Origin: Moniliella sp. 'wahieum'
Taxonomy: Eukaryota
DNA length: 64,000 nucleotides
Direction: 5' to 3'
NCBI GenBank assembly: GCA_003971905.1
Contig: RSEE01000057.1
Span: 372,001 to 436,000 of the forward strand
Shown here in pieces: positions 1 through 64,000 of this stretch. The position numbers were made by a program, and so were the translations under genes. How positions within the stretch are numbered: position 1 is the first letter of the stretch; each line of letters opens with the position of its first letter. Below the pieces are notes generated by a model, which made no database searches, was not told the origin of the DNA, and saw nothing but the letters and a program-made list of their open reading frames with translations.

Positions 1-1683
1 GAAACTACGCTTTCGCTCTGATCCCCCTACAATCGAACCTTGGTTTCCCCCGGCATCAACCACGTACATCAAGGATAGCTGATGGCCTGATGGTAGGGTT
101 GGATCGAATGAGGAAGCAGAGGATATGGCACAGAAGGCACAGAAGACAGGCAATAGGATCATGGAGCGGTTAGATTCTATCGATTGAAATGGAAGCTGTT
201 GGGGGCGTGCGTCGCACTCGGGCCTAAGACTCAACGTCTTCTTTTCCTTGACTTGGTTGGGCGGTGTGCAATCAGGGCAAATTAATGCGTGCCCCAGATT
301 CGGTGGGTGTGGGGACCACCCCCATGTGCGGTGAGCGTGCGGAGAGAGCGCGCTGTACCATTTGCGCCGGCCCCAACTTGAACCCACGGAACCGGCCATG
401 GCGACGGAACGACTTGCGGCTAGGCATCTTGGCTGCCACGTCTTGTCAAATAACACCAGGTTGTAGGCCACCGCTCTGTTCGATATGACAGGTCCAGCTT
501 TTGACCAAGGGCGAAAAGTCAATTCCCCGGGCTAAGAGTGAAGTGAGGAGGGTGCCTTACAGGGGCGGCTGCTTTTTTGGGCCAGCGTCTCGCACGCTTC
601 AAGGTTGGTTGGTGACATATCTACGGTTCCTGATCCTGCACATGTATACAAGGGGCAACCGTTTTTTTCACACCACTTGACGATACACTTATACCCGTTC
701 GACCTCGCCTTGCCTCTTGCCCCCCCGAGGCCTCTTTAATTACGATTTGGGAGGGGAGGAGAGGAAGAAGCAAGCAACCTCCTTGCCCCTGCACTCTTGG
801 CGCGCAACCTCTGACCGGTCGCGCAACAGCCTGCTTTGTGCATCGGCCCTTGGTTGCGAGGGTGCGAGGGGTACGCCTCCCATGGTTCGCCACAGTGGAG
901 AAGTGGCGGGATGACCCCTGGATCCGCTCCAGTACTACAATCCGGGGCGCTGGACTCTATCGCATCGCCACAGGCGCTGGGAACTACCCCAGCGCTCCGT
1001 CCCAACGAGGATGTGAGGTTACCCCAAACCATCGATTCTCCTCGGTATCAACCAATGGCATAGTCACCATGTCTCCGTGTGCTAGGCAACGAGCACTCCA
1101 ACTACCGATAGCAGAGCAGAGGCAAGTTCCTTGGTGCTGCATCATGGCTGCGTGTGGATGTGGGGAAAAGAGGAGGGGACGGGTGCAATGGTGCACTCGG
1201 TCGCAACGGAGCGAGACAAGCCCCAGGAGCTAGCGAGAGACAACAGGGAGGGGGGCGGCCGGCTTCCGTTTCCGTGTGGGGTGTCTTGCTTTTCCTAGTA
1301 GGCAGATCCGTGTGATCGGAGGAGGATAGGCCGGTCCAGTTTAAGCCTGGGACGGGGAGCGAGGCGAGTTATGTACCTGCGTAACATTTGCAGCGGCTAT
1401 GGCGGGGGAGACGGGAGCAGGGCCTGGTTGTGCCCCGCGGCCAGTCTGGCAAAAGAAAGAGATGAGGGCGCGGCGTGTACGGCGGGGTGCATCATCTTCT
1501 GCAATAGCCACAAAACAGCAAAAAAGGGAAAAAGGCAACGGAAGCGGTCGTGGGGAGAAGAGTACGTTCGTAAGCTGGATTAGGCAAGGGGCCTTTACCC
1601 GGCGGAAAGGCGGGGAGTTGTGAGTGGGTTGCGGCGGCCACACTCGAATAGTTGCCTGAACCAGACGAGAAAAGTGGAGGGTA

Positions 1684-3615
1684 TTAGAGGGGCACAGAAG
1701 GCGGCGACGGAGTCGGGGTCAGATCCGGGGCCAGAGAGGCCCGGCATAGGACACCCAGGAGAAGGTTCGTAAAAGACGAATAGGTTAGCCGTGTCGCGTG
1801 GTGAGCGGTGATGGGCAGGACGCAGCCGGTCTTAAAATGGGGGAGGGACAACCCCCCGGAGGGGCAACCATGCATCAGGACACCAAAAGTTGAAGTACAT
1901 TGGTGCCCGGTTTCAGGAAGCCAAAAATGGATTGTCCCTCCCATCCATATGTCCGACGCTGTCCTTGGCCTTCATGCAGGTGCAAGGGGGGGTGGGTCAG
2001 AAGTCCCTGTTTCCGGGGCGGACCGAATCAGAATGATAGTAGGACGAGGTGGATTGGTCCGGCATGATGGGGGGGAACCGGGCGGTGCTAGTACTGTGGG
2101 GCGGGTTGGTAGAGTAGTACGATCCAGCGCCTATAAACGGCAGGGAAGAAGCCTGAGAGGCGAGAGGAGGAACCTGCAATCCCGGTTCAGCTGAGGGGGG
2201 CAACAAGCTGGACGAACCATAGCCCGAGTCGGAAGGGTAGTATCCCCACTGTGTTGGACGGGGCCGAGGTGTGGGAAAGCGGGGGGCAAGGGACCCATGG
2301 CTTCCCATTCCACCATTGCCTAACCCAAACGGGCCATAGCGAACGGAAGGGCTGGCCAACGAGCCACTCGACACGTTGGACGGGGAGGACGGTCCAAGGC
2401 GGTCGAGGAGCCGTGGTAGGACATGGAGGCGGAGCGGGTCGGATTCGGTTCTACCTTGATCCGATGGTCGTTGGTCGGCGGAAGAGGAGTGGTATGAAGC
2501 GGTTGGGAGGAGACGAAGCAGTGTTCGTTTCAGTGTCCGACCGGCTGCGCGGTTTGTAGGGACGCTTGCTGTGCTGGGACCGAGCACGAGGATGAAGGAC
2601 GGTGTTGAAATGGTTCTTGATCCGGTTGTCGGGTCGTCCAGGCAGATGGCGGGCCATTTCGGACCACCGGGATCCGAGGCGCTTGTACATATCAAGAATC
2701 TTGGCGTTCTCTTCATCGGTAAAGGGGTTCTTGTTGATGGTAGGGTCCGCATGGTTGTTCCACCGCTCGCGACACTGCTTGGCAGTGCGGGTGCCAAGAC
2801 GCTCCGACACTACCGCCCACTTATCCACTCCAACCTCTTGAACTGTTGCGAGCAACTGGGCATCTTCTGGCTTGCTCCATTGCCCTCGGTTTGAGGTGGG
2901 ACGGCACAAGGTGCGCCAGCGCGACGAACAGGCCACCTTGTCAAACGGACCATCCGGGAACGCTGTCTCGGCAATCCTTGCCCACGACTTGATAGAGGGA
3001 GAGTTGGTGGTAGAGCGGGGCGGATCCCACTGGCCTCGTCGACCGCCTGGCGCTCCATGTGCATCTTGACGGCTGACTCGAGGCGCTCATCGTCCTCCTT
3101 GGTCCAACCCTTCTTGGTCCGCGGCTCGGGGGGCGCGGGGCGGCAAAGCCGAGCCTGACGCACTCCTGGCGCGACTCCCGGCGCGACATGCCGATGGCAT
3201 TCCCGACGCGACTGTCGACGCGGCTCCGGATGGCGTGTAGCGGGTCGACCAGCTCGAGTCCACAAGTGGTTTGGCGAGCAGAGCACTGGCGGACGAGGGA
3301 TCAGCCGGGGCGGGGTACGGCATGCCCTTGGGAAGCGAGGGCAGAACTGGGCCGGTCCGACTGGGATAGGCGGCCGGAGGGGCGGGATGGGGCTCATAGG
3401 CAGGGGCGGGAGGAACAAGGTGGGAGGTATGGGGCGCAAGTGGGTCATGCGGCGTAGGGTGGGAGGCGATGGGTTGATCGACGGGGGCGGTGCGGCAAAG
3501 GAGCCGTCCATGGGGGGGGAGACAGAGACGAGCCGCGGGGGGGTTCACTGACGGGCGGGTCATGCATGTAGCCGGGATAGGCACCGTAATAGCCTCCCGC
3601 TGGGTGGTCTTGCAT
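1684..3615 (-). CDS. Myb-family transcription factor with three Myb repeats (R1R2R3); Pro/Ser-rich N- and C-terminal regions; frameshifted, ends approximate
   Basis: ORF 2451-2936 gives RGQWSKPEDAQL...KQCRERWNNHADPTINKNPFTDEEN...RWSEMARHLPGRPDNRIKNHFN (R2,R3). Upstream KKGWTKEDDERL plus, after a frameshift, KSWARIAETAFP..KVACSSRWRTL forms R1. Confidence 0.85.
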
Positions 3616-4749
3616 CTGCAACTGGTCGAGGGAGAGGCAGCGGCGCGTGGGCCCAGGCCGGTCAGCGGAGGGGAGGCAGGGTGGGGATGGGACGAGGAGG
3701 GAACGCACCGTTGGTGGTGCTCAAAGGAGACAGCAGAGGGGTGGGTGAGGGCGCACGGGAGGGGAGGGAGGCGGGTTGCGGTTGCGGCTGCGGTTGCGGC
3801 GGCGGAATGTGGAAATGGCAGAGGGGGGCCAGGGGGAGCCGGATGGTGGTGGCAGGGAAGAGGAAATATGGGGCGGGGTGCGGTAGGTGTGGCTCGAAGC
3901 GGGAGAAAAGGGTGCAGGGGTGTGGGATGGTCGGGAGCAGGTGGGCAGCGGCGAGGGGGCGCGTCGGGTGGGTGTTGTGTGCGTAACAAACAGACCTCTC
4001 GGCCTGCTGCTCCTGCTCCTGGCGGCGACACACTGGGCTGCGTTCCACGTTACCCGCGCAGGACCGGCTGAGTCGAGTGCGGTGGGTGCGCTGTGCCTCT
4101 GCGATCTCGGATCCCAGGGCGCCAGGCGGCAGGCCCTAGTCCGGCCAGGACCGCGGCTGGTTGCGGGCATCAGCGGGCAGCCTGGGAGTGGCGAGGCCAG
4201 CGCCCAACTGAATCCGACAAAACAAACCACGCCCCCAGTCACTGGTCACGGGTCAGATCGAGATGGGCAGCAAGGGCGCCATGGCCGGCGCGAGCTACGC
4301 GGCAGCCTGGGGGCAGGCGGCCTCGCTTGGGCGCTTGCGGCGGGGGAGGGGCAACAACGAGGCGGAGGCAGCAGCGTGCATCACCCATCCGCCCTCGCCT
4401 CCCGTACCAGTAAGGCAGCCCGCCGCACAGGCCGCCAGCGTCACACGTCAGAGCGCGCGTCAGACAGCACGCCACGATGCGTGACTAGTGACTAGCGACT
4501 AGCCACACGGATGTGCGACTCCTTGGCCGACGATCGATGATAATGATTGATGATCGATTGGCAGTACGCGTTACGCATTTGCGCACTTGGGCATTGTATG
4601 GAGTACTCAGTACTGAGTCTCAGCACTTGGTACTTACCGGACTTACCACTGATCACTGATTCCTGTTCCTCGATGTCGATGGGTGCACGGCGACGTTAAA
4701 AAGGCCGGGGGAGCCTGCTGCTGACCGTCTGGGATTCTGAGCGCGCTAC

Positions 4750-4788
4750 GTGTCAGACTCACGCCGTGCTAGGGGGCGAGTCTGACAC
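4750..4788. repeat. 11-bp perfect inverted repeat with 17-nt spacer, flanked by TAC direct repeats
   Basis: GTGTCAGACTC (4750-4760) and GAGTCTGACAC (4778-4788); TAC lies immediately on both sides. Confidence 0.6.
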
Positions 4789-6868
4789 TACGATCTAAGC
4801 ACGGCGCGGCTGCTGAGCGCTGAGCAGCTGGCCAGGGGCCTGCGGCCAGGCCATGATCGATGATCAATGGTTAGGGGTAGCACGTAGTAACTAGTGACAC
4901 TATTGGTGATACAGGGTCGCGGGGGTTCCATGCCACATGCAGCGTGTGACATGTCACGCGTCACGCGTCACGCGTCACGCTCGTCACATGGGGCCTCAAA
5001 ACTGGACAAAAGCATGGTGCATGGGCGGACGCGCTTCCTTCAAGCTGCAAGCTTCCGAGCTTCAGCGCGCTTTCCTTTCTTCCAATTGATAGGCGTTGTG
5101 CCTGTCATGTCATCATGTCAGCATGCACGTATCACGCAGCATAATATGTGCGCGTGACGCGTGACCGGTCACCGGCAGGCAGCCCAGACGCCGAGATCTG
5201 AGGGTTTGACAGCTATTGTATTCCGTCCCTACTGTCTCTCTCTCTTCTCCTTTCCTTCTTCCTTTTTTCTTCCCTTTCTTCCCTAGTCCCTGACCTTTTC
5301 TCTCCCGCCCCGCCCTGGCTTTTGTATGTACGGCTGTATGGAACGCAGGTTGCGTGGCGTTGATGTTGGTGACTGGTAACGTGGTAACGCGTAACGCGTA
5401 ACGTGCGGGCTCGGCCTCAACTCAAGCGTCAAGAAGTCTCAACGGGCCAGCGCCATTGGCAATCATTAATCATTTTAAATCAATTGCACGACATACCGCT
5501 GCGGGCGGTGGCAGGCGGTAGCCCTTCGGTGGCACCAAGAAGGATTTTTGGAGTCAACTAAAGGGCTAGATGACTGTGCCCCCGGCACAAGACCAGAGAA
5601 AACGTAGGACCGATCCTCGCAACGTCCGGTCTCTCGTCTCTGCTGCTCGATGTTCCATGGGCCATGTGGTGTGTACCACATGCACCCGGTGCCCCGCAGA
5701 CATGCTCCAAGCGCAGAAGCAGCTCCGCTTCCCCCGCATCACCTGGGAAGCATCGATTATGGGTTAACGCGTAACGTTTATCGTTTAACGCGTTACGCGC
5801 TACGCGTTAACGTTTTCGTTATTTCGCATTTAGCCGAATAGGCGACCTTTCTTCGGGGAGGCCCTGGGAGGCCGCCACTCGCCGGTCACCGGTCAACCCG
5901 TGAATGTCGTGAACTCCCGTGACGCGTGACGCGTGAACCGTTCAGCCTGGGCGCCTCAGCTTTTCATCATTGATCACCCACTGTTAGTCATTGAATCATG
6001 AATCACCGGTCACCGTCATCAAGTCATCAAAGTCATCGCGTTGGCGCGTCTGTGACAGAAGGCTGTGTGGCAAAGGAAAAGCAACAGCGGCAACAACTTG
6101 CAGCAGTAGGCCGCAGCTCGGATATACACCAGGCGGGGTACCAGAGGCAGGTACGGGTGCATACTGGAGGGAGGTACGAAGGCTACGTATTGATTGAAAA
6201 AGTGCATGCACCCCGTTTCCAGGCACGGGGGCACAACATGCAGAATTGCAGCAAGCCAGGACGGGGCCACTAGCTACCAGCCATCGGCCACATCGGCGCA
6301 TCCGCCACCATCTTTCCCGCATTCGCTGCCACATTCCGCCAGCCGTGTTCCACCTTTCCACGCTGTGCGAGCATGGCCGGCGGTTGACACCATGTGGGCT
6401 GGCCCGTTCCCGCGTATTCGGCCCCCTCGGTTCCGACCGCATCATCTACCCTGAAAACGTCCTCGATGTCGATGCGGTCGATCAAAGGACAGATGCTGGG
6501 AGGCCTCTCAACTTCACCGGTCACCGGTCACCAGGCTCTAGAGGCCGGAGACCAAAGGTCGGAATGTCCTGAACGTTGAAACGTTGACTACCCTTGCGAT
6601 GTCATATTTTTTCCATCAAGTCAATTGAAGCTTCGCAACTTGAAGCTTGAAGCTTGACTAGCAAGTGATTAATGATCAGTGACTAGTGACATGTGACACA
6701 AGGCCTGCGCTTGGTGCTTGGCAGGCAACCGGGCCGGGAGCGGGCGTTGGCAGACTACTAATACTCACTTGGGTGGGTCAGACATACATAGGGTCAACCT
6801 TTGTTAAGCAGCCGCTGCGTAGGGCTTGCCAGGGGCTGCTCCACCTCGGTTGGGTGTGGTCTCAACGA

Positions 6869-6900
6869 GCGGCAAAAGGTGTTGGCGGCAAAAGGTGTTG
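6869..6900. repeat. 16-bp tandem duplication
   Basis: GCGGCAAAAGGTGTTG twice in tandem. Confidence 0.8.
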
Positions 6901-9703
6901 GACGACCCATCGACTCCTCTCTGCTAAGGATGGTTGATGATCGGTGATTAATATGCAAGGTGCATCATATGGATGGTGCAGGTGAAGCATGCATGATGCA
7001 TGATGCCTGCATTGCTGACCGGTGACCTGCAGCAGTAAACAGATGTTAAACGGCATCGATCTTCCTCCAAGCTCCTAGGCCTCTACTAAGCCCTAAGGCC
7101 TAAGGCTGAGTGTTACGACGGTGACTGGCTTCACCGATCGCGGGGCACGTCCGGCCTCACTAGTCCCGAGGCTCCGCGGGCTCCAAAGACTGCTGGTGCG
7201 CCTAAGCCAACGACTAGCAGCCTTCTCCTGTAGCCCTCGTCTGCTTCCTACCACCCCCGCAATCGATCGCTTACGCTACTGTCCTAAACGCTTCCGCATC
7301 CATTCCAGTCTCCATAGGCGGGTGGACCAGGACGGCGCTACCTCCGGCCCATGGCCTAGACCGAAGGCCCAAGTCGATGACCGAATCGATACCATCCAAA
7401 GTCTTTCCAGCCTTCTCTGCTTGGCGCTTACGGCATCGGATCCCACCCCTCCGGTAAACGGTAACCGGTAACCTCTCGACGGTACATACCTATCCGTCGC
7501 TGTGGAGTGAGCGGTGACCGGTGATTAATGATTAATGACTGCATCATGCATCACGCGTCATCCAGACACTAGTCACTAGTCACTAGTCACATGCGCACAT
7601 GTCACACTAGCTAGTCCCTAAAACAGCCCTCAGCTAGTCAGCTAGTTAGAGATCGTCAGACCAGGTCAAACCGCCCCAGCAGGCCCCAGCTGGGTCCGTC
7701 GGCACGCCACTCGTCTGCGCGGGGACGTTCCTTGCCGTCGAGCCGATCGCGTGTGGAGGTGCGCGTGCAGGATGCAGGATGCATGATGTATGATCGATCT
7801 ATGGTCCATGGTCGACGTTCTCTACCTCTGCTGCGTGGACACGAAGACCATGTCGGCTGCAGAAAAAAGTGGCGCCTGACACATCCGATACGTTCCCATA
7901 TCGGTACGCGTTACACGCGTTACACGCGTTACACACACGTTACCCGTTGCCACGTTCTCGTAGGGTACGCGGTACGCGTTTAGCCCTTCGCGGCTCCCAG
8001 CTGTCTTGCTACCCATGCAACAAGAACAGGCGAGGGAAAGCTTCGGGAATCGAGTTGCTTCCCAAATAACGCAAAAAAAAAAAAAAAAAAAACTTGTCTG
8101 ATGTGGACTTGCCACCGAACTGAGGGTTGAACGTGTTGAGTACGTTGAACGTTGACCATGTGCACCTCCGACACCAAAACCCTCCTCACTGCTCTCGACC
8201 CTGCGGGGCTGACCGATTCAGTTACGCGGGTAAACTGCAACCGAAAAAATTAACCCGCAGGGAATATTCATGTGTCGGCAGCCGAAACGGCCCCCTATGC
8301 TCTGCCGAAAAGAGCCAAAGCAGCGCATGCCGCATGCCACACAAGTCACCACGCCAAAATCGTGTCCATGCCCAATGTGAGACGCCCTTACGTGTACGCA
8401 CGTCGAGCATCCATCGTCTCTCTCGGTACCTACCGTCTCTATTATCTCATCGAATCAATTGATCGTCGGGCATCTCCAGCAACATCAAACCCCGACCAAG
8501 AGAGATGCGAGTCACATGTCACATGTCACAACGAGATCACACGCCACCCTCTCGAATCGATGTCAGCGATGCCACAGAACCAACGAAGAACCATTTGTAT
8601 TTTGGATCGATAACATGTACTGCCTGCTGGCTTTACCGGTTACCGGCCTTACCGGTTACCACGGGTAAATAGTACGGTACCCTACGGCCTGGACCATGGT
8701 CCTTCAAGTTGAAGCGTCTCACGCTGGACTTTGAACTGACTTGAATAAGCTTCACGCATCAGCTTCATGCCATGCGGAGTAGCACCCGCGAGTATAATCA
8801 AACGCTTCGACGACAATTCAACGTTCATTCCACCCATTCCAGACCCAAGCGACAAACCGAACGAGAAGGCGCGAAGCGACAACACCAAACGCACTGATGT
8901 GGGAGGGTCGATGATCGACGATGGAGATCTCTCGATGATCGCACAGAGAAACCAAACGAGAAAACGACAGAGACATGCACGTACAAACGCGTCATGTATG
9001 GGCCTTTGGCATTTTGGTTAGGGTTATTGCTAGTTGGGAAACGGGGTTCATCGAGACAATCACAAAAGAACGGGACAGTATGGCAGACGTTTCCCTCTGC
9101 GTCTTTGGCAGGCATGGCAGGCACACTCAGCCGTGCCCACCGCCCCGCGCCCACCGTTCTTTCTCTCGTGCAATCAACAGCGCAATACCCGAGACGAGGC
9201 GGGCGCACAAGCATCTCGGTGTATACGCAAATGACTGGCCCCCCTCAGCCCCAGCCTGGACTTGTGGGTGGGAAGACCAAAGGCACTGGGGCGCGATCGA
9301 GGTGAGAGGCGTGTGAGGAAAGTCTGACGCCCTGAGGGCCAACCATAGAGAGAGAGAGGGTGCCAACATGAGGAGAAACAAGTCTATAATATCAAGCGAC
9401 GGAACCAAAACGAAAGAGACAAAAGAACTTGCATAGAGAACCGTGGGTCTTTACTGAGACCTGCATCCTAAGGCTAAAAAAGGTTCAAAGGCACAAAAGT
9501 TTGGAGCCAGAAACAACAGTGCAAGGCGTACCATGTCAACCCGCCCGGAAAAAGACCGTGACCGACTTCCATACGAAGCATGGCAACGAGCGGAAAAGAC
9601 ACAAGGTGGGAGCGAGGGGGGGTGGCGTACAAGAAGGGAAGGGACTGTTGGGGGATATAGATAAAGAGAGACGTGCTGGCAAAGCAGGGAAAAATTTAGC
9701 TGG

Positions 9704-11840
9704 CTAAAGAAGCAAGCTGCTGATCAGGAGCAGGGGCAGACCAAGTCCCGCAGTCCAGGAGACAGACGACGCCAGAGTCGCGCCATTGTGGCCTTTGGAC
9801 CCATCCTTGGACCCGGACGAACTGCCGGCGAGCCCTGGGACGATGCGGGAACACTCGCTCCGGTACCAGTGTAGATGGTGGGCGCATGGCTGTACTTGGT
9901 TGTTGCTGCCGGCAGGCAGGGGGGCAAGTGCACTGCCAATGGCGGGGGATGGGGAACCACCACAGCCTGAGCCATGTCCACCCCAACCGAAATAAACTTG
10001 CCTGCGACGGCACTCCGCCAATCGTGACAAAGAGCAGACGGACCCGGGGTGTTAGATTCGGGTTAGGCGGCAACGGGTTGACAGTGTAGACCACACTGCC
10101 ATCATCCTGAACGGCATAGGTGTTTTCCAATTGGAGGGATCGCGGCCCGTTCATCGCATGGGTTGCAAAGCCGGGGCGAATGACATGAATTTGGTAGCGG
10201 CAGCTAGCTCTTGGAGGATTGGTTAAAGTACGAAGCGGAACAGTCACGTTAAAGAGGAACCACCGTAGGGGATCATATCCGGCAAGCCCTGGGGCTCGGG
10301 CCGAGGGGCAAAGAAGTAGTCCGGGTACCAGCGCTCCAAAACATATGTCGTGTTGTAACCCGAGGGCGAGGAGCTGAGGGGCATGCTCAGGCTCACGTCC
10401 TGGTGTGGGTTGCTTCCTCCAACGAGGACCGACCCATCAGGGATGAGAATCGGCGGGTGAGTGATACAAGCGGGCATAGGGAGAAGCACCGAAGTTGGCA
10501 CTAGTAAAGCGTTGACCCTTCGGCGCATCGGGGTTGTACAAGACAGGGGTTGTAGTCGGGCCAGAGGAGAAGCCCTCCAAATTGACAGTCTTTCCATGAA
10601 GCTTGATGGTGTTCCACGTGGTGTTACCATACCCTGCTGTGCCGTTCTCGGCACCATTGACGATCAGCATCTGCCCCGTGGGCAGGTGAATGAACTCGCC
10701 CATGGTCCGACCCTGGGAGGAGCGCATCGTCTTGCACGAATTGGGGGTTGGCAACCGCCGAGCCATCCCATTTTCTGGTTGAATCGAGGCGCAGTTGGTT
10801 GAGGCTGGCGTCTCGTACATGTTGACGTTGGGTGCTGTGTAGTTACCCCAATCGTTGTCGTTCTCCAGCACAGTGCCGCCACAGAAGAGAATTTCCGGGG
10901 TGTATTTGTTGGCCGGCGTGAGCGGCTTCATGGCAGTCGCTGCCGACGCAGGATACACACGCACCACTCCGCCGGGCGTGTCGGGCAAAGGGGTTTCGAC
11001 ATTTGGTTGTGGTCCCAGATAATGTTGGAGGTGTTGGCATTCATAAAGATCTTGCCGCTTGGCAGGAGGAACATATGGGGGTACATGTTGAGTCCGCTGG
11101 TGGTTGTCATGAATTTGGACATTTGCATACCAGCACACGATCCCTGTGCGGTAATGTTGGTGCGGTTAGGGAAGTACTCGTAGGTTGGATTGGCACCACC
11201 CATAGCGATGTTGGTGATCGAGCCACCCCCACTGGCAGTTGCGAATGTAGGGTCGGTGTTGGGCGTGTTGCGGTTAATGTACCCGCCTGACGTAGCACCT
11301 CCAACAATGACAGCCTCACCCGAAGCAATCGTCTCAACGGTTGGGTACCAGCGGGGGCTGTTCATCTCAATGTGACCATCATCATCCCAGTTGAGTGCGC
11401 TGTCCTTAACACCTTGAATGTCGAGGAAGCGGATCGCCTTGCGGCCATCCTCGTCCATGTACGGGTTGGCCGTGCCAGCCAAGGCAGCACCGCCGTATTG
11501 GACGGCCTGGTTGCCTCCCACAACGATCCAGGTGCCGTTGGGCATTGTCGCGCCAGCGGCACAGAATGTGTTGGTGTTGACATCAACGGCGCGAGCTGAG
11601 CCGTCAGTGAGGTCAATAAGTGATCCCCAGACAGGCTTGCCACTGGGCAGCTTGGTTGGGTTGCCCTCGACTTGTCTAGGACGAAGGCAGTGTTGTTGTC
11701 AACGAGGCCGAGCATCATTGCGGAGGCGAGGGAATCCTTGGTGGTGAAGACATCGTATGTCAGCGGCGAGCCAGCCTGCGCCGTAGGGCCCAGGGCGGCG
11801 GCGCAGCGGCAAGCGCGATGGAGGCAGCCGGGAGCAGCAT
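9704..11840 (-). CDS. Copper radical oxidase / glyoxal oxidase (CAZy AA5_1, Glo1-like), with signal peptide and a GPI-like or membrane C-terminus; frameshifted
   Basis: Motifs NTFCAAG..PNGTWIVVGG, RWYPTVE, NMYPHMFLLPSG, RVYPASA, ARLYHS, PDGSVLVGGSNP and PGFATHAMN. The N-terminus is hydrophobic (MLLPAASIALAA). The C-terminus is a Ser/Gly spacer plus hydrophobic tail (GLGLPLLLISSLLL). Confidence 0.92.
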
Positions 11841-14800
11841 GACGGTGGCGAGGTGGGAGGACCGGGGAGGGGGGTGGTGGTGGTGGGAGAAGAGAAGAGG
11901 GGCACCCCGACGGCGGGAGATGGGAAGGCCAGGGCGCTCCAATAGCGCTCGCCCTATCCATCTCGCGGTGGGCATAATGCCGCTGTGTGCCGTAGCTGCT
12001 GCTGCTGCCTGCCGCTGCACTGCTCGGGACTCCGTACACCGCCCAGCACACACTCGGCAGGCGCTGCTGCTCCCCAGCAAACGCCGAGCGGCGCTGGCCG
12101 GCAGGCGGCTGCGGCAGGCTGCGCGCTGCTCTGAATCTGACATCTGACGCGTGATGTGACGAGCACAAGGCACACCAGTGGCACACCCCTGCGCTGCCGC
12201 CTGCCGCCCTCCGGCATTCGCTGCGTGGTGCACCCGGTGCGCCCGCCTCCGATCCGCCGATCCCAGCAGCACCGCGCCAGTGTATCCGCCCCCTCCGCCC
12301 TGCACGGGGTGGGTGGGTCCTTCGATATAGACGCACAGAATCACTAGTCATCTTCGCACTCATCGCAAGCCCCATCCGCTCTGCTCCGCCCGGGGTCGCA
12401 TGGCTGGGGACACGGAACGCAACATAAAATACACACTGCTCCCCCGCCTGGCGCCCGAGCAGGAACATTTGAACCTCCAAATTAGGGCTGAAGCGCTGAA
12501 GATCTTGAGAGCGTGATTAATGATTGTCGTGAGCGTGATTAACGTGATTGAATATTGAATTGACAAGCTAGTCACTCTAGTCACTGTGATACGCGAACGC
12601 GATGCATGTGTGACGGGCTCGTCATGCAACGCGTGGCTGTCACGTGCCATGTGCTCTGCCTTGCGCAGCAGGCTGCTAAGCTTAGCGCTAAAAACGCTAA
12701 AAGAGTGCGAAGCGCTGGTATAAGCGCTAAGCGCTGAGGAGGGCTGAGGCGCTGAGGCCTGAGGGCGCTGAGGAGCTGAGGCACAGTAAAGCGGCCTACT
12801 GCGATCCAGTACTCAGTACTATGCCGCGTCGCTGGCCGCCACCCGTAATCTGGCCGCCCTGCCGTGTCGCTGCTATGGCTGCAGAGCATGTCACATGTCA
12901 TGTCAGTACGACTGATGCTTCCCGTTGCTCGAAGGTAGCGTTTGTACACAGCCTCCAACTTGAACAGCTTGAACACGCGACGCTGCATCCCCACAGCGCC
13001 GGTCTCGGCAAGAGCTTAGGTAGTAGGTGATGTGTGTAGCATGCTTCAGCAGCTTCGGCTTGGAGCAGCTTCAAGCTCTTCAAGGTTCATACACATCCTG
13101 CGTCCCGTTGCAGTATTCTCACACACACTCGCGCCAGTTGGTACCTCAGCGCCTCAGCTAGCATTCCTGCGTTCAGGCCGAGCGAGCGATCTTCGGTTCC
13201 CGGCTTGCGAAGGCCAGCAATCAGTGTGGCCTTCTGTGGCGTGGGTGGATGCTTGCATCACATGCATCACATGCATCATGCATCACCGGCACCCAGCCTC
13301 GGGCATCGATCACCATGCACATCATGCATCATGCATCATGATCGATGCATGGCACCTCTCTTCTGCTGCGCCCTTCGGTCTTTTGCGCCTCGCTAGGCGT
13401 CGCTCCTGCTTTCCATGCCACTGCGCCAGAGCCAGCGCGAACAGCTCGCGGACCAACCCCAAGCTGAGGTATGTAGATGTGTATTTGGGCGTTGGGGCGC
13501 TTAGGCTCCCCTTCCCACGCGTGTCCCGCCACGCGAGGCCGCACGTGACGCCCAATCCATGAGAAAAGAGTGTGGTGTCGCATGCCACGGTCCTCTCTTC
13601 TGCCCAACAGCAGTGGGCAGACCCACTCTCTATGCTTCGTGGATCCTATTGCCCTCTCAAGACTCCCAGCTCCCTTGGGCCTCCCTCCGCTTTTGTCCTC
13701 ACCGTCTCGTCTGTCCTTGCATTTTGCTCCGGTAGAGAGAAAGAAAAACAAGTGAAAGATTCCGATCCCAGTATTGAGCTGCTCCCACATATCCAGTGTA
13801 TATCGTAGTGTAGTCATGCTCTGGGGGGGTCGGCGCTCCACCTACGTTCCTTCTCAAAAAAATTTCCTTTCTTGCCTTGCTTGCGGCCCTCTGAATTAAG
13901 GGTCTCACACACATACCCACCCAGGCTGTGCTAGACCAACACAGTTCTCCACATCTTCCCTGACAGGCCTGACCCCTTTGTGTGTGTGCCTCTCTCTCAT
14001 CACACGTTGTTTAGCGTGTGGTTGCGTCTCCTTTTCCTCTGGTATGATAAAAGGCATCATTCAATTATGCGGCCTGAATGAATATCAACGTTCAACGACA
14101 TAATCCAAAGCAATACCCCCCTCTCACTCTCAGCGTTCCTCAAGTCGTTAGGCGACCCTGTGGCCAATAAGCGAGGTATGGGTTCAATTCACATTCGAGC
14201 GCTATGGTGAAATCCTCGTCATAGTTCTTCCTCCAATTAGCAATGTATCAGAGAAACAGGATCAGCAAAGTGTAGGGTGAGAAGATCGGCCTGCTTGTGC
14301 TCACAGGAGGACCGTGTTAACAGGCATCCAGGTCCGCGCCCCCATATCCTCCCCCATCTCGTCCCACTTTGGGGGTGATTATGGAATGGATACGTACTCC
14401 ATTTGGTAGTACTATTCTTGGATGATCGATGATGATCCGGCGTGTCCATCATCTCTCCGTTCTGCCTCGTCTTTGTACAAAGGCCATCTTCCGCGCCATC
14501 GGCACATCGTTTAAAGCCGCGGCATCACTTCAGTTACCGTGCCCTTTTGTCCTTACACGGTATATTATTCCGGGCAAGGCGGGATCCATCTGCCTGATGA
14601 AGCACCAATCAACTCATCTTATCGGCATCTCCGTTCAGTGAAAACTCATGACCAGCATTGGTGGCTATGGTGGCTATAACAATAAGACTGGACTATTATA
14701 GCTGAGTGTGTGCATGTGCACATATGATGTATCGTAGCATTTCCTTTTTGTTGTGAGCAAAGCAAAGAAGGAAGTAGCCAGACTACAGCCATGAGATGGG

Positions 14801-15003
14801 CACGGGTGCATGGGCACAAGAAGAGAGAGGGGGGGGGGGTCAGCAGAATGGGGCACCGCGTCCCACAATGTATGCTATATAGTGAGTGCCTAGTGTACGT
14901 GTGAACAGGGCCGGGAGGTGGTGCCAAATGGATTAACTCGGAAGCTGTAAAGAACCATCCTAATGGACTGTAAAATAGTATCTGGTGCCTTCATACCCTC
15001 CAT

Positions 15004-15681
15004 TCAATAGAATCGTCCTGTCAAAAATTCATTGGCAGGCACCACTTTAACGAGAGACTTCGTCTCCACAACCTGATCGCGCGTACATACGCGCCCCAGC
15101 TTGTCGAAAAAGTCGCACCAGGCGTCAATGTATCGTCCATTCAGTCACTCCTTTGTTTGATCAAAACTACACGCAATCGCTTCCACAAAAAAAGTCCAAT
15201 GTATTTCTCTATGAACGAATCGCTGGCACAGCCCTTACTTCTCAAAACAAATCGACCCTCTTCCACTCTGAGAGAAACACGAAGACAAGGTGTGAACCGC
15301 CAATTCGCATGACATATTCTCCTTTTGTTCGGGTGCGCCTCGTCCCCCAGCTCGCAAAGAACTGTGCGAGATGAAGAATTTATAGAGGGTGCGTATCGAC
15401 CACATTCTGTGCATTTGCCCATCGCCATGCAGAAATATAGGTGTACTGCGAAATGTTTTAGATCATATAGAAGAAAACAGGGTCAGGCCCGACGATCTCA
15501 TAGGGCCAACTACTGATGAGACTTGGGGTCGAGGGTGACGCTATCGCACTGGTGGTGGTTAGGATTAAGCCTGCCAGCAAAGCCTGTAGTGGAACTTGAC
15601 ATCAAGCAGCGAGCTGTCACCAAGGGCTAAGCTGCGGAACGAAGAAAACAGGAGAGAGAAAACAAGGAAACTTCTAGGCAT
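15004..15681 (-). CDS. Possible small secreted Cys-containing protein (effector-like); model uncertain
   Basis: ATG 15681 opens signal-peptide-like MPRSFLVFSLLFSSFRSLALG. An intron-like GTAGTT...CTGAC...CAG follows. Downstream segments read CMAMGKCTECGRY and GRYIDAWCDFFDKLGRVCTRD. Frameshifts are needed to join them. Confidence 0.35.
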
Positions 15682-17280
15682 GAGGAGAGGAACTGTCGGG
15701 GCGTTGGCCAAAGCACGAACTACTCTCGGCGCCTCAGCAGTCAACAAGCGTCACTCGCGTCACGTTGCCATTACAATACACAGGACTATGACCCCCACAA
15801 TTATATTCTCCCGAAGCACAGGCCAACATCCGCATGTGACCATTCTGAGTGAAGTCTTGTTAGTTAATGACGTAGCACTGCGAAAGCTTCTGGGCTAGGA
15901 GAGATAATGGACCGTCCAATCGCCTGCTCGACATAAGGATCATCCACAGAGGTTCAACATCGGGCGGCCCCACGAGAAGTTTGAGCGTTGACCTCTCCAT
16001 CGTTGCCAACTCTCACTAGCAGTTTTGGCATACAAACTTTTTTTAGATGTCTGTATCTAAACACAAAACCCTTTGGTATAATCGCGGGTCGTCGACGAGA
16101 CCTAGGCGCCACTTTGTGACGATGTAACTACTGCATTCATACTGTTTTCGAAATTCGCGACACGGACAGAAACGCTGGACCCATACTGGGTTAATTGCTC
16201 ATCCACACGGTGTATGTGCGTGTATCATTGTCCAACTCAATCGATAAGAAAAGCAAAAGTGGAGTCTCGTCAGACGGCCACAGAACACGCTCTGCCTCCC
16301 GCTATTGACTTCCACACTGGATGTAGCGCCAGGGGACACGAATGTGCGTGCGCGTAGTACTTGTGAACGATTCATCATATATTCATCCATCTGCAATGAG
16401 ACTCTTCGGCCACTCATCCTTCCAGCCTGCTCAACCATCTTCTTTTGTGGCCATCTTGCTGACAAACTGTTGGGACGCTAGTGCGGTGTCAAAAGCATAG
16501 CCGGACTCTGGCGCTCCAGAAGCCACTTCCATCCAGCAGCTAGCTCCCTTCGTTCCACTCGGGCGGAAGTCTATTAGCAGTTCGAGACGTGCCTCCTTCT
16601 TGAAGCTTCGGCAGTCTCGTCGTACCTTAGTCTTCCCTCTCTTCCACTCCCTCATCCTCCTCCCTCTCCGCTACTCTCTACTATCGCTCACCAGCAATCA
16701 ATCCCTATCGTCTGTTGACCTTCCTCGATTGTCGTTCACAACGGGGGTTGGAAGGGATCTATGATGGCTTACCGATTATTGCGTCATGCTTGCACGCCAG
16801 GCTCAGGACTGAGCCACTGAGCATCAGCCGCTACGGCTGGGGGAGGTGCTTACGTAACAGCGGCAATGTTGCAACTGCCTGGACTGCTGGCAAAGCCCAT
16901 GAACGAATCATCCATCGATCGAAGCGCAGGCCGGAGGGGTGGTATCGATCCAGCCTGGGGAACGGCGAAAACAGACGCAAGCATGGCGGGCGCTGTTTTC
17001 AGCACACACCCCATCTCTTGCGGCTGGTTGCTGGCCGACACGAGGCCAGCTACCGTCTTGCGGCCGCTGTGCGACTCAATGTTCGCGGGTGAATTCATTG
17101 CATGTGGGCTGCCCAGACTGACGTAGATGAAGAATTTGGGCCGGCGCCTGGTACGCAACACTGGCGCCGTGCCCATAAGGCAGAGGGCCAGTGTGCTTTT
17201 CTGTTTTTTTCCCCTGCGTTCGCGCTGCCGACGCTGGCGGGGCGCAACCGAAGCTGTATCTGCCCACCACCACCACCACC

Positions 17281-20200
17281 ATGCCCGCCTCTGCTCCCCG
17301 GCCCATGTCCATGTGGGCTGGCGAGCACCCCAGCCGCGATCGTGCTCATGCCGCTTCACTGAACGCCAGCGCCACCTCCAACACCGCCACCCCCGCCACC
17401 GGCGAGGGCTGCTCTCCAGCGTCTCCCGCCTTTTGCCCCGCCCCCTCAGTTGGTTCGCCCGCTCCCCTGCTCCCGGAGATTCTTCCAACGTAACTGCCGA
17501 CGGGGACTCGTATGCGGCCAACGCATCAGATCGGCTCGCCCCTCCCTCCCGTGCGTTGGCGCCCAGTCGCCGCCAGACGCCGCGCCTGCGCCAGCGGACC
17601 CCGGGCGCGCGTTCTCCACGCCCGCGATCCTCCGCTTCTCCTGCCATCTCTCCCCGCCAAGTCGCCTGCGCGTGCCTGGTTCATACGAGCCAAACGATGT
17701 GCTTTCTCCCCAAGTTGGCGCTCCTGCTTCGCCACATCTACTGCCCAGCCTGGCTGCCCGCCCCCCACACACCCAGTCGTCTGCGCCGCTCCTTTCTTGG
17801 TGACAACTCCATCACATTTGGCGCCTCGCCTGGGCTTCGCTTCCAGGGAGTCGCTCTAGCGGGCGACACTTCGCTTGCTCCCAGCACTGCGGCCGATGTC
17901 TCAATTTCCGTTTCCCGCCCCGCCGCATCCCCCAGCCCCCATCCAGCTTTGGGCAAGCACGTTCGCAACTGGATGAGTGCGGCGCCACCCTCCCTCCTTT
18001 CAGGTTCGGGCAACGTTTCGGTACGCGGCTCCTCTCCCACCCCAGTGCGAACGGTTACTGACTGATATCATCTTCAGCAGGTCGGAGACAACCCACGAAA
18101 ACGTCGGGCAGTCATGTGGGACCCGAAGGAAGGCTTCCTTACCCCTGACGAGCATGGGGCAGTCCACCCACCACGCCGGTGGCAAAGAACGAGGCCGAGA
18201 GATCTTGCTGGCCTTGGAGCAAATCCAGAAGGACGCTCGTCCTTCTCTCCCCCCCGCAAGTGGGGGACTGAACCGTCTTCTGGCCCCTGTCCCTGTGCCT
18301 ATTCCTGCGCCCGACCAGGTACGCAAGGCGACCACCTCGGGCCGCAACAGCATGGCCCCGTACACCCGTATGGCGGCTCAGCAGGCAGAGCAACGCAGTG
18401 GCGCTGCTCGTGTTCCCCACTCGCTCCGTTCTCGCATTCGGCAGCAAGCGGAGCGTTCCGCGCGGCGGCGCAACCAACCTCATAGTACTGCACCGACTGA
18501 GGCGGACGCTAGCTCTGCCTCCGCATCCGAGGCTGAGGAGCCAGAACAGGATGGTACCGCGAAACGTCATCGGTCCTCCCCTAAGGCCGCCCCGCCCGCT
18601 AAGCGGCGGGCCGTGGCCCCCATCAGTCCCGACAATGACGGTGATGCCACCGAGAACGGAGAAGCCGATGTGACGAACGAATTGAACGACACTACAGCAC
18701 AAGACGTGTTCAAGGTGGTGGAGAGGGGCGCGGAGGGTGCACGTTCAAACCGGACCCAATTGCGGAAAGATGGTGACCGTGCCAGTCGGAAGAGCGGCCA
18801 CGTGTCCGTTCGGCCTTCGCAACGTACCAAACCTGGGAATCGGATTCGAGTCGAAAGCGATTCAGACGAGGAGGCCGAGGTCGAAAAGGCAAAGACCATT
18901 AAAGCGATTCAATCGGTTTCCATTGCGCCCATCCATTTCCCAGCTGGGTTCAAGTTTGGCGCGGCACTCGGAACCAAGTCGGATGTGCGACCTCAGCCGG
19001 TCCGGCCCGGGACGGGCGCAGTTCGGCGTCCACAGCCGCCCAAGCCGAGCAAAATCTCCTTCAACTTGTCCCAGTCTCAATCTTCTCTCTCTGAGCCCCC
19101 CCAGTCGCAGTCGCAGTCGCAGTCCCAACCCCAGTCTCAGTTTCAGCCTTCTTCTCAATTGGCATTGCCGGCCCCTCCATCTGCTTCCACCCTGCCTCGT
19201 CAAAACCGGTTGAGCTTCAACCCACTGACATTCAAGAACCGCGGGAAGAGAGCAAGTCGTCTGGTCCCTCGCTCTTGTCGCGCATGGGAGGCCCTCCAGC
19301 TGCCTCTAGTGAACCAGCGAAGCCCTCCCCAGCCTTTCAACCGTTTTCCTTCGCCCCACCGCCAAGAAGGAGGAGGCAGGTGAGAAGAAGCCTTCTGAAC
19401 CAGCTACGACACAGGCGAAAGAAAACCCCCCATCTTTCTTTGGTATTGCTGCTGGAGACAAGAAGGATAGTACGGCTAAGCCTTCGTTCAACTTCGGCGC
19501 AGCCGCTGCCACTTCCTCTACTGTACCTGCCGATGCAAACAAGGCACCGGCTAAGCCCGCTTTTTCGTTTGCCACTACCGCTTCCGCCTCCACTCCTGCG
19601 GCGCTGAGACCAAACCTACCCCAACCTTTTCATTCGGTGCCAAGCCCACCGACAAGCCAGCAGAACCAGCCAAACCCTCGTTTGCCTTCGGAGCACCCAA
19701 GGTTTCTGAGGAGAAGAAGGATTCTCCGGCTCTTGCTCCTTCGCCTGCACCTATTGCCTTTGGCGTTCCGAAGACTACAGAAGAGAAGAAGAAAACCCTC
19801 CTGCCTTTGCATTCGGTCTTCCTAAGCCAACCGATGAGAAGCAGAACGCCCCCTCTCCCTTTTCGTTTGGCAATAAGCCATCAGACAAGCCAGCCGATGC
19901 GCCCAAGCCAGCCTTTGCCTTCGGCGCGCCCAAGCCGGTTGAGGAGAAGAAGGACACACCGAATCCCTTGTTTGGAAACGACAAGAAAGATTCCGCGGTA
20001 AGCTCTGCGTCCCCTTCCACCCAGCCAACCCCTGCCCCTGCCCCTGCATTTGGGGGCGCTACAAGCACGGGTCTGTCGAATGGGACTGGCTTTGGCTTTG
20101 GCTCGACTGCGTCCGTGCCCTTCGGACAAAAGCCTAGTGCGGCCCCGTCGGAACCAGCCAAGCCGTCGTTTTCCTTTGGTCCACCCAAGACGGAAGAGGA

Positions 20201-21282
20201 AAAACCTGCAGGCAACACCACCCCTGCGTTTAGCTTTGGGGGGATGCGGCCAAACCTGCCGCAGCCGCATCGCCATTCACCTTTGGCCAGTCTTCGGAGA
20301 ACAAGCCTGCTCAGAGTTCCGCGCTGCCTTCTCATTTGGTTCTGGTGCCTCTACTCCCGCGTCGACCGACCAGGGCAGTAAGCCTACCTTTGCCTTTGGA
20401 GCTACAAATGAGACTAGCACCAAACGGCAAGCTGACGACGACAGCGAGCCACCAAGTAAGAAGCCGTCCTTCTTTGGAGGTGCGACGGGTGGCTTGAATG
20501 CAGACAAGAGTGCCAAGCCGGCGTTTTCGTTTGGCGCAACAGGAAGTGACTCCAAGCCGGCCAATGGCTCAGCCACTTCTAGTCCGGCTCCCACGTTTGC
20601 GTTTGGTGCTCCCGCAGCGGCCCCACCTGCCTACGGGTGGGTTTGGTGGGTTTGGCTCTGGAACGGCTACGCCCACATTCAACATGGGCGCTGCTCCAAG
20701 CGCACCATCGGGGACCGGGACGGGGACGGGCGCGTTCACCTTTGGTGCACCCGCGCCTTCAGCTCCCGCTGGGGGAGAGGCCAAGATGGACGATGCAACC
20801 AGCACGGCACCCAGCACGGCACCCACCACTGGCTTCTCGTTTACAGGAACAACAGCAGCTCCTCCACCCCCCAATTCACGTTTGGTGCCCCGGCGGCCGG
20901 TAGTGGTACGTCGACCCCTGGGCGGGGACAGCGCCGACTTTTACATTTGGTGCGCCCTCAGCAGCCCCTGCGTTTACATTTGGTGGACCCGCAAGCGCAC
21001 CAGCGTCGTCCGCTGTCCCCAATGGCGGCGCTTCGGCCCCCTTTACCTTTGGTGCGTCCAATCCGACCCCTGCGTCAACCGCACCGGCACCATTCAGCTT
21101 TGGCGGCGCCGGGGGCGGAGGGAGCTGCTGCACCGAATGGTGGGATGATTTTGGCGGCGGTGGGCGGCGCCCGGCAGCACGGGCCAAACTTCAACATTGG
21201 TGCTGGGCCCACTGGTCGGCGCAGCACGCCTCCGGGCGGACGGAGGATCCGAGGTCTGCCTTCTCGCGCGCGGCGGGCGTAA
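17281..21282 (+). CDS. FxFG-repeat nuclear basket nucleoporin (Nup1/Nup124/Nup153-like); heavily frameshifted
   Basis: Many KPAFSFG/PSFSFG/FAFG/FTFG repeats at 19300-21100. The C-terminus FNIGAG...GRRIRGLPSRARRA* resembles the basic karyopherin-binding tail of Nup1/Nup153-type proteins. Confidence 0.85.
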
Positions 21283-21883
21283 GGGTGTTTGGTGTTGGTT
21301 CTACTGTTGTTGTCACCCCTTTCTGCCTCCCCTTGTATCTTCCCCTTCGTGGTGGACCCAAACGATTTTAATTCTTTGGTTTTGCCCCAGGCCTCACTGT
21401 TATTCGTTTGCTTTCAATTGGCGCCGAACTTGCAAAGCCGTTCAATAGCTTTAGAGAGAGGGGAGTGTCCAACGAACTTCGCCCATGGGCGCTAGAGGTA
21501 GTCGCGGAGTGGTTGATGTGCTTTTTTGATCTGGGGTCACATGCATCACAGGCCACAGTGAAAGAGAGGCGATAGGTCACCTGAAGCTTGAAGCACAACA
21601 GAGGAACCCGATAAAGATATTGTCCATCGTGGTGGGAGTGAGTTGCCTTGTAACCCAACTGCTCTCTCTGCGCAGACGTACACATCGTGTGCCATCCAGG
21701 CTAGGGGCCTGTGTACTGAGAAGACTATTATTTACAGCGCAGCTAGCGCTTAGCGCTTAGCCGTCGTCGTTCCCCACGGCGCACGACCTTTTTCTGGAGA
21801 CTATAGTAGAAGGGTGAATCGATGAAGGGAATAAGTTTTGCTTCTGTGAGTAGTAGAGATAGTGAGTAATGCCTGTATACTAG

Positions 21884-22236
21884 TGCTAGAGTGCGACTTG
21901 GGAGCACTCGCGATCCTATGGATCAGCTGCAAAGCAGCCTTCAGACAAGGCGTGAAGGCAAAGTGGTGAGCCACAAGTCTTCAAGCAACGTCTCATTGTG
22001 AGGAGCAACAGGTCAAGAAAGGAAGCAGAGGCGTACCTTCAGACAAGGCGTGAAGGCAAAGTGGTGAGCCACAAGTCTTCAAGCAACGTCTGAAGGGAAG
22101 GAGAAAGGAGAGAGAGAAGGGAGATGGAGCGAGCAGGGCGTGCGCGGCCTGCGAGCGGAACGCTTCCGCTCGGCTAGGCGAGCGTCACCGATCCATTGAG
22201 GGCCGTGCAGGAGAACCCTAGCAGTACCCTCTAACA
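21884..22236. mobile_element. Solo LTR of an LTR retrotransposon (353 bp) with 5-bp target-site duplication
   Basis: Starts TGCTAGAG and ends CTCTAACA (TG...CA, 7/8 inverted repeat). Flanked by ACTAG at 21879-21883 and 22237-22241. Contains a 56-bp direct repeat (21938-21993, 22036-22091). Confidence 0.8.
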
Positions 22237-23541
22237 ACTAGGTGTCAGCGGCACCGATCCCTATCAACATTGGCGCAGATGATGATGTGCGTGGGTTGCT
22301 GATATACCGCCGGAACGAGATGCCCAAGATATAGATTAGGGCCAACAGGGTTTGGAGGGAAGAGATCCGGGTGGCACCTGAACTGAAAATCTGTGATATT
22401 TTTACAACGGCGCGAGCGGAGCCAAGACCGGAGGTACGTATACAATAGCGAGCAAGTGCTGTATCGCTGGTGGCGCAATGATTAATGAGGCCCTGAGGCC
22501 CTGAGGGGGGCGGTGCCGGTGGGGCCTAAAAATCGAAGAAGGAAGAAGCAGACAAAGTGGATTCGCGATTCCAGTGGGGCGTTGGACTGGCGTTGTGGGA
22601 GGCTCGCATCCTCGAGAACCGATCATCGATCATCACAGAATTCGCGGATGCGGACGTGCAGGCAGTGCGCCCGTGCCGTTGAGATTGAACCCCGAGATTG
22701 GACCCGCTTAGGGTGCTGCTTCGTACTAGACAAGCAGGCAGCAGAGACTTGGGCGCAACGCCTTAAGCTTTCAGCCACACGCGTGACATCATGCATTGCA
22801 TCAACCACGTCAACACGTCCCGTTCAACCAGCTAATACTGTTGTCTAGTGAATATGCCAGGTAGTGCCTTTATTGGGATGTGTTTACACGCCCTCAGACG
22901 ACGGCTCACGCATCGTGTTTGTTCATCCTAATGTTTACGTTTTTACCGAGCATCGAATTATATGCCTTCCTGCGGGAATAGAAGTATGTAGTTTCCGTTG
23001 AGGTGGAGCGAAGGCCGGGACGAGTGTGTGCCTCCTTTCTTCCCCCACAGGACCACCAATGCATCCACACCAATTATCCCCCGTAAGCACAACTCCTCCC
23101 GTACGTTGATCTCCTGGGGGTCCGCTTCACCGGGGATCCACGGTAGCGTCGCCGTTGTCCTTCCCTGCCAGGATATATATTGGAGGGGCAACCCGCACCT
23201 TACTCCCCAAGCATATCATTTCGCTCCAAATTTGCTTTCACACCTCCCCACCACTGCCACAGTACATTCACCGGCATGCCCTTCCAGTGGATGCTCTCTC
23301 GCTTCCGACCCGGCACCAAGAACGATGCCAGTGGCTGTGAAGACGACTTCGCTCACCCACCTCCGCCTTTTGATCCGGTTGGCGTTTACCCCCTGGATAA
23401 CTTGGGCACCGTTTCTGAGCCATCCCATATGACTGTATCCCAACCTCAGTCTGGGGCCTTGCCCCACAATTTCCGTTTCTCATCAGCCTTCTGCGAGCAC
23501 CAACAGTGGCGCCAAACCATCCCTGACCACAAAGAGGACGT

Positions 23542-25641
23542 ATGGATGAAGTGAAAGAGCAACTCGAGGCCGAAAAGGCGTCCCAATGTGACAGTAGCTC
23601 CCATCACCCAATAGACGGAACATCCGCTTCGGCCTTATTGCTCAAGGATGTTACACTTTACCCCTCCACCACCATCCCAACACTCGCCCTCGACCGTGAA
23701 GCCAACCCAGTTGAACCAACCGGCCCTGTTGTTGCTGTACGACCGCAGCAGCAAAGCTGGAGCCATGCTGTCGACCAGTTTGCTGGACCAACTCAGGACT
23801 ATGGAGACATTCAAGGCGTTCATGGCGAAACCCGCGGTCTCATCTTTCGTGAGTTTGGCTTACGGGTGGGAATCAAGCCACGACAGTGTGTATCTCTTTC
23901 ACCTTTACGCCAAGAAGTCCCAGACACATCCTGACCCTTTTCACGTTTAGTGTGCAGATGATCGGCTTGAGTGGTGCCTGCGGCACCGGCATCTGGCTGA
24001 GCATGGGCCAATCCCTCGCCACCTCTGGGCCTCTTTTTCTCTTCTTGGCATACCTTACCACAGGCACTATCGTATCGTCCATGATGCTCAGTCTTGGTGA
24101 AGTGGCCACGCTGGCACCCACCACGGGTTCGTACATCGCTCATACCTTCATGTTTACGTCAAACAGTGCTGGCTTTGTCGCAGGTATCAATTCCGTGGCA
24201 GGCAATTGTTTGGCCTTAGCAAGTGAGATATGCGGGTGTGCTGTACTTGTCCAAGTACGTTCGTATATACCTCACAGTTTGCAGAGAGCAAACCAACTGA
24301 CCCCTTCTTGTCTCTGGCATATTCAGTACTGGACCGACATCTCCCCCGCCATCTTTATCACAATCTTCGGTGCCGCAATCGTCTTGACAAACATTGTCGG
24401 TGAGCACATGCCCCTCTTCCACTTGCATTTATTTGCTCGCTTCGTTTTTGCATATGGGGCCCTTTGCTGTTTTTTTACAGAACAAAAGCTGATTTTCCAT
24501 CTCTTTCCCCTTAGTTGTGCGTGCGTGGGCTGAAGTGGAGTTTATCGCTGGTCTATGCAAACTCCTACTCTTTACTGGGCTCATGATCTTGTCACTTTGC
24601 ATTGACCTTGGAAGTGGCCCAAAAGGAACGCGCCTTGGCTTTCATTACTGGCATGATCCAGGTCCGGTGGGCCAGTACCTCCTGGAAGGTGGGGCAGGTC
24701 GATTCTTTGCTTTCTTAACGGCTGTTTGTGGCTCAGTCTTTTCGTATGGTGGCGTGGAATCGATTAGCCTTGCTGCAGCTGAGACGGCTACACCGCGCCG
24801 GACAATGCGCAAAGCGACCAACCGAATCTTTGTCCGTGTCTTCGTCTTATACCTGTCCGTCGCATTGGCCACCGGCATGATCGCCAGTCGCACCGACCCT
24901 GCACTTCTAAACGCTACTGGAACTGCATCGCAAAGTCCTTTTGTGACCGCGGCTCGGCATGCAGGAATCAAGTCCTTGGGAGGTGTGATCAACGCTGCGG
25001 TTCTTATCTCTGCTTGGTCCACCGCGGACCAGACGGTTCTCAATGGTTCCCGATCGCTCCTCATGCTTGCGGCAGACGGTTTGGCACCCAAGGTCTTTCT
25101 GCGTGTCCACCGTTTTGGCGTACCATGGGTTGCCGTCTTATTCATCTGTAGCTGGATGTTGTTGTCTTACACCATTGTGTCTTCTTCCGCTACCCGGGTA
25201 TTCTCAATCCTAACCGACTTGGTGGGTGCCTCACTCCTGTGGACCTGGATTTTCATCTGCGTCAACTTTCTCAAGGTATATTATGGCCTTCGGGCTCAGA
25301 ATATCTCACGTTCTCAACTTCCTTGGGCCACGCCGTGCCAACCATTTTGTGCATGGTACGCGCTTACCGGCTGCGTCCTCCTCCTCCTTCTCGGTGGCTT
25401 CTCTATCTTCGTTCCAGGTCATTTTCAGGTGGACGACATGCTTTCTGCATATGCCTCCCCCGTCATCAATCTCGCTCTCTGGCTTGGGTACATGGTCTTG
25501 TGGAGCGGATGGGATTGGGTAAAACTGACAGAGGTACCTCTTCAGCCTTGGATCTTCCAATTCCAAACCGGAACTCCTGAGCCATGCGAGGCCCCACCCC
25601 GTTTCTGGCCGCTACGCCTTATTTCTTGGATCTGGATGTGA
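23542..25641 (+). CDS. Amino acid permease (APC superfamily, fungal YAT family)
   Basis: IKPRH/VQMIGLSGACGTGIW, WAEVEF, FSYGGVESISLAAAE, QSPFV and multiple TM segments. GT-AG introns at 23886-23950, 24255-24326 and 24400-24514. Confidence 0.93.
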
Positions 25642-27461
25642 TCTGTTCCGACTCCTTTTTCTTCTTCAATTGAACGTGACTCCCTAGCCTCTTCTGTAGC
25701 TCATGAGCAATGCATCAATACCTGCTCTCTTTTGCCTTTAACAACCCAGCGGGGGCGCAGGAGATGAGACGTACAGACTACCCAGTGATGGGACCCGGAG
25801 CGTTCGGAGAATCAGAAATGGAGGTGAGCCACACGTTGCGCGACACATGGGAACGCAAGAGGCGCAGAGCATGTACCGGAAGGTGGTGCATGAGAGCACC
25901 GCGACGCCTTTGGAACGCCTGGAGAAGGAGCTGCATCGGCTGCTGGAACAAGCGGAATGCACAACAACGTCAAGTACCACGGGCTCACCCAGAGCTGTTT
26001 TCCCCCCTGATTTTGACGACGCAAGAGGATACTATGGAACCAAGACAGCGGGGAAGATGCTTGGGCACTGGAAGGATTTGACTACTGACTCTCAATGGTG
26101 ATGGCTCACCTCTCGGATGTCTACTCCACGTTCATCCTTATCCACACGCGTTTCCTCGGGTATGGGAACGGATAGGGGGCACCAGTGTGTCCAGATCTCC
26201 TGTGGCGATCCTCCAGGTTCCTTAAGCGGGGTTGGCGCTACCATCATATGCAAGATGAGAATGGGTCGGTTTAGGCGTAGCGTTTCCCTACCCCAGCCTT
26301 AAGCTCTGTCAATGATATGGATGCCGAGTAGAAAAAAGGGGCGGAAAACAGGACGGAGGTAGACCACACACCTGGGGAGGCCTGGTGGGGCCTGACACCT
26401 GACATGTGACATGCATGACAGGAGGAGAATTCAGGGACATGTGCAGAGATAACAACGATTATTATGTCTTTTGACGTCTCTCTCCTAGTCTACACAGTAG
26501 TCTCCATATGGTTTTGTGCGCACACCACAAAACGAGAAGAGTTGCAACGTTTTGTTCATGTTGGTTAGTACTAGTACCTAGTTCTCATTGTTAGACTCTC
26601 CTGAGGCGGCCTGAGATTGAGAGGCTTCTGTTGGCCTGAGGCTTGAGGAGCCTGAGGCGTAACGCGCGTAACGCGTAAGGCCTGAGGGGCCTGACACCCC
26701 TGGTGGTCCTGATAAGGATGCCTCTGAGATACCGCGCGTACCTGGCAGAGGTCCTATCTACTAGCCTGTCCTAATAACTTGTGTGTGGGGGAGAAAGTTG
26801 AAACCCCCCCAGAAAGAGCCAGGGTATATGGCTTTCAATCCGGTGTATAGTGCGCTGATGGGGGCTGTTGATGCGCTGATATACGCGGTATAGTATTGGG
26901 GGTGTGGACTGATACACTGATGGGACTGATAGTTCGAGCAAGCGGGGCTACGCGCGGCTACGAGAGCCCCTCTTCCGCTCAGAGCTTCAGCCTTCAAGAG
27001 CTTCAAGCTTCAGCGCTTCAGCGCCCTCGGGCCGCCTCCTGTGGGCGGCCGCGTCGGGATCCACCTGGGCAGGGTTTACTATGTTTACTCATTAGCCGCA
27101 GAGAGTCTGCAAGTTTTGAACGCCCAACTATCGATACTGGCTCAGCGCCACATGTCTTGTAGATATCGAGCTCACTGGCCCCGCCCCAAGGAATGGTCAC
27201 CGGTCAGAGACCAGAAGTCAGCCCTGTAAGGCTATCATGATCGTGATCTCAGAGGTTCCCCGTGCCACCAACATGGATCACACTGGCCGATTGTCTGAAC
27301 GCACATAAGACATCCAAACACACTCATTGCAACTCCCGCTGGCCCTGATCGGACTGCTTTCCCCACTCGGGTTGGTCTCTCTCCTTCACCTCTTTTTTCC
27401 TGCTCCTCCATCACCTGCAACTCCACCGCGCCTTCGCCACTTCCCCCTCTTCCGTTTCATT

Positions 27462-30141
27462 ATGTCCGGGATGGGGTTCTTGGGTTTATTCCGTCGACGC
27501 GGCGAGTCTCCTTCACCCGAAACCATACCCGCCCCTCCACCCTTCGCCGACATCTCGTCGCAGGAAGGTGGCGAGATGGAGGGCAAGAAGGAGGACAAGA
27601 AAGCTGATGATGATCTGCTCGCTCCCGCGGATGAAAAATCTGTTGTGGAGAACCTCAACTACGAAGGCGAGTTGCCCATGTCAAAGGAGGCCTCTGTCGG
27701 TGTGGATTCAGATGCCGAAGGCGACTCGGGGCTTGATGCTCATCCTGAAGTGCGCTGCTGTGGTGCCTGAAACCGACGACCCCGATATGCCCATCAATAC
27801 TTTCCGAATGTGGTTCCTCTCCATCGTCTTCGTCTTGGTCGGGAGCGGAGTCAATCAACTGTTCAGCCTACGCTACCCAGGTATCCACCTTGTTTCCCTC
27901 GTCTCTGAACTCATTGCCTTTCCACTTGGTATCTTTCTCGCTCACGTCCTACCCATTTGCCGGATCAACCCTGACCGCAAATTTAATATCAAAGAGCATG
28001 GCCTGATCGTCATTGCCAGTAATGTCAGCTTTGGCCTTGGTACCAGCGCAGACAGCACCAATCTGATCCAGGCAGCTCGAATGTACGGCATCAAGTTTCC
28101 CGCTGGGGAATCAGTGTTGGCTGTGCTCTGCTGCCAGATGCTCGGGTACGGTATGGCTGGACTGGCCGTGCCCTTTTTGGTCAAGCCCTCGTACGTCGTT
28201 TGGCCTGCGAACCTGTCCAACATTGCTCTTCTATCCTCAATGCATGCCCGTATCCGTGAGCCTGCTCCCTTTGGTCTCCGCATGACTCGCCTCCGTTTCT
28301 TTTGGATCGTGTTTGGAATTGCCTGGGCTTGGTACTGGGTCCCTGGCCTCATGTTCACTGGACTCAGCTACTTTACATTTTTCTGCTGGATCTGGCCAAA
28401 ACACAAGGGTGCGTTTCTTTCTCTCTCTACATGTGTCTCCCATATCGCTGACCTATGTTATCGTTGTGGCTACAGCGGTCAACCTAGTATTCGGTGAGGT
28501 GACGGGCATGGGCTTTGTACCAGCAACCCTCGATGGAGTATGATTGCTTACAACAGTAACCCACTCCTCTCACCTCTTTCTGCATGCACCAACGTCTTCA
28601 TCGGGTTCGCGGTGATTTTCTGGATTGTGGCACCCATCTTGTATGTGAAAAACTACCGATTTACCTCCTATCTGCCTTTTTGCTCCGACCAAGTCTATGA
28701 TCGAACCGGCGCCATCTACGATGTAACTGCCGTCATGTCAAATGGGACACTGGACGTCGAAAAATACCGCCAATACTCTCAGCCTTACCTTCCCATCACC
28801 TTTTTGATTGTCTATGGCCTTTCATTTGCCAGTTTGACTTGTGTCTTGGTCCACGTTGCATTGTGGAATTACGGTGACTTGGTGCATGCTTTCAAGGGAA
28901 CTGGCCACAAGGACATCCATACCCGTCTTAATGAACGGTACCAACAAGTGCCTTGGTGGTGGTGGGCCAGCTGCATCACTGTCTTTGGTGTGCTCTCGAT
29001 CGGTACGCCTCATTCCTATACCTTTCCCCCGTTCTTACCATGAGTGCATATCTGACCACATTTTTCTTTTCCCGCTTGTCCTCATCGAGCACTTCCACAC
29101 CGATCTTCCTGTATATGGATTGTTCCTCGGTTGGATCATCCCCTGCGTCTTTTCATCCCCTGTGGGATAATCTTGGGTGTAACCAATGTGAACCCCAACC
29201 AACTAAATGTGGTATGTACCGACCTTGGTCTCTCTCTTACAACATTATTAGTCGTGCCCCCAACTGACACATCCTTCAAATTCCCATTTCCTTTTGTTCC
29301 AAAGCTGAGCGAGTTTTGGAGGTTACTTGTTCGAGGGCAAGCCGATTGCTAACATGCTTTTCAAGATGCTCTCCACCGACACTGTTGGCCAAGCCCAATA
29401 TTTCGCTCAAGACATGAAGCTGGGCCATTATCTTCACGTTGCACCGCGTTCGCTCTTTTGGATCCAGGGGTCAGCCACCATACTGGGTGCCCTCACTCAG
29501 GCTGGGGTCACCATTTGGATGCTGGGTCACGTCAAGGACATTTGCAACCCCGACCAAAGCAATGGTTTCGTCTGCCCGAACGGGCAGACAGTCATGAGCA
29601 GTTCTGTCGTCTGGGGCCTGGTTGGGACGCGGAGGACGTTCGGGGCGGGTCAGATGTACTCGCCAATGCTTCACTTCTTTTGGATCGGCGCCCTCACCCC
29701 CGCCATCACCTGGGTATTGTACAAAAAGACCGGGTGGAAGTTGCTACGGCTTATCAACTGGCCTCTGTTTTGGGTAGGGACCTACAATGTCCCGCCCGCC
29801 ACGGGTGTCAACTATTCGAGCTGGTTTATGGCCAACTTGATTTGCACCAAGTTTATCTTCAAAGGCTTCTTAGCTGGATGTATGCTTTTGCTGCCGCCCT
29901 CGATTCGGGCCTGGCCATCTCAGGTCCGTCATCTCCTTGTATGGATTTGCGCGCACAGTAGTACTAACATTCTCCCCCTAGGCATCGTGATCTTCTTCTG
30001 CGTCACCTATGGTCCTGGCGTCGATTCCCCTCCTGGTGGGGCAACACGGTGTGGCAGAACACGTACGACAACAACGGTACCGCGTGGATTGACATGCCTG
30101 CCTCAGGTTACTTTGGTGGTCCCGTGGGATCCTGGAGTTAG
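27462..30141 (+). CDS. OPT-family oligopeptide transporter; introns and frameshifts
   Basis: HPEV..VVPETDDPDMPINTFRMW, FNIKEH, VWPANL, YDRTGAIY, DIHTRL..Y..VPWWW, QDMKLGHYLHVAPR, CPNG..SSVVWG, VPPATGVNY. Confidence 0.93.
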
Positions 30142-30858
30142 GCAAAGCTCCACAGATGGAGATGCCTCATTTTCGTTCTGCTTGACTTCTTTTCTTCTCC
30201 AAAAAGATGCTTCAGAGTAAAATAGGAGCGCATTTCGTTGTGTGTGTTTATCGCCGCCTGGTTCTGTGTCTCGTCTTTCCACAGCCTGCCAAGCTGTGGC
30301 GTAATTTTCCCTTCCTCCCTCTTCCCTCTTCCTCTTTCCACCTCTACCTTCTGTTCGGTACGTTTTGTTATTCATCTCTCCCTTGCTCTCTGTATATGGG
30401 AGAGATGCATGATCGAGATCCTTGATGATTCCTTGAACGGATCTCTCATACTACCTCTTGCGATGAATTCGATGACTGGGTTCACGACGGCAGATATATA
30501 TACGCGTTGACTATCCAGGTGCAAGCAATTTTATGTGCTTAGTACTTAGTGCAGATCCGCTCTTTCCACTGCTGGCCGTTGATGACGTTGATGCAATGCA
30601 AATCTGACGCACTTTCGGCAGGAGCTGGGGATAGTACGCTTCGCCCTTGCTTCCACACCACAGATAGCTCTATTCGTTTATTTCGGGGACGCACCCCACA
30701 TTGTGGTCACGAGGCGTTTGAAATGTTGCATACCAGCCATTATTCGAACGGAGGCTGGCGCGATAGGAGTGCGATAGCCACGATCGCTCCCCTCCCCCTA
30801 ACCACCACCACCACATTTCCTCCCATCCGAACGCATGGGTCCCCTCTCCCTTCCAGCG

Positions 30859-32036
30859 ATGCTTGCTTCGCTCGCCTGCATCGCTGTGTGGGCTGCCGCG
30901 ATTGTCTACGCGCTGCCTCCGCCTTCGCAGATGGCGCATTCCGGCGCCCCTCCCTTGTGGATCCCCGTTGGCGCCACCGTCGCTCCAGGCACCGATTTCG
31001 ATGCCCAAGTTTCCCGCCACCCCGAAGAGATGACCCCCGAAGACGGCTGGCGCGCAACCCAGCGTCGCCTATGGAAGTGCCTGCCTGCAGCACTTACTCC
31101 CTCGAGGACCAACTTGCCTTTGCTGTCGCACAGCGTGTGAGGCCGAGGCCAGCGAAGTTCAAGCGAACCAACGGACTCAGCAGGCCGCTCAAGCTGCGGC
31201 GCTTCAGGCCGAGCAGGCTAAGCCTGGATCAAGCAAGCTGCTTCCCCCTCCGGCATTTTATGCCCCGGAGGAATCGTGGGACGAGACATTACCCCTGGGA
31301 GACCTGGAGCGGGCCGAGGAACGATTGCAGGCGGCTCTGGGTGCCGCCCAGCTCTATTCCCAACCTAACCCATTCCGCCTGCGCTACTCTACCCAGCATG
31401 ATGGCAGTGTGAGTGGGAGCCACCTGCATGCTGGGCCCATTTCCCCCAGTTCAGGCGCGGACGCGGACCATGTGGCTCTGTTGCTTTGACCGTCAGGGCT
31501 TCCAACACCCTCCCTCCTTTTTGGAGCAGCAGGACAAGGCCAAGACTCAACCCCCCAATTTGCAACCTCCTACATTTACCTTTGATCTTGCTCCTGCCCC
31601 GTCTCCTGTGGGAGAGGGGGGCGGACGCAAGTGGTCGTGGCGACAGTGCCCCACCCCTCCCTGGCGGCGCCCGCGCGACGCGGTTGAAATCAAGAGTATC
31701 AGCCTGAGTCCGGACCCGCCCGTGCCAGGGCAAAATGTGACGATCAGCGGGTGGGGCACTCTTCGGGCGCCGGTCAAGCAGGGAAGTGATGCCGAGGTAC
31801 TCATCCGCCTTGGCCTCGCTTGTGCATCGCGAAACGGTTGACTTGTGCAAACTGGCGGAACGGGAGGCGTTTGCGCTGCAGTGCCCTGTCGAGCCGGGCA
31901 CCTACCACCTGTCCCATACGTCATGGTGCCCAAGTCCGTCCCGCGTGCCCGCTACAATGCCCACATCACCGCCGAGAACCACTTGAGCGATGATTTGCTC
32001 TGTGTGGATGTGAGCGTCGACTTTAGTCCCTTCTGA
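30859..32036 (+). CDS. Secreted ML-domain (NPC2 / PG-PI transfer protein-like) lipid-binding protein with long N-terminal extension; frameshifted
   Basis: Signal peptide MLASLACIAVWAAAIVYALP. C-terminal WRQC...VEIKSISLSPDPPVPGQNVTI...DLC...QCPVEPG...VP..Y...LLCVDVSVDF. Confidence 0.8.
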
Positions 32037-32563
32037 GCCGTCCTGTTCCTTGCGTTCGTCATTCTCCCCATGGCTATTATTGCCATACAACCTTTTCTCC
32101 TTGAATCGAACATGGGGTTTGCACTCAATATATAGGGGAAGAACGAGAGAAATGTGTAAGGGCAAGCTGTGTGCCCTATTGCACATGTGATACCATGGAT
32201 CCCCCACATTCCTCAGATACTCTCTTCATTCCCATGACCGTCGAGGAGGCCAGCATAGTGCCTGTCTCTTCTTACCACAGGTTTTGCTGTTGGTAGTCTG
32301 CCGCGTCCGTTACCCTGCCGAGGGGCCTCTATATGGTGCATTGACTTGAGCGAACTTTTGTGCCCCTCCCAGGGGTCCAGTCAATCGTGGCGCCCCTGTA
32401 CCAATTTTAAGGGAGCTGATCAACGTGCTAGGTCCGCTAAAAGCGCCTAGCTGGCAGTTACTCTAGTACTACTGCATATTTCCTCTACGTAGAAGGCGGG
32501 GACCTACGAAACCGCAGGAAGCCAAGTCATGTGGAAGGCGATCTAGTGGAGAGCGCCCGTAAT

Positions 32564-35356
32564 TTACAGCTTCAGCTGCCCACCCTGGGCTGGTGGTGGT
32601 GCCTTGGCCCGCTCCAGCATACCACGCTTCCGGACCATCGTGTTCCGCTGTCCATCGGCTCCGACCAGGGACACCCCCGGTTGTGTAGCCAACGCCTGGA
32701 GCGCCGCCTGCTTCTCTGCGCGCGCACCTCCCGTCTTGGGTTTGATCGTGGGTGTCGGACCAGAAGGGCCATGGTTGCGAGCGCGCTTGAGCCGGAGGAG
32801 GCGAGTGTGCTCTTGTTTTTTCTTGCGATGTGAGCTCGTCGCGGGCTCCGGCGAAGGAGCGTGATACCCGAGCGCCCTGTGACCCCGGACCTGCTGTAAC
32901 CCCAGTCCGGGAAGACGGGTCGTACACCTCGCGTGGTGCCTGTTGGGTAGCCTGGCTGGACGTGGCGAGCATAGGCAACGCTTGTTCCGATGCCATTGCC
33001 GCCACCCCACCCGTGGGTGCAGCGGTAATTTGCCCAGCATGCACATCGGCCGGACGAGGGGTGTAGTGGGCATTGGACAGACGATCGAGTTGGTGGAACA
33101 CATTCTCCGCCAGCGTCGTCAGTTGGGCATGCTCGGCGGCCAGCTTGCTATCTGCCTCAGATGTTGGCGCCCCGCCCGTCTGCGCTTGCGTGTACTCTTG
33201 CTCGTACAGCTCGGCTAGGGACTGCTGGGACTTTTGGTCTGAGCGACGCAAGCTTGGAAGGCAGGAACTCCTTCTCGCTCAAAGCCAAGCGGCGCGGCAC
33301 ATCGTCAAATTCACCGGCAAGGATGCGGCGCTTGATTAATGCTTCCACCTCTTCGTTCTCCTCAGCCGTCGCCAAAGGAGCTGACTTGAGGGCATGGACA
33401 AAGTCCATATCCATGTCCAGCGCTGCATCCTTGGCCCGCGACGAGCCCGACGCTTCCCCTTCAACTCCCACTCCTTTGCCCCCACATTTTCTGCTTCCAA
33501 CGCAGCAATCTCGGCTTCCAGCGCCGCTTGTCGTTTTTCGTGCGTGGACAGCCCATCTGCAACATCGTTCTCCGCATCTTCCTCGGCAAACAAATCTGGG
33601 CCACGCGCCGCGCCGTGCCCTCCACAGAGCCCTCGTCCTCATCTGAAGAACTCTCCTCCTCTTCTTGGTGACCCGGCGCATCCAGACTCATCTCTTCTCC
33701 CCTCAAAATAGGAGGGCTGGTAGAAGTAGATGCCATCTGATTTTGTCTTGTCCGTCTCCATGTTCCTCCTCCTCATCGTCCTCCTCCTCCTCACCGTCTC
33801 CATCTTCGTCTTCGTCTTCGTCCTCCGCTTCGTCGTCCCCGTCCGAATAAATACCCATGCCATTTTCACCCAATGAAGCAAGTAAGGGAAGCCCTGGGGT
33901 TCGCGCATACCAGGGGCACGCTTGATCCGACGCACCTGAACTTGGTCTGAGAAGCGAATTCGGCCTCGGCCAGCACTAGTCGATGGGGTCCCATTGCAGG
34001 CGGAGGAATGTGGTTGCCCTGAGCCGCCGACGTGGACTTGCGCCAGTGGAGCGTCCGGTCGTAGTAGGGGTGCAAAGAATTGATCGTACATAAGATTGCC
34101 ATCCTCCTCTTCCCCCTCCACGTCTGAGACCCAGGTGGAAGGGTCAGCGAACATGTCCACGTCCGCTTCAGGTTCTTTCGCCTCGCGCAATTGTGTCCCG
34201 TTGGAAGGCAGCCAAGTTGAAAAATCCATCATCTAGGCTGACGAGGGTGCAGGCGTGGCAGGCTCAGCGTCTTGTGGTACATCCTCCATTTCCTCCGCCT
34301 CGTTATCCGAGTCAGAGCTCGAGTCCAATTCAGAAGCGACACCGAACATATCCTTTCTCGCAGTTGCTTCTCTTCGTCCTGGAGAGGCTCAAAAGTCACC
34401 CGGCTAGCTCCTCATCATCCGACAAGTCAGATGCGCCTGGGAAACCCTCGTCTCCTCCTCCTCAGGGCCATAGAACTCATCGTCAGACAAATCCTCAAGC
34501 TCAGCATCTTCGAATTCGCCTCTTCGTTATTGTGCGGTGCACCCGACGACTCAATCGTAACACCATGCTTGCACAATTCGGCGCGCACCTTCAAGATTTC
34601 GTGCGGGGAAAACCCGATCGCCTTAAGTTCTGCATCGGTCATGGCCGCCAGCCGAGCCAAATCTTCGTCCGTTGGTTGCTCCTCGCTGCTGTCGTACTCT
34701 TCTTCATCCTCGTATTCAGCTTCGGCAGTGGCCATCGCGCATCGGCTTCGTCCCCCTCCTCTTCCTTTTGTTCCGCTGGACTGCCTGTTCACAAACCCCA
34801 TCCAGGCCGGCATGGCGGAGCTCGAGCTGGGCCCACAGTTGTGCTGCCTCCACAGTCTCGGCGGTCGCGCCAGCCTCAGCAGGAGGAGGTGGAGGGACAT
34901 AAAGTAGTTAGGGGCGTTGGCGGAGGCAAGAGATCAGGGATCGCTTCGGACTCGGACCCGGACCCGGACTCGGACTCGGACTCAGGATGGAGGGGCCGCT
35001 TTCGCTTGTTGGTAGTGCGGATTGTGGAGGGGTGGAGCGTCCTGCTGCGGCAAGAGGTAGGCATGGATGGCAGGACGAGCCTCCGACTCGGTGCGACACC
35101 GGCATCAAAGGGCTTTGACCGCATCACGGGTTTGGACATGGAGCCAGTGCTGGTGCTCAGCCCATGCGCTGATGGGCTAGGGTGGTGGGAGTAGCGGGCT
35201 CTGCCACTGAGGATGGCACGGAGGCACTGCTAGAGGAAGGAGCAAAGGGCAGACCGGCCAGGGCGGTGGGCAGGCTGGCGAGGAGCTGCGGATGGGCGGC
35301 GACGCGGTCGCCCAGCTCGACGAGCCAGGCGGGGGAATGGGATCGGCGGGGGGCAT
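32564..35356 (-). CDS. MPP10: U3 snoRNP / SSU processome protein Mpp10; frameshifted
   Basis: LSTHEKRQAALEAEIAALEAENVGAKEWELKGEA..RAKDAAL, EALIKRRILAGEFDDVPRR, KSQQSLAELYEQEY, LDRLSNAHYTP, acidic tracts, C-terminal QLKL*. Confidence 0.92.
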
Positions 35357-35928
35357 GCGATGCTGGGGCAGTAAGGTGGAGGTGCGCAGGTGGTCCTCAC
35401 TGCTCGTTCACACCGTCGCGGCCGTTCGTGGCGATGATGATGATGATGGCGGGGGCAGAACAAAAAAATGGGCAAAAAATTAGCGCCCCCTCGCGCCACA
35501 CGACTGCGCCTCACTGCCCCCGAGCCTGGGTGGCGGAAGTCCCATTCCGCCTCGAGGGCGCCTAGACACTGGCCCCCTGGCGGTGGCCCTCCTGTGGGTG
35601 GGGGCACAGCATTCAGGATTCAGAGGGCAATGCGAAACACGCTAGGGCAGGGCGCCGTTGCCGCCGGGGTGGAAGGGGAGAGGTGATGGTGGAGGGCGTG
35701 GTGGAGGTGGTGGAGGTGGTGGTGGTAGCGGGACGGCTGAGGACAGGGAGAGGCGGCTGCAGCACATACCAGCTGTGCCCCCACATGGCCTGCCCTGCGC
35801 CCCAAGCCCTCCCAAGCCTCCGAGCAACCGCCTGGATGCCGATCATCGATCATCGACATTGGCTCGAGCTCAGCACCATCGACCACCGATGATCATCGAC
35901 CATCGGGCCACAATTGCATACGTACGAA

Positions 35929-36900
35929 ATGCTGCAAGCGGCACATTGAAATGTTCATGGCGGTGGCAGTGTTGAAGCTTGCAGGGAGGCGCAGTCCCTG
36001 AACTAGTCGAGTCGCTAGCTAGTCGCTGCTGCCAGAGGTCGGCGGTCCGCAGACGGCGGGGCCCATACCGGCCCAGACCGTCTGTCTACCCGGGGCGCAC
36101 ACGCACCGACTTGGAGCGGTTTCGTTTCCTGCAATTCTCCATCTTGCGACGGTACTGCGGTTTCCGTTGGCTCCACGCCGTCTTCATCCACAACCGCCCA
36201 ATTGTCTATCTCGCGTCCGTCCTGGAGAAGGTCATGGTGGGCCGTCTCAACCCGATGCTGGTCGAGTGCAAGCGGATGGGGCTTGGAACTGTGCATTCAA
36301 GACTGCCAGTCACTCCGAGCACCCTCTTCAAGCCAGTTCAAATTCTGAGCAAGCAACGCCTGCTCCGGGCTAAGGCTGAGCAGGACATGGCCGAGCAGTT
36401 TGCTGCCCTCCTGTCAGCTTGTTATCAAGGGCGGCCTGCGCCTGCCTCGCAGGTGTGGGGGAAGCGAAAGCTCTGGCAGCACAATGCGGGGAGGAGCAAA
36501 CCGAAGTGGACGTCCATGACCTGGACTCAATCGTGTACGAGTACAAGAGGACGGTGGGCAGTGTGTGCAAGGCGTGCCAAACGCGCCAGGATGTTTGGCG
36601 CGGGGCTGCCGATGAGCTGAGCAAGGCGCTGGCCAAACACGGTCGGATACGGGACCAAGGACACATAGGGTCCATAAGGACTTGGTCGAGCGCGAGGCTG
36701 AGGTTATGCAGGGCCGCCATAACCGTTTTGATGTCATATCTCCAGCCTTTGCCAGCGGGAGATGTGGCCAACTTTGACCACGAATACACCAAGGATATCC
36801 ACTCTGCTTGGGACCTTTGGATTCTGGGCCTGATTCGCTCCAACAGGGAATGGCCCGCGAGTGGAAAGGGTATATGCTGCGCTTGTCGCTCGACAGATCA
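35929..36900 (+). CDS. Hypothetical protein, divergent from MPP10; frameshifted, no family recognised
   Basis: Overlapping ORFs 35979-36620 and 36419-37012 have globular-looking composition (RFLQFSILRRYCGFRWLHAVF; DLDSIVYEYKRTVGSVCKAC). Confidence 0.35.
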
Positions 36901-37423
36901 AGTACCTTCACGACCTCTGCCCCAGGGCGCGGATATTTGCCACTACGATCCCTGTGGCTGTGCTCCACCTCCATCCAGTGGGCGGCCGCTGTCGCTCCTA
37001 GTACCAAGGTAACGAGAGATGCGCTTTTGTCTGTTGCGACAGACCGCGTCGAACCACCCATATTATGTCCTTCATCTGTGCTGATGAAGCTGATGGTGCA
37101 TGGTGACAGGCACGGCGATGTACCAATCGCTAGTGATGGATGGATGGCTCTCTGAGTAGATGCAATGCATTAAAGTATGAGTGTTAATTAGTAGTAGCCC
37201 TCAATGGAACAAGGATCTATGAATAGCGCATTGAGAGATGTATGGACACCATCATTTCCCTGAGCGCACCACACCCAAGCGAAACTATCGAAACCGGTAA
37301 GAGAACAAGAGGCAAAGAGACATGACCAAGAGACCGGGAGCAAATGGCCTGAGACGGGGGCGGATTCAAGCCTCGGGCGCCCCCTCGACCTCGACATGAC
37401 TTCCGTATCGGCCCTCACCGCTT

Positions 37424-40400
37424 TTAATTAGCATGGTACATGACGAGGGCGAGAAGCGCCGAGCGGATCCAAACGCCGTTCTTGACCTGGCGCCAGTAGG
37501 CCGCGTGTTCCGACAAGTCCACCTCCTCTGCCAACTCGTTAACACGGGGCAGCGGGTGCAGGACAATCATACTGGGCTTGGCACGGGTCAGGACATCATT
37601 GTTGACCACGTAGGCATCCTTGACAGCCTCGTACTCGGCCGGGTTGGTGAAGCGCTCCTTCTGCACCCGGGTGACATACAGCACATCCGTGGTCGGCAGT
37701 ACCTCCTGGAGATCCGTCGTCTCGTATTGCGCTACCCCACGCCGTGCTGCCTCTGCCTTCACCTCCCGCGGCATAGACAGCGCCACAGGCGAAACATAGT
37801 TGAGAGTCACACCGTACAGCGCCAGGAGGCGCACCAGGCTGTGTGTCGTCCGTCCATTCTTGAGGTCGCCCAGCAACGTGACCGTCAACCCGCTAACAGT
37901 ACCGAGCTCTTCGCGAATGGTAAAGACGTCCAGCAGCGCCTGAGTTGGGTGCTCTCCAACACCATCGCCGGCGTTGATGATGGGCACCTGCGAGGCCCGC
38001 GCCGCCTTCTGGGCCGAGCCCACCGCAGGGTGGCGCATGACGATAGCGTCGGTGTAGGAACCGAGCGTGCGTACCGTGTCCTCCAGCGTTTCGCCTTTGG
38101 CCACGGATGAGGTTTGACTCTTGACCGGGAGCACTTGGCCACCCAGACGGTACATGGCTGCCTCGAACGAGGACGAGGTGCGGGTTGATTCTTCGTAGAA
38201 GAGCGTGCACAGCACACGGTTGCGCAGAATGTTGAGCATCCCGTTCCGCTCCACACCCATCCGAATCTCCTGGGCCACCGAGAACAAGCTGTGGAGATCG
38301 TCGCGGGTAAACTGCTTCACCGAGAGAACATGGCGGCGGTTGAACGATGGGTGCGCCAGCTGCAACGCCGAAGCCGGGCTCAACTCGCGGGCGGGCTTTA
38401 GCGCAATCGGCTGCACCAGCTCACTCGCTGTATCTAACACTGGGGGCAGCGACACCTCGCTCTCAGCAATAGACACCCGACGAACGTGACGCGTAACATT
38501 GGATGCACCAAACGAGGCCGACACGTTCTGACCCACAGGGCCATGCGACACACTCTCACCATCAACAAAGACGGTCTTGCCCTTGTTCACCACACGAGAA
38601 ACGGCACCAATGGTGGCGCGCGTTGCTAGTGGCGACCAAACCTTGCCCGCTGGAAGCGGAGCGGCACGGTCAACATCCACCTGCACTTCCGCATCCAGCG
38701 GGGCGTTGAATCCAAAGATGTCGCGCGGGGCCTTGAAGAGCTTGTCGAAATGTCTTCCAGACGCAGGCGTTTCTGGTTGACTGCGTCGAGGAGAGAGAAG
38801 ATGCATACTCTCACGACACCCGACGGGCCGAGACGGAGTGGCCAAGATGGACACCCATAAAGTAGGGCAAGCTACCCACGGAGAGCACGTCAATGTTTGC
38901 CAGGTTCTCCACAGTGCGACCTGATCCGCCTCCGTCGGCAACACGTCGCCTTGGGGTAGCGCACGGTTGAAGAACAAAGCATAGATAGGGACGTCCACTG
39001 TCACCTTGAGCCCCTTGTTCTTGGCGGGAGTGTGATGAGGTTCAGGTGGCCGGATCAGTCAAGCCGGTAACGTGGATGGCACGTGCTGCAAGCTGGCCAA
39101 GAGAAGGATCGAGGCCAAGTCGTTGCCCTTGGCGCTCGTCACCAGAAGACGGTTCGTAGGCCACTCGGAAACATTGCTGCCACCGTAGCCAGTGGGATGG
39201 CCTCTCCGTTCGGATAAGAGGTCACAACGCACAGAGTGCGGGTACGCTCCGACAGTGCCGCCACTTCGTCTGGTTGGGCCGTGGCGGGCACGGCAAGCGC
39301 CAGCGACACATCGCAATAGCCGCTCCGGCCAACTTGCCCTCAATGATCGATAGAGTGTGCTCGTCTTGGATCGAGGTGGTGGTACCCAAGGCGAAAGGTG
39401 AACCGTGGTAAACCCGGCAGAGAGCGAGGCCTTGGTCAACTCAGCCAGCTCACGAGCGCCCCTTGGGGTCGGCAACGTCGGGTAGGAAGGCTCCAACATT
39501 GAACAAACCAGGGAACGTGTGGGTTTGGTGCGACGTTTTGAAGTCGATGCTCGAGATGGGGAAGTCCGAGCCAGCACGGCGGTAACGCGCCAGAGCTTCA
39601 ATGTAGAGTTGGCGTTCTTGACGTTGGTGATAAGCGGAATAGACCGGTCAATTGCCAGGCGACGGGCTTTGTACCCAATCGAAGTGAACGTAGGAGGACG
39701 ACGGTATTGTTCTTACTGGGAGCGAGATGAAGAGAGAAGAGACGCCTTGCGACAAGTGCGAAAGCACGAGTAGTTCGACATCTTGTTGTCGTCTCCTTCC
39801 AGTCCTTATCCTCGGGCAAGGCCTCGAGCTGGATGATGGGGATACCTTGCTCAGAGTAGAAGTCGGCTGTACCACTCGAGCCGTAGAGAGTGTAGCCCAG
39901 CTGGTGCAGCGTCCGTACGGACTGGACCAGCTCCTGCTTCTCGCTGAAAGATCCCACCGACAAGAGGACATTCTTTGTCGGTAATTTGAGGCCCGATGCG
40001 ATCATGCCCTTCAGGTACGCCTCGTACTTGTCGTGGCCGAAACAAGCAACCTCACCCGTTGAGGCCATCTCCACACCCAAGATCGGGTCGGCACCAGCCA
40101 AACGGCTGAACGAAAACTGCGGCACCTTGACACCCACGTACTCTTTAGGTAGGGTGATCTTGGGATACGGCTCAATGGGCAAGCCCAGCATCACTTCCGT
40201 GGCCATCTCGATCGCGTCGACACCTGTGACCTTGGAGACGAAGGGAAGGAGCGGGCAGCACGGACATTGCACTCATCACCTTAATCTCGTTGTTCTTAGC
40301 AATGAACTGGATGTTAAAGGGTCCTGTGACGTGGAGCGATTCGCAATCTTAGCCGTCGCCGCAGTGATGCGCCGCACCGTCTCAGGATCAAGATCCTGAG

Positions 40401-43400
40401 GAGGGAGGATAAGAGTAGCGTCGCCCGAGTGCACACCAGCATTTTCGACGTGCTCCGAGATGTAGTGCATGACCAGCTTGCCATCGCGAGCGACGGCATC
40501 CATCTCAATCTCCTTGGCACCCTCAAGGTACTTGGAAATGACGACCGGATGTTCTCGGTTAACGGCGGCGGCTTGGGAGAGGTAAGAGCTAAGGTCATCC
40601 GAAGAGTAAACCACGTTCATCGCTGCCCCAGACAGGACATATGACGGGCGGACCAAAACGGGATAGCCGAAGCGCTCACATGCAGAGTAGGCGTCATCGT
40701 ACGACGTGAGTTCCTTCCACATCGGCTGGTCCACACCAAGTTTGTCGAGCATACGCGAGAATTTGTACCGGTTCTCAGCCATGTCAATGTTCTCAGGCGA
40801 AGTGCCGAGCACCTTGACGTCTTGACGATGCAGGGGGAGCGCGATGTTGTTAGGGACCTGTCCGCCCATGGAGATAATCACGCCGCTCGACTGCTCAAGA
40901 TCATAGATGTCCAAGACCGTCTCGAGACTAATCTCGTCGAAATACAAGCGGTCCGCCTCGTCATAGTCTGTTGACACCGTCTCAGGATTGTAGTTGATCA
41001 TGACAGTCTTGTACCCGCCGCGTAGTGCGAACAGCACGCACAGCGCACCAGTCAAACTCAACACTGGAACCGATCCGGTATACACCGGAGCCAAGCACAA
41101 TGATCCCTTTGTCGTTGAAGTCCACATCGTGCTCGGTGGCATGATAGGTGGTGTAGAGGTAATTGGTATATGCCGGAAATTCGGCAGCGACTGTGTCGAT
41201 CTGTTTAACGAAGGGCATGATCCCCGTCTCCTTACGAACGCGGCGGACTGCAAGCTCAGTGCTGCCCATGCACTTAGCAAGCAGCTTGTCAGAAAAGCCG
41301 AGCTGCTTACCCGCCCGCAACTGGTCAGGGCTGAGCTGCGACAGTGTCTGCTTTGTGAACCATTGAGCAGCCTTAGTAATGCGCTCAAGCTTGTGAAGGA
41401 ACCAACGGTCAATCGAAGTGGCATCGTGAATCTTGTCAACCGAGTAGCCCTTGCCAAAAGCGTTGGCAATCGCAAAGATGCGACGGTCCGTGGGAACAGT
41501 AAGCTCTTGATCAATCTCATCGTCCTTGACCAAGTCGTTCTAAAAGAGAATGATAGGCGGGGGAAAAGTCAGTAATCAGGCCCAAAATAGATAGGATGAA
41601 AGGCAGCGCAAGCTTGAGGGATACGTACCGTGGCAAAGCCAGGGAAGGATGGGTCGATTGAACGAATTGCACGTGAATCGCTTCTTCAAAGGTGCGACCG
41701 ATTGACATACCTCGCCAACACTTCATCGACGAGCCCAGTGTGGACGAGACGCGAACAAACTTGCGCAGATCCCAGCGAGGGAACTTGCAGACCACATAGT
41801 CAAGTGACGGCTCAAAGCACGCCGAGGTTTTTTGGGTTACTGAATTGCGGATCTCGTTGAGGGGGATATTGAGACCCAACTTGGCAGCGATAAAGGCGAG
41901 CGGGTAGCCGGTGGCCTTGGACGCCAGTGCGACGAACGTGACAGACGGGCGTTGACCTCAATAATGCAGTACTCCTTGCTGTGAGGGTTGAGCGCATACT
42001 GGATTTGCACTCACCTACCACGCCCAAGTGGCGAATAACGTTGACAGCAGTGGTACGAAGCATGTTGTAATCCTCATCAGACAACGTTTGGCTCGGCGCG
42101 ACAACGATTGAGTCGCCGGTGTGAATTCCAAGTGGGTCAAAGTTCTCCATGTTGCAGACGGTGATGCAGTTGTCCTGCGTCACGAACAACTTCGTACTCA
42201 ACCTCCTTCCACCGCGCATCGACTTCTCCACCAGTACTTGCGGAGTTGGCAAACGCAGCCGTGCAGAGCTTCTGCAGCTCATCCACATTAGAGGCAAACC
42301 CGCTACCCAACCCACCAAGGGCAAATGCCGCACGAACAATCACTGGGAAGCCAATCTGCTTGGAAGCCGCCAGAGCCTCCTCCCAAGTCGTGGCCGAGGC
42401 CGAGGGAGCAACCTTCTCGTTAATTTGGGCCAGAGCCTTAGCGAATAGGTCACGATCTTCTGTCGTGATGATCGTGTCAATCGGAGTTCCAAGAATCGTG
42501 ACCCCCAAGGCAGTAGTTCATCCTTAATGGCAATACCCACGTTGAGGGCCGTCTGTCCACCAAATGTGACCGCAATACCGTCAGGCCGCTCGTGCTTGAT
42601 GACCTTCAAGACAAATTCGGGTGTGACTGGAACGAAATAAACCTTGTCGGCCAAACCGGCACTCGTTTGGATCGTAGCAATGTTGGGGTTGATAAGGACA
42701 GTGTAGATACCCTCCTCCTTGAAAGCCTTGATCGCCTGACTGCCCGAGTAGTCAAACTCTCCAGCCTGACCAATCGACAGACCGCCAGATCCAAGCACAA
42801 GAACCTTGCGCACATTACACGAGGGTGTGCCGCTTGGTTGTCCGCTTTCTTGCCCCGACAAAGGGAACGGGGGGAAGGGTCGGGGCAGGCGTCTTGGAAG
42901 CCGCCTTGACCGCGGCACAGTCAACCACGGAGCGGATGAACACATCAAACAGGAACTCCGTGTCGCGCGGGCCAGGAGCAGACTCTGGGTGGAACTGGAC
43001 CGAAAAGAAAGGGCCTGCGATGAGTAGATACCCTCGTTGGAGCCATCATTGGCATTTTGGAAGAGCTCATGCCAGCCATGAGGAAGAGAGTCGACGTTAA
43101 CGGCGTACCCGTGGTTTTGGGAGGTAATGTAACAGCGCCCGCTCAGAACATCAGTGCAGGGGATGTTGGCACCACGGTTACCAAATTTCATCTTTTCCGT
43201 TTTCGCACCTGCAGCGAGCGAAAGAAGTTGATGGCCGAGACAAATACCGAAGATGGGCACCACATCCTCGCCTTTGCGGGCAAGGAGTTTTTCAACGGTC
43301 TTAATAGTCGCACCGCACATGGTGGGGTCACCGGGCCGTTCGAAATAAACACACCATCAAAGGGCTCAGACTCCTGTGTCGTTACATCATAGTCCCACGG

Positions 43401-44426
43401 CACCACCTTGAGCTCAACCCCACGAGAGGTGAAGCAGCGAATCTGGTTGCGCTTCATACCCACGTCAATGGCAATAATCCGAAGAGGACGGCCGGAGGGG
43501 TGCAAAAGTTGACTGATAGCCGTACCTTTGGCATCGTTGGTGGCCGTTGTAGCCAGGGTAAAAAACTGAGGCTTGGTGAGGGAGACCTTGGCCACTAAGT
43601 TGGTGGCGTTGTTGTCGGTGTAGGGAATTTGCTCAAACTCGACGCGCCAAAGAGCATCAGCGTCACCAGCGAGGCCGGTCACAGGCTTGGCAGCAGGCGT
43701 TAGCGCAGGCGAGTCGGCAGCAATGTCTGCCTTGAGGGAACGCAGCGGATCTTTGGGAGAGGACGAAAAGTTCTGCCGAGCCAGCAGTTTGCCCAGCAGC
43801 GATCCACGGTCACGGATCTTTTGTGTAATAGCACGGGTGTCGATACCATAAATAGCAGGCACACCATTCTCGGTGAGCCACTGGCCGAGGCTCGACTGGG
43901 CCAAAAAGTGGGAGAAGTCCTCGCTGTAGTAGGCCACGACAGACCAGCGACGTGAATGCGGGATGACTCGAAGGGCAAGGCAAGCAGTTTTTGCGTCGCG
44001 GCATCTACTTCCTTGCGCGAAGGGACACCGTAGTTCCCCACAAGGGGGAATGTGAGCACAAGAATCTGGCCCTCGTACGAAGGATCGGTGAGGGACTCGA
44101 CGTAACCAACCATGCCTGGCCAAATAAGAGCAATTAGTACGGGCAGCAAGCAAAGCCAGAGATCGAAAGCAAAATGATGCACATACCTGTTTGGAAGACG
44201 CACTCGCCGCTGACGCTCTTAGAGGGAGCACCAAAGCTGAAGCCTCGGAAAGCAGTGCCGTCGGCAAGCTCCAAGACCATGTCCCCAGCATCGGCCGCAT
44301 GGGGAGCGTAAGGAGCCGGACGGGTGGCAGGCGGAGCAGGCCGGCAGTGAGCGTCGCCATGGCGGGCGCCGCTGTAGTTGCCGGTGCCGGCGCGGGAGCA
44401 ACGGCAGGAAGAGTGGAGGGGCTCAT
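37424..44426 (-). CDS. URA2: Multifunctional pyrimidine biosynthesis protein: glutamine amidotransferase, CPSase, inactive DHOase-like domain and ATCase; many frameshifts
   Basis: [119 protein letters not shown]. Introns at 44116-44186 and 41540-41628. The DHO-like region reads PGLFNVGAF and lacks the HxH motif. Confidence 0.97.
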
Positions 44427-45258
44427 GGCAAGTAGAGAGGGTAACCGGCGCGGTGGGGATGGAGGGCTTGTGAGGGGGCAACCTTCCTGGCAGGCCAAGT
44501 GTCCTACCAGGAGAGAGAGGAAAGAAGGCACGTCTCGCAACTCACTGGCTGTCCATTTATTACACGGAAAAAAACTCATCCGTCGGATGGGCAGAGCGGA
44601 ATTGGGGGAAAGCGGAGGCATGGCGCCAGTGTTCTCTTGTCCCGCCGGTCTCGCCTTGCTGCTGTGTGACGTGTGATGCATGTGATATCACATGTGACTG
44701 CCACATGTCAACCCGCCCAATGCCCCTGCGCAGGGGCAGTGTCACAGCCGAGGTGTGCTCAGCATAGCGCCAGCGTGTTGCCGCCTTTCCAACTTTAATG
44801 ACAGTAACCAACAAGAGAAGAGGAGGATCCTTTTATACACCCGCTGTGGGGTAGCAGAAACATTAGGACACGAAAGCTACTAAAGGCCCTACCTTCCTAC
44901 TTGCATTGCCACGCGCCACTCGCTACCTGTCGCCGACCGCTCGCCCCCAGCCCACTCGCTTCCCATAAACACTAGTGCAGCAAAAGTTGACATACCAATG
45001 TCATTAGTATGCGACACAAAAAGTCCCTGCCTGTTCCATATATGCCAGTCGCCCCCCACTGCCGCACCAACATCGTTCTCCGCTGACGGTACACTTTTAA
45101 TCAGCATCATCACCGCCTCCTCATAAGCGTTTGGCAGTCAGGATAGTATGTCCCGCCTGCCACCAGCATGGGCCCACAAAAGAAATGGTCATTATCATTA
45201 TACCAAAGCGATATGTGCACTGTGAGGCCCAACATCCATACGAGCGGCCCTGCCACGT

Positions 45259-45862
45259 TCACCACAGCTTCCTCCTCTCAAGACGCTCGGCGTGCTTAAT
45301 CCGCTGCGCAATCGACCATCGCTTGCGCCGTTCGTCACTGACCATGATCGCGTGCTCACGCGTACGCGGGGTGGCCGGAGCAACCATGCGAATCCACAGC
45401 GGCTTGACACTATACATACGTGCAAGGGCGTAAATGTTGTACTTGACCGGGTCCGACGTGCGCAAGCGCTGGATCGCAATGATGTCCGCAGCCGTCAACG
45501 GGGTCTGACGTGGGTTCACCGCCGGTTCCAACGGTGGGGCCACGCGTCGCGTAGGAGGTGGCAGCGGCGCATCGCACACCGAGTCATCTGTGCCAGTCCT
45601 GGCGTCCTTGCCATCCAGGATGGGCGACAGGACCATCGTCGTGCTCTCCGGCGGCTCCACCGACGGAGGTGGGCGCACCACAAACGTTCTCCTGTCGGCA
45701 GCCGGCTCCAGCCCGCTTTTTTGTCCTCTTCCAGAGGGTCGCGGCTACGCCGAACGGGGGTAACATGCGAATGACGCCCTGTCACGTGCGAGGTAGAGAA
45801 GGAACGACGCTGCCCCCTATCGGAACGGTACCCTTCAAGCTAGCGCGAGCCGCGGTGTGCAT
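45259..45862 (-). CDS. MRPL20: Mitochondrial large-subunit ribosomal protein mL58 (MRP-L20 family); apparently the C-terminal part of a fusion with SQR
   Basis: RDPL...LPTGE(T)FVVRPPPS...LPPP...LTAADIIAIQRLRTSDPVKYNIYALARMYSVKPLWIRMVAP...RW...RLERRKLW*. Preceded by presequence-like MHTAARASLKG...RRSFSTS. Confidence 0.8.
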
Positions 45863-47397
45863 CCCACGAGCCCCCGTCGGCGGGGCAAGCGTCTTGGGAT
45901 TGAGCCATCCCTTGGCCCCGGCCCAGTTACCCTTGACATCGAGCTGTAGTAGACGCGAGGGAAAAACTCTTTCTTCAGGTACCAAAACGCGCGCATGGGC
46001 TCGCCCTGGTCAATGCCAAACTTAGCGAACGACTCCTTGGGTTGCCCGCCGTATTTAAACTCAGCCAAAAGCACCTTGCCGTATTCGGTGATGAGCGGGC
46101 AAGAGGTATAGCCGTCGTACGCAGCAGGCAGCACCGTCGCACCAGGGTTTGCCATGGTGAAGAGCATGTTGGCTACCGTGACAGGCGCTTGAGCGGTAAT
46201 AGCAGCGTCGTCTTGGATGTGGGAGACGAGGATCACCGAGCGACCAAATGTTCTTGTACTTGGTGTGCTGCGTCGTGGCCGGATCGACATCAACAAACCC
46301 GCCTTGTTCAGCTGCCAGAGGGGAGTTCTTGATAAAGTCAAGTGGGCCCATGGGGGGCGATACATGCAACAGATCGTAGGAACGTTCCAACGAACCACCT
46401 TCGGGGGTGGTAAAAGTAGCCACCTTCTTTCCCGCATCGATCTTGACAAGGTTAGTGTTGAATAAACCCTCAACATGGCGTTCTTTGCGCAGCTCTTCCA
46501 ACACCGCACTGTACTTGGGGACACCGAACATGGTTGGCAACCCATCGAGGAAAGAGACCTTGACTCCCTTGGTGGGATCCGACGGAGAGAATTGGCCCGC
46601 CCGTTTCCAGTGGTCCAAAGCCATCCACATGATTTTTGAGGTGCTCCCGCGCACTTGATTACAGCAGCAGGTTGAGTAAAAATGGCCTGGCCTTTGGTGA
46701 GCGCCTCAATCGCTGGGAATACGTGAGGAACCGTGTTGTAGCCATAGATGCTAACCACACCGCTCTCCTTGGGTTGAGCCAAAGCTTCGGGAAGGCCTTC
46801 AATGGCATCCCAGCTGGTCTTGATGCCTGGGGCAACAACGAGCTGCTCGTATGAGATAGTTCGACCATCACGTGTCTTGATCTCGTTGGATTCGGGAGAA
46901 AAGGTGGAGACCGAGTCCCGCAAGTAATCGATACCCGCTGTCTTGCCAGCCACAGCTGAGGTGACGGTGAGCTCCTTCATACTCCGCCGACCCTCCCCGC
47001 GAGTGCGCACGCCACCGCCGACGAGAGTCCAGCCTGGCTGGTAGTCATGGAACTTGGCCGGGTCAACGACAAGAATGTCGGCAGCCCCCTTGGTGGGGAA
47101 GTACCCAGACTTGGCTACCTCCTTGGCAACGGCCTGGCCGGCAGTGCCGCCGCCCACAACAACAAGACGGTAAGCATGCTTGCGTGCACCGCTCGCGATG
47201 CTGGCAGCGGAAAAGGCATCGTCGGCGACGGTGGTAAGCGTGCGGTGTAGGAGGTGTCCAGGGGCGCAAAAGGTGGTGCGCGGGGAGAAGCAAACGCAGA
47301 GGCAGAGTGGAGTGTGCTCAGGGCCCGGGGAGAGAACAAGCGGGGAGCGTCGCGCCGAGCGCACTGCGAGCTGCAGCGGAACGAGCGAACCAGCCAT
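45863..47397 (-). CDS. Mitochondrial sulfide:quinone oxidoreductase (SQR/Hmt2-like); no stop codon of its own before the mL58 presequence
   Basis: VVVGGGTAG, HDYQPGWTLVGGG, IKCAGAPQKIMW, YDGYTSCPL, AEFKYGG.PKESF, LKKEFFPRVYY..M.KGNW. Arg/Ser-rich N-terminal targeting sequence. Confidence 0.93.
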
Positions 47398-48045
47398 GAA
47401 TACTGCCGGCGTGGTCGGCGTCGTCGTCGTTGCCGCCTAGGCTAGGGCAGGCCAAATTAGCTCAAGTATAGAAACGCCAGGCCCGCTTTAGCGTTTTCTC
47501 CTACGCCTCCCAGAAGAATTGCATTGATGTTCCGCTATTCCGCCGTCCAGACTCCTCGTTTTTTAATGACAGCTCAGCTACTGAGTCCGGAGCCATTGTA
47601 ATATTCCAGGGCTTTTACTTCGTTTGTGTTACGACGAGTAGCTAGCCCACTCCCACCCGCTCATCCTCTTTCCCACTGTGCTGCGCAGCACTGAGTTTCT
47701 GATGTCGCCACTGGAACCAAACGAAGAACATGTACTACAACTTTTGGTTCAAGGTTACTCTTCCGTGTCCCAGCGCAATCGCGCAACCAGACCCCTGTTG
47801 AAGCATGTACAATATGGAAATGCGGCGCCTCTCACATGCCAAGATTGGACTGACGGATAAGTGGGAATGAGTCCCAGGTCTGAACTCCAGTTCAAGAAAG
47901 TGAGGGTCTGTGGTGATGGAATAGAAATCGAGCGGCTGCGACTGCGGAGCCAAAGAGGAAAGCTTGCCCTTGATGCACTATGGGAGGTACGGGAAATGTG
48001 AGGTGCAGTATGGATAAAGGGCCAGAATGCCGAAGCATAATAGCT

Positions 48046-49121
48046 TTACTTTTTCTTGGTAGCCTTGAGCCGGATGGTCTCGTTGTTGACAAAGACACCT
48101 TTCCCCTAGAAACATCGTGTCAGTATGCATGGGCACGTCGCAAGGAATACAAAAGAATCGGACGTACCTTGTAAGGCTCAGGCGGACGCCACCGCCTGAT
48201 GGTTGCAGCGAACTCGCCGAGCAAGTCCTTGGTTGTACTCTTGAGGATGATACGAGTCTGAGAAGGCATAGACGCGACAATGCCCTTGGGGACCGGGATC
48301 AACACAGGGTGAGAGAAACCAAGACGAAGGTTGAGACGGGTACCGTTACGCTGACGATTGCTCATGATTGCCTTGCGGTTGTGGTAAGGAAGAATGTGAA
48401 GCACGTTGGTATTTTTCCGCGCGAGAGCCGCAATGCTGGAGGGGATACCTTCGCTCTCCAACTTGTAGTTGGCCAGACGTTCTTGGTACTTCTCCGCAGC
48501 GAACGGGTCCGGCTCGACCATGGCTCTGTATCCGACACCAACCAGGTTGATCACAGCAGAGTGCGACTCGGTCACACCAGTGATGGCGTTCTGGAGCAGC
48601 TGGCGAGTCAGACCCCACAGGGCATGGTTCTTGCGCTTCTCCACCTCGGTGACTCGGGTGGTCACCACACCGCTCTGGTTCTCCTCATCCTTTGACTTGG
48701 CGGCAATCGGAGGCGTAATGCTAAGACCCACACACTCGTACAACGGCACCACACACTCGCCCACCGGCCCCGAGACCACAATGCTGCGAGCACTGCGCAT
48801 GTCGGGTGGCAGACTGAGGAGGTCGGGTAGATCCCTGCGGGACACAGCGGCCACCTCGTATGCCTTGAGTGCCAGCGCAACAGGAGGAACGGACTTGGGT
48901 GCCACGACGCCATTCGTCTCAAGGATGCCCCCCGGAGGCAAGAGCGGTGGGGGGAGGTCGACAATCTTGAACGTGACGCCGACGGGAACGTGGATGGGAA
49001 GGCGGCCAATGTGGCTGTGGCGCACCGGACCCAGGCGTGCAGAGGGTGCAGCCAGAGTGCGGCCTAATGGGGTGATGGCACGGCCAAGCATGCTCCCCAG
49101 CCCAGTGCGAGGGGCGTGCAT
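48046..49121 (-). CDS. MRPL6: Mitochondrial ribosomal protein uL6m
   Basis: SHIGRLPI, GPVG, ALWGLTRQLLQNAITGV, LVGVGYRA, LRLGFSHPV, WRPPEPYK/GKGVF..ETIRLK. Intron at 48106-48167. Confidence 0.93.
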
Positions 49122-49585
49122 AGCAGCTCGATGGGGCGGGCGCAACGTCGGGGTGAACGAAGACGCGGTGGGCGCTTCTGCCGACGCAGGAGAAGCCCCA
49201 CCCGTTTTCTTCCACACCGGAATGAGCGCCTCCATTCCGCCCGGGCCACCAGCAAGGAAAGCGTGGAATCGGTATGGGCTGACGTAATGCGCGTCCGACT
49301 TGTCCGGAGCGAAGCGGGGAGACGGCGTCGCCAGGGACTGGGGGCAGCACCAGCGCAGTGTCGCCAGATGCTCGATGGGGGACTGTCACTGAACGATCAT
49401 CGACCGCGGTCACCGGTCGACGGCCGGCGATCATTGCTTGTGGGCACGGGCCATCCACCCCATTGATGGCATCGGTTCGATGATCAATGCCTGGCTGGCA
49501 CGCATGGCTCTGGCCCGCATTGTTGGCCCACTACTCGCCCTCGCTGCGCGCCCACCGCCTCTGCCTCTCCTCTGCCTCCACCACC

Positions 49586-52500
49586 ATGCCGTCCCCGCCG
49601 TACCCCGTCCTGTCGACCGACGAGGCCCGCCCTGTGCGTGGCCTCCCCATCCGCGGCGTCCGTGAGCGCCGCGTAGGCGAGTTTGTCGGCGGGCAGTACG
49701 CCGACTACAACCTCTCGTCCCTCCTCTTCGAAGCACGCACCGACGACAAGGCTTACATCCGTCTTTCCCGCTGGATCCTGAGCCCTGGCTCCACCCTAAC
49801 CCAGAGGGAAAGGGCGGCGATGTCATCAACAAGCCCCCTTTCTCTGAAGCGGTCAAGCAGACGTACAGCGACACCAAGAAGGGCACCACCTTTGGTCCCA
49901 GCTGGACCAACCACTGGGTCAAGCTGTCGTTGACAGTGCCCCCGCAGTGGGCTCATCGCGAGCCTGGCTCCGTCCAACTCGAGTTCGACCCGGATGCGAG
50001 GCGATGATCTTTGACACCAAGGGTCTCCCCCTGCAAGGCATTACCGGTGGCAACGCGGCCAACCGTCGCGTCGACTTCCCCCTGACAGAGGCCATGTTGG
50101 AGCCGGGCACGGTCACTACGTTTTATATCGAGATCACCGCCAACGCCATGTTTGGTCTTCCTAGCGTGGGTAATGGTGGCGACCCTGACCCAAACCGGTA
50201 CTTTAAGTTGCTGTCGGCCGACCTGGTACTCAAGCGGCTGGAGGCCTGGCGCCTCATGTGGGACTTTAGTCTTCTGCGCGGTGCCGTCGATTGGGTGGAC
50301 CGTGACACAGTCCTACAAAACAAGGCTTTGTGGGTAGCCAACGAGATTCAGAACACCTTCCGCCACTCGGATGTGACTTCGATTGCACGCTGTCGGAAAC
50401 TAGCTCAGGAGGTGCTGGGATCCAAATGGGATGCCAAGCCCGACGGGGTCTGGGAGGAGCCGACTAGCACCAAAACCACCGTGTGGGCTATGGGGCACTG
50501 CCATATCGATTCGTGCTGGCTCTGGCCCAAGAAAGTGACCGAGCAAAAGGTTGCTCGCTCTGGGCTACACAGCTTTCTCTGATGGAGCGCTACCCCGAAC
50601 ACCGCTTTGTTGCCTCGCAGGCGGCGCAATTTGACTGGCTCGAGCGACTTTACCCTTCTCTGTTTGAGAAGCTCAAAGGCTTTATCAGTTCGGGTCAGTT
50701 CTTGCCCATTGGGGGCACGTGGATTGAGAACGATGCCAACATCCCCTCGGGTGAGGCTTTTGTTCGCCAATTTATCCACGGCCAGCGCTTCTTCCTATCG
50801 CGCTTTGGTCAGCGGTGCAAAATCTTCTGGCTGCCCGACACATTTGGTTACAATGCCCAGATTCCGCAATTGGCTCGCTCGGCGGGACTCGACTACTTTT
50901 TCACTCAAAAGTTAAGCTGGAACAACATTAACCACTTCCCGCATAACACGGTCATGTGGGAGGGTCTGGATGGTAGCCAGATCATCACCCATTTTTCGCC
51001 AGTGGAAAACTACGACTCCATGTGCCGTCTGGACGACATCACCAAGTGCATCAAGAACAGTATGTATTCTTTTAAAGTTATTTCATCATTTGTTCGCGAT
51101 ACTGACCTCGGGGGTGCAGACGGCAACTTGGACGTTCAGCCTAACGGGCTTCTCCTCTTTGGTTATGGCGATGGTGGTGGCGGTCCTACCGAGACCCATA
51201 TCCAAAATCTTCGCCGGGCTCGAGCAGCGCATAATAATGGGTACACGGATATCCCCAAGATTAAGCTGGCACATTCCGTGCAAGACTTTTACGATGAGGT
51301 GCTGCGCGTGACGGACGGGGGGAAGCGCCTGCCTACTTGGCAGGGCGACCTCTACCTCGAGTTCCACCGGGGCGTGTACACGTCGCATGGGAGCATCAAG
51401 CGATGGAACCGCAAGTTGGAGATTAAGTTGCACAACGTCGAGTGGGCAGCTACGCTCGCGTTGGCTAGCCCCACTTACGAGTATCCTAAGAAGACACTGG
51501 ATGAACTTTGGGAGGGGCTACTCTTCAATCAGTTCCATGACATTTTGCCGGGTTCCTCAATCCGCATGGTCTATGAGGATGCAGAGAACGATTATGCTTC
51601 GATCGATAAAAGGGCAGACAAGCTGCTGGCATCCGCTCAAGACGTCTTGTTTGCCACCTCGGCCTTGAGTACCGGCCTGTCGATGGAGACCCTCTCGCTC
51701 GGCGACGGAGCAGGCTCAATTGTTGCCCTTAACACACTGGCCATCCCGCGCAATGAACTTGTTGCTGTTCCTCTTCACAAGTACCCGGGAGTACAAGCGG
51801 CGATCCAGATGGGTGGGGCGCAACTTGTTTCGACCCCGCAGAATCAGATGGCCCTGGTCCCCATGCACGACGCCGATGGGACTGGAGTGGCGTCCTTTTC
51901 GCTCGGTCATGCGCAACAATTGGCTGCCAAGGTCCATCGCAATGGGGCGACGGCCTTCCATGACGTCCAGTCCGAAAGCTATGTGCTAAGCAACGACGTG
52001 CTCAAGGTGGTTGTCAAGAGTGGCCGGATCTCGTCGGTGTACGACCAAGTGCTGAAGCGGGAGTTGCTGCGCCCGGCCAGACGGCAGGGCTTTCGATTGC
52101 GGAGGACTACCCTCCCTCGTACGATGCTTGGGAGACAGAGGTGTATGCGCTGGACACACAGGAGCCGATTGCGTTTGACTCGGTCGCAGTGCACACGGAG
52201 CAAGGCCCGTTGCGCGCTTCGTTGGTGGCGCAGGCCCGCTTTGGGCAGAGCAAGGTGAGCGTCAAAATGTCGCTTGATGCAAGTGCGATGCAGATGACGT
52301 CCAAGGGTCGTACGCCGTTGGTTCTGGACTTTGAGGTAGACTGGCAAGAAAAGCACCGATTCCTTCGGTTTGAGGTACCGACCAACTTGGTGGCCGACAA
52401 TGCCGCGTACGAGACGCAGTTTGGCATTACCCACCGGCCCACGGGCCGCAACACAAGTTGGGATGCAGCCAAGTTTGAAGTATGCGCTCACCGCTTTGTC

Positions 52501-53071
52501 GATTTGTCCGAGGCAGGCTATGGAGTTGCGCTACTGTCCGAGTCCAAGTACGGCTTTTCGGTAGAGGGGGGCACGATGCGGGCTTCGCTGCTCAAGGCAG
52601 GTACCTATCCGGATGCTCACCAAGACGAGGGGAAGCACATCTTTTCCTTGGCGGTACTGCCACATGTGGGGCCGATGGAGGACCCTGCGAGCGGGGTGAT
52701 TCACGCGGCGCGCGCGTTCAACAACCCGTTGGTTCCTTCGCATTCTGCCAACTCAAGCCTCGCCAGCGGCTTGGGTCTGCACCTCGAATCGGACACGGGC
52801 ACTGTCGTGCTCGATACCATCAAACGTGCTGAAGCTGACTTCTCCTACCACCACACACCTGCCTCCGGCAAGAAGACTGTGGTGGCTCGCTTCTATGAAG
52901 CGGCGGGTGGCCACGCACACACCAGTTTGTATGCGTGGAGCCGGAGTGCTGAAAGCGTCAACTGCGTCAATTCTGGAGGATACAGAATCGGAGCTGGCGC
53001 CGTACCATGGCGGGTACCAGCTTTCCTTCCGCCCATACGAGGTGAAGACGGTCGTTTTCGAACTGGCCTAA
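49586..53071 (+). CDS. AMS1: Glycoside hydrolase family 38 alpha-mannosidase; frameshifted
   Basis: FGPSWTNHW, GHCHIDSCWLWP, FWLPDTFGY, FFTQKLSWN, FGYGDGGGGP, LYLEFHRG, NQFHDILPGS, NTSWDAAKFEV. Intron at 51060-51119. Confidence 0.96.
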
Positions 53072-53756
53072 CACCTTGGGATACGTTGTGGACCCCACAC
53101 AGACAATATATGAAGTTTGCTTGTTGGAGAGCGGGACTCATCCATTGCGGATGGGTTTGTTTTGCGATGATTGCCAGATAGTATTGCGTTCAGCGTACGT
53201 TCATCAACCCACGTCGCCCGTCGCCGCCCCCGGCCCTTCTCACAGCCACAACTATTACCACGGCAACAAGCATTATGCAAGCAGACCAGAACATCGCGTC
53301 CTCTGACTGCGGGGGCTGTCAACTGGGCAACCAACACCACCCAGGGTAATTGGCCAGCCACTACATGGATGAGTAGGCCATGGGGGTCCAGGAATTGAAG
53401 CTTGACGCGACAAGGAGAGCTTGAACGGGTGGGATTGACATATTGACAAGCGGGCCAGTCCTTGCCAGCCCACACCCGCTCTCTCGTCACGCGTCACGTG
53501 TCATGCATCAGCAGGCATCTAGTGCGTTGCTGGAGTTGGCTTCGACGACTGGAAAGCGGAACCGGCCGTGGGGTGGCGGAATGCACTGATCAGGCAATCG
53601 CTTGGGCGTGATTGATGATCGATGATTGATGACGAAGAAGAGAGCTATAATTAGGGCAGCGGCAATGGCATCGGCTAAGCGCATCATCAGCACCGCCGGC
53701 CCACTCACCCACCCACACCACCCACTCCGCAACCCGCCTCCCCGTCCGTGCCCACC

Positions 53757-55291
53757 ATGGCAGGTGGAGTCTACGGCATGTTCGGGGCAGCTGCGTCGCA
53801 GGTCCATGGCGCCCCATCATCCGCCCCTCCGCGCGTGACCGCCGCCGACTTTACTGTGGACGATCCCTGCCCAGCCCCCTCCCGTGCCCTCGACCTTGTC
53901 TTTGTGATGGACGCCACCGGCAGCATGGGGTCTTACATCCGCGAGGCCACCCGCAACATCGAGGCCATCTGCGATACCATCACCCAGTCTGATCAGCTTC
54001 ATGGCCCTGGCGCATTGCGCATTGCTCTCATCGCTTATCGTGACCACCCGCCCCAGGACCATAGCTACGTCACTCGCACCTGGAGCTTTACTACCTCTGT
54101 TCCCGAAGTCAAAGAGCAGCTTCGCACGCTGTATGCGTCTGGGGGCGGCGATGGCCCCGAAGCGGTCACGGCCGCCTTGGCTGAGACGGTCAAGCTTCCC
54201 TGGCGTCCTGAAGCGACCAAGCTGGCGGTGCTCATCACTGATGCCCCGCCTCATGGCATTGGCGAAATCGGGGATGGTTTCCCTCGAGGATCCCCCGATG
54301 GCAATGATCTCTCGTATTGGCTCGTACGATGGCCTCAATGGGCATTAGTTTACTGATGGTTGCCTGCGAGCCGGCTTTGTCAGGCTATCAGCATGCCGTT
54401 GACTTTTTCCGGGGCCTGGTGCAGATTACCGGTGGCACCTGCGTCCCGCTTACCACCGCCAGCTTGTTGAGCCACGTAATTGTCGCAGCGGCTGGAGAGG
54501 CGATGGATCTGGAGCGCCTCCATCAAGACATTGACACTCAAGTCTTGGATCGGCTGCGGTCCCTCTCTCTTGCCCAAACGGGAGGCGGTCCAGGTGGCGA
54601 TGCGGCTTTGTTGGACGATGTTGCTAGGGAGTTACACGAAAAGCTCCTGCTTCGCAACGAAAACACCAAGCAGCTTTACATTGAATCTATCTATCAACCT
54701 TCAGCCGAATCGGACAGCAACATTGCCATTTGGGCCATGGCTCCCTCGCTGGATGCGGCCAAGCCCCTCATTCGTCGTGTTCCTGGTCACCGCCTTAGCG
54801 AAAAATACCTCAAGACGCGCACAGCCACTTCCTCATTTCGCTCAACTCCACGCCCCTTGGTTTCGACGCCGCCAAGGCCAACAGGACGCAAACCGATCCA
54901 GTCATTTTCCACCTATACGGCTGGACCTGGCCTGAGTGCTGGCGCCTCGCCCCCGTCCAGAGCGGGGGCCGGGCCCGACGGATTTTCTCTTGCTGGGTCT
55001 TCCTTGTCAATGAACTCAATTCGTTCTCAGAGGCCTCAAGCTTTTGCCTCTTTTGGCGCCGAGGAAGACGATGATGGTCTGGGCGGGTTTGACGGACAAA
55101 ATGCCGCCGATGCCGAAGCGGAGGAGGAAAATGCAGCGGCAACAAACTTGCCCGTCACAACCACGGCTCATGGTGCGCTTGAGGTGGCTGGGGCCAATGG
55201 GCAGAAACTCTTCTTTGGGCAAGGGGCCATCTCACTAGAACAAACGCGTCGACTGGCCATGCAGAGTGCCCAGCGTGGTGGGCTGGGATGA
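53757..55291 (+). CDS. von Willebrand factor A domain protein (similar to the vWA domain of VwkA-type alpha-kinases, no kinase domain seen)
   Basis: MIDAS motif LDLVFVMDATGSMGSYI, plus IAYRDHPPQD, ASGGGDGPEAV, LPWR, LITDAPPHG. One frameshift near 54310. Confidence 0.88.
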
Positions 55292-55514
55292 GGGGCAAGA
55301 CGATCCAGAAGCAAATACCCTGGCATGACAAATGTGAGAGCAGTTGTACATGAGGTGCGGTAGATAGTGGCCATAGTGCTATGTTAGGCTGATTGCCATG
55401 AAGGACAGCCCGCATAGCGTGCAATGGCTAGTGGCTGGCATGGCTTCACTGTACTTGCACGATGTATGAAAGGCAGGTTGGCTGAGTAGTGCGGAGGCAA
55501 GGAGAAAAAAAAAT

Positions 55515-55586
55515 TGGACGAACAGGGAATTGAACCCCGGACCTCATGCATGCTAAGCAAGCGCTCCATCTATGAGCTATCCGCCC
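55515..55586 (-). tRNA. tRNA-Ala, anticodon AGC
   Basis: GGGCGGA/TTCGTCC acceptor stem with G3:U70, discriminator A, anticodon loop TT-AGC-AT, T-loop GGTTCAATTCC. Followed by an oligo-T Pol III terminator. Confidence 0.9.
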
Positions 55587-56066
55587 TTAGATGGACGGTA
55601 GACACGGCGTGGAATGTAGTTCAGAGTGTCACCTAGATAGCGGATTTTCCATTGATTTATTCCTTAGCGAACTAGTTGAGCACCCAGCGTTCTCCACCAA
55701 CTGAACACGAAGCAGCTTGCTCTCCAATATACTACAAACAGAATAACACCCCCCTCAATTATGAGCAAAGTAACGGGAACCAAAGAGAGTGTGCATAAAT
55801 GACGTTCAGGATGTTGGGCACCCATTGCGACATTATTAGGGGGAGAAGAGAGGGGGAGATAGAGAAGCACGAGGGAGAGGAGGCACACGAGGGAGCGGGA
55901 GCAATGCTCATTTGAAAGGGATAGTGCTGGTGCACCTATTTCAAACAGGTGCGGGTAGCCAAAACAATTGTCCAGAGGAGACAGCGCGCGCGAGAGATTC
56001 ACGACTGATGGTCCACAGGTGAGGCAGAACGGATGTAGGAAAGGACGGGGTGGCCGTACTTGAGGT

Positions 56067-57784
56067 CTAGGCCTCATCGCCATGAGGCCCAGTGTAGGGT
56101 GGGGCGCTGAGATGCGACGAGGTGGGCGGAGTTTGGTTGCGGGCAGGAAGGAAAGCTTGCGCAAACCGACTTGGAGAGGGGGTACGCGCTACGTCCACTG
56201 TCGCGGAACGCTGGTGGAATGACACGGGCGCCACTTGACCTTCCTCATCGTGGAGTAGGATCGAGTTGGATTCAGAGGCCAGGCCAGGTCCAGAGGGCAT
56301 ATCGATCCGGGTGGAAAAGCTAGTAGCCCGCTTCGGCTGGTTCATGGCGAACGCTTCTCCACCTTCGTCCGCCAGTAGCGTCTCCCTCTCAGCTTGGGGG
56401 TGGAGCGACGAGTGGAGCCAGCACCGCGAGAAAGGTCAAAAGAAGAGTTGGGCCCCGAGGGCCGGATCCCAGCAACTCGCATCAAGTGGCGCGCCAAACG
56501 AATAGGGGGGCCGGCGATACGAGCCAACGACAAAGGCGGCACGACCTGGCACGGCGTAGCAAGCCGTAGATGACACCCACGAGGGTCACTAGGAAGAGAT
56601 ATTTACCACCCTTGCCCAAAGCCTGAATGAAGCTGGCATCATTGGCGTGCCATGATGATCCGTAGAAGTGCTTAAAGAAGGCGTGCTCGCGAGCCTGCTC
56701 AGGCGGAAGGTTCTTTCCGTACAAGGATTTGGGAAGAACCCGCACTCCGGACCATCCTCTCGAGGGGTGGTCCATGTCAGAAGGAAGACTGACCCCATTG
56801 GCATCAACCCACAAAGAGTAACTGGCACTGACCAGCATTGGCCCGGTTGAGAACATCACAGTGGGGTAGTGGAGGATGTAGTTGTGGTTGAAGAGGACGA
56901 GATGATTGAGCATCCGCTCCATGAATGGATGCTTGGGAACGATCATCATAAGATCGTTAGAGACGCCTATTGGTGCGGTCTCAGGCAAGACAGCCTCGAA
57001 GCGGAGAAGAGGACCCATAGGTTTGAGGCAGCCCATATCTAGATCCATATAGATGCCACCAAAGTGATGCAGAACGAAGTAACGGATCGCATCAGCACGC
57101 TGGATCGGATACGGATATCCATCGAATACGGGCAGGAACCAACTGTAATGTTTCTCGATGAATGCTCGTGAGTTCTCATCGGTCCACAAAATGTAGTCGC
57201 TGACGATAAGGTGGTCAGGTCAGCACATGTCAGTCAGGGGGGGAGAGAAGACGCACTAGTCGGGGTGCATTTCCTGCACTCTTCTCGGATTGGGGCCCAC
57301 TTTTCTGGCAAAGTGTCGGTCTTCCAAGTTTGGTGAATGATACGCGGGATCTTTTCCCCGGGGCGGACATCTTTAGGGCCTGTGCCGGGGTGAAGTGGCC
57401 CTCATACACAGCCGGATCGGGTTGTTGCTGGGCCCGTGCAGTGCCGGTCGTGTTGAGAGGCGAGGCAAGTGTTTCGATCCCGGGCGTAAGGGGAGGGGAG
57501 GGTTTACGGAGTGTGGCCATGGCGCGGGGGACAGGTGTGGGGATTCGCATTGCACCAGGCAATGCGTCGTTAACCTGGGATGCGACGATGGCGGCCGCGG
57601 CAGCGGAGCCAGCGGCAGAGGCCAAGACGACGACAATCATCTGGATCTCCATGGGGGTGATCATGGCGCGGCGGTCGACATGGAAAAAGCTCCACACGCT
57701 GCCGAGCACGATGCACGTGCCCACGAGAATGAGCGAGAGGCAGATGAGGAGGACCGAGACGGTCCGGCGAGAGCAAAGGTTCAT
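56067..57784 (-). CDS. GT32 mannosyltransferase, MIPC synthase (Sur1/Csh1-like); 3' end approximate
   Basis: N-terminal TM anchor; WTDE, YPYPIQRADAIRYFVLHHFGGIYMDLD (DxD), GVSNDLM, YPTVMFSTGP, HFYGSSWH. Intron at 57200-57256. Confidence 0.92.
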
Positions 57785-58651
57785 TGCGAGCAGCCCGGCG
57801 AGGATAAGGGTCGGAAGCAGAGCACGGGTCTGGGGTGAGACTTGCAGGGGGCGGCTGCGTGAGCTGAGAGAGGCTGAGCGCTGAGAGGCTGCGATCGGCG
57901 GGTGGAGGGGTTCAGATGGGGGTCCTGCAGGCCATGCTGCGCCGCAGCTGGCAGACGGAAGGAACGATGCGGGGTCGGCGGGCGGCGTCGGCGAGTGGGC
58001 GGGCGACGGTGCACGGATGGCAAGGGGCAAGGCCGGAGATGGGGGCAGGCGCGGGTGGTGGGGCGCTGGCCAGAAGACGGCAGGCCTCGCGCCGAGAACC
58101 AAACCAAGTCAGCCGCAAGCCTCGGCATTTGAAGCTTCAGGCCCAAAACGGCATGCCTGCGCTCACGGGTCACCCATCACACATCCCATCACGTGTCACA
58201 CCGGATCGGCCGCATCAAATATCACATGCATCACACACCACCCCTATCTCTGGTGTGTTCGCATTTTTATAGCGTTCGTTTTCAGTTCCTTTCTACACAC
58301 ACGTCTCAGTACCCGGCCCACACCCCTTCTATAGCCACGCGCGCTCACCGTCTATGCAAGACGCCCTGGATTATCTCTTACCCATAGGCCAGAACCTCCA
58401 TACCCCCTTGAATCCGTGGATCGTCGTCGCAAAGGTCAATTGAACAAGTGCAAAAGAACGTGACGTCGCTTCACAGTCATCAGTCGTGTCTGAGGTCGTG
58501 AATGGGAAGAGAGAAGAGCTCGACCGCATCGTGGGCGGGGGATTGGCCTCTGTCCCCCACCCCGTGTCGCATCAGTAGGAAAAGAGATGTAAGCAGGAGA
58601 GATCGTATGAAAACACGTGAGAGGACATCGGCATGTACGATGAGGGTCTAA

Positions 58652-60018
58652 CTAATAGCTGTCGTACCGATGACTTTCACTCGGCTCGCGTCCTCGCAAC
58701 ACCGGAGGCGCTCTTGACTACAACATTCCCATAGCTTGGCATTCGCAGGCTCCGGTGCGTTTTTGGCATGAGCAATAGCCTCTTCGACAATCTCTTGGCC
58801 TGTTTGTCGACCCGCCTTGAGTTCCTCCTCTGAAGCCACTCCCACTCGAGTAGTTGCGCTTGAGTCCTGAATCGGGTCGGCTGAGGTGCGCATGCGTTGG
58901 ATCTCCTCCCGGGTGCGGTAGGTGGTGCCGGGGTCCGAGAGGGAGTGGCCGCCATAGCGGTACGTAACCAACTCCATCACCACCGGCCCCTTGCCTGTCG
59001 TAGTAATTCGCGGGCCCAAGTCGTCGCCTGCCGCACAGCCAGCACGTCCATCGCTTGACCTGCAACCCGGGATTACATCGCCACGTGTGTAATACTGGTG
59101 TTCATCGACGAACGTTCGGCAGAGGTGCCCATGCCGTACTTGTTATTCTCACACACGTATACGCACGGTAGCTTCCACAGCTGCGCCATGTTCATCGCCT
59201 CAAATACCTGGCCTTGGTTCGAAGCACCATCACCGTAGAGAGTAAAGACGGCATTGGGAGTATTGAGATACTTTGTGTAAATGCTAGTCCCGTCCCGACG
59301 GGCACTTGTGCACCCACAATTCCATTGCCCCCGAAAAAGGTTTTGGTAAACATGTGCATCGAGCCCCCCTTGCCTTGACTGATGCCCGTCTCCCGTCCAA
59401 ACAGCTCGGCCAATACTTTGGCAATGGAGCCGCCACGTAGGGCAGCAAATGGATGGCAACGATACGAGGTAATTAGCAAGTCTTCGGGCGTCATGGCCGT
59501 GTGCATGCCAGTCGCTACAGCTTCCTGGCCCATCGCAAGGTGACAAAAGCCACGAATGAACTTTTGCTTGTAAAGTGCATCGGCCGCCATTTCCATACGG
59601 CGCATTTGCACCATCGTGTCGTACATCGCACCAACTCTTGCTTCGTTGTATGCAAAGTCAAGCCGGGTCCCCCACCATAACCTTCCAACTTGTACTCGTG
59701 GAAAGACTGATCAGACAACGTTACTTCAAATGGCTCTTCTGCTCCATCAGGCACGTCCTTTGATACCGTGCACTGTCGGCGACAAGATGGATAAAACGGG
59801 CACGGTTCAATATGCGATGGGGGCAGCCACTTTAGGGAACATCTGAATAAAAGAGACCCAGTGCATGGGGAATGGAATGCGGGTTAGCTGAGCGCAAAAG
59901 CATATTCTCTTCTCATGCCACTGCTGAGCACACTATAATAATAATGTACGCACCATCGATGCGGCAGCACCGTCAGTGCTGGGCGGGCAAGATGGCGGAC
60001 AAGATTACCGGATATCAT
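58652..60018 (-). CDS. PDA1: Pyruvate dehydrogenase E1 alpha subunit, mitochondrial; frameshifted
   Basis: RRMEMAADALYKQKFIRGFCHL, GKGGSMHMF, YGDGASNQGQVFEA, CENNKYGMGTS, TYRYGGHSLSDPGTTYRTREE. Intron at about 59843-59953. Confidence 0.96.
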
Positions 60019-60756
60019 GGCGAGGAAAAAGACAAGGGGCTGTGGTGTAGGGTGGGTGGTGGTGGGTGGTGATGGGTCTGGTGAAGGTTTTCGCCCAGAG
60101 GAAAAACGTGCATCTTAAGCACAAGCCGGTGGACCGAGACGGCACAGTTCGAGGGCGCAGCTGGAGTGCGCCACCGCATGGCGCCAGTGTACGGCGTTGT
60201 CTGTCTTGCTTGCGCCGCTGCTATTTGCATCTCAATCAAGGTTTTGCTATAGCCCGTCTTGCGGCTGCTCAGAGCTCTCTATGACACCCGTTGCCCGCTC
60301 AATAAAATGACACGGCCGCCACCTCTGAAGCTAATACACAATGGATTGTCGTCGTACAGCATCCTCACCAGGACCACACATGTGCCCCATGCAGATGCTT
60401 CCAGACATGAACTCGAAAAATAGATAAGGAGAAGATGATCATCATAGTGGGACGCTCAAGAACTCTTCACAGAGGAGAAGCCACACGTATCAACAGATAT
60501 CCCACCAAAGTCGCCATCAGAGGGACAAAAGGAAACATCACAATTGAAGTTTTTTGTAACGGCCCATTCTACCGTAGTTATTTTTGGGTTTGGGTGAGAC
60601 CGACAGACCCGTCGTGGGGCGGAAGAGGATGAGGCGTCATTCGTGCGACGAGTCAATCTGCGTCCAACCGACCTGGTGGAATGGAAAAACGAGCTTGGCT
60701 CGCCACCTGGCTAGGGGAAGAATTGATATGGGCTGCCGGAGGGCTGTTGAATCGAT

Positions 60757-63149
60757 TCAAGGCAGGGCGAGGACCGAGGAAGAACCTGGGCGGGGAAGAG
60801 TAGACAGGGCCATCTGGGAGCGGTGCACCACCATCTTCTCCAGGCCAAACGACGGACGCTCGGTTCGGAAACTTTTGCTGCGCTGCACTTCCAGAGCCTT
60901 GCCCGACACCACTTTCTTCAGTTCGTGATGGGCCTCGTACAGCTCCCCCATGCATGCTTCAGACGGCCCAGCTCATAATGAGCAAAATACAGAATCCCCA
61001 CGTCCTCTCCGCGCAAACGCGAGCCAACCGAGAAGACTTTGTGGAAACAATCAACGGCCTCGTTGGCCAGATCAGTGGGCGACGGCATCTGGTCATCGGG
61101 GGGCATACGAGGGAGAGTATACTCAATTGGGAAGCTGAGAAGCGAAGGATGACGCTCGAAGAAAGTAGGCAAGGGCATAGGCCCCTGCCCACTCCGAATG
61201 TCCGATGGATTGTACGAGGCAGTGGTCGATTCAAGCAAGGCAATTTCCCGCGTCACCACCGCCCCAGCTGCCTCGTTACAGCAAAAAGACAGGGGTGTGG
61301 GGGAGGGTGTGCCAAATGTAGGCAAACTCAAGTCCAGGAAGAGTGAGGCGGCCGTTCTGGATAAACTTCTTGGCTCGTCCGATGGCAAAGCGCTCGGCTC
61401 CAATCGACTGTCCAGCAACTCGCTGGCTCAACAGAGGCACGGTCGCCATAATCGTCTTGGCCCGCTGAATCGTCGCCTCGTCTTGTTGCCCCGACTTTGT
61501 CTGGTTCTTGGCCGAGTATAGAGACAAGGCTTTAGAGTACTGGAATAACGCCTTCGTGAACGACGATTGGCGGAGAGAGCATCGAAACACTCAAACGCTC
61601 GCTTGATCAGCTAGGGTAAGATATGCCAAGGCCAAGTCCCACAAAACACGGTGGCTCAGCTCGGGGTACTGGTGTGACACGTAATGGCGTTGCGGTACGA
61701 CTCCATGGCTCGTTCAGGAAGGGCCAGCATACGGAGCATTGCGACCTTGGAAAAAGTGCAAAAAGAAACCTTTGGGAAACGCTGAAGATTGAATTAAAAA
61801 CCTTGTCGGCCAGCTCAAGGTTAACCGTCGGGATGGCCACGTAGGAACTGACAAATAGATTGTAGGTCAGAATGGTGATGTCACACAGCGGTCGACGGAG
61901 TCCCTCTTGCGCGATATCAATCCCCGGAGCGGTCGAGGCGGATGTCCACCCTCCAGCTTGACTCAAAATGTCCATCGCCCGCTCCCGATCTGTCGAGTAG
62001 CCGATCGCCCAGCACTTTACCTGCCACTGCCGGTAATAAAGAGAGAACAAGGATACAGATACCGTAAGACAGTGTGCATCCCGCACCGTAGATCCACGTC
62101 TACGGCAAAATCCCCGGTTCGGACCGTGCTTGCCTTGGGCCAGTGTTCCCGCTGTGCAGCCTCAGCGTCTTGGCGGCGGCAAAACTGCTCAGCTGACGAA
62201 TGATGAGGCGCTTTCCGCAGGTTGATCACATGGCGGGCCAGCTTGGCTGCATCGCGTGACATGAAGATGCCAACAATCGAGACAATCAAGCACGACTCGG
62301 CGTAGATGAGCTCGGCTTGCTGCTGAAACAAAGGTCATTGACGCCAAAAAGCTGCTGTCCGACCGGCCTGGCACAGGGATCGGGGCCGTTTCTTCCGCAA
62401 CAGCTTGGCGATCTTCCTTGCATGTTGGGCACACGGACCCCGGTCTGGAGGTGATCTTGCTCAAAGGTCATGATGGCTTTGACTCCATTGATCAACGCCA
62501 TGGCAATTGCCATGTACATCCGTGTCCCGGCCGTTTTGCGGGCTACGGCCTCACTCTCGGTCATCTTTGAATTCAAAAATAAGTCCATGATCAGATGTGA
62601 TGTGCGCACATCCTCGCGCATCTCGGCCTCGGTCTGCTCCACATGTGCCTTGGTCAATTTAAATCGAGGGATGTAGTCCGGCCAGACATAAGCTGGATGG
62701 GACACAGTCTCGTCCGACGCCAAGGATAACCCGTCGCCGTCATTTGTGCCCCACTCCAAGGAGCTGCGATCCGTGTCCGTCGAGACACTGATTTCCGAAC
62801 CCGGTCCGGTTGCATGTCCCGAAGCCGGCTCGCCCAGGGAGAGTTCATCGACACTGCTTCCTGTGACATTGGTTCCATCCGTCGACATGGACGCCACCGA
62901 GGCAATGGCCGAGGAGGCCCGCATGGGCAGAGAGGAGGACACGGAAGTGGCGGTGGTGCGCCGTGATGTGACTGAAAATTCGGTTGCGCTGCCCGAATGG
63001 GAGGCGGAGCGTGGGCGGAAGCCAGACTGAGAGGCTCTAGTCGGTAGAACCGGCAGCTTGGATGTAGGTGGAGGAGAGACAACGGATCCGCCTTGCGAGG
63101 AAGAGGACAAACGTGCGCCAGGCTGACGAACTCCTCGCGAGGGATCCAT
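60757..63149 (-). CDS. Iml2/TTC39 (DUF3808)-like TPR protein with Ser-rich N-terminus; both ends uncertain
   Basis: DLFLNSKM, KAIMTFE, AELIYAESCL, IGY..DRERAM, GLRRPLCD, AGQSIGAERFAIGRAKKF, LPGLEFAYIWH, FAHYELGRL, LEKMVVHR. Confidence 0.8.
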
Positions 63150-63179
63150 CGCCGCATAGAAGAGTTGAGCTGCAACGAG

Positions 63180-64000
63180 TTAGAACGATGGAGAGTGGTG
63201 CGAGGTGCTGGGGAAGCTAGATTCATCGAAGCGCGCGATACGATTGGGCGTGAGAAGGGCTGAACAGTTTTGGACGTAGGTGGGGCTCAATTCGGGAGGG
63301 CGTTCAACGCCACAGGCACCGAACCGTGACGAAGATGAATATGTCATCAGGTCTCCCCCGTTTTGAGCAAGCCACGACAAGAGTGCTGGGATGGAGTGGG
63401 CAGTACCAACCAATACCGGCGCCAGATCGGTACCTGCGGGAGGGGCAAACGTAGCGCTTCCATCCTCTTGCAGAATCCCAATCCTATGGTACACATTCGG
63501 TGTACGGTGGTATGGCTGCGCTTGAAGAGCCTGAAGGCGAAGTTGGACCTGCTGCACTGACCGTGCGTGGAGCACGCTCTCCCATGCTGCCGCAGGAGCT
63601 TGGTCCATGGTAGAATTGTTCGCCCGAGAGCACCAGGAAGCGGTGGTAGCCTCGAATTTTTGAAGTAATTCTTCGCGCTCAGTCCGAATCAGTTTGCGAG
63701 TATTGGCATGAACAGCGGATGCTGTTTCGCGGGAACCGGGTGGGGGGTAGATGAACTTCTGCGCCTGCCCCCCAAGTGGGGGGGAGGACGAGTTCGGGGG
63801 GGAAAGCAAGCCAGGGGGCCAAGTCGGCAAGGGTGGTGGAAAAGCGGATCTTGGCGAGGATAGGTTCGACCATGGGCTGGAGCATCTTCCATACATTGCT
63901 AAAGACCCAGGGCGAGGCATGGATCCAGATGCGCTCGACGCGCTCCGGGAACAAAACGGCCATATATCGGACGGCAAACAAGACCGCTTGCCAATCCATT
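63180..64000 (-). CDS. CRAL-TRIO/Sec14-family lipid transfer protein (Csr1/Sfh2-like), 5' part outside the window
   Basis: MDWQAVLF...FPERVERIWIHASPWVFSNVWKMLQPM..P...KIRF; C-terminal PYHRTPNVYHRIGIL resembles the Csr1-type DPYxRxxxxYxRxG motif. Confidence 0.82.
   Translation of the reverse strand, partial: WIGKRSCLPSDIWPFCSRSASSASGSMPRPGSLAMYGRCSSPWSNLSSPRSAFPPPLPTWPPGLLSPPNSSSPPLGGQAQKFIYPPPGSRETASAVHANTRKLIRTEREELLQKFEATTASWCSRANNSTMDQAPAAAWESVLHARSVQQVQLRLQALQAQPYHRTPNVYHRIGILQEDGSATFAPPAGTDLAPVLVGTAHSIPALLSWLAQNGGDLMTYSSSSRFGACGVERPPELSPTYVQNCSALLTPNRIARFDESSFPSTSHHSPSF

Follow-up and report, generated by a model that had tools for sequence, protein, structure and literature searches.

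The window analysed here is a 64,000-nt stretch of Moniliella sp. 'wahieum' (GCA_003971905.1, contig RSEE01000057.1, positions 372,001-436,000, forward strand). The host is a smut-related fungus, and a second, diverged genome copy is present in its assembly. An intergenic hot region (4481-8660), situated downstream of a glyoxal oxidase-like gene and on the upstream side of one with a Myb domain, gave no match at gathering score in an Rfam search and carries many units in which a 4-bp palindrome is flanked by two TNA triplets with the same N.

2454..3086, minus strand: exon encoding the Myb DNA-binding domain (PF00249, E 3e-29); the hot region is on the upstream side of this gene
4481..8660, no strand: intergenic hot region with 39 same-N TNA-palindrome-TNA units (motif count, Markov simulation)

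The first-pass annotation had described arrays of such units, with different palindromes chained in a 7-bp register. All of its 18 motif examples were recovered in place or in adjoining positions, and both of its chained examples (7515-7538 and 7544-7560) were exact. Units and scars (as we call the units in view of the interpretation below) include the following.

4482..4491, plus strand: TGA-CTAG-TGA unit followed by CT, the right-hand one of the flank copies (motif listing)
4632..4647, plus strand: +9 scar, the 7-bp duplication ACTTACC in full with two mirror bases, GG, between
4947..4977, plus strand: four-unit chain TGA-CATG-TCA-(CGCG-TCA)3
5155..5171, plus strand: mixed chain TGA-CGCG-TGA-CCGG-TCA
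5385..5401, plus strand: TAA-CGCG array of two units
6641..6696, plus strand: cluster of TGA-AGCT (twice), TGA-TTAA-TGA and TGA-CTAG-TGA-CATG-TGA
7515..7560, plus strand: mixed chains TGA-CCGG-TGA-TTAA-TGA-TTAA-TGA and TCA-TGCA-TCA-CGCG-TCA
7573..7589, plus strand: TCA-CTAG array of two units
8512..8528, plus strand: TCA-CATG array of two units
8633..8658, plus strand: two TTA-CCGG-TTA units

Same-N TNA-N4-TNA occurrences were palindromic in 39 cases versus 17 non-palindromic in the hot region, and in 68 versus 59 in the whole window, where the control cores were palindromic in only 4/51 (ANT), 8/124 (CNG) and 6/133 (GNC) cases. Markov backgrounds (orders 1, 3, 4 and 5; 200 simulations each) gave means of 0.18-7.2 palindromic units for the hot region, with a maximum of 17. 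The pattern described in the first-pass annotation is confirmed. The pattern is not confined to this locus. One 17-base version of it occurs 641 times genome-wide (twice for its control), and 522 kb of non-redundant sequence contains 490 units, which use all 16 possible palindromes and have TAA/TTA cores in 90 cases. The A-palindrome-T-N type makes up 181 of the 295 perfect heptamer tandems, while palindromes starting with T, G or C account for three each; an equal enrichment of every heptamer tandem is thereby ruled out. Scar loci number 405 in the 522 kb, with 55% of them inside the top 10% of 2-kb bins, and extrapolation gives ∼27,000 loci per genome copy. We found no paper on this heptamer palindrome pattern in a search of the published literature. 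Ustilago intergenic DNA has heptamer arrays (ATTCACG/ATTCGTG), which the first-pass annotation raised as a possible relative of the pattern and for which our literature search also returned no paper; read as TCA-N4-TCA, their spacers are non-palindromic.

Almost all units of the window (66 of 68) lie outside the Pfam-supported coding spans (22.8 kb), which contain 910 of the 2585 TNA sites. This non-coding location, the strong clustering and the position upstream of a Myb gene would suit selected binding sites of a general regulatory factor reading TNA-N4-TNA, an option raised at first reading. However, every one of the 16 palindromes is in use, spacers repeat flanking bases (240 of 288 isolated units, see below), and the unit bases are not better conserved than neighbouring DNA (substitutions in 4.8%, 210/4389, versus 4.0%, 2875/72656), while gaps are five times as frequent in them. 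We therefore consider selected binding sites highly improbable as the origin of the units, although some arrays may have been secondarily co-opted for regulation.

The two genome copies were compared over 314 kb of paired sequence. The lengths of clean indels peaked at 7 bp (54 indels, against 23 of 6 bp and 12 of 8 bp). Thirty-eight of the 54 clean 7-bp indels obeyed the TNA-palindrome rule, while the control cores gave 0, 0 and 1. In 25 of the 54 the palindrome was created anew, i.e. these were not plain tandem duplications; 13 of the 38 rule-obeying indels were plain tandem gains or losses. Gains of 7 bp were found in both copies, and the new scars amount to 25 per 8666 substitutions; in this comparison of two copies, empty alleles might be reversions. 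The differences listed below are relative to the second copy, on contig C4; the +8 site was left out of the clean set because of a 1-bp indel nearby, and the last two sites are outside the hot region.

5882..5895, plus strand: CCGG-TCA array; the C4 copy is without one 7-bp unit, a plain tandem gain or loss (alignment)
5918..5936, plus strand: TGA-CGCG array; the C4 copy is without one unit (alignment)
6514..6530, plus strand: TCA-CCGG array; the C4 copy is without one unit (alignment)
6923..6929, plus strand: empty target GC-TAA-GG; in C4 two copies of the 7-mer enclose a single mirror base, a +8 scar (alignment)
7906..7934, plus strand: 9-bp-period array CG-TTA-CA.CG.CG-TTA-CA; the C4 copy is without one unit (alignment)
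26640..26650 (C57 398646), plus strand: empty CT-TGA-GG; C4 has CT-TGA-AGCT-TGA-GG, palindrome anew (clean indel set)
30539..30550 (C57 402544), plus strand: TTA-GTAC-TTA-GT; C4 has TTA-GT only, palindrome anew (clean indel set)

In contrast to the 25 new scars, the 314 kb contained no polymorphic element flanked by a TNA duplication, and no site was found with an element in one copy and a scar in the other. The large indels between the copies, among those listed, were LTR-like, SINE-like or unclassified, none having a TNA-centred 7-bp duplication.

The assembly from which the scars were read is rich in errors of one and two bases (42 such indels in the 7.3-kb URA2 span), which raises the question of a sequencing or assembly artefact. 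Such an origin is hardly credible: the URA2 and mannosidase spans have no 7-bp indel, the units avoid coding spans, 21 of the 39 hot-region units are identical on C4 with others showing point decay, and an independent element family carries the matching duplication (see below). Replication template switching or slippage could explain the 13 plain tandem changes among the fitting indels and the fivefold excess of gaps in unit bases. We regard it as very unlikely to have made the palindromes, since 25 events created one that was previously absent, the TNA specificity is strict (0-1 in controls), the fold-back point lies at a fixed distance of 2 nt, and the +9 class keeps the 7-mer intact on both sides. 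Slippage may extend an array but cannot start one.

What is duplicated can be read from the scars. In isolated units the spacer is a copy of the flank in 240 of 288 cases (controls 8/21, 12/52 and 18/60). In exact 7-bp duplications separated by a 2-base filler, the filler mirrors a flank in 30 of 43 cases (controls 5/32; binomial p 6e-18 against an expectation of 2/16), and CT or AG occurs in none of the 13 non-mirror fillers. Such longer variants reveal a duplication of 7 bp, xy-TNA-zw, to which two mirror bases are added. The proposal in the first-pass annotation that TNAXY becomes TNAXY-Y'X'-TNAXY thus stands as an event, seen in the 25 palindrome-creating indels, but not as a 5-bp duplication; its option of a hairpin-forming transposase footprint is supported. 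The palindromes are even and are centred on the boundary of the 7-bp duplication, 2 nt from TNA, while 3-nt odd spacers (115 of 392) are at the control level of 25-27%. A tyrosine-recombinase or protelomerase model would place the palindrome centre on N, and was rejected by this reasoning.

A CACTA-like family with the same target was present in the genome. It has 18 ends genome-wide, five ∼4.9-kb copies and one 378-bp MITE. All 18 ends start with CTCACTG (CACTG from base 3), and TNA lies two bases outside 17 of them, and after two extra bases at the 18th (background frequency 0.038 per site). A perfect 7-bp duplication of the form xyTNAzw flanks five of the six two-ended copies; the flanks of the C11 copy do not match. 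The copies differ by substitutions at only 0.27-0.81%, and the family therefore moved recently. Its 83-bp TIR is 93% complementary and is accompanied by 11-bp subterminal repeats, and the element has a tnp2-like C-terminal remnant (best E 2e-10; hhalign 87%) whose match is confined to positions 356-670 of the profile from alignment A1. The H(3)H and following E region align in this remnant, and no C(2)C motif was recognised in the element. All five copies carry the same broken transposase, in which no PF02992 core is detectable; a Pfam search found no match in any of nine element frames, no homologue turned up when the element frame was used as query, and metagenome contigs contained no exact match to the TIR. 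The analysis revealed no autonomous element, although diverged ones may have escaped detection.

We consider it probable that the units have built up as excision footprints of a CACTA/EnSpm (CMCT) cut-and-paste lineage with a shifted cutting geometry. An element would insert at xy-TNA-zw with duplication of all seven bases, as it does in the CTCACTG family. Upon excision each flank would close into a flush hairpin exactly where the duplication ends, which is suggested by the palindrome centre always being 2 nt from TNA. A putative host nuclease of the Pso2/Artemis type would then open the hairpins 2 nt 3' of the apex to give the self-complementary 4-nt overhangs zww'z' and y'x'xy adjoining TNA. 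Both Pso2 and Artemis are reported to cut at this distance from the apex (PMC3299998), and such a cut predicts the two mirror bases. End joining would mostly retain one overhang and drop the other, giving +7 and TNA-palindrome-TNA, whereas partial joins would give the +8 and +9 products, both of them observed and both containing two full copies of the 7-mer. At a scarred site both overhangs would match, and a further hit or slippage, two routes that cannot be told apart, would add an exact unit, so that arrays grow. On this reading the scars would come from a few elements moving through accessible intergenic DNA, each jump leaving one.

Flank hairpins are described for hAT, Transib, RAG and MULE (PMC5499845). 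We found no description of hairpin chemistry for the CACTA group in our search of the literature. In RAG the flank hairpin is flush, and Transib makes a 5-bp target duplication. The even palindromes at the joints, as a sequence signature, and the proposed off-centre opening of a flank hairpin by a host nuclease resemble RAG coding joints, with their P nucleotides, and Transib excision (PMC5499845); unlike Transib, the duplication is 7 bp with a TNA centre, and one very uniform product prevails. PIF/Harbinger duplicates 3 bp, whereas here both flanking dinucleotides are duplicated along with TNA, and unlike a Tc1/mariner-type footprint, with its constant remnant of the element end, the filler follows the flank.

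CACTA/EnSpm elements have TIRs with subterminal repeat arrays, as does the CTCACTG family. They differ from it in having termini that start with CACT(A/G) or CAC and a target duplication of 2-3 bp. [quoted passage not shown] CNIRT6 of Cryptococcus neoformans is a fungal CACTA/EnSpm element of the CMCT clade (PMC12810828, PMC12730594) with a 3-bp duplication, the range given for the clade being 2-5 bp (PMC12730594). The CTCACTG family shares with them CACTG in the TIRs and subterminal repeat arrays, may also share the transposase type, to judge from the tnp2-like remnant with H(3)H, and differs in two extra bases outside CACTG and in the TNA-centred 7-bp duplication. The length may be understood as 7 = 3+2+2, as though donor and target cuts were both shifted 2 bp outward. 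If our reading is true, the published range for the CMCT clade would rise to 7 bp, at a target defined by its TNA, and the genome would hold a natural record of CACTA-group cutting, with flush flank hairpins opened 2 nt off the tip in a RAG-like manner. Transposon exits rather than insertions would then be the source of the prevailing class of heptamer repeats in promoter-side DNA (181 of 295 tandems), and the scars would serve to date and locate earlier jumps and to map accessible chromatin.

The flanks of the CTCACTG family are narrower than those of the scars. S-W-TNA-W-S flanks occur in 8 of 12 element sites versus 0 of 25 new and 31 of 240 isolated scars, A/T adjoins TNA in 22 of 24 element half-sites versus 18 of 50 new-scar half-sites (p 4e-6), and the element cores are TGA/TCA in 12 of 12, against TAA/TTA in 90 of the 490 units. 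Hence, the family as sampled cannot have made all the scars by itself, unless the flank influences how long an element resides. This mismatch would also fit an unrelated 7-bp-duplication element (hAT7- or MULE-like) that shares its target with the CTCACTG family by coincidence, and hAT7 elements with 7-bp duplications are known in rust fungi (PMC12730594). Target duplication with palindromic filler is indeed shared with hAT Ac/Ds, and the 7 bp with hAT7 (hAT range 7-8). However, the Ac/Ds footprint palindrome is centred on the complement of the element-adjacent base and is odd (PMC5873905), whereas palindromes here are even, odd 3-nt spacers are not enriched and the CTCACTG element is not hAT-like. 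Excision of Muta1 is reported to be >90% precise (PMC5499845), and sharing length, TNA centre and register would be a strong coincidence. We judge an unrelated element distinctly unlikely. A search with PF05699 (hAT) gave no match in this genome, and none in any control genome either.

Two tnp2-like genes without detectable TIRs are present (C17/C62 and C34). The C34 gene matches the tnp2 profile over 229 columns (98%), has no TIR within 15 kb, and shares only 34% identity over 35 residues with the CTCACTG remnant. Such genes would make it possible for the scars to be written by a CMCT transposase that the host retains and that lacks TIRs, or by another nuclease, with few if any insertions persisting, for instance through transient small insertions or cuts at opposite 7-mer edges on sister chromatids. 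In favour of this, scars far outnumber elements (405 loci in 522 kb against 18 ends genome-wide) and have a broader flank spectrum, and frameshifts are weak proof of decay in an assembly with the URA2-type errors noted above. Against it, a double-stranded 7-bp copy at both ends is most simply made by insertion and gap filling, real insertions with a 7-bp TNA duplication exist, the C17/C62 gene evolves neutrally, and 25 scars per 8666 substitutions require modest jump rates only. We hold this origin to be unlikely. There is a small but real chance that a RAG-like host-retained CMCT transposase, with the single-copy TIR-less C34 gene as candidate, is the main scar writer, moving defective CTCACTG copies in trans or acting via short-lived insertions, with donor and target cuts 2 bp outward of the CACTA norm and promoter regions rewritten at tens of thousands of sites; if true, this would be a standing DNA-writing system in a fungus.

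Other candidates for the scar-making element, the footprints of a CACTA/EnSpm lineage being the preferred reading, were set aside. A TSD and TIR scan of the examined sequence gave no element for any core. No TIR accompanies the C17/C62 tnp2 gene, whose codon changes (108 non-synonymous versus 30 synonymous) indicate neutral evolution. In the examined sequence, a TNA link was seen at only 1 of 57 CACGGGCG ends, and another candidate pair, on C2, lacked a TIR. Close to the C34 gene lies an 89-bp high-copy repeat that is SINE-like: one of its ends is fixed, and it lacks a TIR. Within the hot region, a 230-bp dispersed repeat (7111-7341) has TG...CA ends and 4-bp duplications, and is a solo LTR.

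Units of the form TNA, a 4-bp palindrome and TNA had been described by the first-pass annotation at window positions 4481-8660 (the hot region), and all 18 of its listed motif examples were found in the sequence. Among TNA-N4-TNA matches with identical N on both sides, 39 of 56 in the hot region had a palindromic core, as did 68 of 127 in the whole window, compared to 4/51, 8/124 and 6/133 for the ANT, CNG and GNC control cores. Markov simulations gave means of 0.18-7.2 units and a maximum of 17, against the 39 observed in the hot region. Genome-wide, one unit pattern occurred 641 times and a control pattern twice. In 522 kb of non-redundant DNA, 405 loci hold 490 units between them, and each of the 16 palindromes is represented; 132 of the 261 2-kb bins were empty and 55% of the loci fell in the top tenth of bins. 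A sequencing or assembly artefact as the source of the units is contradicted by their absence from coding spans (bar 2 of the 68 window units) and by their occurrence in both genome copies.

The hot region lies between a glyoxal oxidase-like gene and a Myb-domain gene, on the upstream side of the Myb-domain gene. A second, diverged version (89% identical) is carried by contig C4, and further paired stretches have partners on C67 and C16. C57, which carries the window at 372001-436000, is matched by C67 over roughly its first 315.7 kb and by C4 from there on. The genome copies differ by 2.8% in substitutions (8666 in 314,144 aligned columns). Subgenomes diverged to this extent, together with the partner switch along C57, indicate a hybrid or highly heterozygous diploid. 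The URA2-like protein of the window (top named match Tilletiaria anomala, 74%; next Malassezia and Tilletia) identifies the host, by sequence similarity, as a smut-related basidiomycete. The assembly (69.5 Mb in 223 contigs) is unpolished and rich in 1-2-base indel errors, essential genes included; therefore, frameshifts are weak evidence throughout and calls of decayed genes need care. Relative to the C4 copies, the URA2-like gene (window 37424-44687) has 42 one- and two-base indels and an alpha-mannosidase gene (50468-53181) has 31.

Other repeats were also met. A solo LTR-like repeat (TG...CA; window 7111-7341; about 258 bp in other copies) has at least 38 other genomic places, with 4-bp duplications at two of the copies read. 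An insert of 37 bp (TG...CA; 4751-4787), missing in the C4 copy and accompanied by a CTACG duplication of 5 bp, matches the beginning of an LTR family at L039:3464. A 5270-bp TG...CA insertion with a CATGG duplication (C4:937921-943190; L020), not in C57, is a candidate full-length LTR retrotransposon.

The elementary event was seen between the genome copies. The alignment of 314,144 columns yielded 4369 indels, and the clean-flank filter left 23, 23, 54, 12 and 18 of lengths 5, 6, 7, 8 and 9, respectively (91 of length 7 before filtering). The TNA rule was obeyed by 38 of the 54 clean 7-bp indels, and by 0, 0 and 1 with control cores. Thirteen of the 38 are plain tandem changes; in the other 25 the palindrome is missing from the empty allele, with gains in both genome copies (14 and 11), gain polarity being assumed, since slippage might also turn a filled allele back into an empty one. 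These 25 differences between the genome copies are of the kind proposed by the first-pass annotation. At seven of them a 4-base palindrome was already present on the opposite side. Slippage as the maker of the units could not produce 25 palindromes de novo. In 240 of 288 isolated units, and in 11 of the 12 that lie in the hot region, the spacer is a copy of the flank. A general regulatory factor reading TNA-N4-TNA, the alternative raised at first pass, would make the units selected sites; their conservation was not above that of their neighbours, though this comparison is biased towards more change because units were chosen for being perfect in one copy.

The length of the duplication was tested with xyTNAzw-NN-xyTNAzw pairs, leaving out plain tandems. 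The two-base filler mirrors one flank in 30 of 43 pairs (controls, 5/32), and none of the 13 non-mirror fillers is the element's own end; one-base fillers (9/17) are less informative. The duplicated unit is 7 bp. Thus, of the earlier reading of a 5-bp duplication plus two palindromic nucleotides, the two mirror bases stand, and the length is corrected to 7 bp by the fillers and by element flanks.

These flanks belong to a CACTA-like family with CTCACTG ends (412 end-pattern matches vs 238 for the control). A convergent end pair on C11 delimits an element of 4849 bp that carries subterminal repeats and has TIRs of 83 bp. Its TIR retrieved 18 ends, which belong to five full copies, one MITE of 378 bp and six single ends; a pair of these single ends represents one insertion present in both genome copies. 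Perfect 7-bp duplications flank five of the six two-ended copies:

GTTGATG, at two different loci
CATCAAC
GATCATG
GATGATG

The C11 copy, chosen via TNA, has non-matching flanks. TNA lies two bases out from 17 of the 18 ends, and beyond two extra bases at the last. Insertion sites located irrespective of flank fit the TNA rule in 10 of 10 cases (background 0.038 per site). Substitutions among copies (0.27-0.81%) are below the 2.8% between genome copies, and all that is left of a tnp2-like transposase in them is its C-terminal part, with frame breaks common to the copies; the copies are young but non-autonomous. No autonomous copy was found among the elements located, nor any allele pair with element in one genome copy and scar in the other. 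Four internal TNA-palindrome-TNA units are common to all five copies (L113 541-5389). One element end is present in both C8 and C23 (L124, L125), with two additional bases on C8 that mirror the flank; an aborted one-ended excision and a 2-base sequencing error are equally possible.

The pattern is real, and its origin is mostly accounted for by a hairpin-type excision footprint variant tied to this family. The observed ingredients are a TNA-centred 7-bp duplication and products of +7, +8 and +9 bp. Excision would leave flush hairpins at both edges of the duplication, their opening would give two palindromic 4-nt overhangs, and end joining would lose one of these; arrays could lengthen through re-hit or slippage. 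Published accounts describe hairpin formation on flanking DNA for hAT, Transib, RAG and MULE (PMC5499845), hairpin cutting by Pso2 and Artemis at 2 nt 3' of the apex (PMC3299998), motifs shared by the CMCT clade and RAG1, with CMCT duplications of 2-5 bp (PMC12730594), CACTG ends with a 3-bp duplication in CNIRT6 (PMC12810828), and odd-centred Ac/Ds palindromes (PMC5873905). A hAT7 or MULE source is opposed by wrong palindrome parity or precise excision. A host enzyme may write the scars. At 25 scars per 8666 substitutions, and assuming 1e-9 substitutions per base per generation, each genome would undergo about 1e-4 jumps per generation, which is an unremarkable rate. The CTCACTG family, with its shifted ends and 7-bp target, works like CACTA/Transib; it departs from two defining CACTA features, so it is not filed as canonical CACTA.

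Element flanks and scars do not fully agree. S-W-TNA-W-S flanks (S, G/C; W, A/T) occur at 8 of 12 flanks of surviving element copies vs 0 of 25 new scars (background 10%, p 0.06), and are rare in old scars (31/240); A/T adjoins TNA at 22/24 positions at elements vs 18/50 at new scars. The +9 class is enriched in such flanks (14/48, p 3e-4). The mismatch may mean either that related families accepting a wider range of flanks produced most of the scars, or that S-W-TNA-W-S sites retain elements for longer.

Two TIR-less tnp2-like genes are present in the genome. The one on C17/C62 is a neutral fossil. The other (C34:513-517 kb; L095/L098), single-copy by tblastn and with a good profile match, may be intact; TNA arrays occur upstream of this gene, and a full CTCACTG element is found 8 kb away. 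A young, high-copy SINE-like family with one end fixed was also noted (L098 4880-4968 and L101-L112).

What the first reader, a model, noticed from the sequence alone, without database searches (positions are those of the whole stretch)
45259..47397. Candidate mitochondrial tandem precursor: sulfide:quinone oxidoreductase fused to mitoribosomal protein mL58 through an internal presequence
Seen in sequence: the conserved SQR C-terminus (YYSSM[V]KGNWAGAKGW, about 45905-45950) runs on without a stop through LNPKTLAPPTGARG-MHTAARASLKGTVPIGG. One extra base in the G5 run (C5 at 45813-45817 on +) continues it into QRRSFSTSHVTGRHSHVTPVRRSRDPLEED...LPTGE, the mL58 N-terminus. The mL58 frame has no ATG of its own upstream of RDPL. 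Only about 165 bp separate the two conserved domains, leaving no room for a terminator plus promoter. The linker is basic, Ser/Thr-rich and free of acidic residues, with two MPP-like motifs (ARGMHTAAR, RRSFSTS). Established: MPP-cleaved tandem precursors exist (S. pombe Rsm22-Cox11, yeast Arg5,6 and Atp25), and S. pombe Aco2 is fused to a mitoribosomal protein. Inference: an approximately 710-aa precursor is imported and cut into SQR and mL58, tying sulfide oxidation capacity to mitoribosome supply. I do not know of this pair being described, but could not search.
Basis: partly seen in the sequence, partly recalled or inferred. Interest (0 to 1): 0.82.

Follow-up and report, generated by a model that had tools for sequence, protein, structure and literature searches.

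The report
Sulfide oxidase fused to mitoribosomal protein
One gene here encodes the mitochondrial sulfide-detoxifying enzyme SQR joined head-to-tail to the mitochondrial ribosomal protein mL58, a fusion shared by many smut-related yeasts including Malassezia and probably cut apart after import into mitochondria.

Summary
On the minus strand, 47397-45259, an SQR gene (Pfam Pyr_redox_2) runs without a stop into mL58 (Pfam MRP-L20). The window needs six one-base additions, all at short homopolymers. One lies in the junction, probably at the G5 run 45817-45813. Neighbouring genes are broken the same way, so this is assembly noise, not decay.

Relatives settle the question. Sixteen further sequences, read here as 13 lineages, carry both domains in one uninterrupted reading frame. 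They comprise 13 predicted proteins (Tilletiaria anomala, Malassezia vespertilionis, Jaminaea rosea among them) and three metagenome loci read from DNA.

The 19-57-residue spacer is almost free of acidic residues (5 of 663). It has no Met in 10 of 17 sequences. It always carries R-x-F-[S/A/M]-[T/S]-[S/T] 15 or 18 residues before the conserved RRPRDPL. Stand-alone mL58 proteins carry a similar R-x-[F/Y] motif at the end of their N-terminal presequence.

The fused precursor is well supported (about 0.9). Cleavage by the mitochondrial processing peptidase is inferred and untested (about 0.6). My ten searches found no paper describing this pair. It is a new member of the known class of composite mitochondrial precursors.

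The parts
47236..47397 (-). Start codon (47397-47395) and N-terminal leader of about 54 residues, ending R-T-L-T-T. This is the presumed import presequence of the whole precursor.
   Evidence: Translation. It aligns with the N-termini of P0043 and P0001. It did not pass my crude presequence filter, so its extent is approximate.
45905..47235 (-). Sulfide:quinone oxidoreductase domain, ending KGNWAGAKGW. In this assembly it is read in four frame pieces.
   Evidence: Pfam Pyr_redox_2. The relative P0043 aligns with human SQOR chain 6mp5_A at E 1e-75 up to this motif.
45753..45904 (-). Spacer of about 50 residues (LNPKTLAPP...HVTPV) between the two domains. It contains no acidic residue.
   Evidence: Spacers of 17 fused sequences hold 5 D/E in 663 residues, against 9.6% elsewhere.
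45854..45868 (-). Upstream R-G-M-H-T motif, which includes ATG 45862-45860. It is conserved as R-x-[MLIF]-H-[TS] in the window's clade.
   Evidence: The motif is present in 7 of 7 sequences of the window/Tilletiaria clade. The Met is kept only in the window and P0001.
45813..45817 (-). G5 run (C5 on the plus strand). This is the likeliest site of the one missing base that joins the SQR frame to the mL58 frame.
   Evidence: The shift is placed anywhere in 45813-45841 by alignment to P0040 or P0001.
45789..45806 (-). R-S-F-S-T-S, the candidate cleavage motif for the mitochondrial processing peptidase. It lies 18 residues before RRSRDP.
   Evidence: The R-x-F-[SAM]-[TS]-[ST] pattern is present in 17 of 17 fused sequences at a fixed distance. 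R, F and the third-following S are invariant columns in alignment A3 of 15 relatives, which does not include the window.
45262..45752 (-). mL58 (MRP-L20) part, from RRSRDPL to KLW. The stop codon is at 45261-45259. One frame break lies at 45688/45687.
   Evidence: Pfam PF12824, E 2e-20. A profile matches the mL58 chains of yeast and Neurospora mitoribosome structures.
46633..46637 (-). A5 run, where relatives imply A6 (PQKIMW). This is one of five further one-base deficits. The others are at 46232/46231, 46206/46205, 45937/45936 and 45688/45687.

Best explanation
This is a genuine gene fusion. One mRNA and one reading frame encode, in order:

- an N-terminal import presequence;
- a complete sulfide:quinone oxidoreductase;
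- a short acid-free spacer;
- the mitoribosomal large-subunit protein mL58.

The spacer looks like the retained presequence end of a formerly separate mL58 gene.

The proposed mechanism is as follows. The precursor of about 710 residues is imported into the matrix. The mitochondrial processing peptidase removes the leader and also cuts at the conserved R-x-F-S/A site, possibly with Icp55 trimming. In many lineages it may also cut at a second R-x-hydrophobic site upstream. This would release SQR and an mL58 that starts close to S-T-S...RRPRDPL. The two proteins would thus be made in a fixed 1:1 ratio.

Shown: the fused reading frame in relatives, its collinearity with the window, purifying selection on the junction in the one pair tested, and conservation of the motif. 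Inferred: import as one chain, cleavage, and the peptidase responsible.
For: (1) An HMMER search of 1.84 billion proteins with the window's mL58 part gave as best hit a 730-residue protein. It matched at residues 590-730 with 74% identity. Its sequence is a full SQR followed by spacer and mL58.

(2) A search for longer proteins with an mL58 profile gave 10 hits, and 10 of 10 carry both PF12824 and PF07992. An earlier search gave 3 such proteins among 4 hits. Named examples are Tilletiaria anomala, Malassezia vespertilionis, Jaminaea rosea and J. pallidilutea.

(3) At the DNA level, four metagenome loci (L001-L004) have single stop-to-stop frames of 635-668 codons holding both domains. Pfam confirmed both domains in L001 and L004, whose neighbours are unrelated to the window's.

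(4) The window aligns end to end with P0040 (572 identities in 776 columns) once six one-base deficits are allowed.

(5) Across 17 fused sequences, spacer length varies from 19 to 57 residues and the frame is always kept. All 17 have R-x-F-[SAM]-[TS]-[ST], 15 residues (14 of 17) or 18 residues (3 of 17) before R..[RK]DP. D/E count is 5 of 663 in spacers against 9.6% elsewhere (binomial P 1.6e-22). Ten of 17 have no Met in the spacer.

(6) L001 against L002 across the 22 junction codons gives 8 identical codons, 10 synonymous and 4 non-synonymous differences.

(7) Stand-alone mL58 proteins start with a Met-led presequence that ends in a similar R-x-[F/Y] motif. Examples are Acaromyces ingoldii (198 aa), Hydnum and Tulasnella. 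The yeast mL58 chain is deposited both as 195 and as 177 residues, offset by 18 at the N-terminus.

(8) Acid-free 20-residue stretches with at least 4 R/K fall on the junction in 17 of 17 sequences.

(9) Junction presequence-like segments with peptidase motifs are the published hallmark of cleaved composite precursors (section 10 of PMC8734313).
Against: - No RNA or read data could be obtained. The window's own junction frame therefore rests on an inferred missing base in a noisy assembly.
- Cleavage was not tested. No dedicated predictor (MitoFates, TargetP iMTS-L) was available; my composition and motif tests are crude.
- The window's own N-terminal leader did not pass the crude presequence filter. 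Only 12 of 17 sequences were labelled as passing at the N-terminus.
- Seven of 17 spacers do contain a Met.
- The conserved R-x-F-S-T-S could in principle be part of mature mL58 rather than a cleavage site.
- The fusion is not universal in the clade. In the mL58 tree, 4 stand-alone proteins, Acaromyces among them, sit among the fused ones.
- The fused relatives were found by searches aimed at long proteins.
- Several of the 17 sequences are close relatives of one another, so they are not 17 independent cases.
Confidence: 0.6

Rival explanations
1. The fusion is real, but the protein, or a fraction of it, is not cut. mL58 would then enter the mitoribosome with SQR still attached, giving a bifunctional protein.
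For: mL58 belongs to the membrane-facing protuberance of the yeast large subunit (passages of PMC7947838 and PMC11345376). SQR is a membrane-bound enzyme (recalled, no call). An attached SQR near the membrane is therefore not obviously impossible. No call tested cleavage.
Against: The invariant R-x-F-S/A motif at a fixed distance, the presequence-like spacer and the similar motif at the end of stand-alone mL58 presequences are what a retained cleavage site predicts. Published composite precursors with such junctions are cleaved.
Confidence: 0.15
2. Both a fused product and an SQR-only product are made, for example through internal polyadenylation or another transcript variant. This is what is reported for S. 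pombe aco2.
For: The aco2 precedent: an enzyme fused to a mitoribosomal protein, with a truncated mRNA made by internal polyadenylation (abstract of 10.1101/2019.12.16.879015). This reading is compatible with all sequence data here.
Against: By eye I saw no A-rich or AATAAA-like stretch in the GC-rich junction. This is weak evidence, because fungal poly(A) signals are loose. No transcript data exist for this locus.
Confidence: 0.1
3. In this organism the two are separate proteins. SQR would end at the stop at 45784-45782. mL58 would start at ATG 45862 with its own presequence, from an internal start site or a bicistronic message. The apparent continuity would be an artefact of the noisy assembly.
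For: ATG 45862 is followed by a basic, hydroxyl-rich peptide, and P0001 keeps a Met there. The assembly has so many indels that the frame cannot be read directly.
Against: mL58 still needs the same one-base correction to be read from that ATG. The SQR frame has no stop before the ATG. The Met is L, I or F in 5 of the 6 closest fused relatives, and 10 of 17 spacers have no Met at all. Intact relatives at about 74% identity are fused.
Confidence: 0.06
4. The locus is a decaying pseudogene, or it uses programmed frameshifting at the G run.
For: There are six frame breaks in 2.1 kb.
Against: All breaks are one-base deficits at homopolymers and all go the same way. Unrelated neighbouring genes are broken mid-domain in the same manner. 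The amino-acid sequence remains highly similar to relatives, with no stop inside any piece.
Confidence: 0.02

Closest known systems
S. pombe Rsm22-Cox11 tandem protein
   Same: One mitochondrial precursor joins a mitoribosomal protein to an unrelated inner-membrane protein. It is listed among composite precursors with a presequence-like segment and a peptidase motif at the junction (PMC8734313, section 10).
   Different: The partners differ, and the order is reversed: there the ribosomal protein comes first, here the enzyme does. Processing of Rsm22-Cox11 was studied experimentally (reference seen; that paper could not be opened). Here nothing has been tested.
S. pombe Aco2 (aconitase fused to a mitochondrial ribosomal protein)
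   Same: A metabolic enzyme at the N-terminus is fused to a mitoribosomal large-subunit protein at the C-terminus, and the fusion is conserved within one fungal lineage (abstract).
   Different: The enzyme and the ribosomal protein are different. For Aco2 a truncated enzyme-only mRNA and several cellular locations are reported. No such data exist here. The junction here keeps a clear presequence-type cleavage motif.
S. cerevisiae Atp25 and Arg5,6 composite precursors
   Same: These precursors are cut internally by the mitochondrial processing peptidase at presequence-like junctions. Atp25 is cut three times and releases a ribosome-binding protein (abstract of PMC5063612 in the listing; PMC8734313). 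Eleven of the 17 spacers here likewise have two R-x-hydrophobic motifs.
   Different: The proteins are unrelated to those here. Cleavage there is demonstrated in vitro and in vivo.
Stand-alone fungal mL58 (yeast MRPL20; Acaromyces ingoldii XP_025375442.1)
   Same: Both share the MRP-L20 domain and the conserved R-x-[F/Y]-[S/A] motif, followed by a basic N-terminal tail.
   Different: In stand-alone proteins the motif closes a Met-led N-terminal presequence. Here it lies about 500 residues into an SQR fusion.

Membership tests
Eukaryotic sulfide:quinone oxidoreductase (SQOR/Hmt2 type) | Pyr_redox_2 flavoprotein fold with an N-terminal GGG dinucleotide-binding motif | tested here: met
   Pfam PF07992 scores above its cut-off on the window's first frame piece. 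VVVGGGTAG is present.
Eukaryotic sulfide:quinone oxidoreductase (SQOR/Hmt2 type) | End-to-end similarity to solved human SQOR, including the two cysteines in KCAGAPQK and YTSCPL. Their catalytic role is recalled, not taken from a call. | tested here: met
   P0043 against 6mp5_A gives E 1e-75 over chain residues 3-398 of 413. Both Cys columns are invariant in 15 of 15 fused relatives and are present in the window.
Eukaryotic sulfide:quinone oxidoreductase (SQOR/Hmt2 type) | Sulfide-dependent quinone reduction | not testable with these tools
   Needs an enzyme assay.
Mitoribosomal protein mL58 (Pfam MRP-L20, PF12824) | Match to PF12824 above the gathering score | tested here: met
   74 bits against a cut-off of 30.4, E 2e-20, profile positions 24-164 of 164.
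Mitoribosomal protein mL58 (Pfam MRP-L20, PF12824) | Similarity to chains modelled as mL58 in mitoribosome structures | tested here: met
   Profile A1 matches yeast 5mrc_a and 3j6b_a (E about 3e-17) and Neurospora 6ywe_a (E 2e-11).
Mitoribosomal protein mL58 (Pfam MRP-L20, PF12824) | Physical presence in the mitoribosomal large subunit of this organism | not testable with these tools
   Needs fractionation or cryo-EM.
Composite (tandem) mitochondrial precursors cleaved internally by the processing peptidase | One reading frame encodes two unrelated mature mitochondrial proteins | tested here: met
   Uninterrupted in 13 predicted proteins and in loci L001-L004. In the window it holds only after one inferred base is added at the junction.
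Composite (tandem) mitochondrial precursors cleaved internally by the processing peptidase | N-terminal import presequence | tested here: inconclusive
   In the crude filter (acid-free 20-mers with at least 4 R/K), 12 of 17 were labelled as passing at the N-terminus, and the window did not pass. No dedicated predictor was available.
Composite (tandem) mitochondrial precursors cleaved internally by the processing peptidase | Internal presequence-like segment at the junction | tested here: met
   The junction passes the same crude filter in 17 of 17. D/E is 0.75% there against 9.6% elsewhere. This is a composition test only, not an iMTS-L profile.
Composite (tandem) mitochondrial precursors cleaved internally by the processing peptidase | Processing-peptidase recognition motif at the junction. 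The arginine at -2 or -3 rule is recalled. | tested here: met
   R-x-F-[SAM]-[TS]-[ST] is present in 17 of 17 at a fixed distance from RRPRDPL. A similar R-x-[F/Y] motif closes the presequence of stand-alone mL58 proteins.
Composite (tandem) mitochondrial precursors cleaved internally by the processing peptidase | Demonstrated cleavage into two polypeptides inside mitochondria | not testable with these tools
   Needs import and peptidase assays, blots or N-terminomics.

The most novel reading that the evidence does not exclude
Part of the protein stays uncut. SQR, a membrane-bound enzyme, would then physically anchor the membrane-facing protuberance of the mitoribosome through its mL58 tail. 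This would be a new kind of ribosome-membrane tether, and it could let sulfide or quinone redox state act directly on mitochondrial translation or on early large-subunit assembly.
Probability: 0.1. Interest if true: 0.8.

Novelty: new member of a known kind. Interest (0 to 1): 0.55.

Why it matters
Only a handful of composite mitochondrial precursors are listed in the review passage I read (Arg5,6, Atp25, Etp1, Rsm22-Cox11, SPAC22A12.08c and rice RPS14). This case adds one that is conserved across several orders of Ustilaginomycotina, including Malassezia, the dominant human skin yeast.

In species where the spacer has no Met, and if no second gene copy exists (not checked), the fusion would be the only evident route to mL58. 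mL58 is described as part of the early nucleation site of large-subunit assembly. Mitoribosome biogenesis in these fungi would then depend on expression and correct processing of a sulfide-detoxifying enzyme precursor.

The case also offers a natural series of junctions (19-57 residues, with one or two motifs) for studying how the processing peptidase recognises internal sites. For annotators, proteins labelled only "FAD/NAD(P)-binding domain-containing protein" or "sulfide quinone oxidoreductase" hide the mL58 of these species. Conversely, one mL58-only fragment is named "sulfide:quinone oxidoreductase" by its source.

Tried and rejected
- **Whole genome of the window:** none is held.
- **Sequencing runs:** none was listed and no RNA holder was listed. 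Polishing and transcript checks were therefore impossible, and read laying was not used.
- **Word-indexed search for mL58 relatives of 88-282 residues:** 130 candidates, none significant.
- **Plain tblastn of P0001 and P0040 on the window:** it returned one long alignment in a single frame and could not place the frame breaks. I replaced it with my own frameshift-aware alignment.
- **Metagenome scans:** The narrow alignment A2 matched 100 stretches, none of them a relative. The scan with P0002 gave 7 loci. L005 and L006 are cut by contig ends. L007 is a chance-level match without the domains.
- **Earlier findings of this scan:** three look-ups, nothing held.
- **ESM Atlas with the C-terminal part of P0043:** only stand-alone MRP-L20 clusters, at scores below 0.8.
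- **Opposite strand and downstream:** 8 reading frames gave no Pfam family. There was no Rfam family in 44600-48200.
- **Paper PMC1489288 (Rsm22-Cox11):** not held.
- **Literature searches:**, plus passages of two Ustilago H2S papers and of a mitoribosome preprint, gave no description of an SQR-mL58 fusion. One search was a syntax error, corrected.
- **Origin of the fusion:** the mL58 tree is unresolved at its backbone. It needs 3 changes of the "fused" label, but well-supported branches force only 1. A single or a multiple origin could not be decided.
- **Considered and rejected:** the pseudogene reading, and ATG 45862 as a conserved start (see rival explanations).
Full report
**What is in the window.** On the minus strand, a reading frame starts at ATG 47397 and gives a basic leader followed by a Pyr_redox_2 flavoprotein. 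A relative of that flavoprotein aligns with solved human sulfide:quinone oxidoreductase over almost the whole chain (E 1e-75, chain residues 3-398 of 413). The conserved C-terminal motif KGNWAGAKGW lies at 45934-45905. The frame then continues, without a stop, through LNPKTLAPPTGARGMHTAARASLKGTVPIGG. The frame 45744-45262 is a clear MRP-L20/mL58 domain: 74 bits against a cut-off of 30.4. A profile of the family matches the mL58 chains of yeast and Neurospora mitoribosome structures. These are the G5 run at 45817-45813, the ATG at 45862-45860, the absence of a Met in the mL58 frame before RDPL, and the 165 bases between the conserved parts.

**State of the assembly.** The gene cannot be read in one frame as it stands. 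A frameshift-aware alignment that I wrote places six one-base deficits when the window is aligned to the intact relative P0040. They lie near 46637-46633, 46232/46231, 46206/46205, 45937/45936, somewhere in 45813-45841, and 45688/45687. All six move the frame in the same direction, and each sits where relatives have one more base of a run. The alignment also leaves one residue unmatched near 46231. The same kind of break cuts a CAD-like gene (37427-44687) into at least eight pieces, with Pfam domains split between overlapping frames. It also cuts a GH38 mannosidase (50468-53178). I therefore read the breaks as consensus errors of the assembly and not as gene decay. No genome and no sequencing run could be obtained to confirm this.

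**Relatives decide the question.**
- An exhaustive HMMER search with the 161-residue mL58 part gave 39 hits. The best was a 730-residue protein, matched at residues 590-730 with 74% identity. Its sequence is a full SQR followed by a spacer and mL58.
- Two further searches found more such proteins. All 10 hits of the search for longer proteins carry both PF12824 and PF07992, as do 3 of the 4 hits.
- Named members are from Tilletiaria anomala, Malassezia vespertilionis, Jaminaea rosea and J. pallidilutea. All belong to Ustilaginomycotina.
- At the DNA level, loci L001-L004 each hold a single stop-to-stop frame of 635-668 codons with both domains. Pfam confirmed both domains in L001 and L004. Their neighbours (an MFS transporter, a copper-fist factor and a Syf1-like protein) differ from the window's neighbours. 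The two halves therefore stay together while the surroundings change.
- The window aligns end to end with P0040 (572 identities in 776 columns) and with P0001 (537 in 733). This includes the spacer, where MHT[A/S]AR and QRRSFSTS line up.

**The junction.** I aligned 17 fused sequences: the window read with X at each break, three loci and 13 proteins.
- Spacers are 19-57 residues long, and the frame is kept in all 17.
- All 17 have R-x-F-[S/A/M]-[T/S]-[S/T] exactly 15 residues (14 of 17) or 18 residues (3 of 17) before R..[R/K]DP.
- R, F and the third-following S are invariant columns in alignment A3 of 15 relatives, which does not include the window.
- Spacers hold 5 D/E in 663 residues, against 9.6% in the rest of the proteins (P 1.6e-22). 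They are enriched in Ser/Thr (26% against 15%).
- Ten of 17 spacers have no Met. The window's Met at 45862 is L, I or F in 5 of its 6 closest fused relatives.
- Eleven of 17 have a second R-x-hydrophobic motif further upstream.
- Between L001 and L002 the 22 junction codons show 8 identical codons, 10 synonymous and 4 non-synonymous differences. This indicates selection on this reading frame.
- A crude filter (acid-free 20-mers with at least 4 R/K) marks the junction in 17 of 17. It was labelled as passing at the N-terminus in 12 of 17, not including the window.

**Where the spacer probably comes from.** Stand-alone mL58 proteins begin with a Met-led basic leader that ends in a similar R-x-[F/Y]-[S/A] motif shortly before the conserved DPL. 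I saw this in Acaromyces ingoldii, Hydnum rufescens, Tulasnella and unnamed sequences. A longer frame from a relative of Acaromyces shows no SQR upstream of that start (P0066). Yeast mL58 is deposited both as 195 and as 177 residues, with an 18-residue N-terminal offset. This fits a removed presequence. The spacer of the fused genes thus looks like the retained end of the mL58 presequence.

**Mechanism.** The best reading is a composite precursor. It would be imported through the N-terminal leader and cut by the mitochondrial processing peptidase at the conserved junction motif, perhaps with Icp55 trimming. It may be cut at a second upstream site as well. The products would be SQR and mL58 in a 1:1 ratio. 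This is the pattern described for known composite precursors (Arg5,6, Atp25, Etp1, Rsm22-Cox11, SPAC22A12.08c and rice RPS14). All of those have a presequence-like segment and a peptidase motif at the junction (PMC8734313, passages and section 10). The arginine-position rule for the motif is recalled from memory. That SQR is a membrane-bound enzyme whose C-terminus would need to face the matrix is also recalled, not tested.

I put the fusion itself at about 0.9 and cleavage at about 0.6.

The main rival is an uncut or partly uncut protein. It is made less absurd by the fact that mL58 sits in the membrane-facing protuberance and belongs to an early assembly nucleus (passages of PMC7947838 and PMC11345376). 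An aco2-like mixture of SQR-only and fused transcripts is also possible (abstract).

**Distribution.** In a tree of mL58 parts, 17 fused and 4 stand-alone rows form a clade with 100/100 support, apart from 13 stand-alone rows that include the agaricomycete proteins. The window groups with P0001 and P0043 (100/100), inside a clade that also holds the Tilletiaria protein (99/94). L001, L002 and L004 group with Malassezia vespertilionis (97/86). The backbone is unresolved, so one or several origins, or later fission, remain open.

**Novelty.** The architecture is visible in public records under generic names. My searches of the paper library found no description of it (passages). Subscription journals and supplements were not covered. 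I class it as a new member of a known kind: interesting for mitochondrial biogenesis and for annotating these fungi, but not a new principle.

Noticed in passing
window 37427-44687 (-) and 50468-53178 (+): A CAD/URA2-like multidomain gene (CPSase small chain, GATase, CPSase large chain, ATCase) is split into at least eight overlapping frame pieces. A GH38 alpha-mannosidase is split into two. Pfam domains are cut mid-domain in both. The whole window seems to carry frequent one-base deletions.
   Followed up: partly
window 48123-49385 (-): The gene directly upstream on the same strand has a Ribosomal_L6 domain preceded by a long N-terminal extension. It is probably mitoribosomal uL6m, so two mitoribosomal large-subunit genes lie next to each other here. 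This neighbourhood is not kept in L001 or L004.
   Followed up: partly
protein P0042 (Asterophora parasitica, 428 aa): An annotated protein joins glutathione S-transferase domains to an MRP-L20 domain, with an R-T-Y-T-S motif at the junction. It is either a second, independent mL58 fusion in an agaricomycete or a merged gene model.
   Followed up: no
protein P0002 (168 aa, metagenome source): A protein that holds only the mL58 part is named 'sulfide:quinone oxidoreductase' by its source. It starts M-R-L-F-S-T-T, exactly at the junction motif. It may be a truncated call from a fused gene, and its name may have been transferred from fused relatives. Its contig was not recovered.
   Followed up: partly
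protein P0004 (214 aa): This mL58 protein begins with ...GHMGWTKGF, which resembles the SQR C-terminal KG.W.GPKGF. It then has two R-x-F motifs. It may be the tail of a fused gene cut by an intron or by the gene caller.
   Followed up: no
chain 6ynv_e: The SQR part also matches ATPTT1 (E 2e-22), a chain in entries 6ynv, 6ynx, 6yny and 6ynz. From recall, not from a call, I take this to be a subunit of a ciliate ATP synthase. If so, it is another case of an SQR-like fold recruited into a mitochondrial machine.
   Followed up: no
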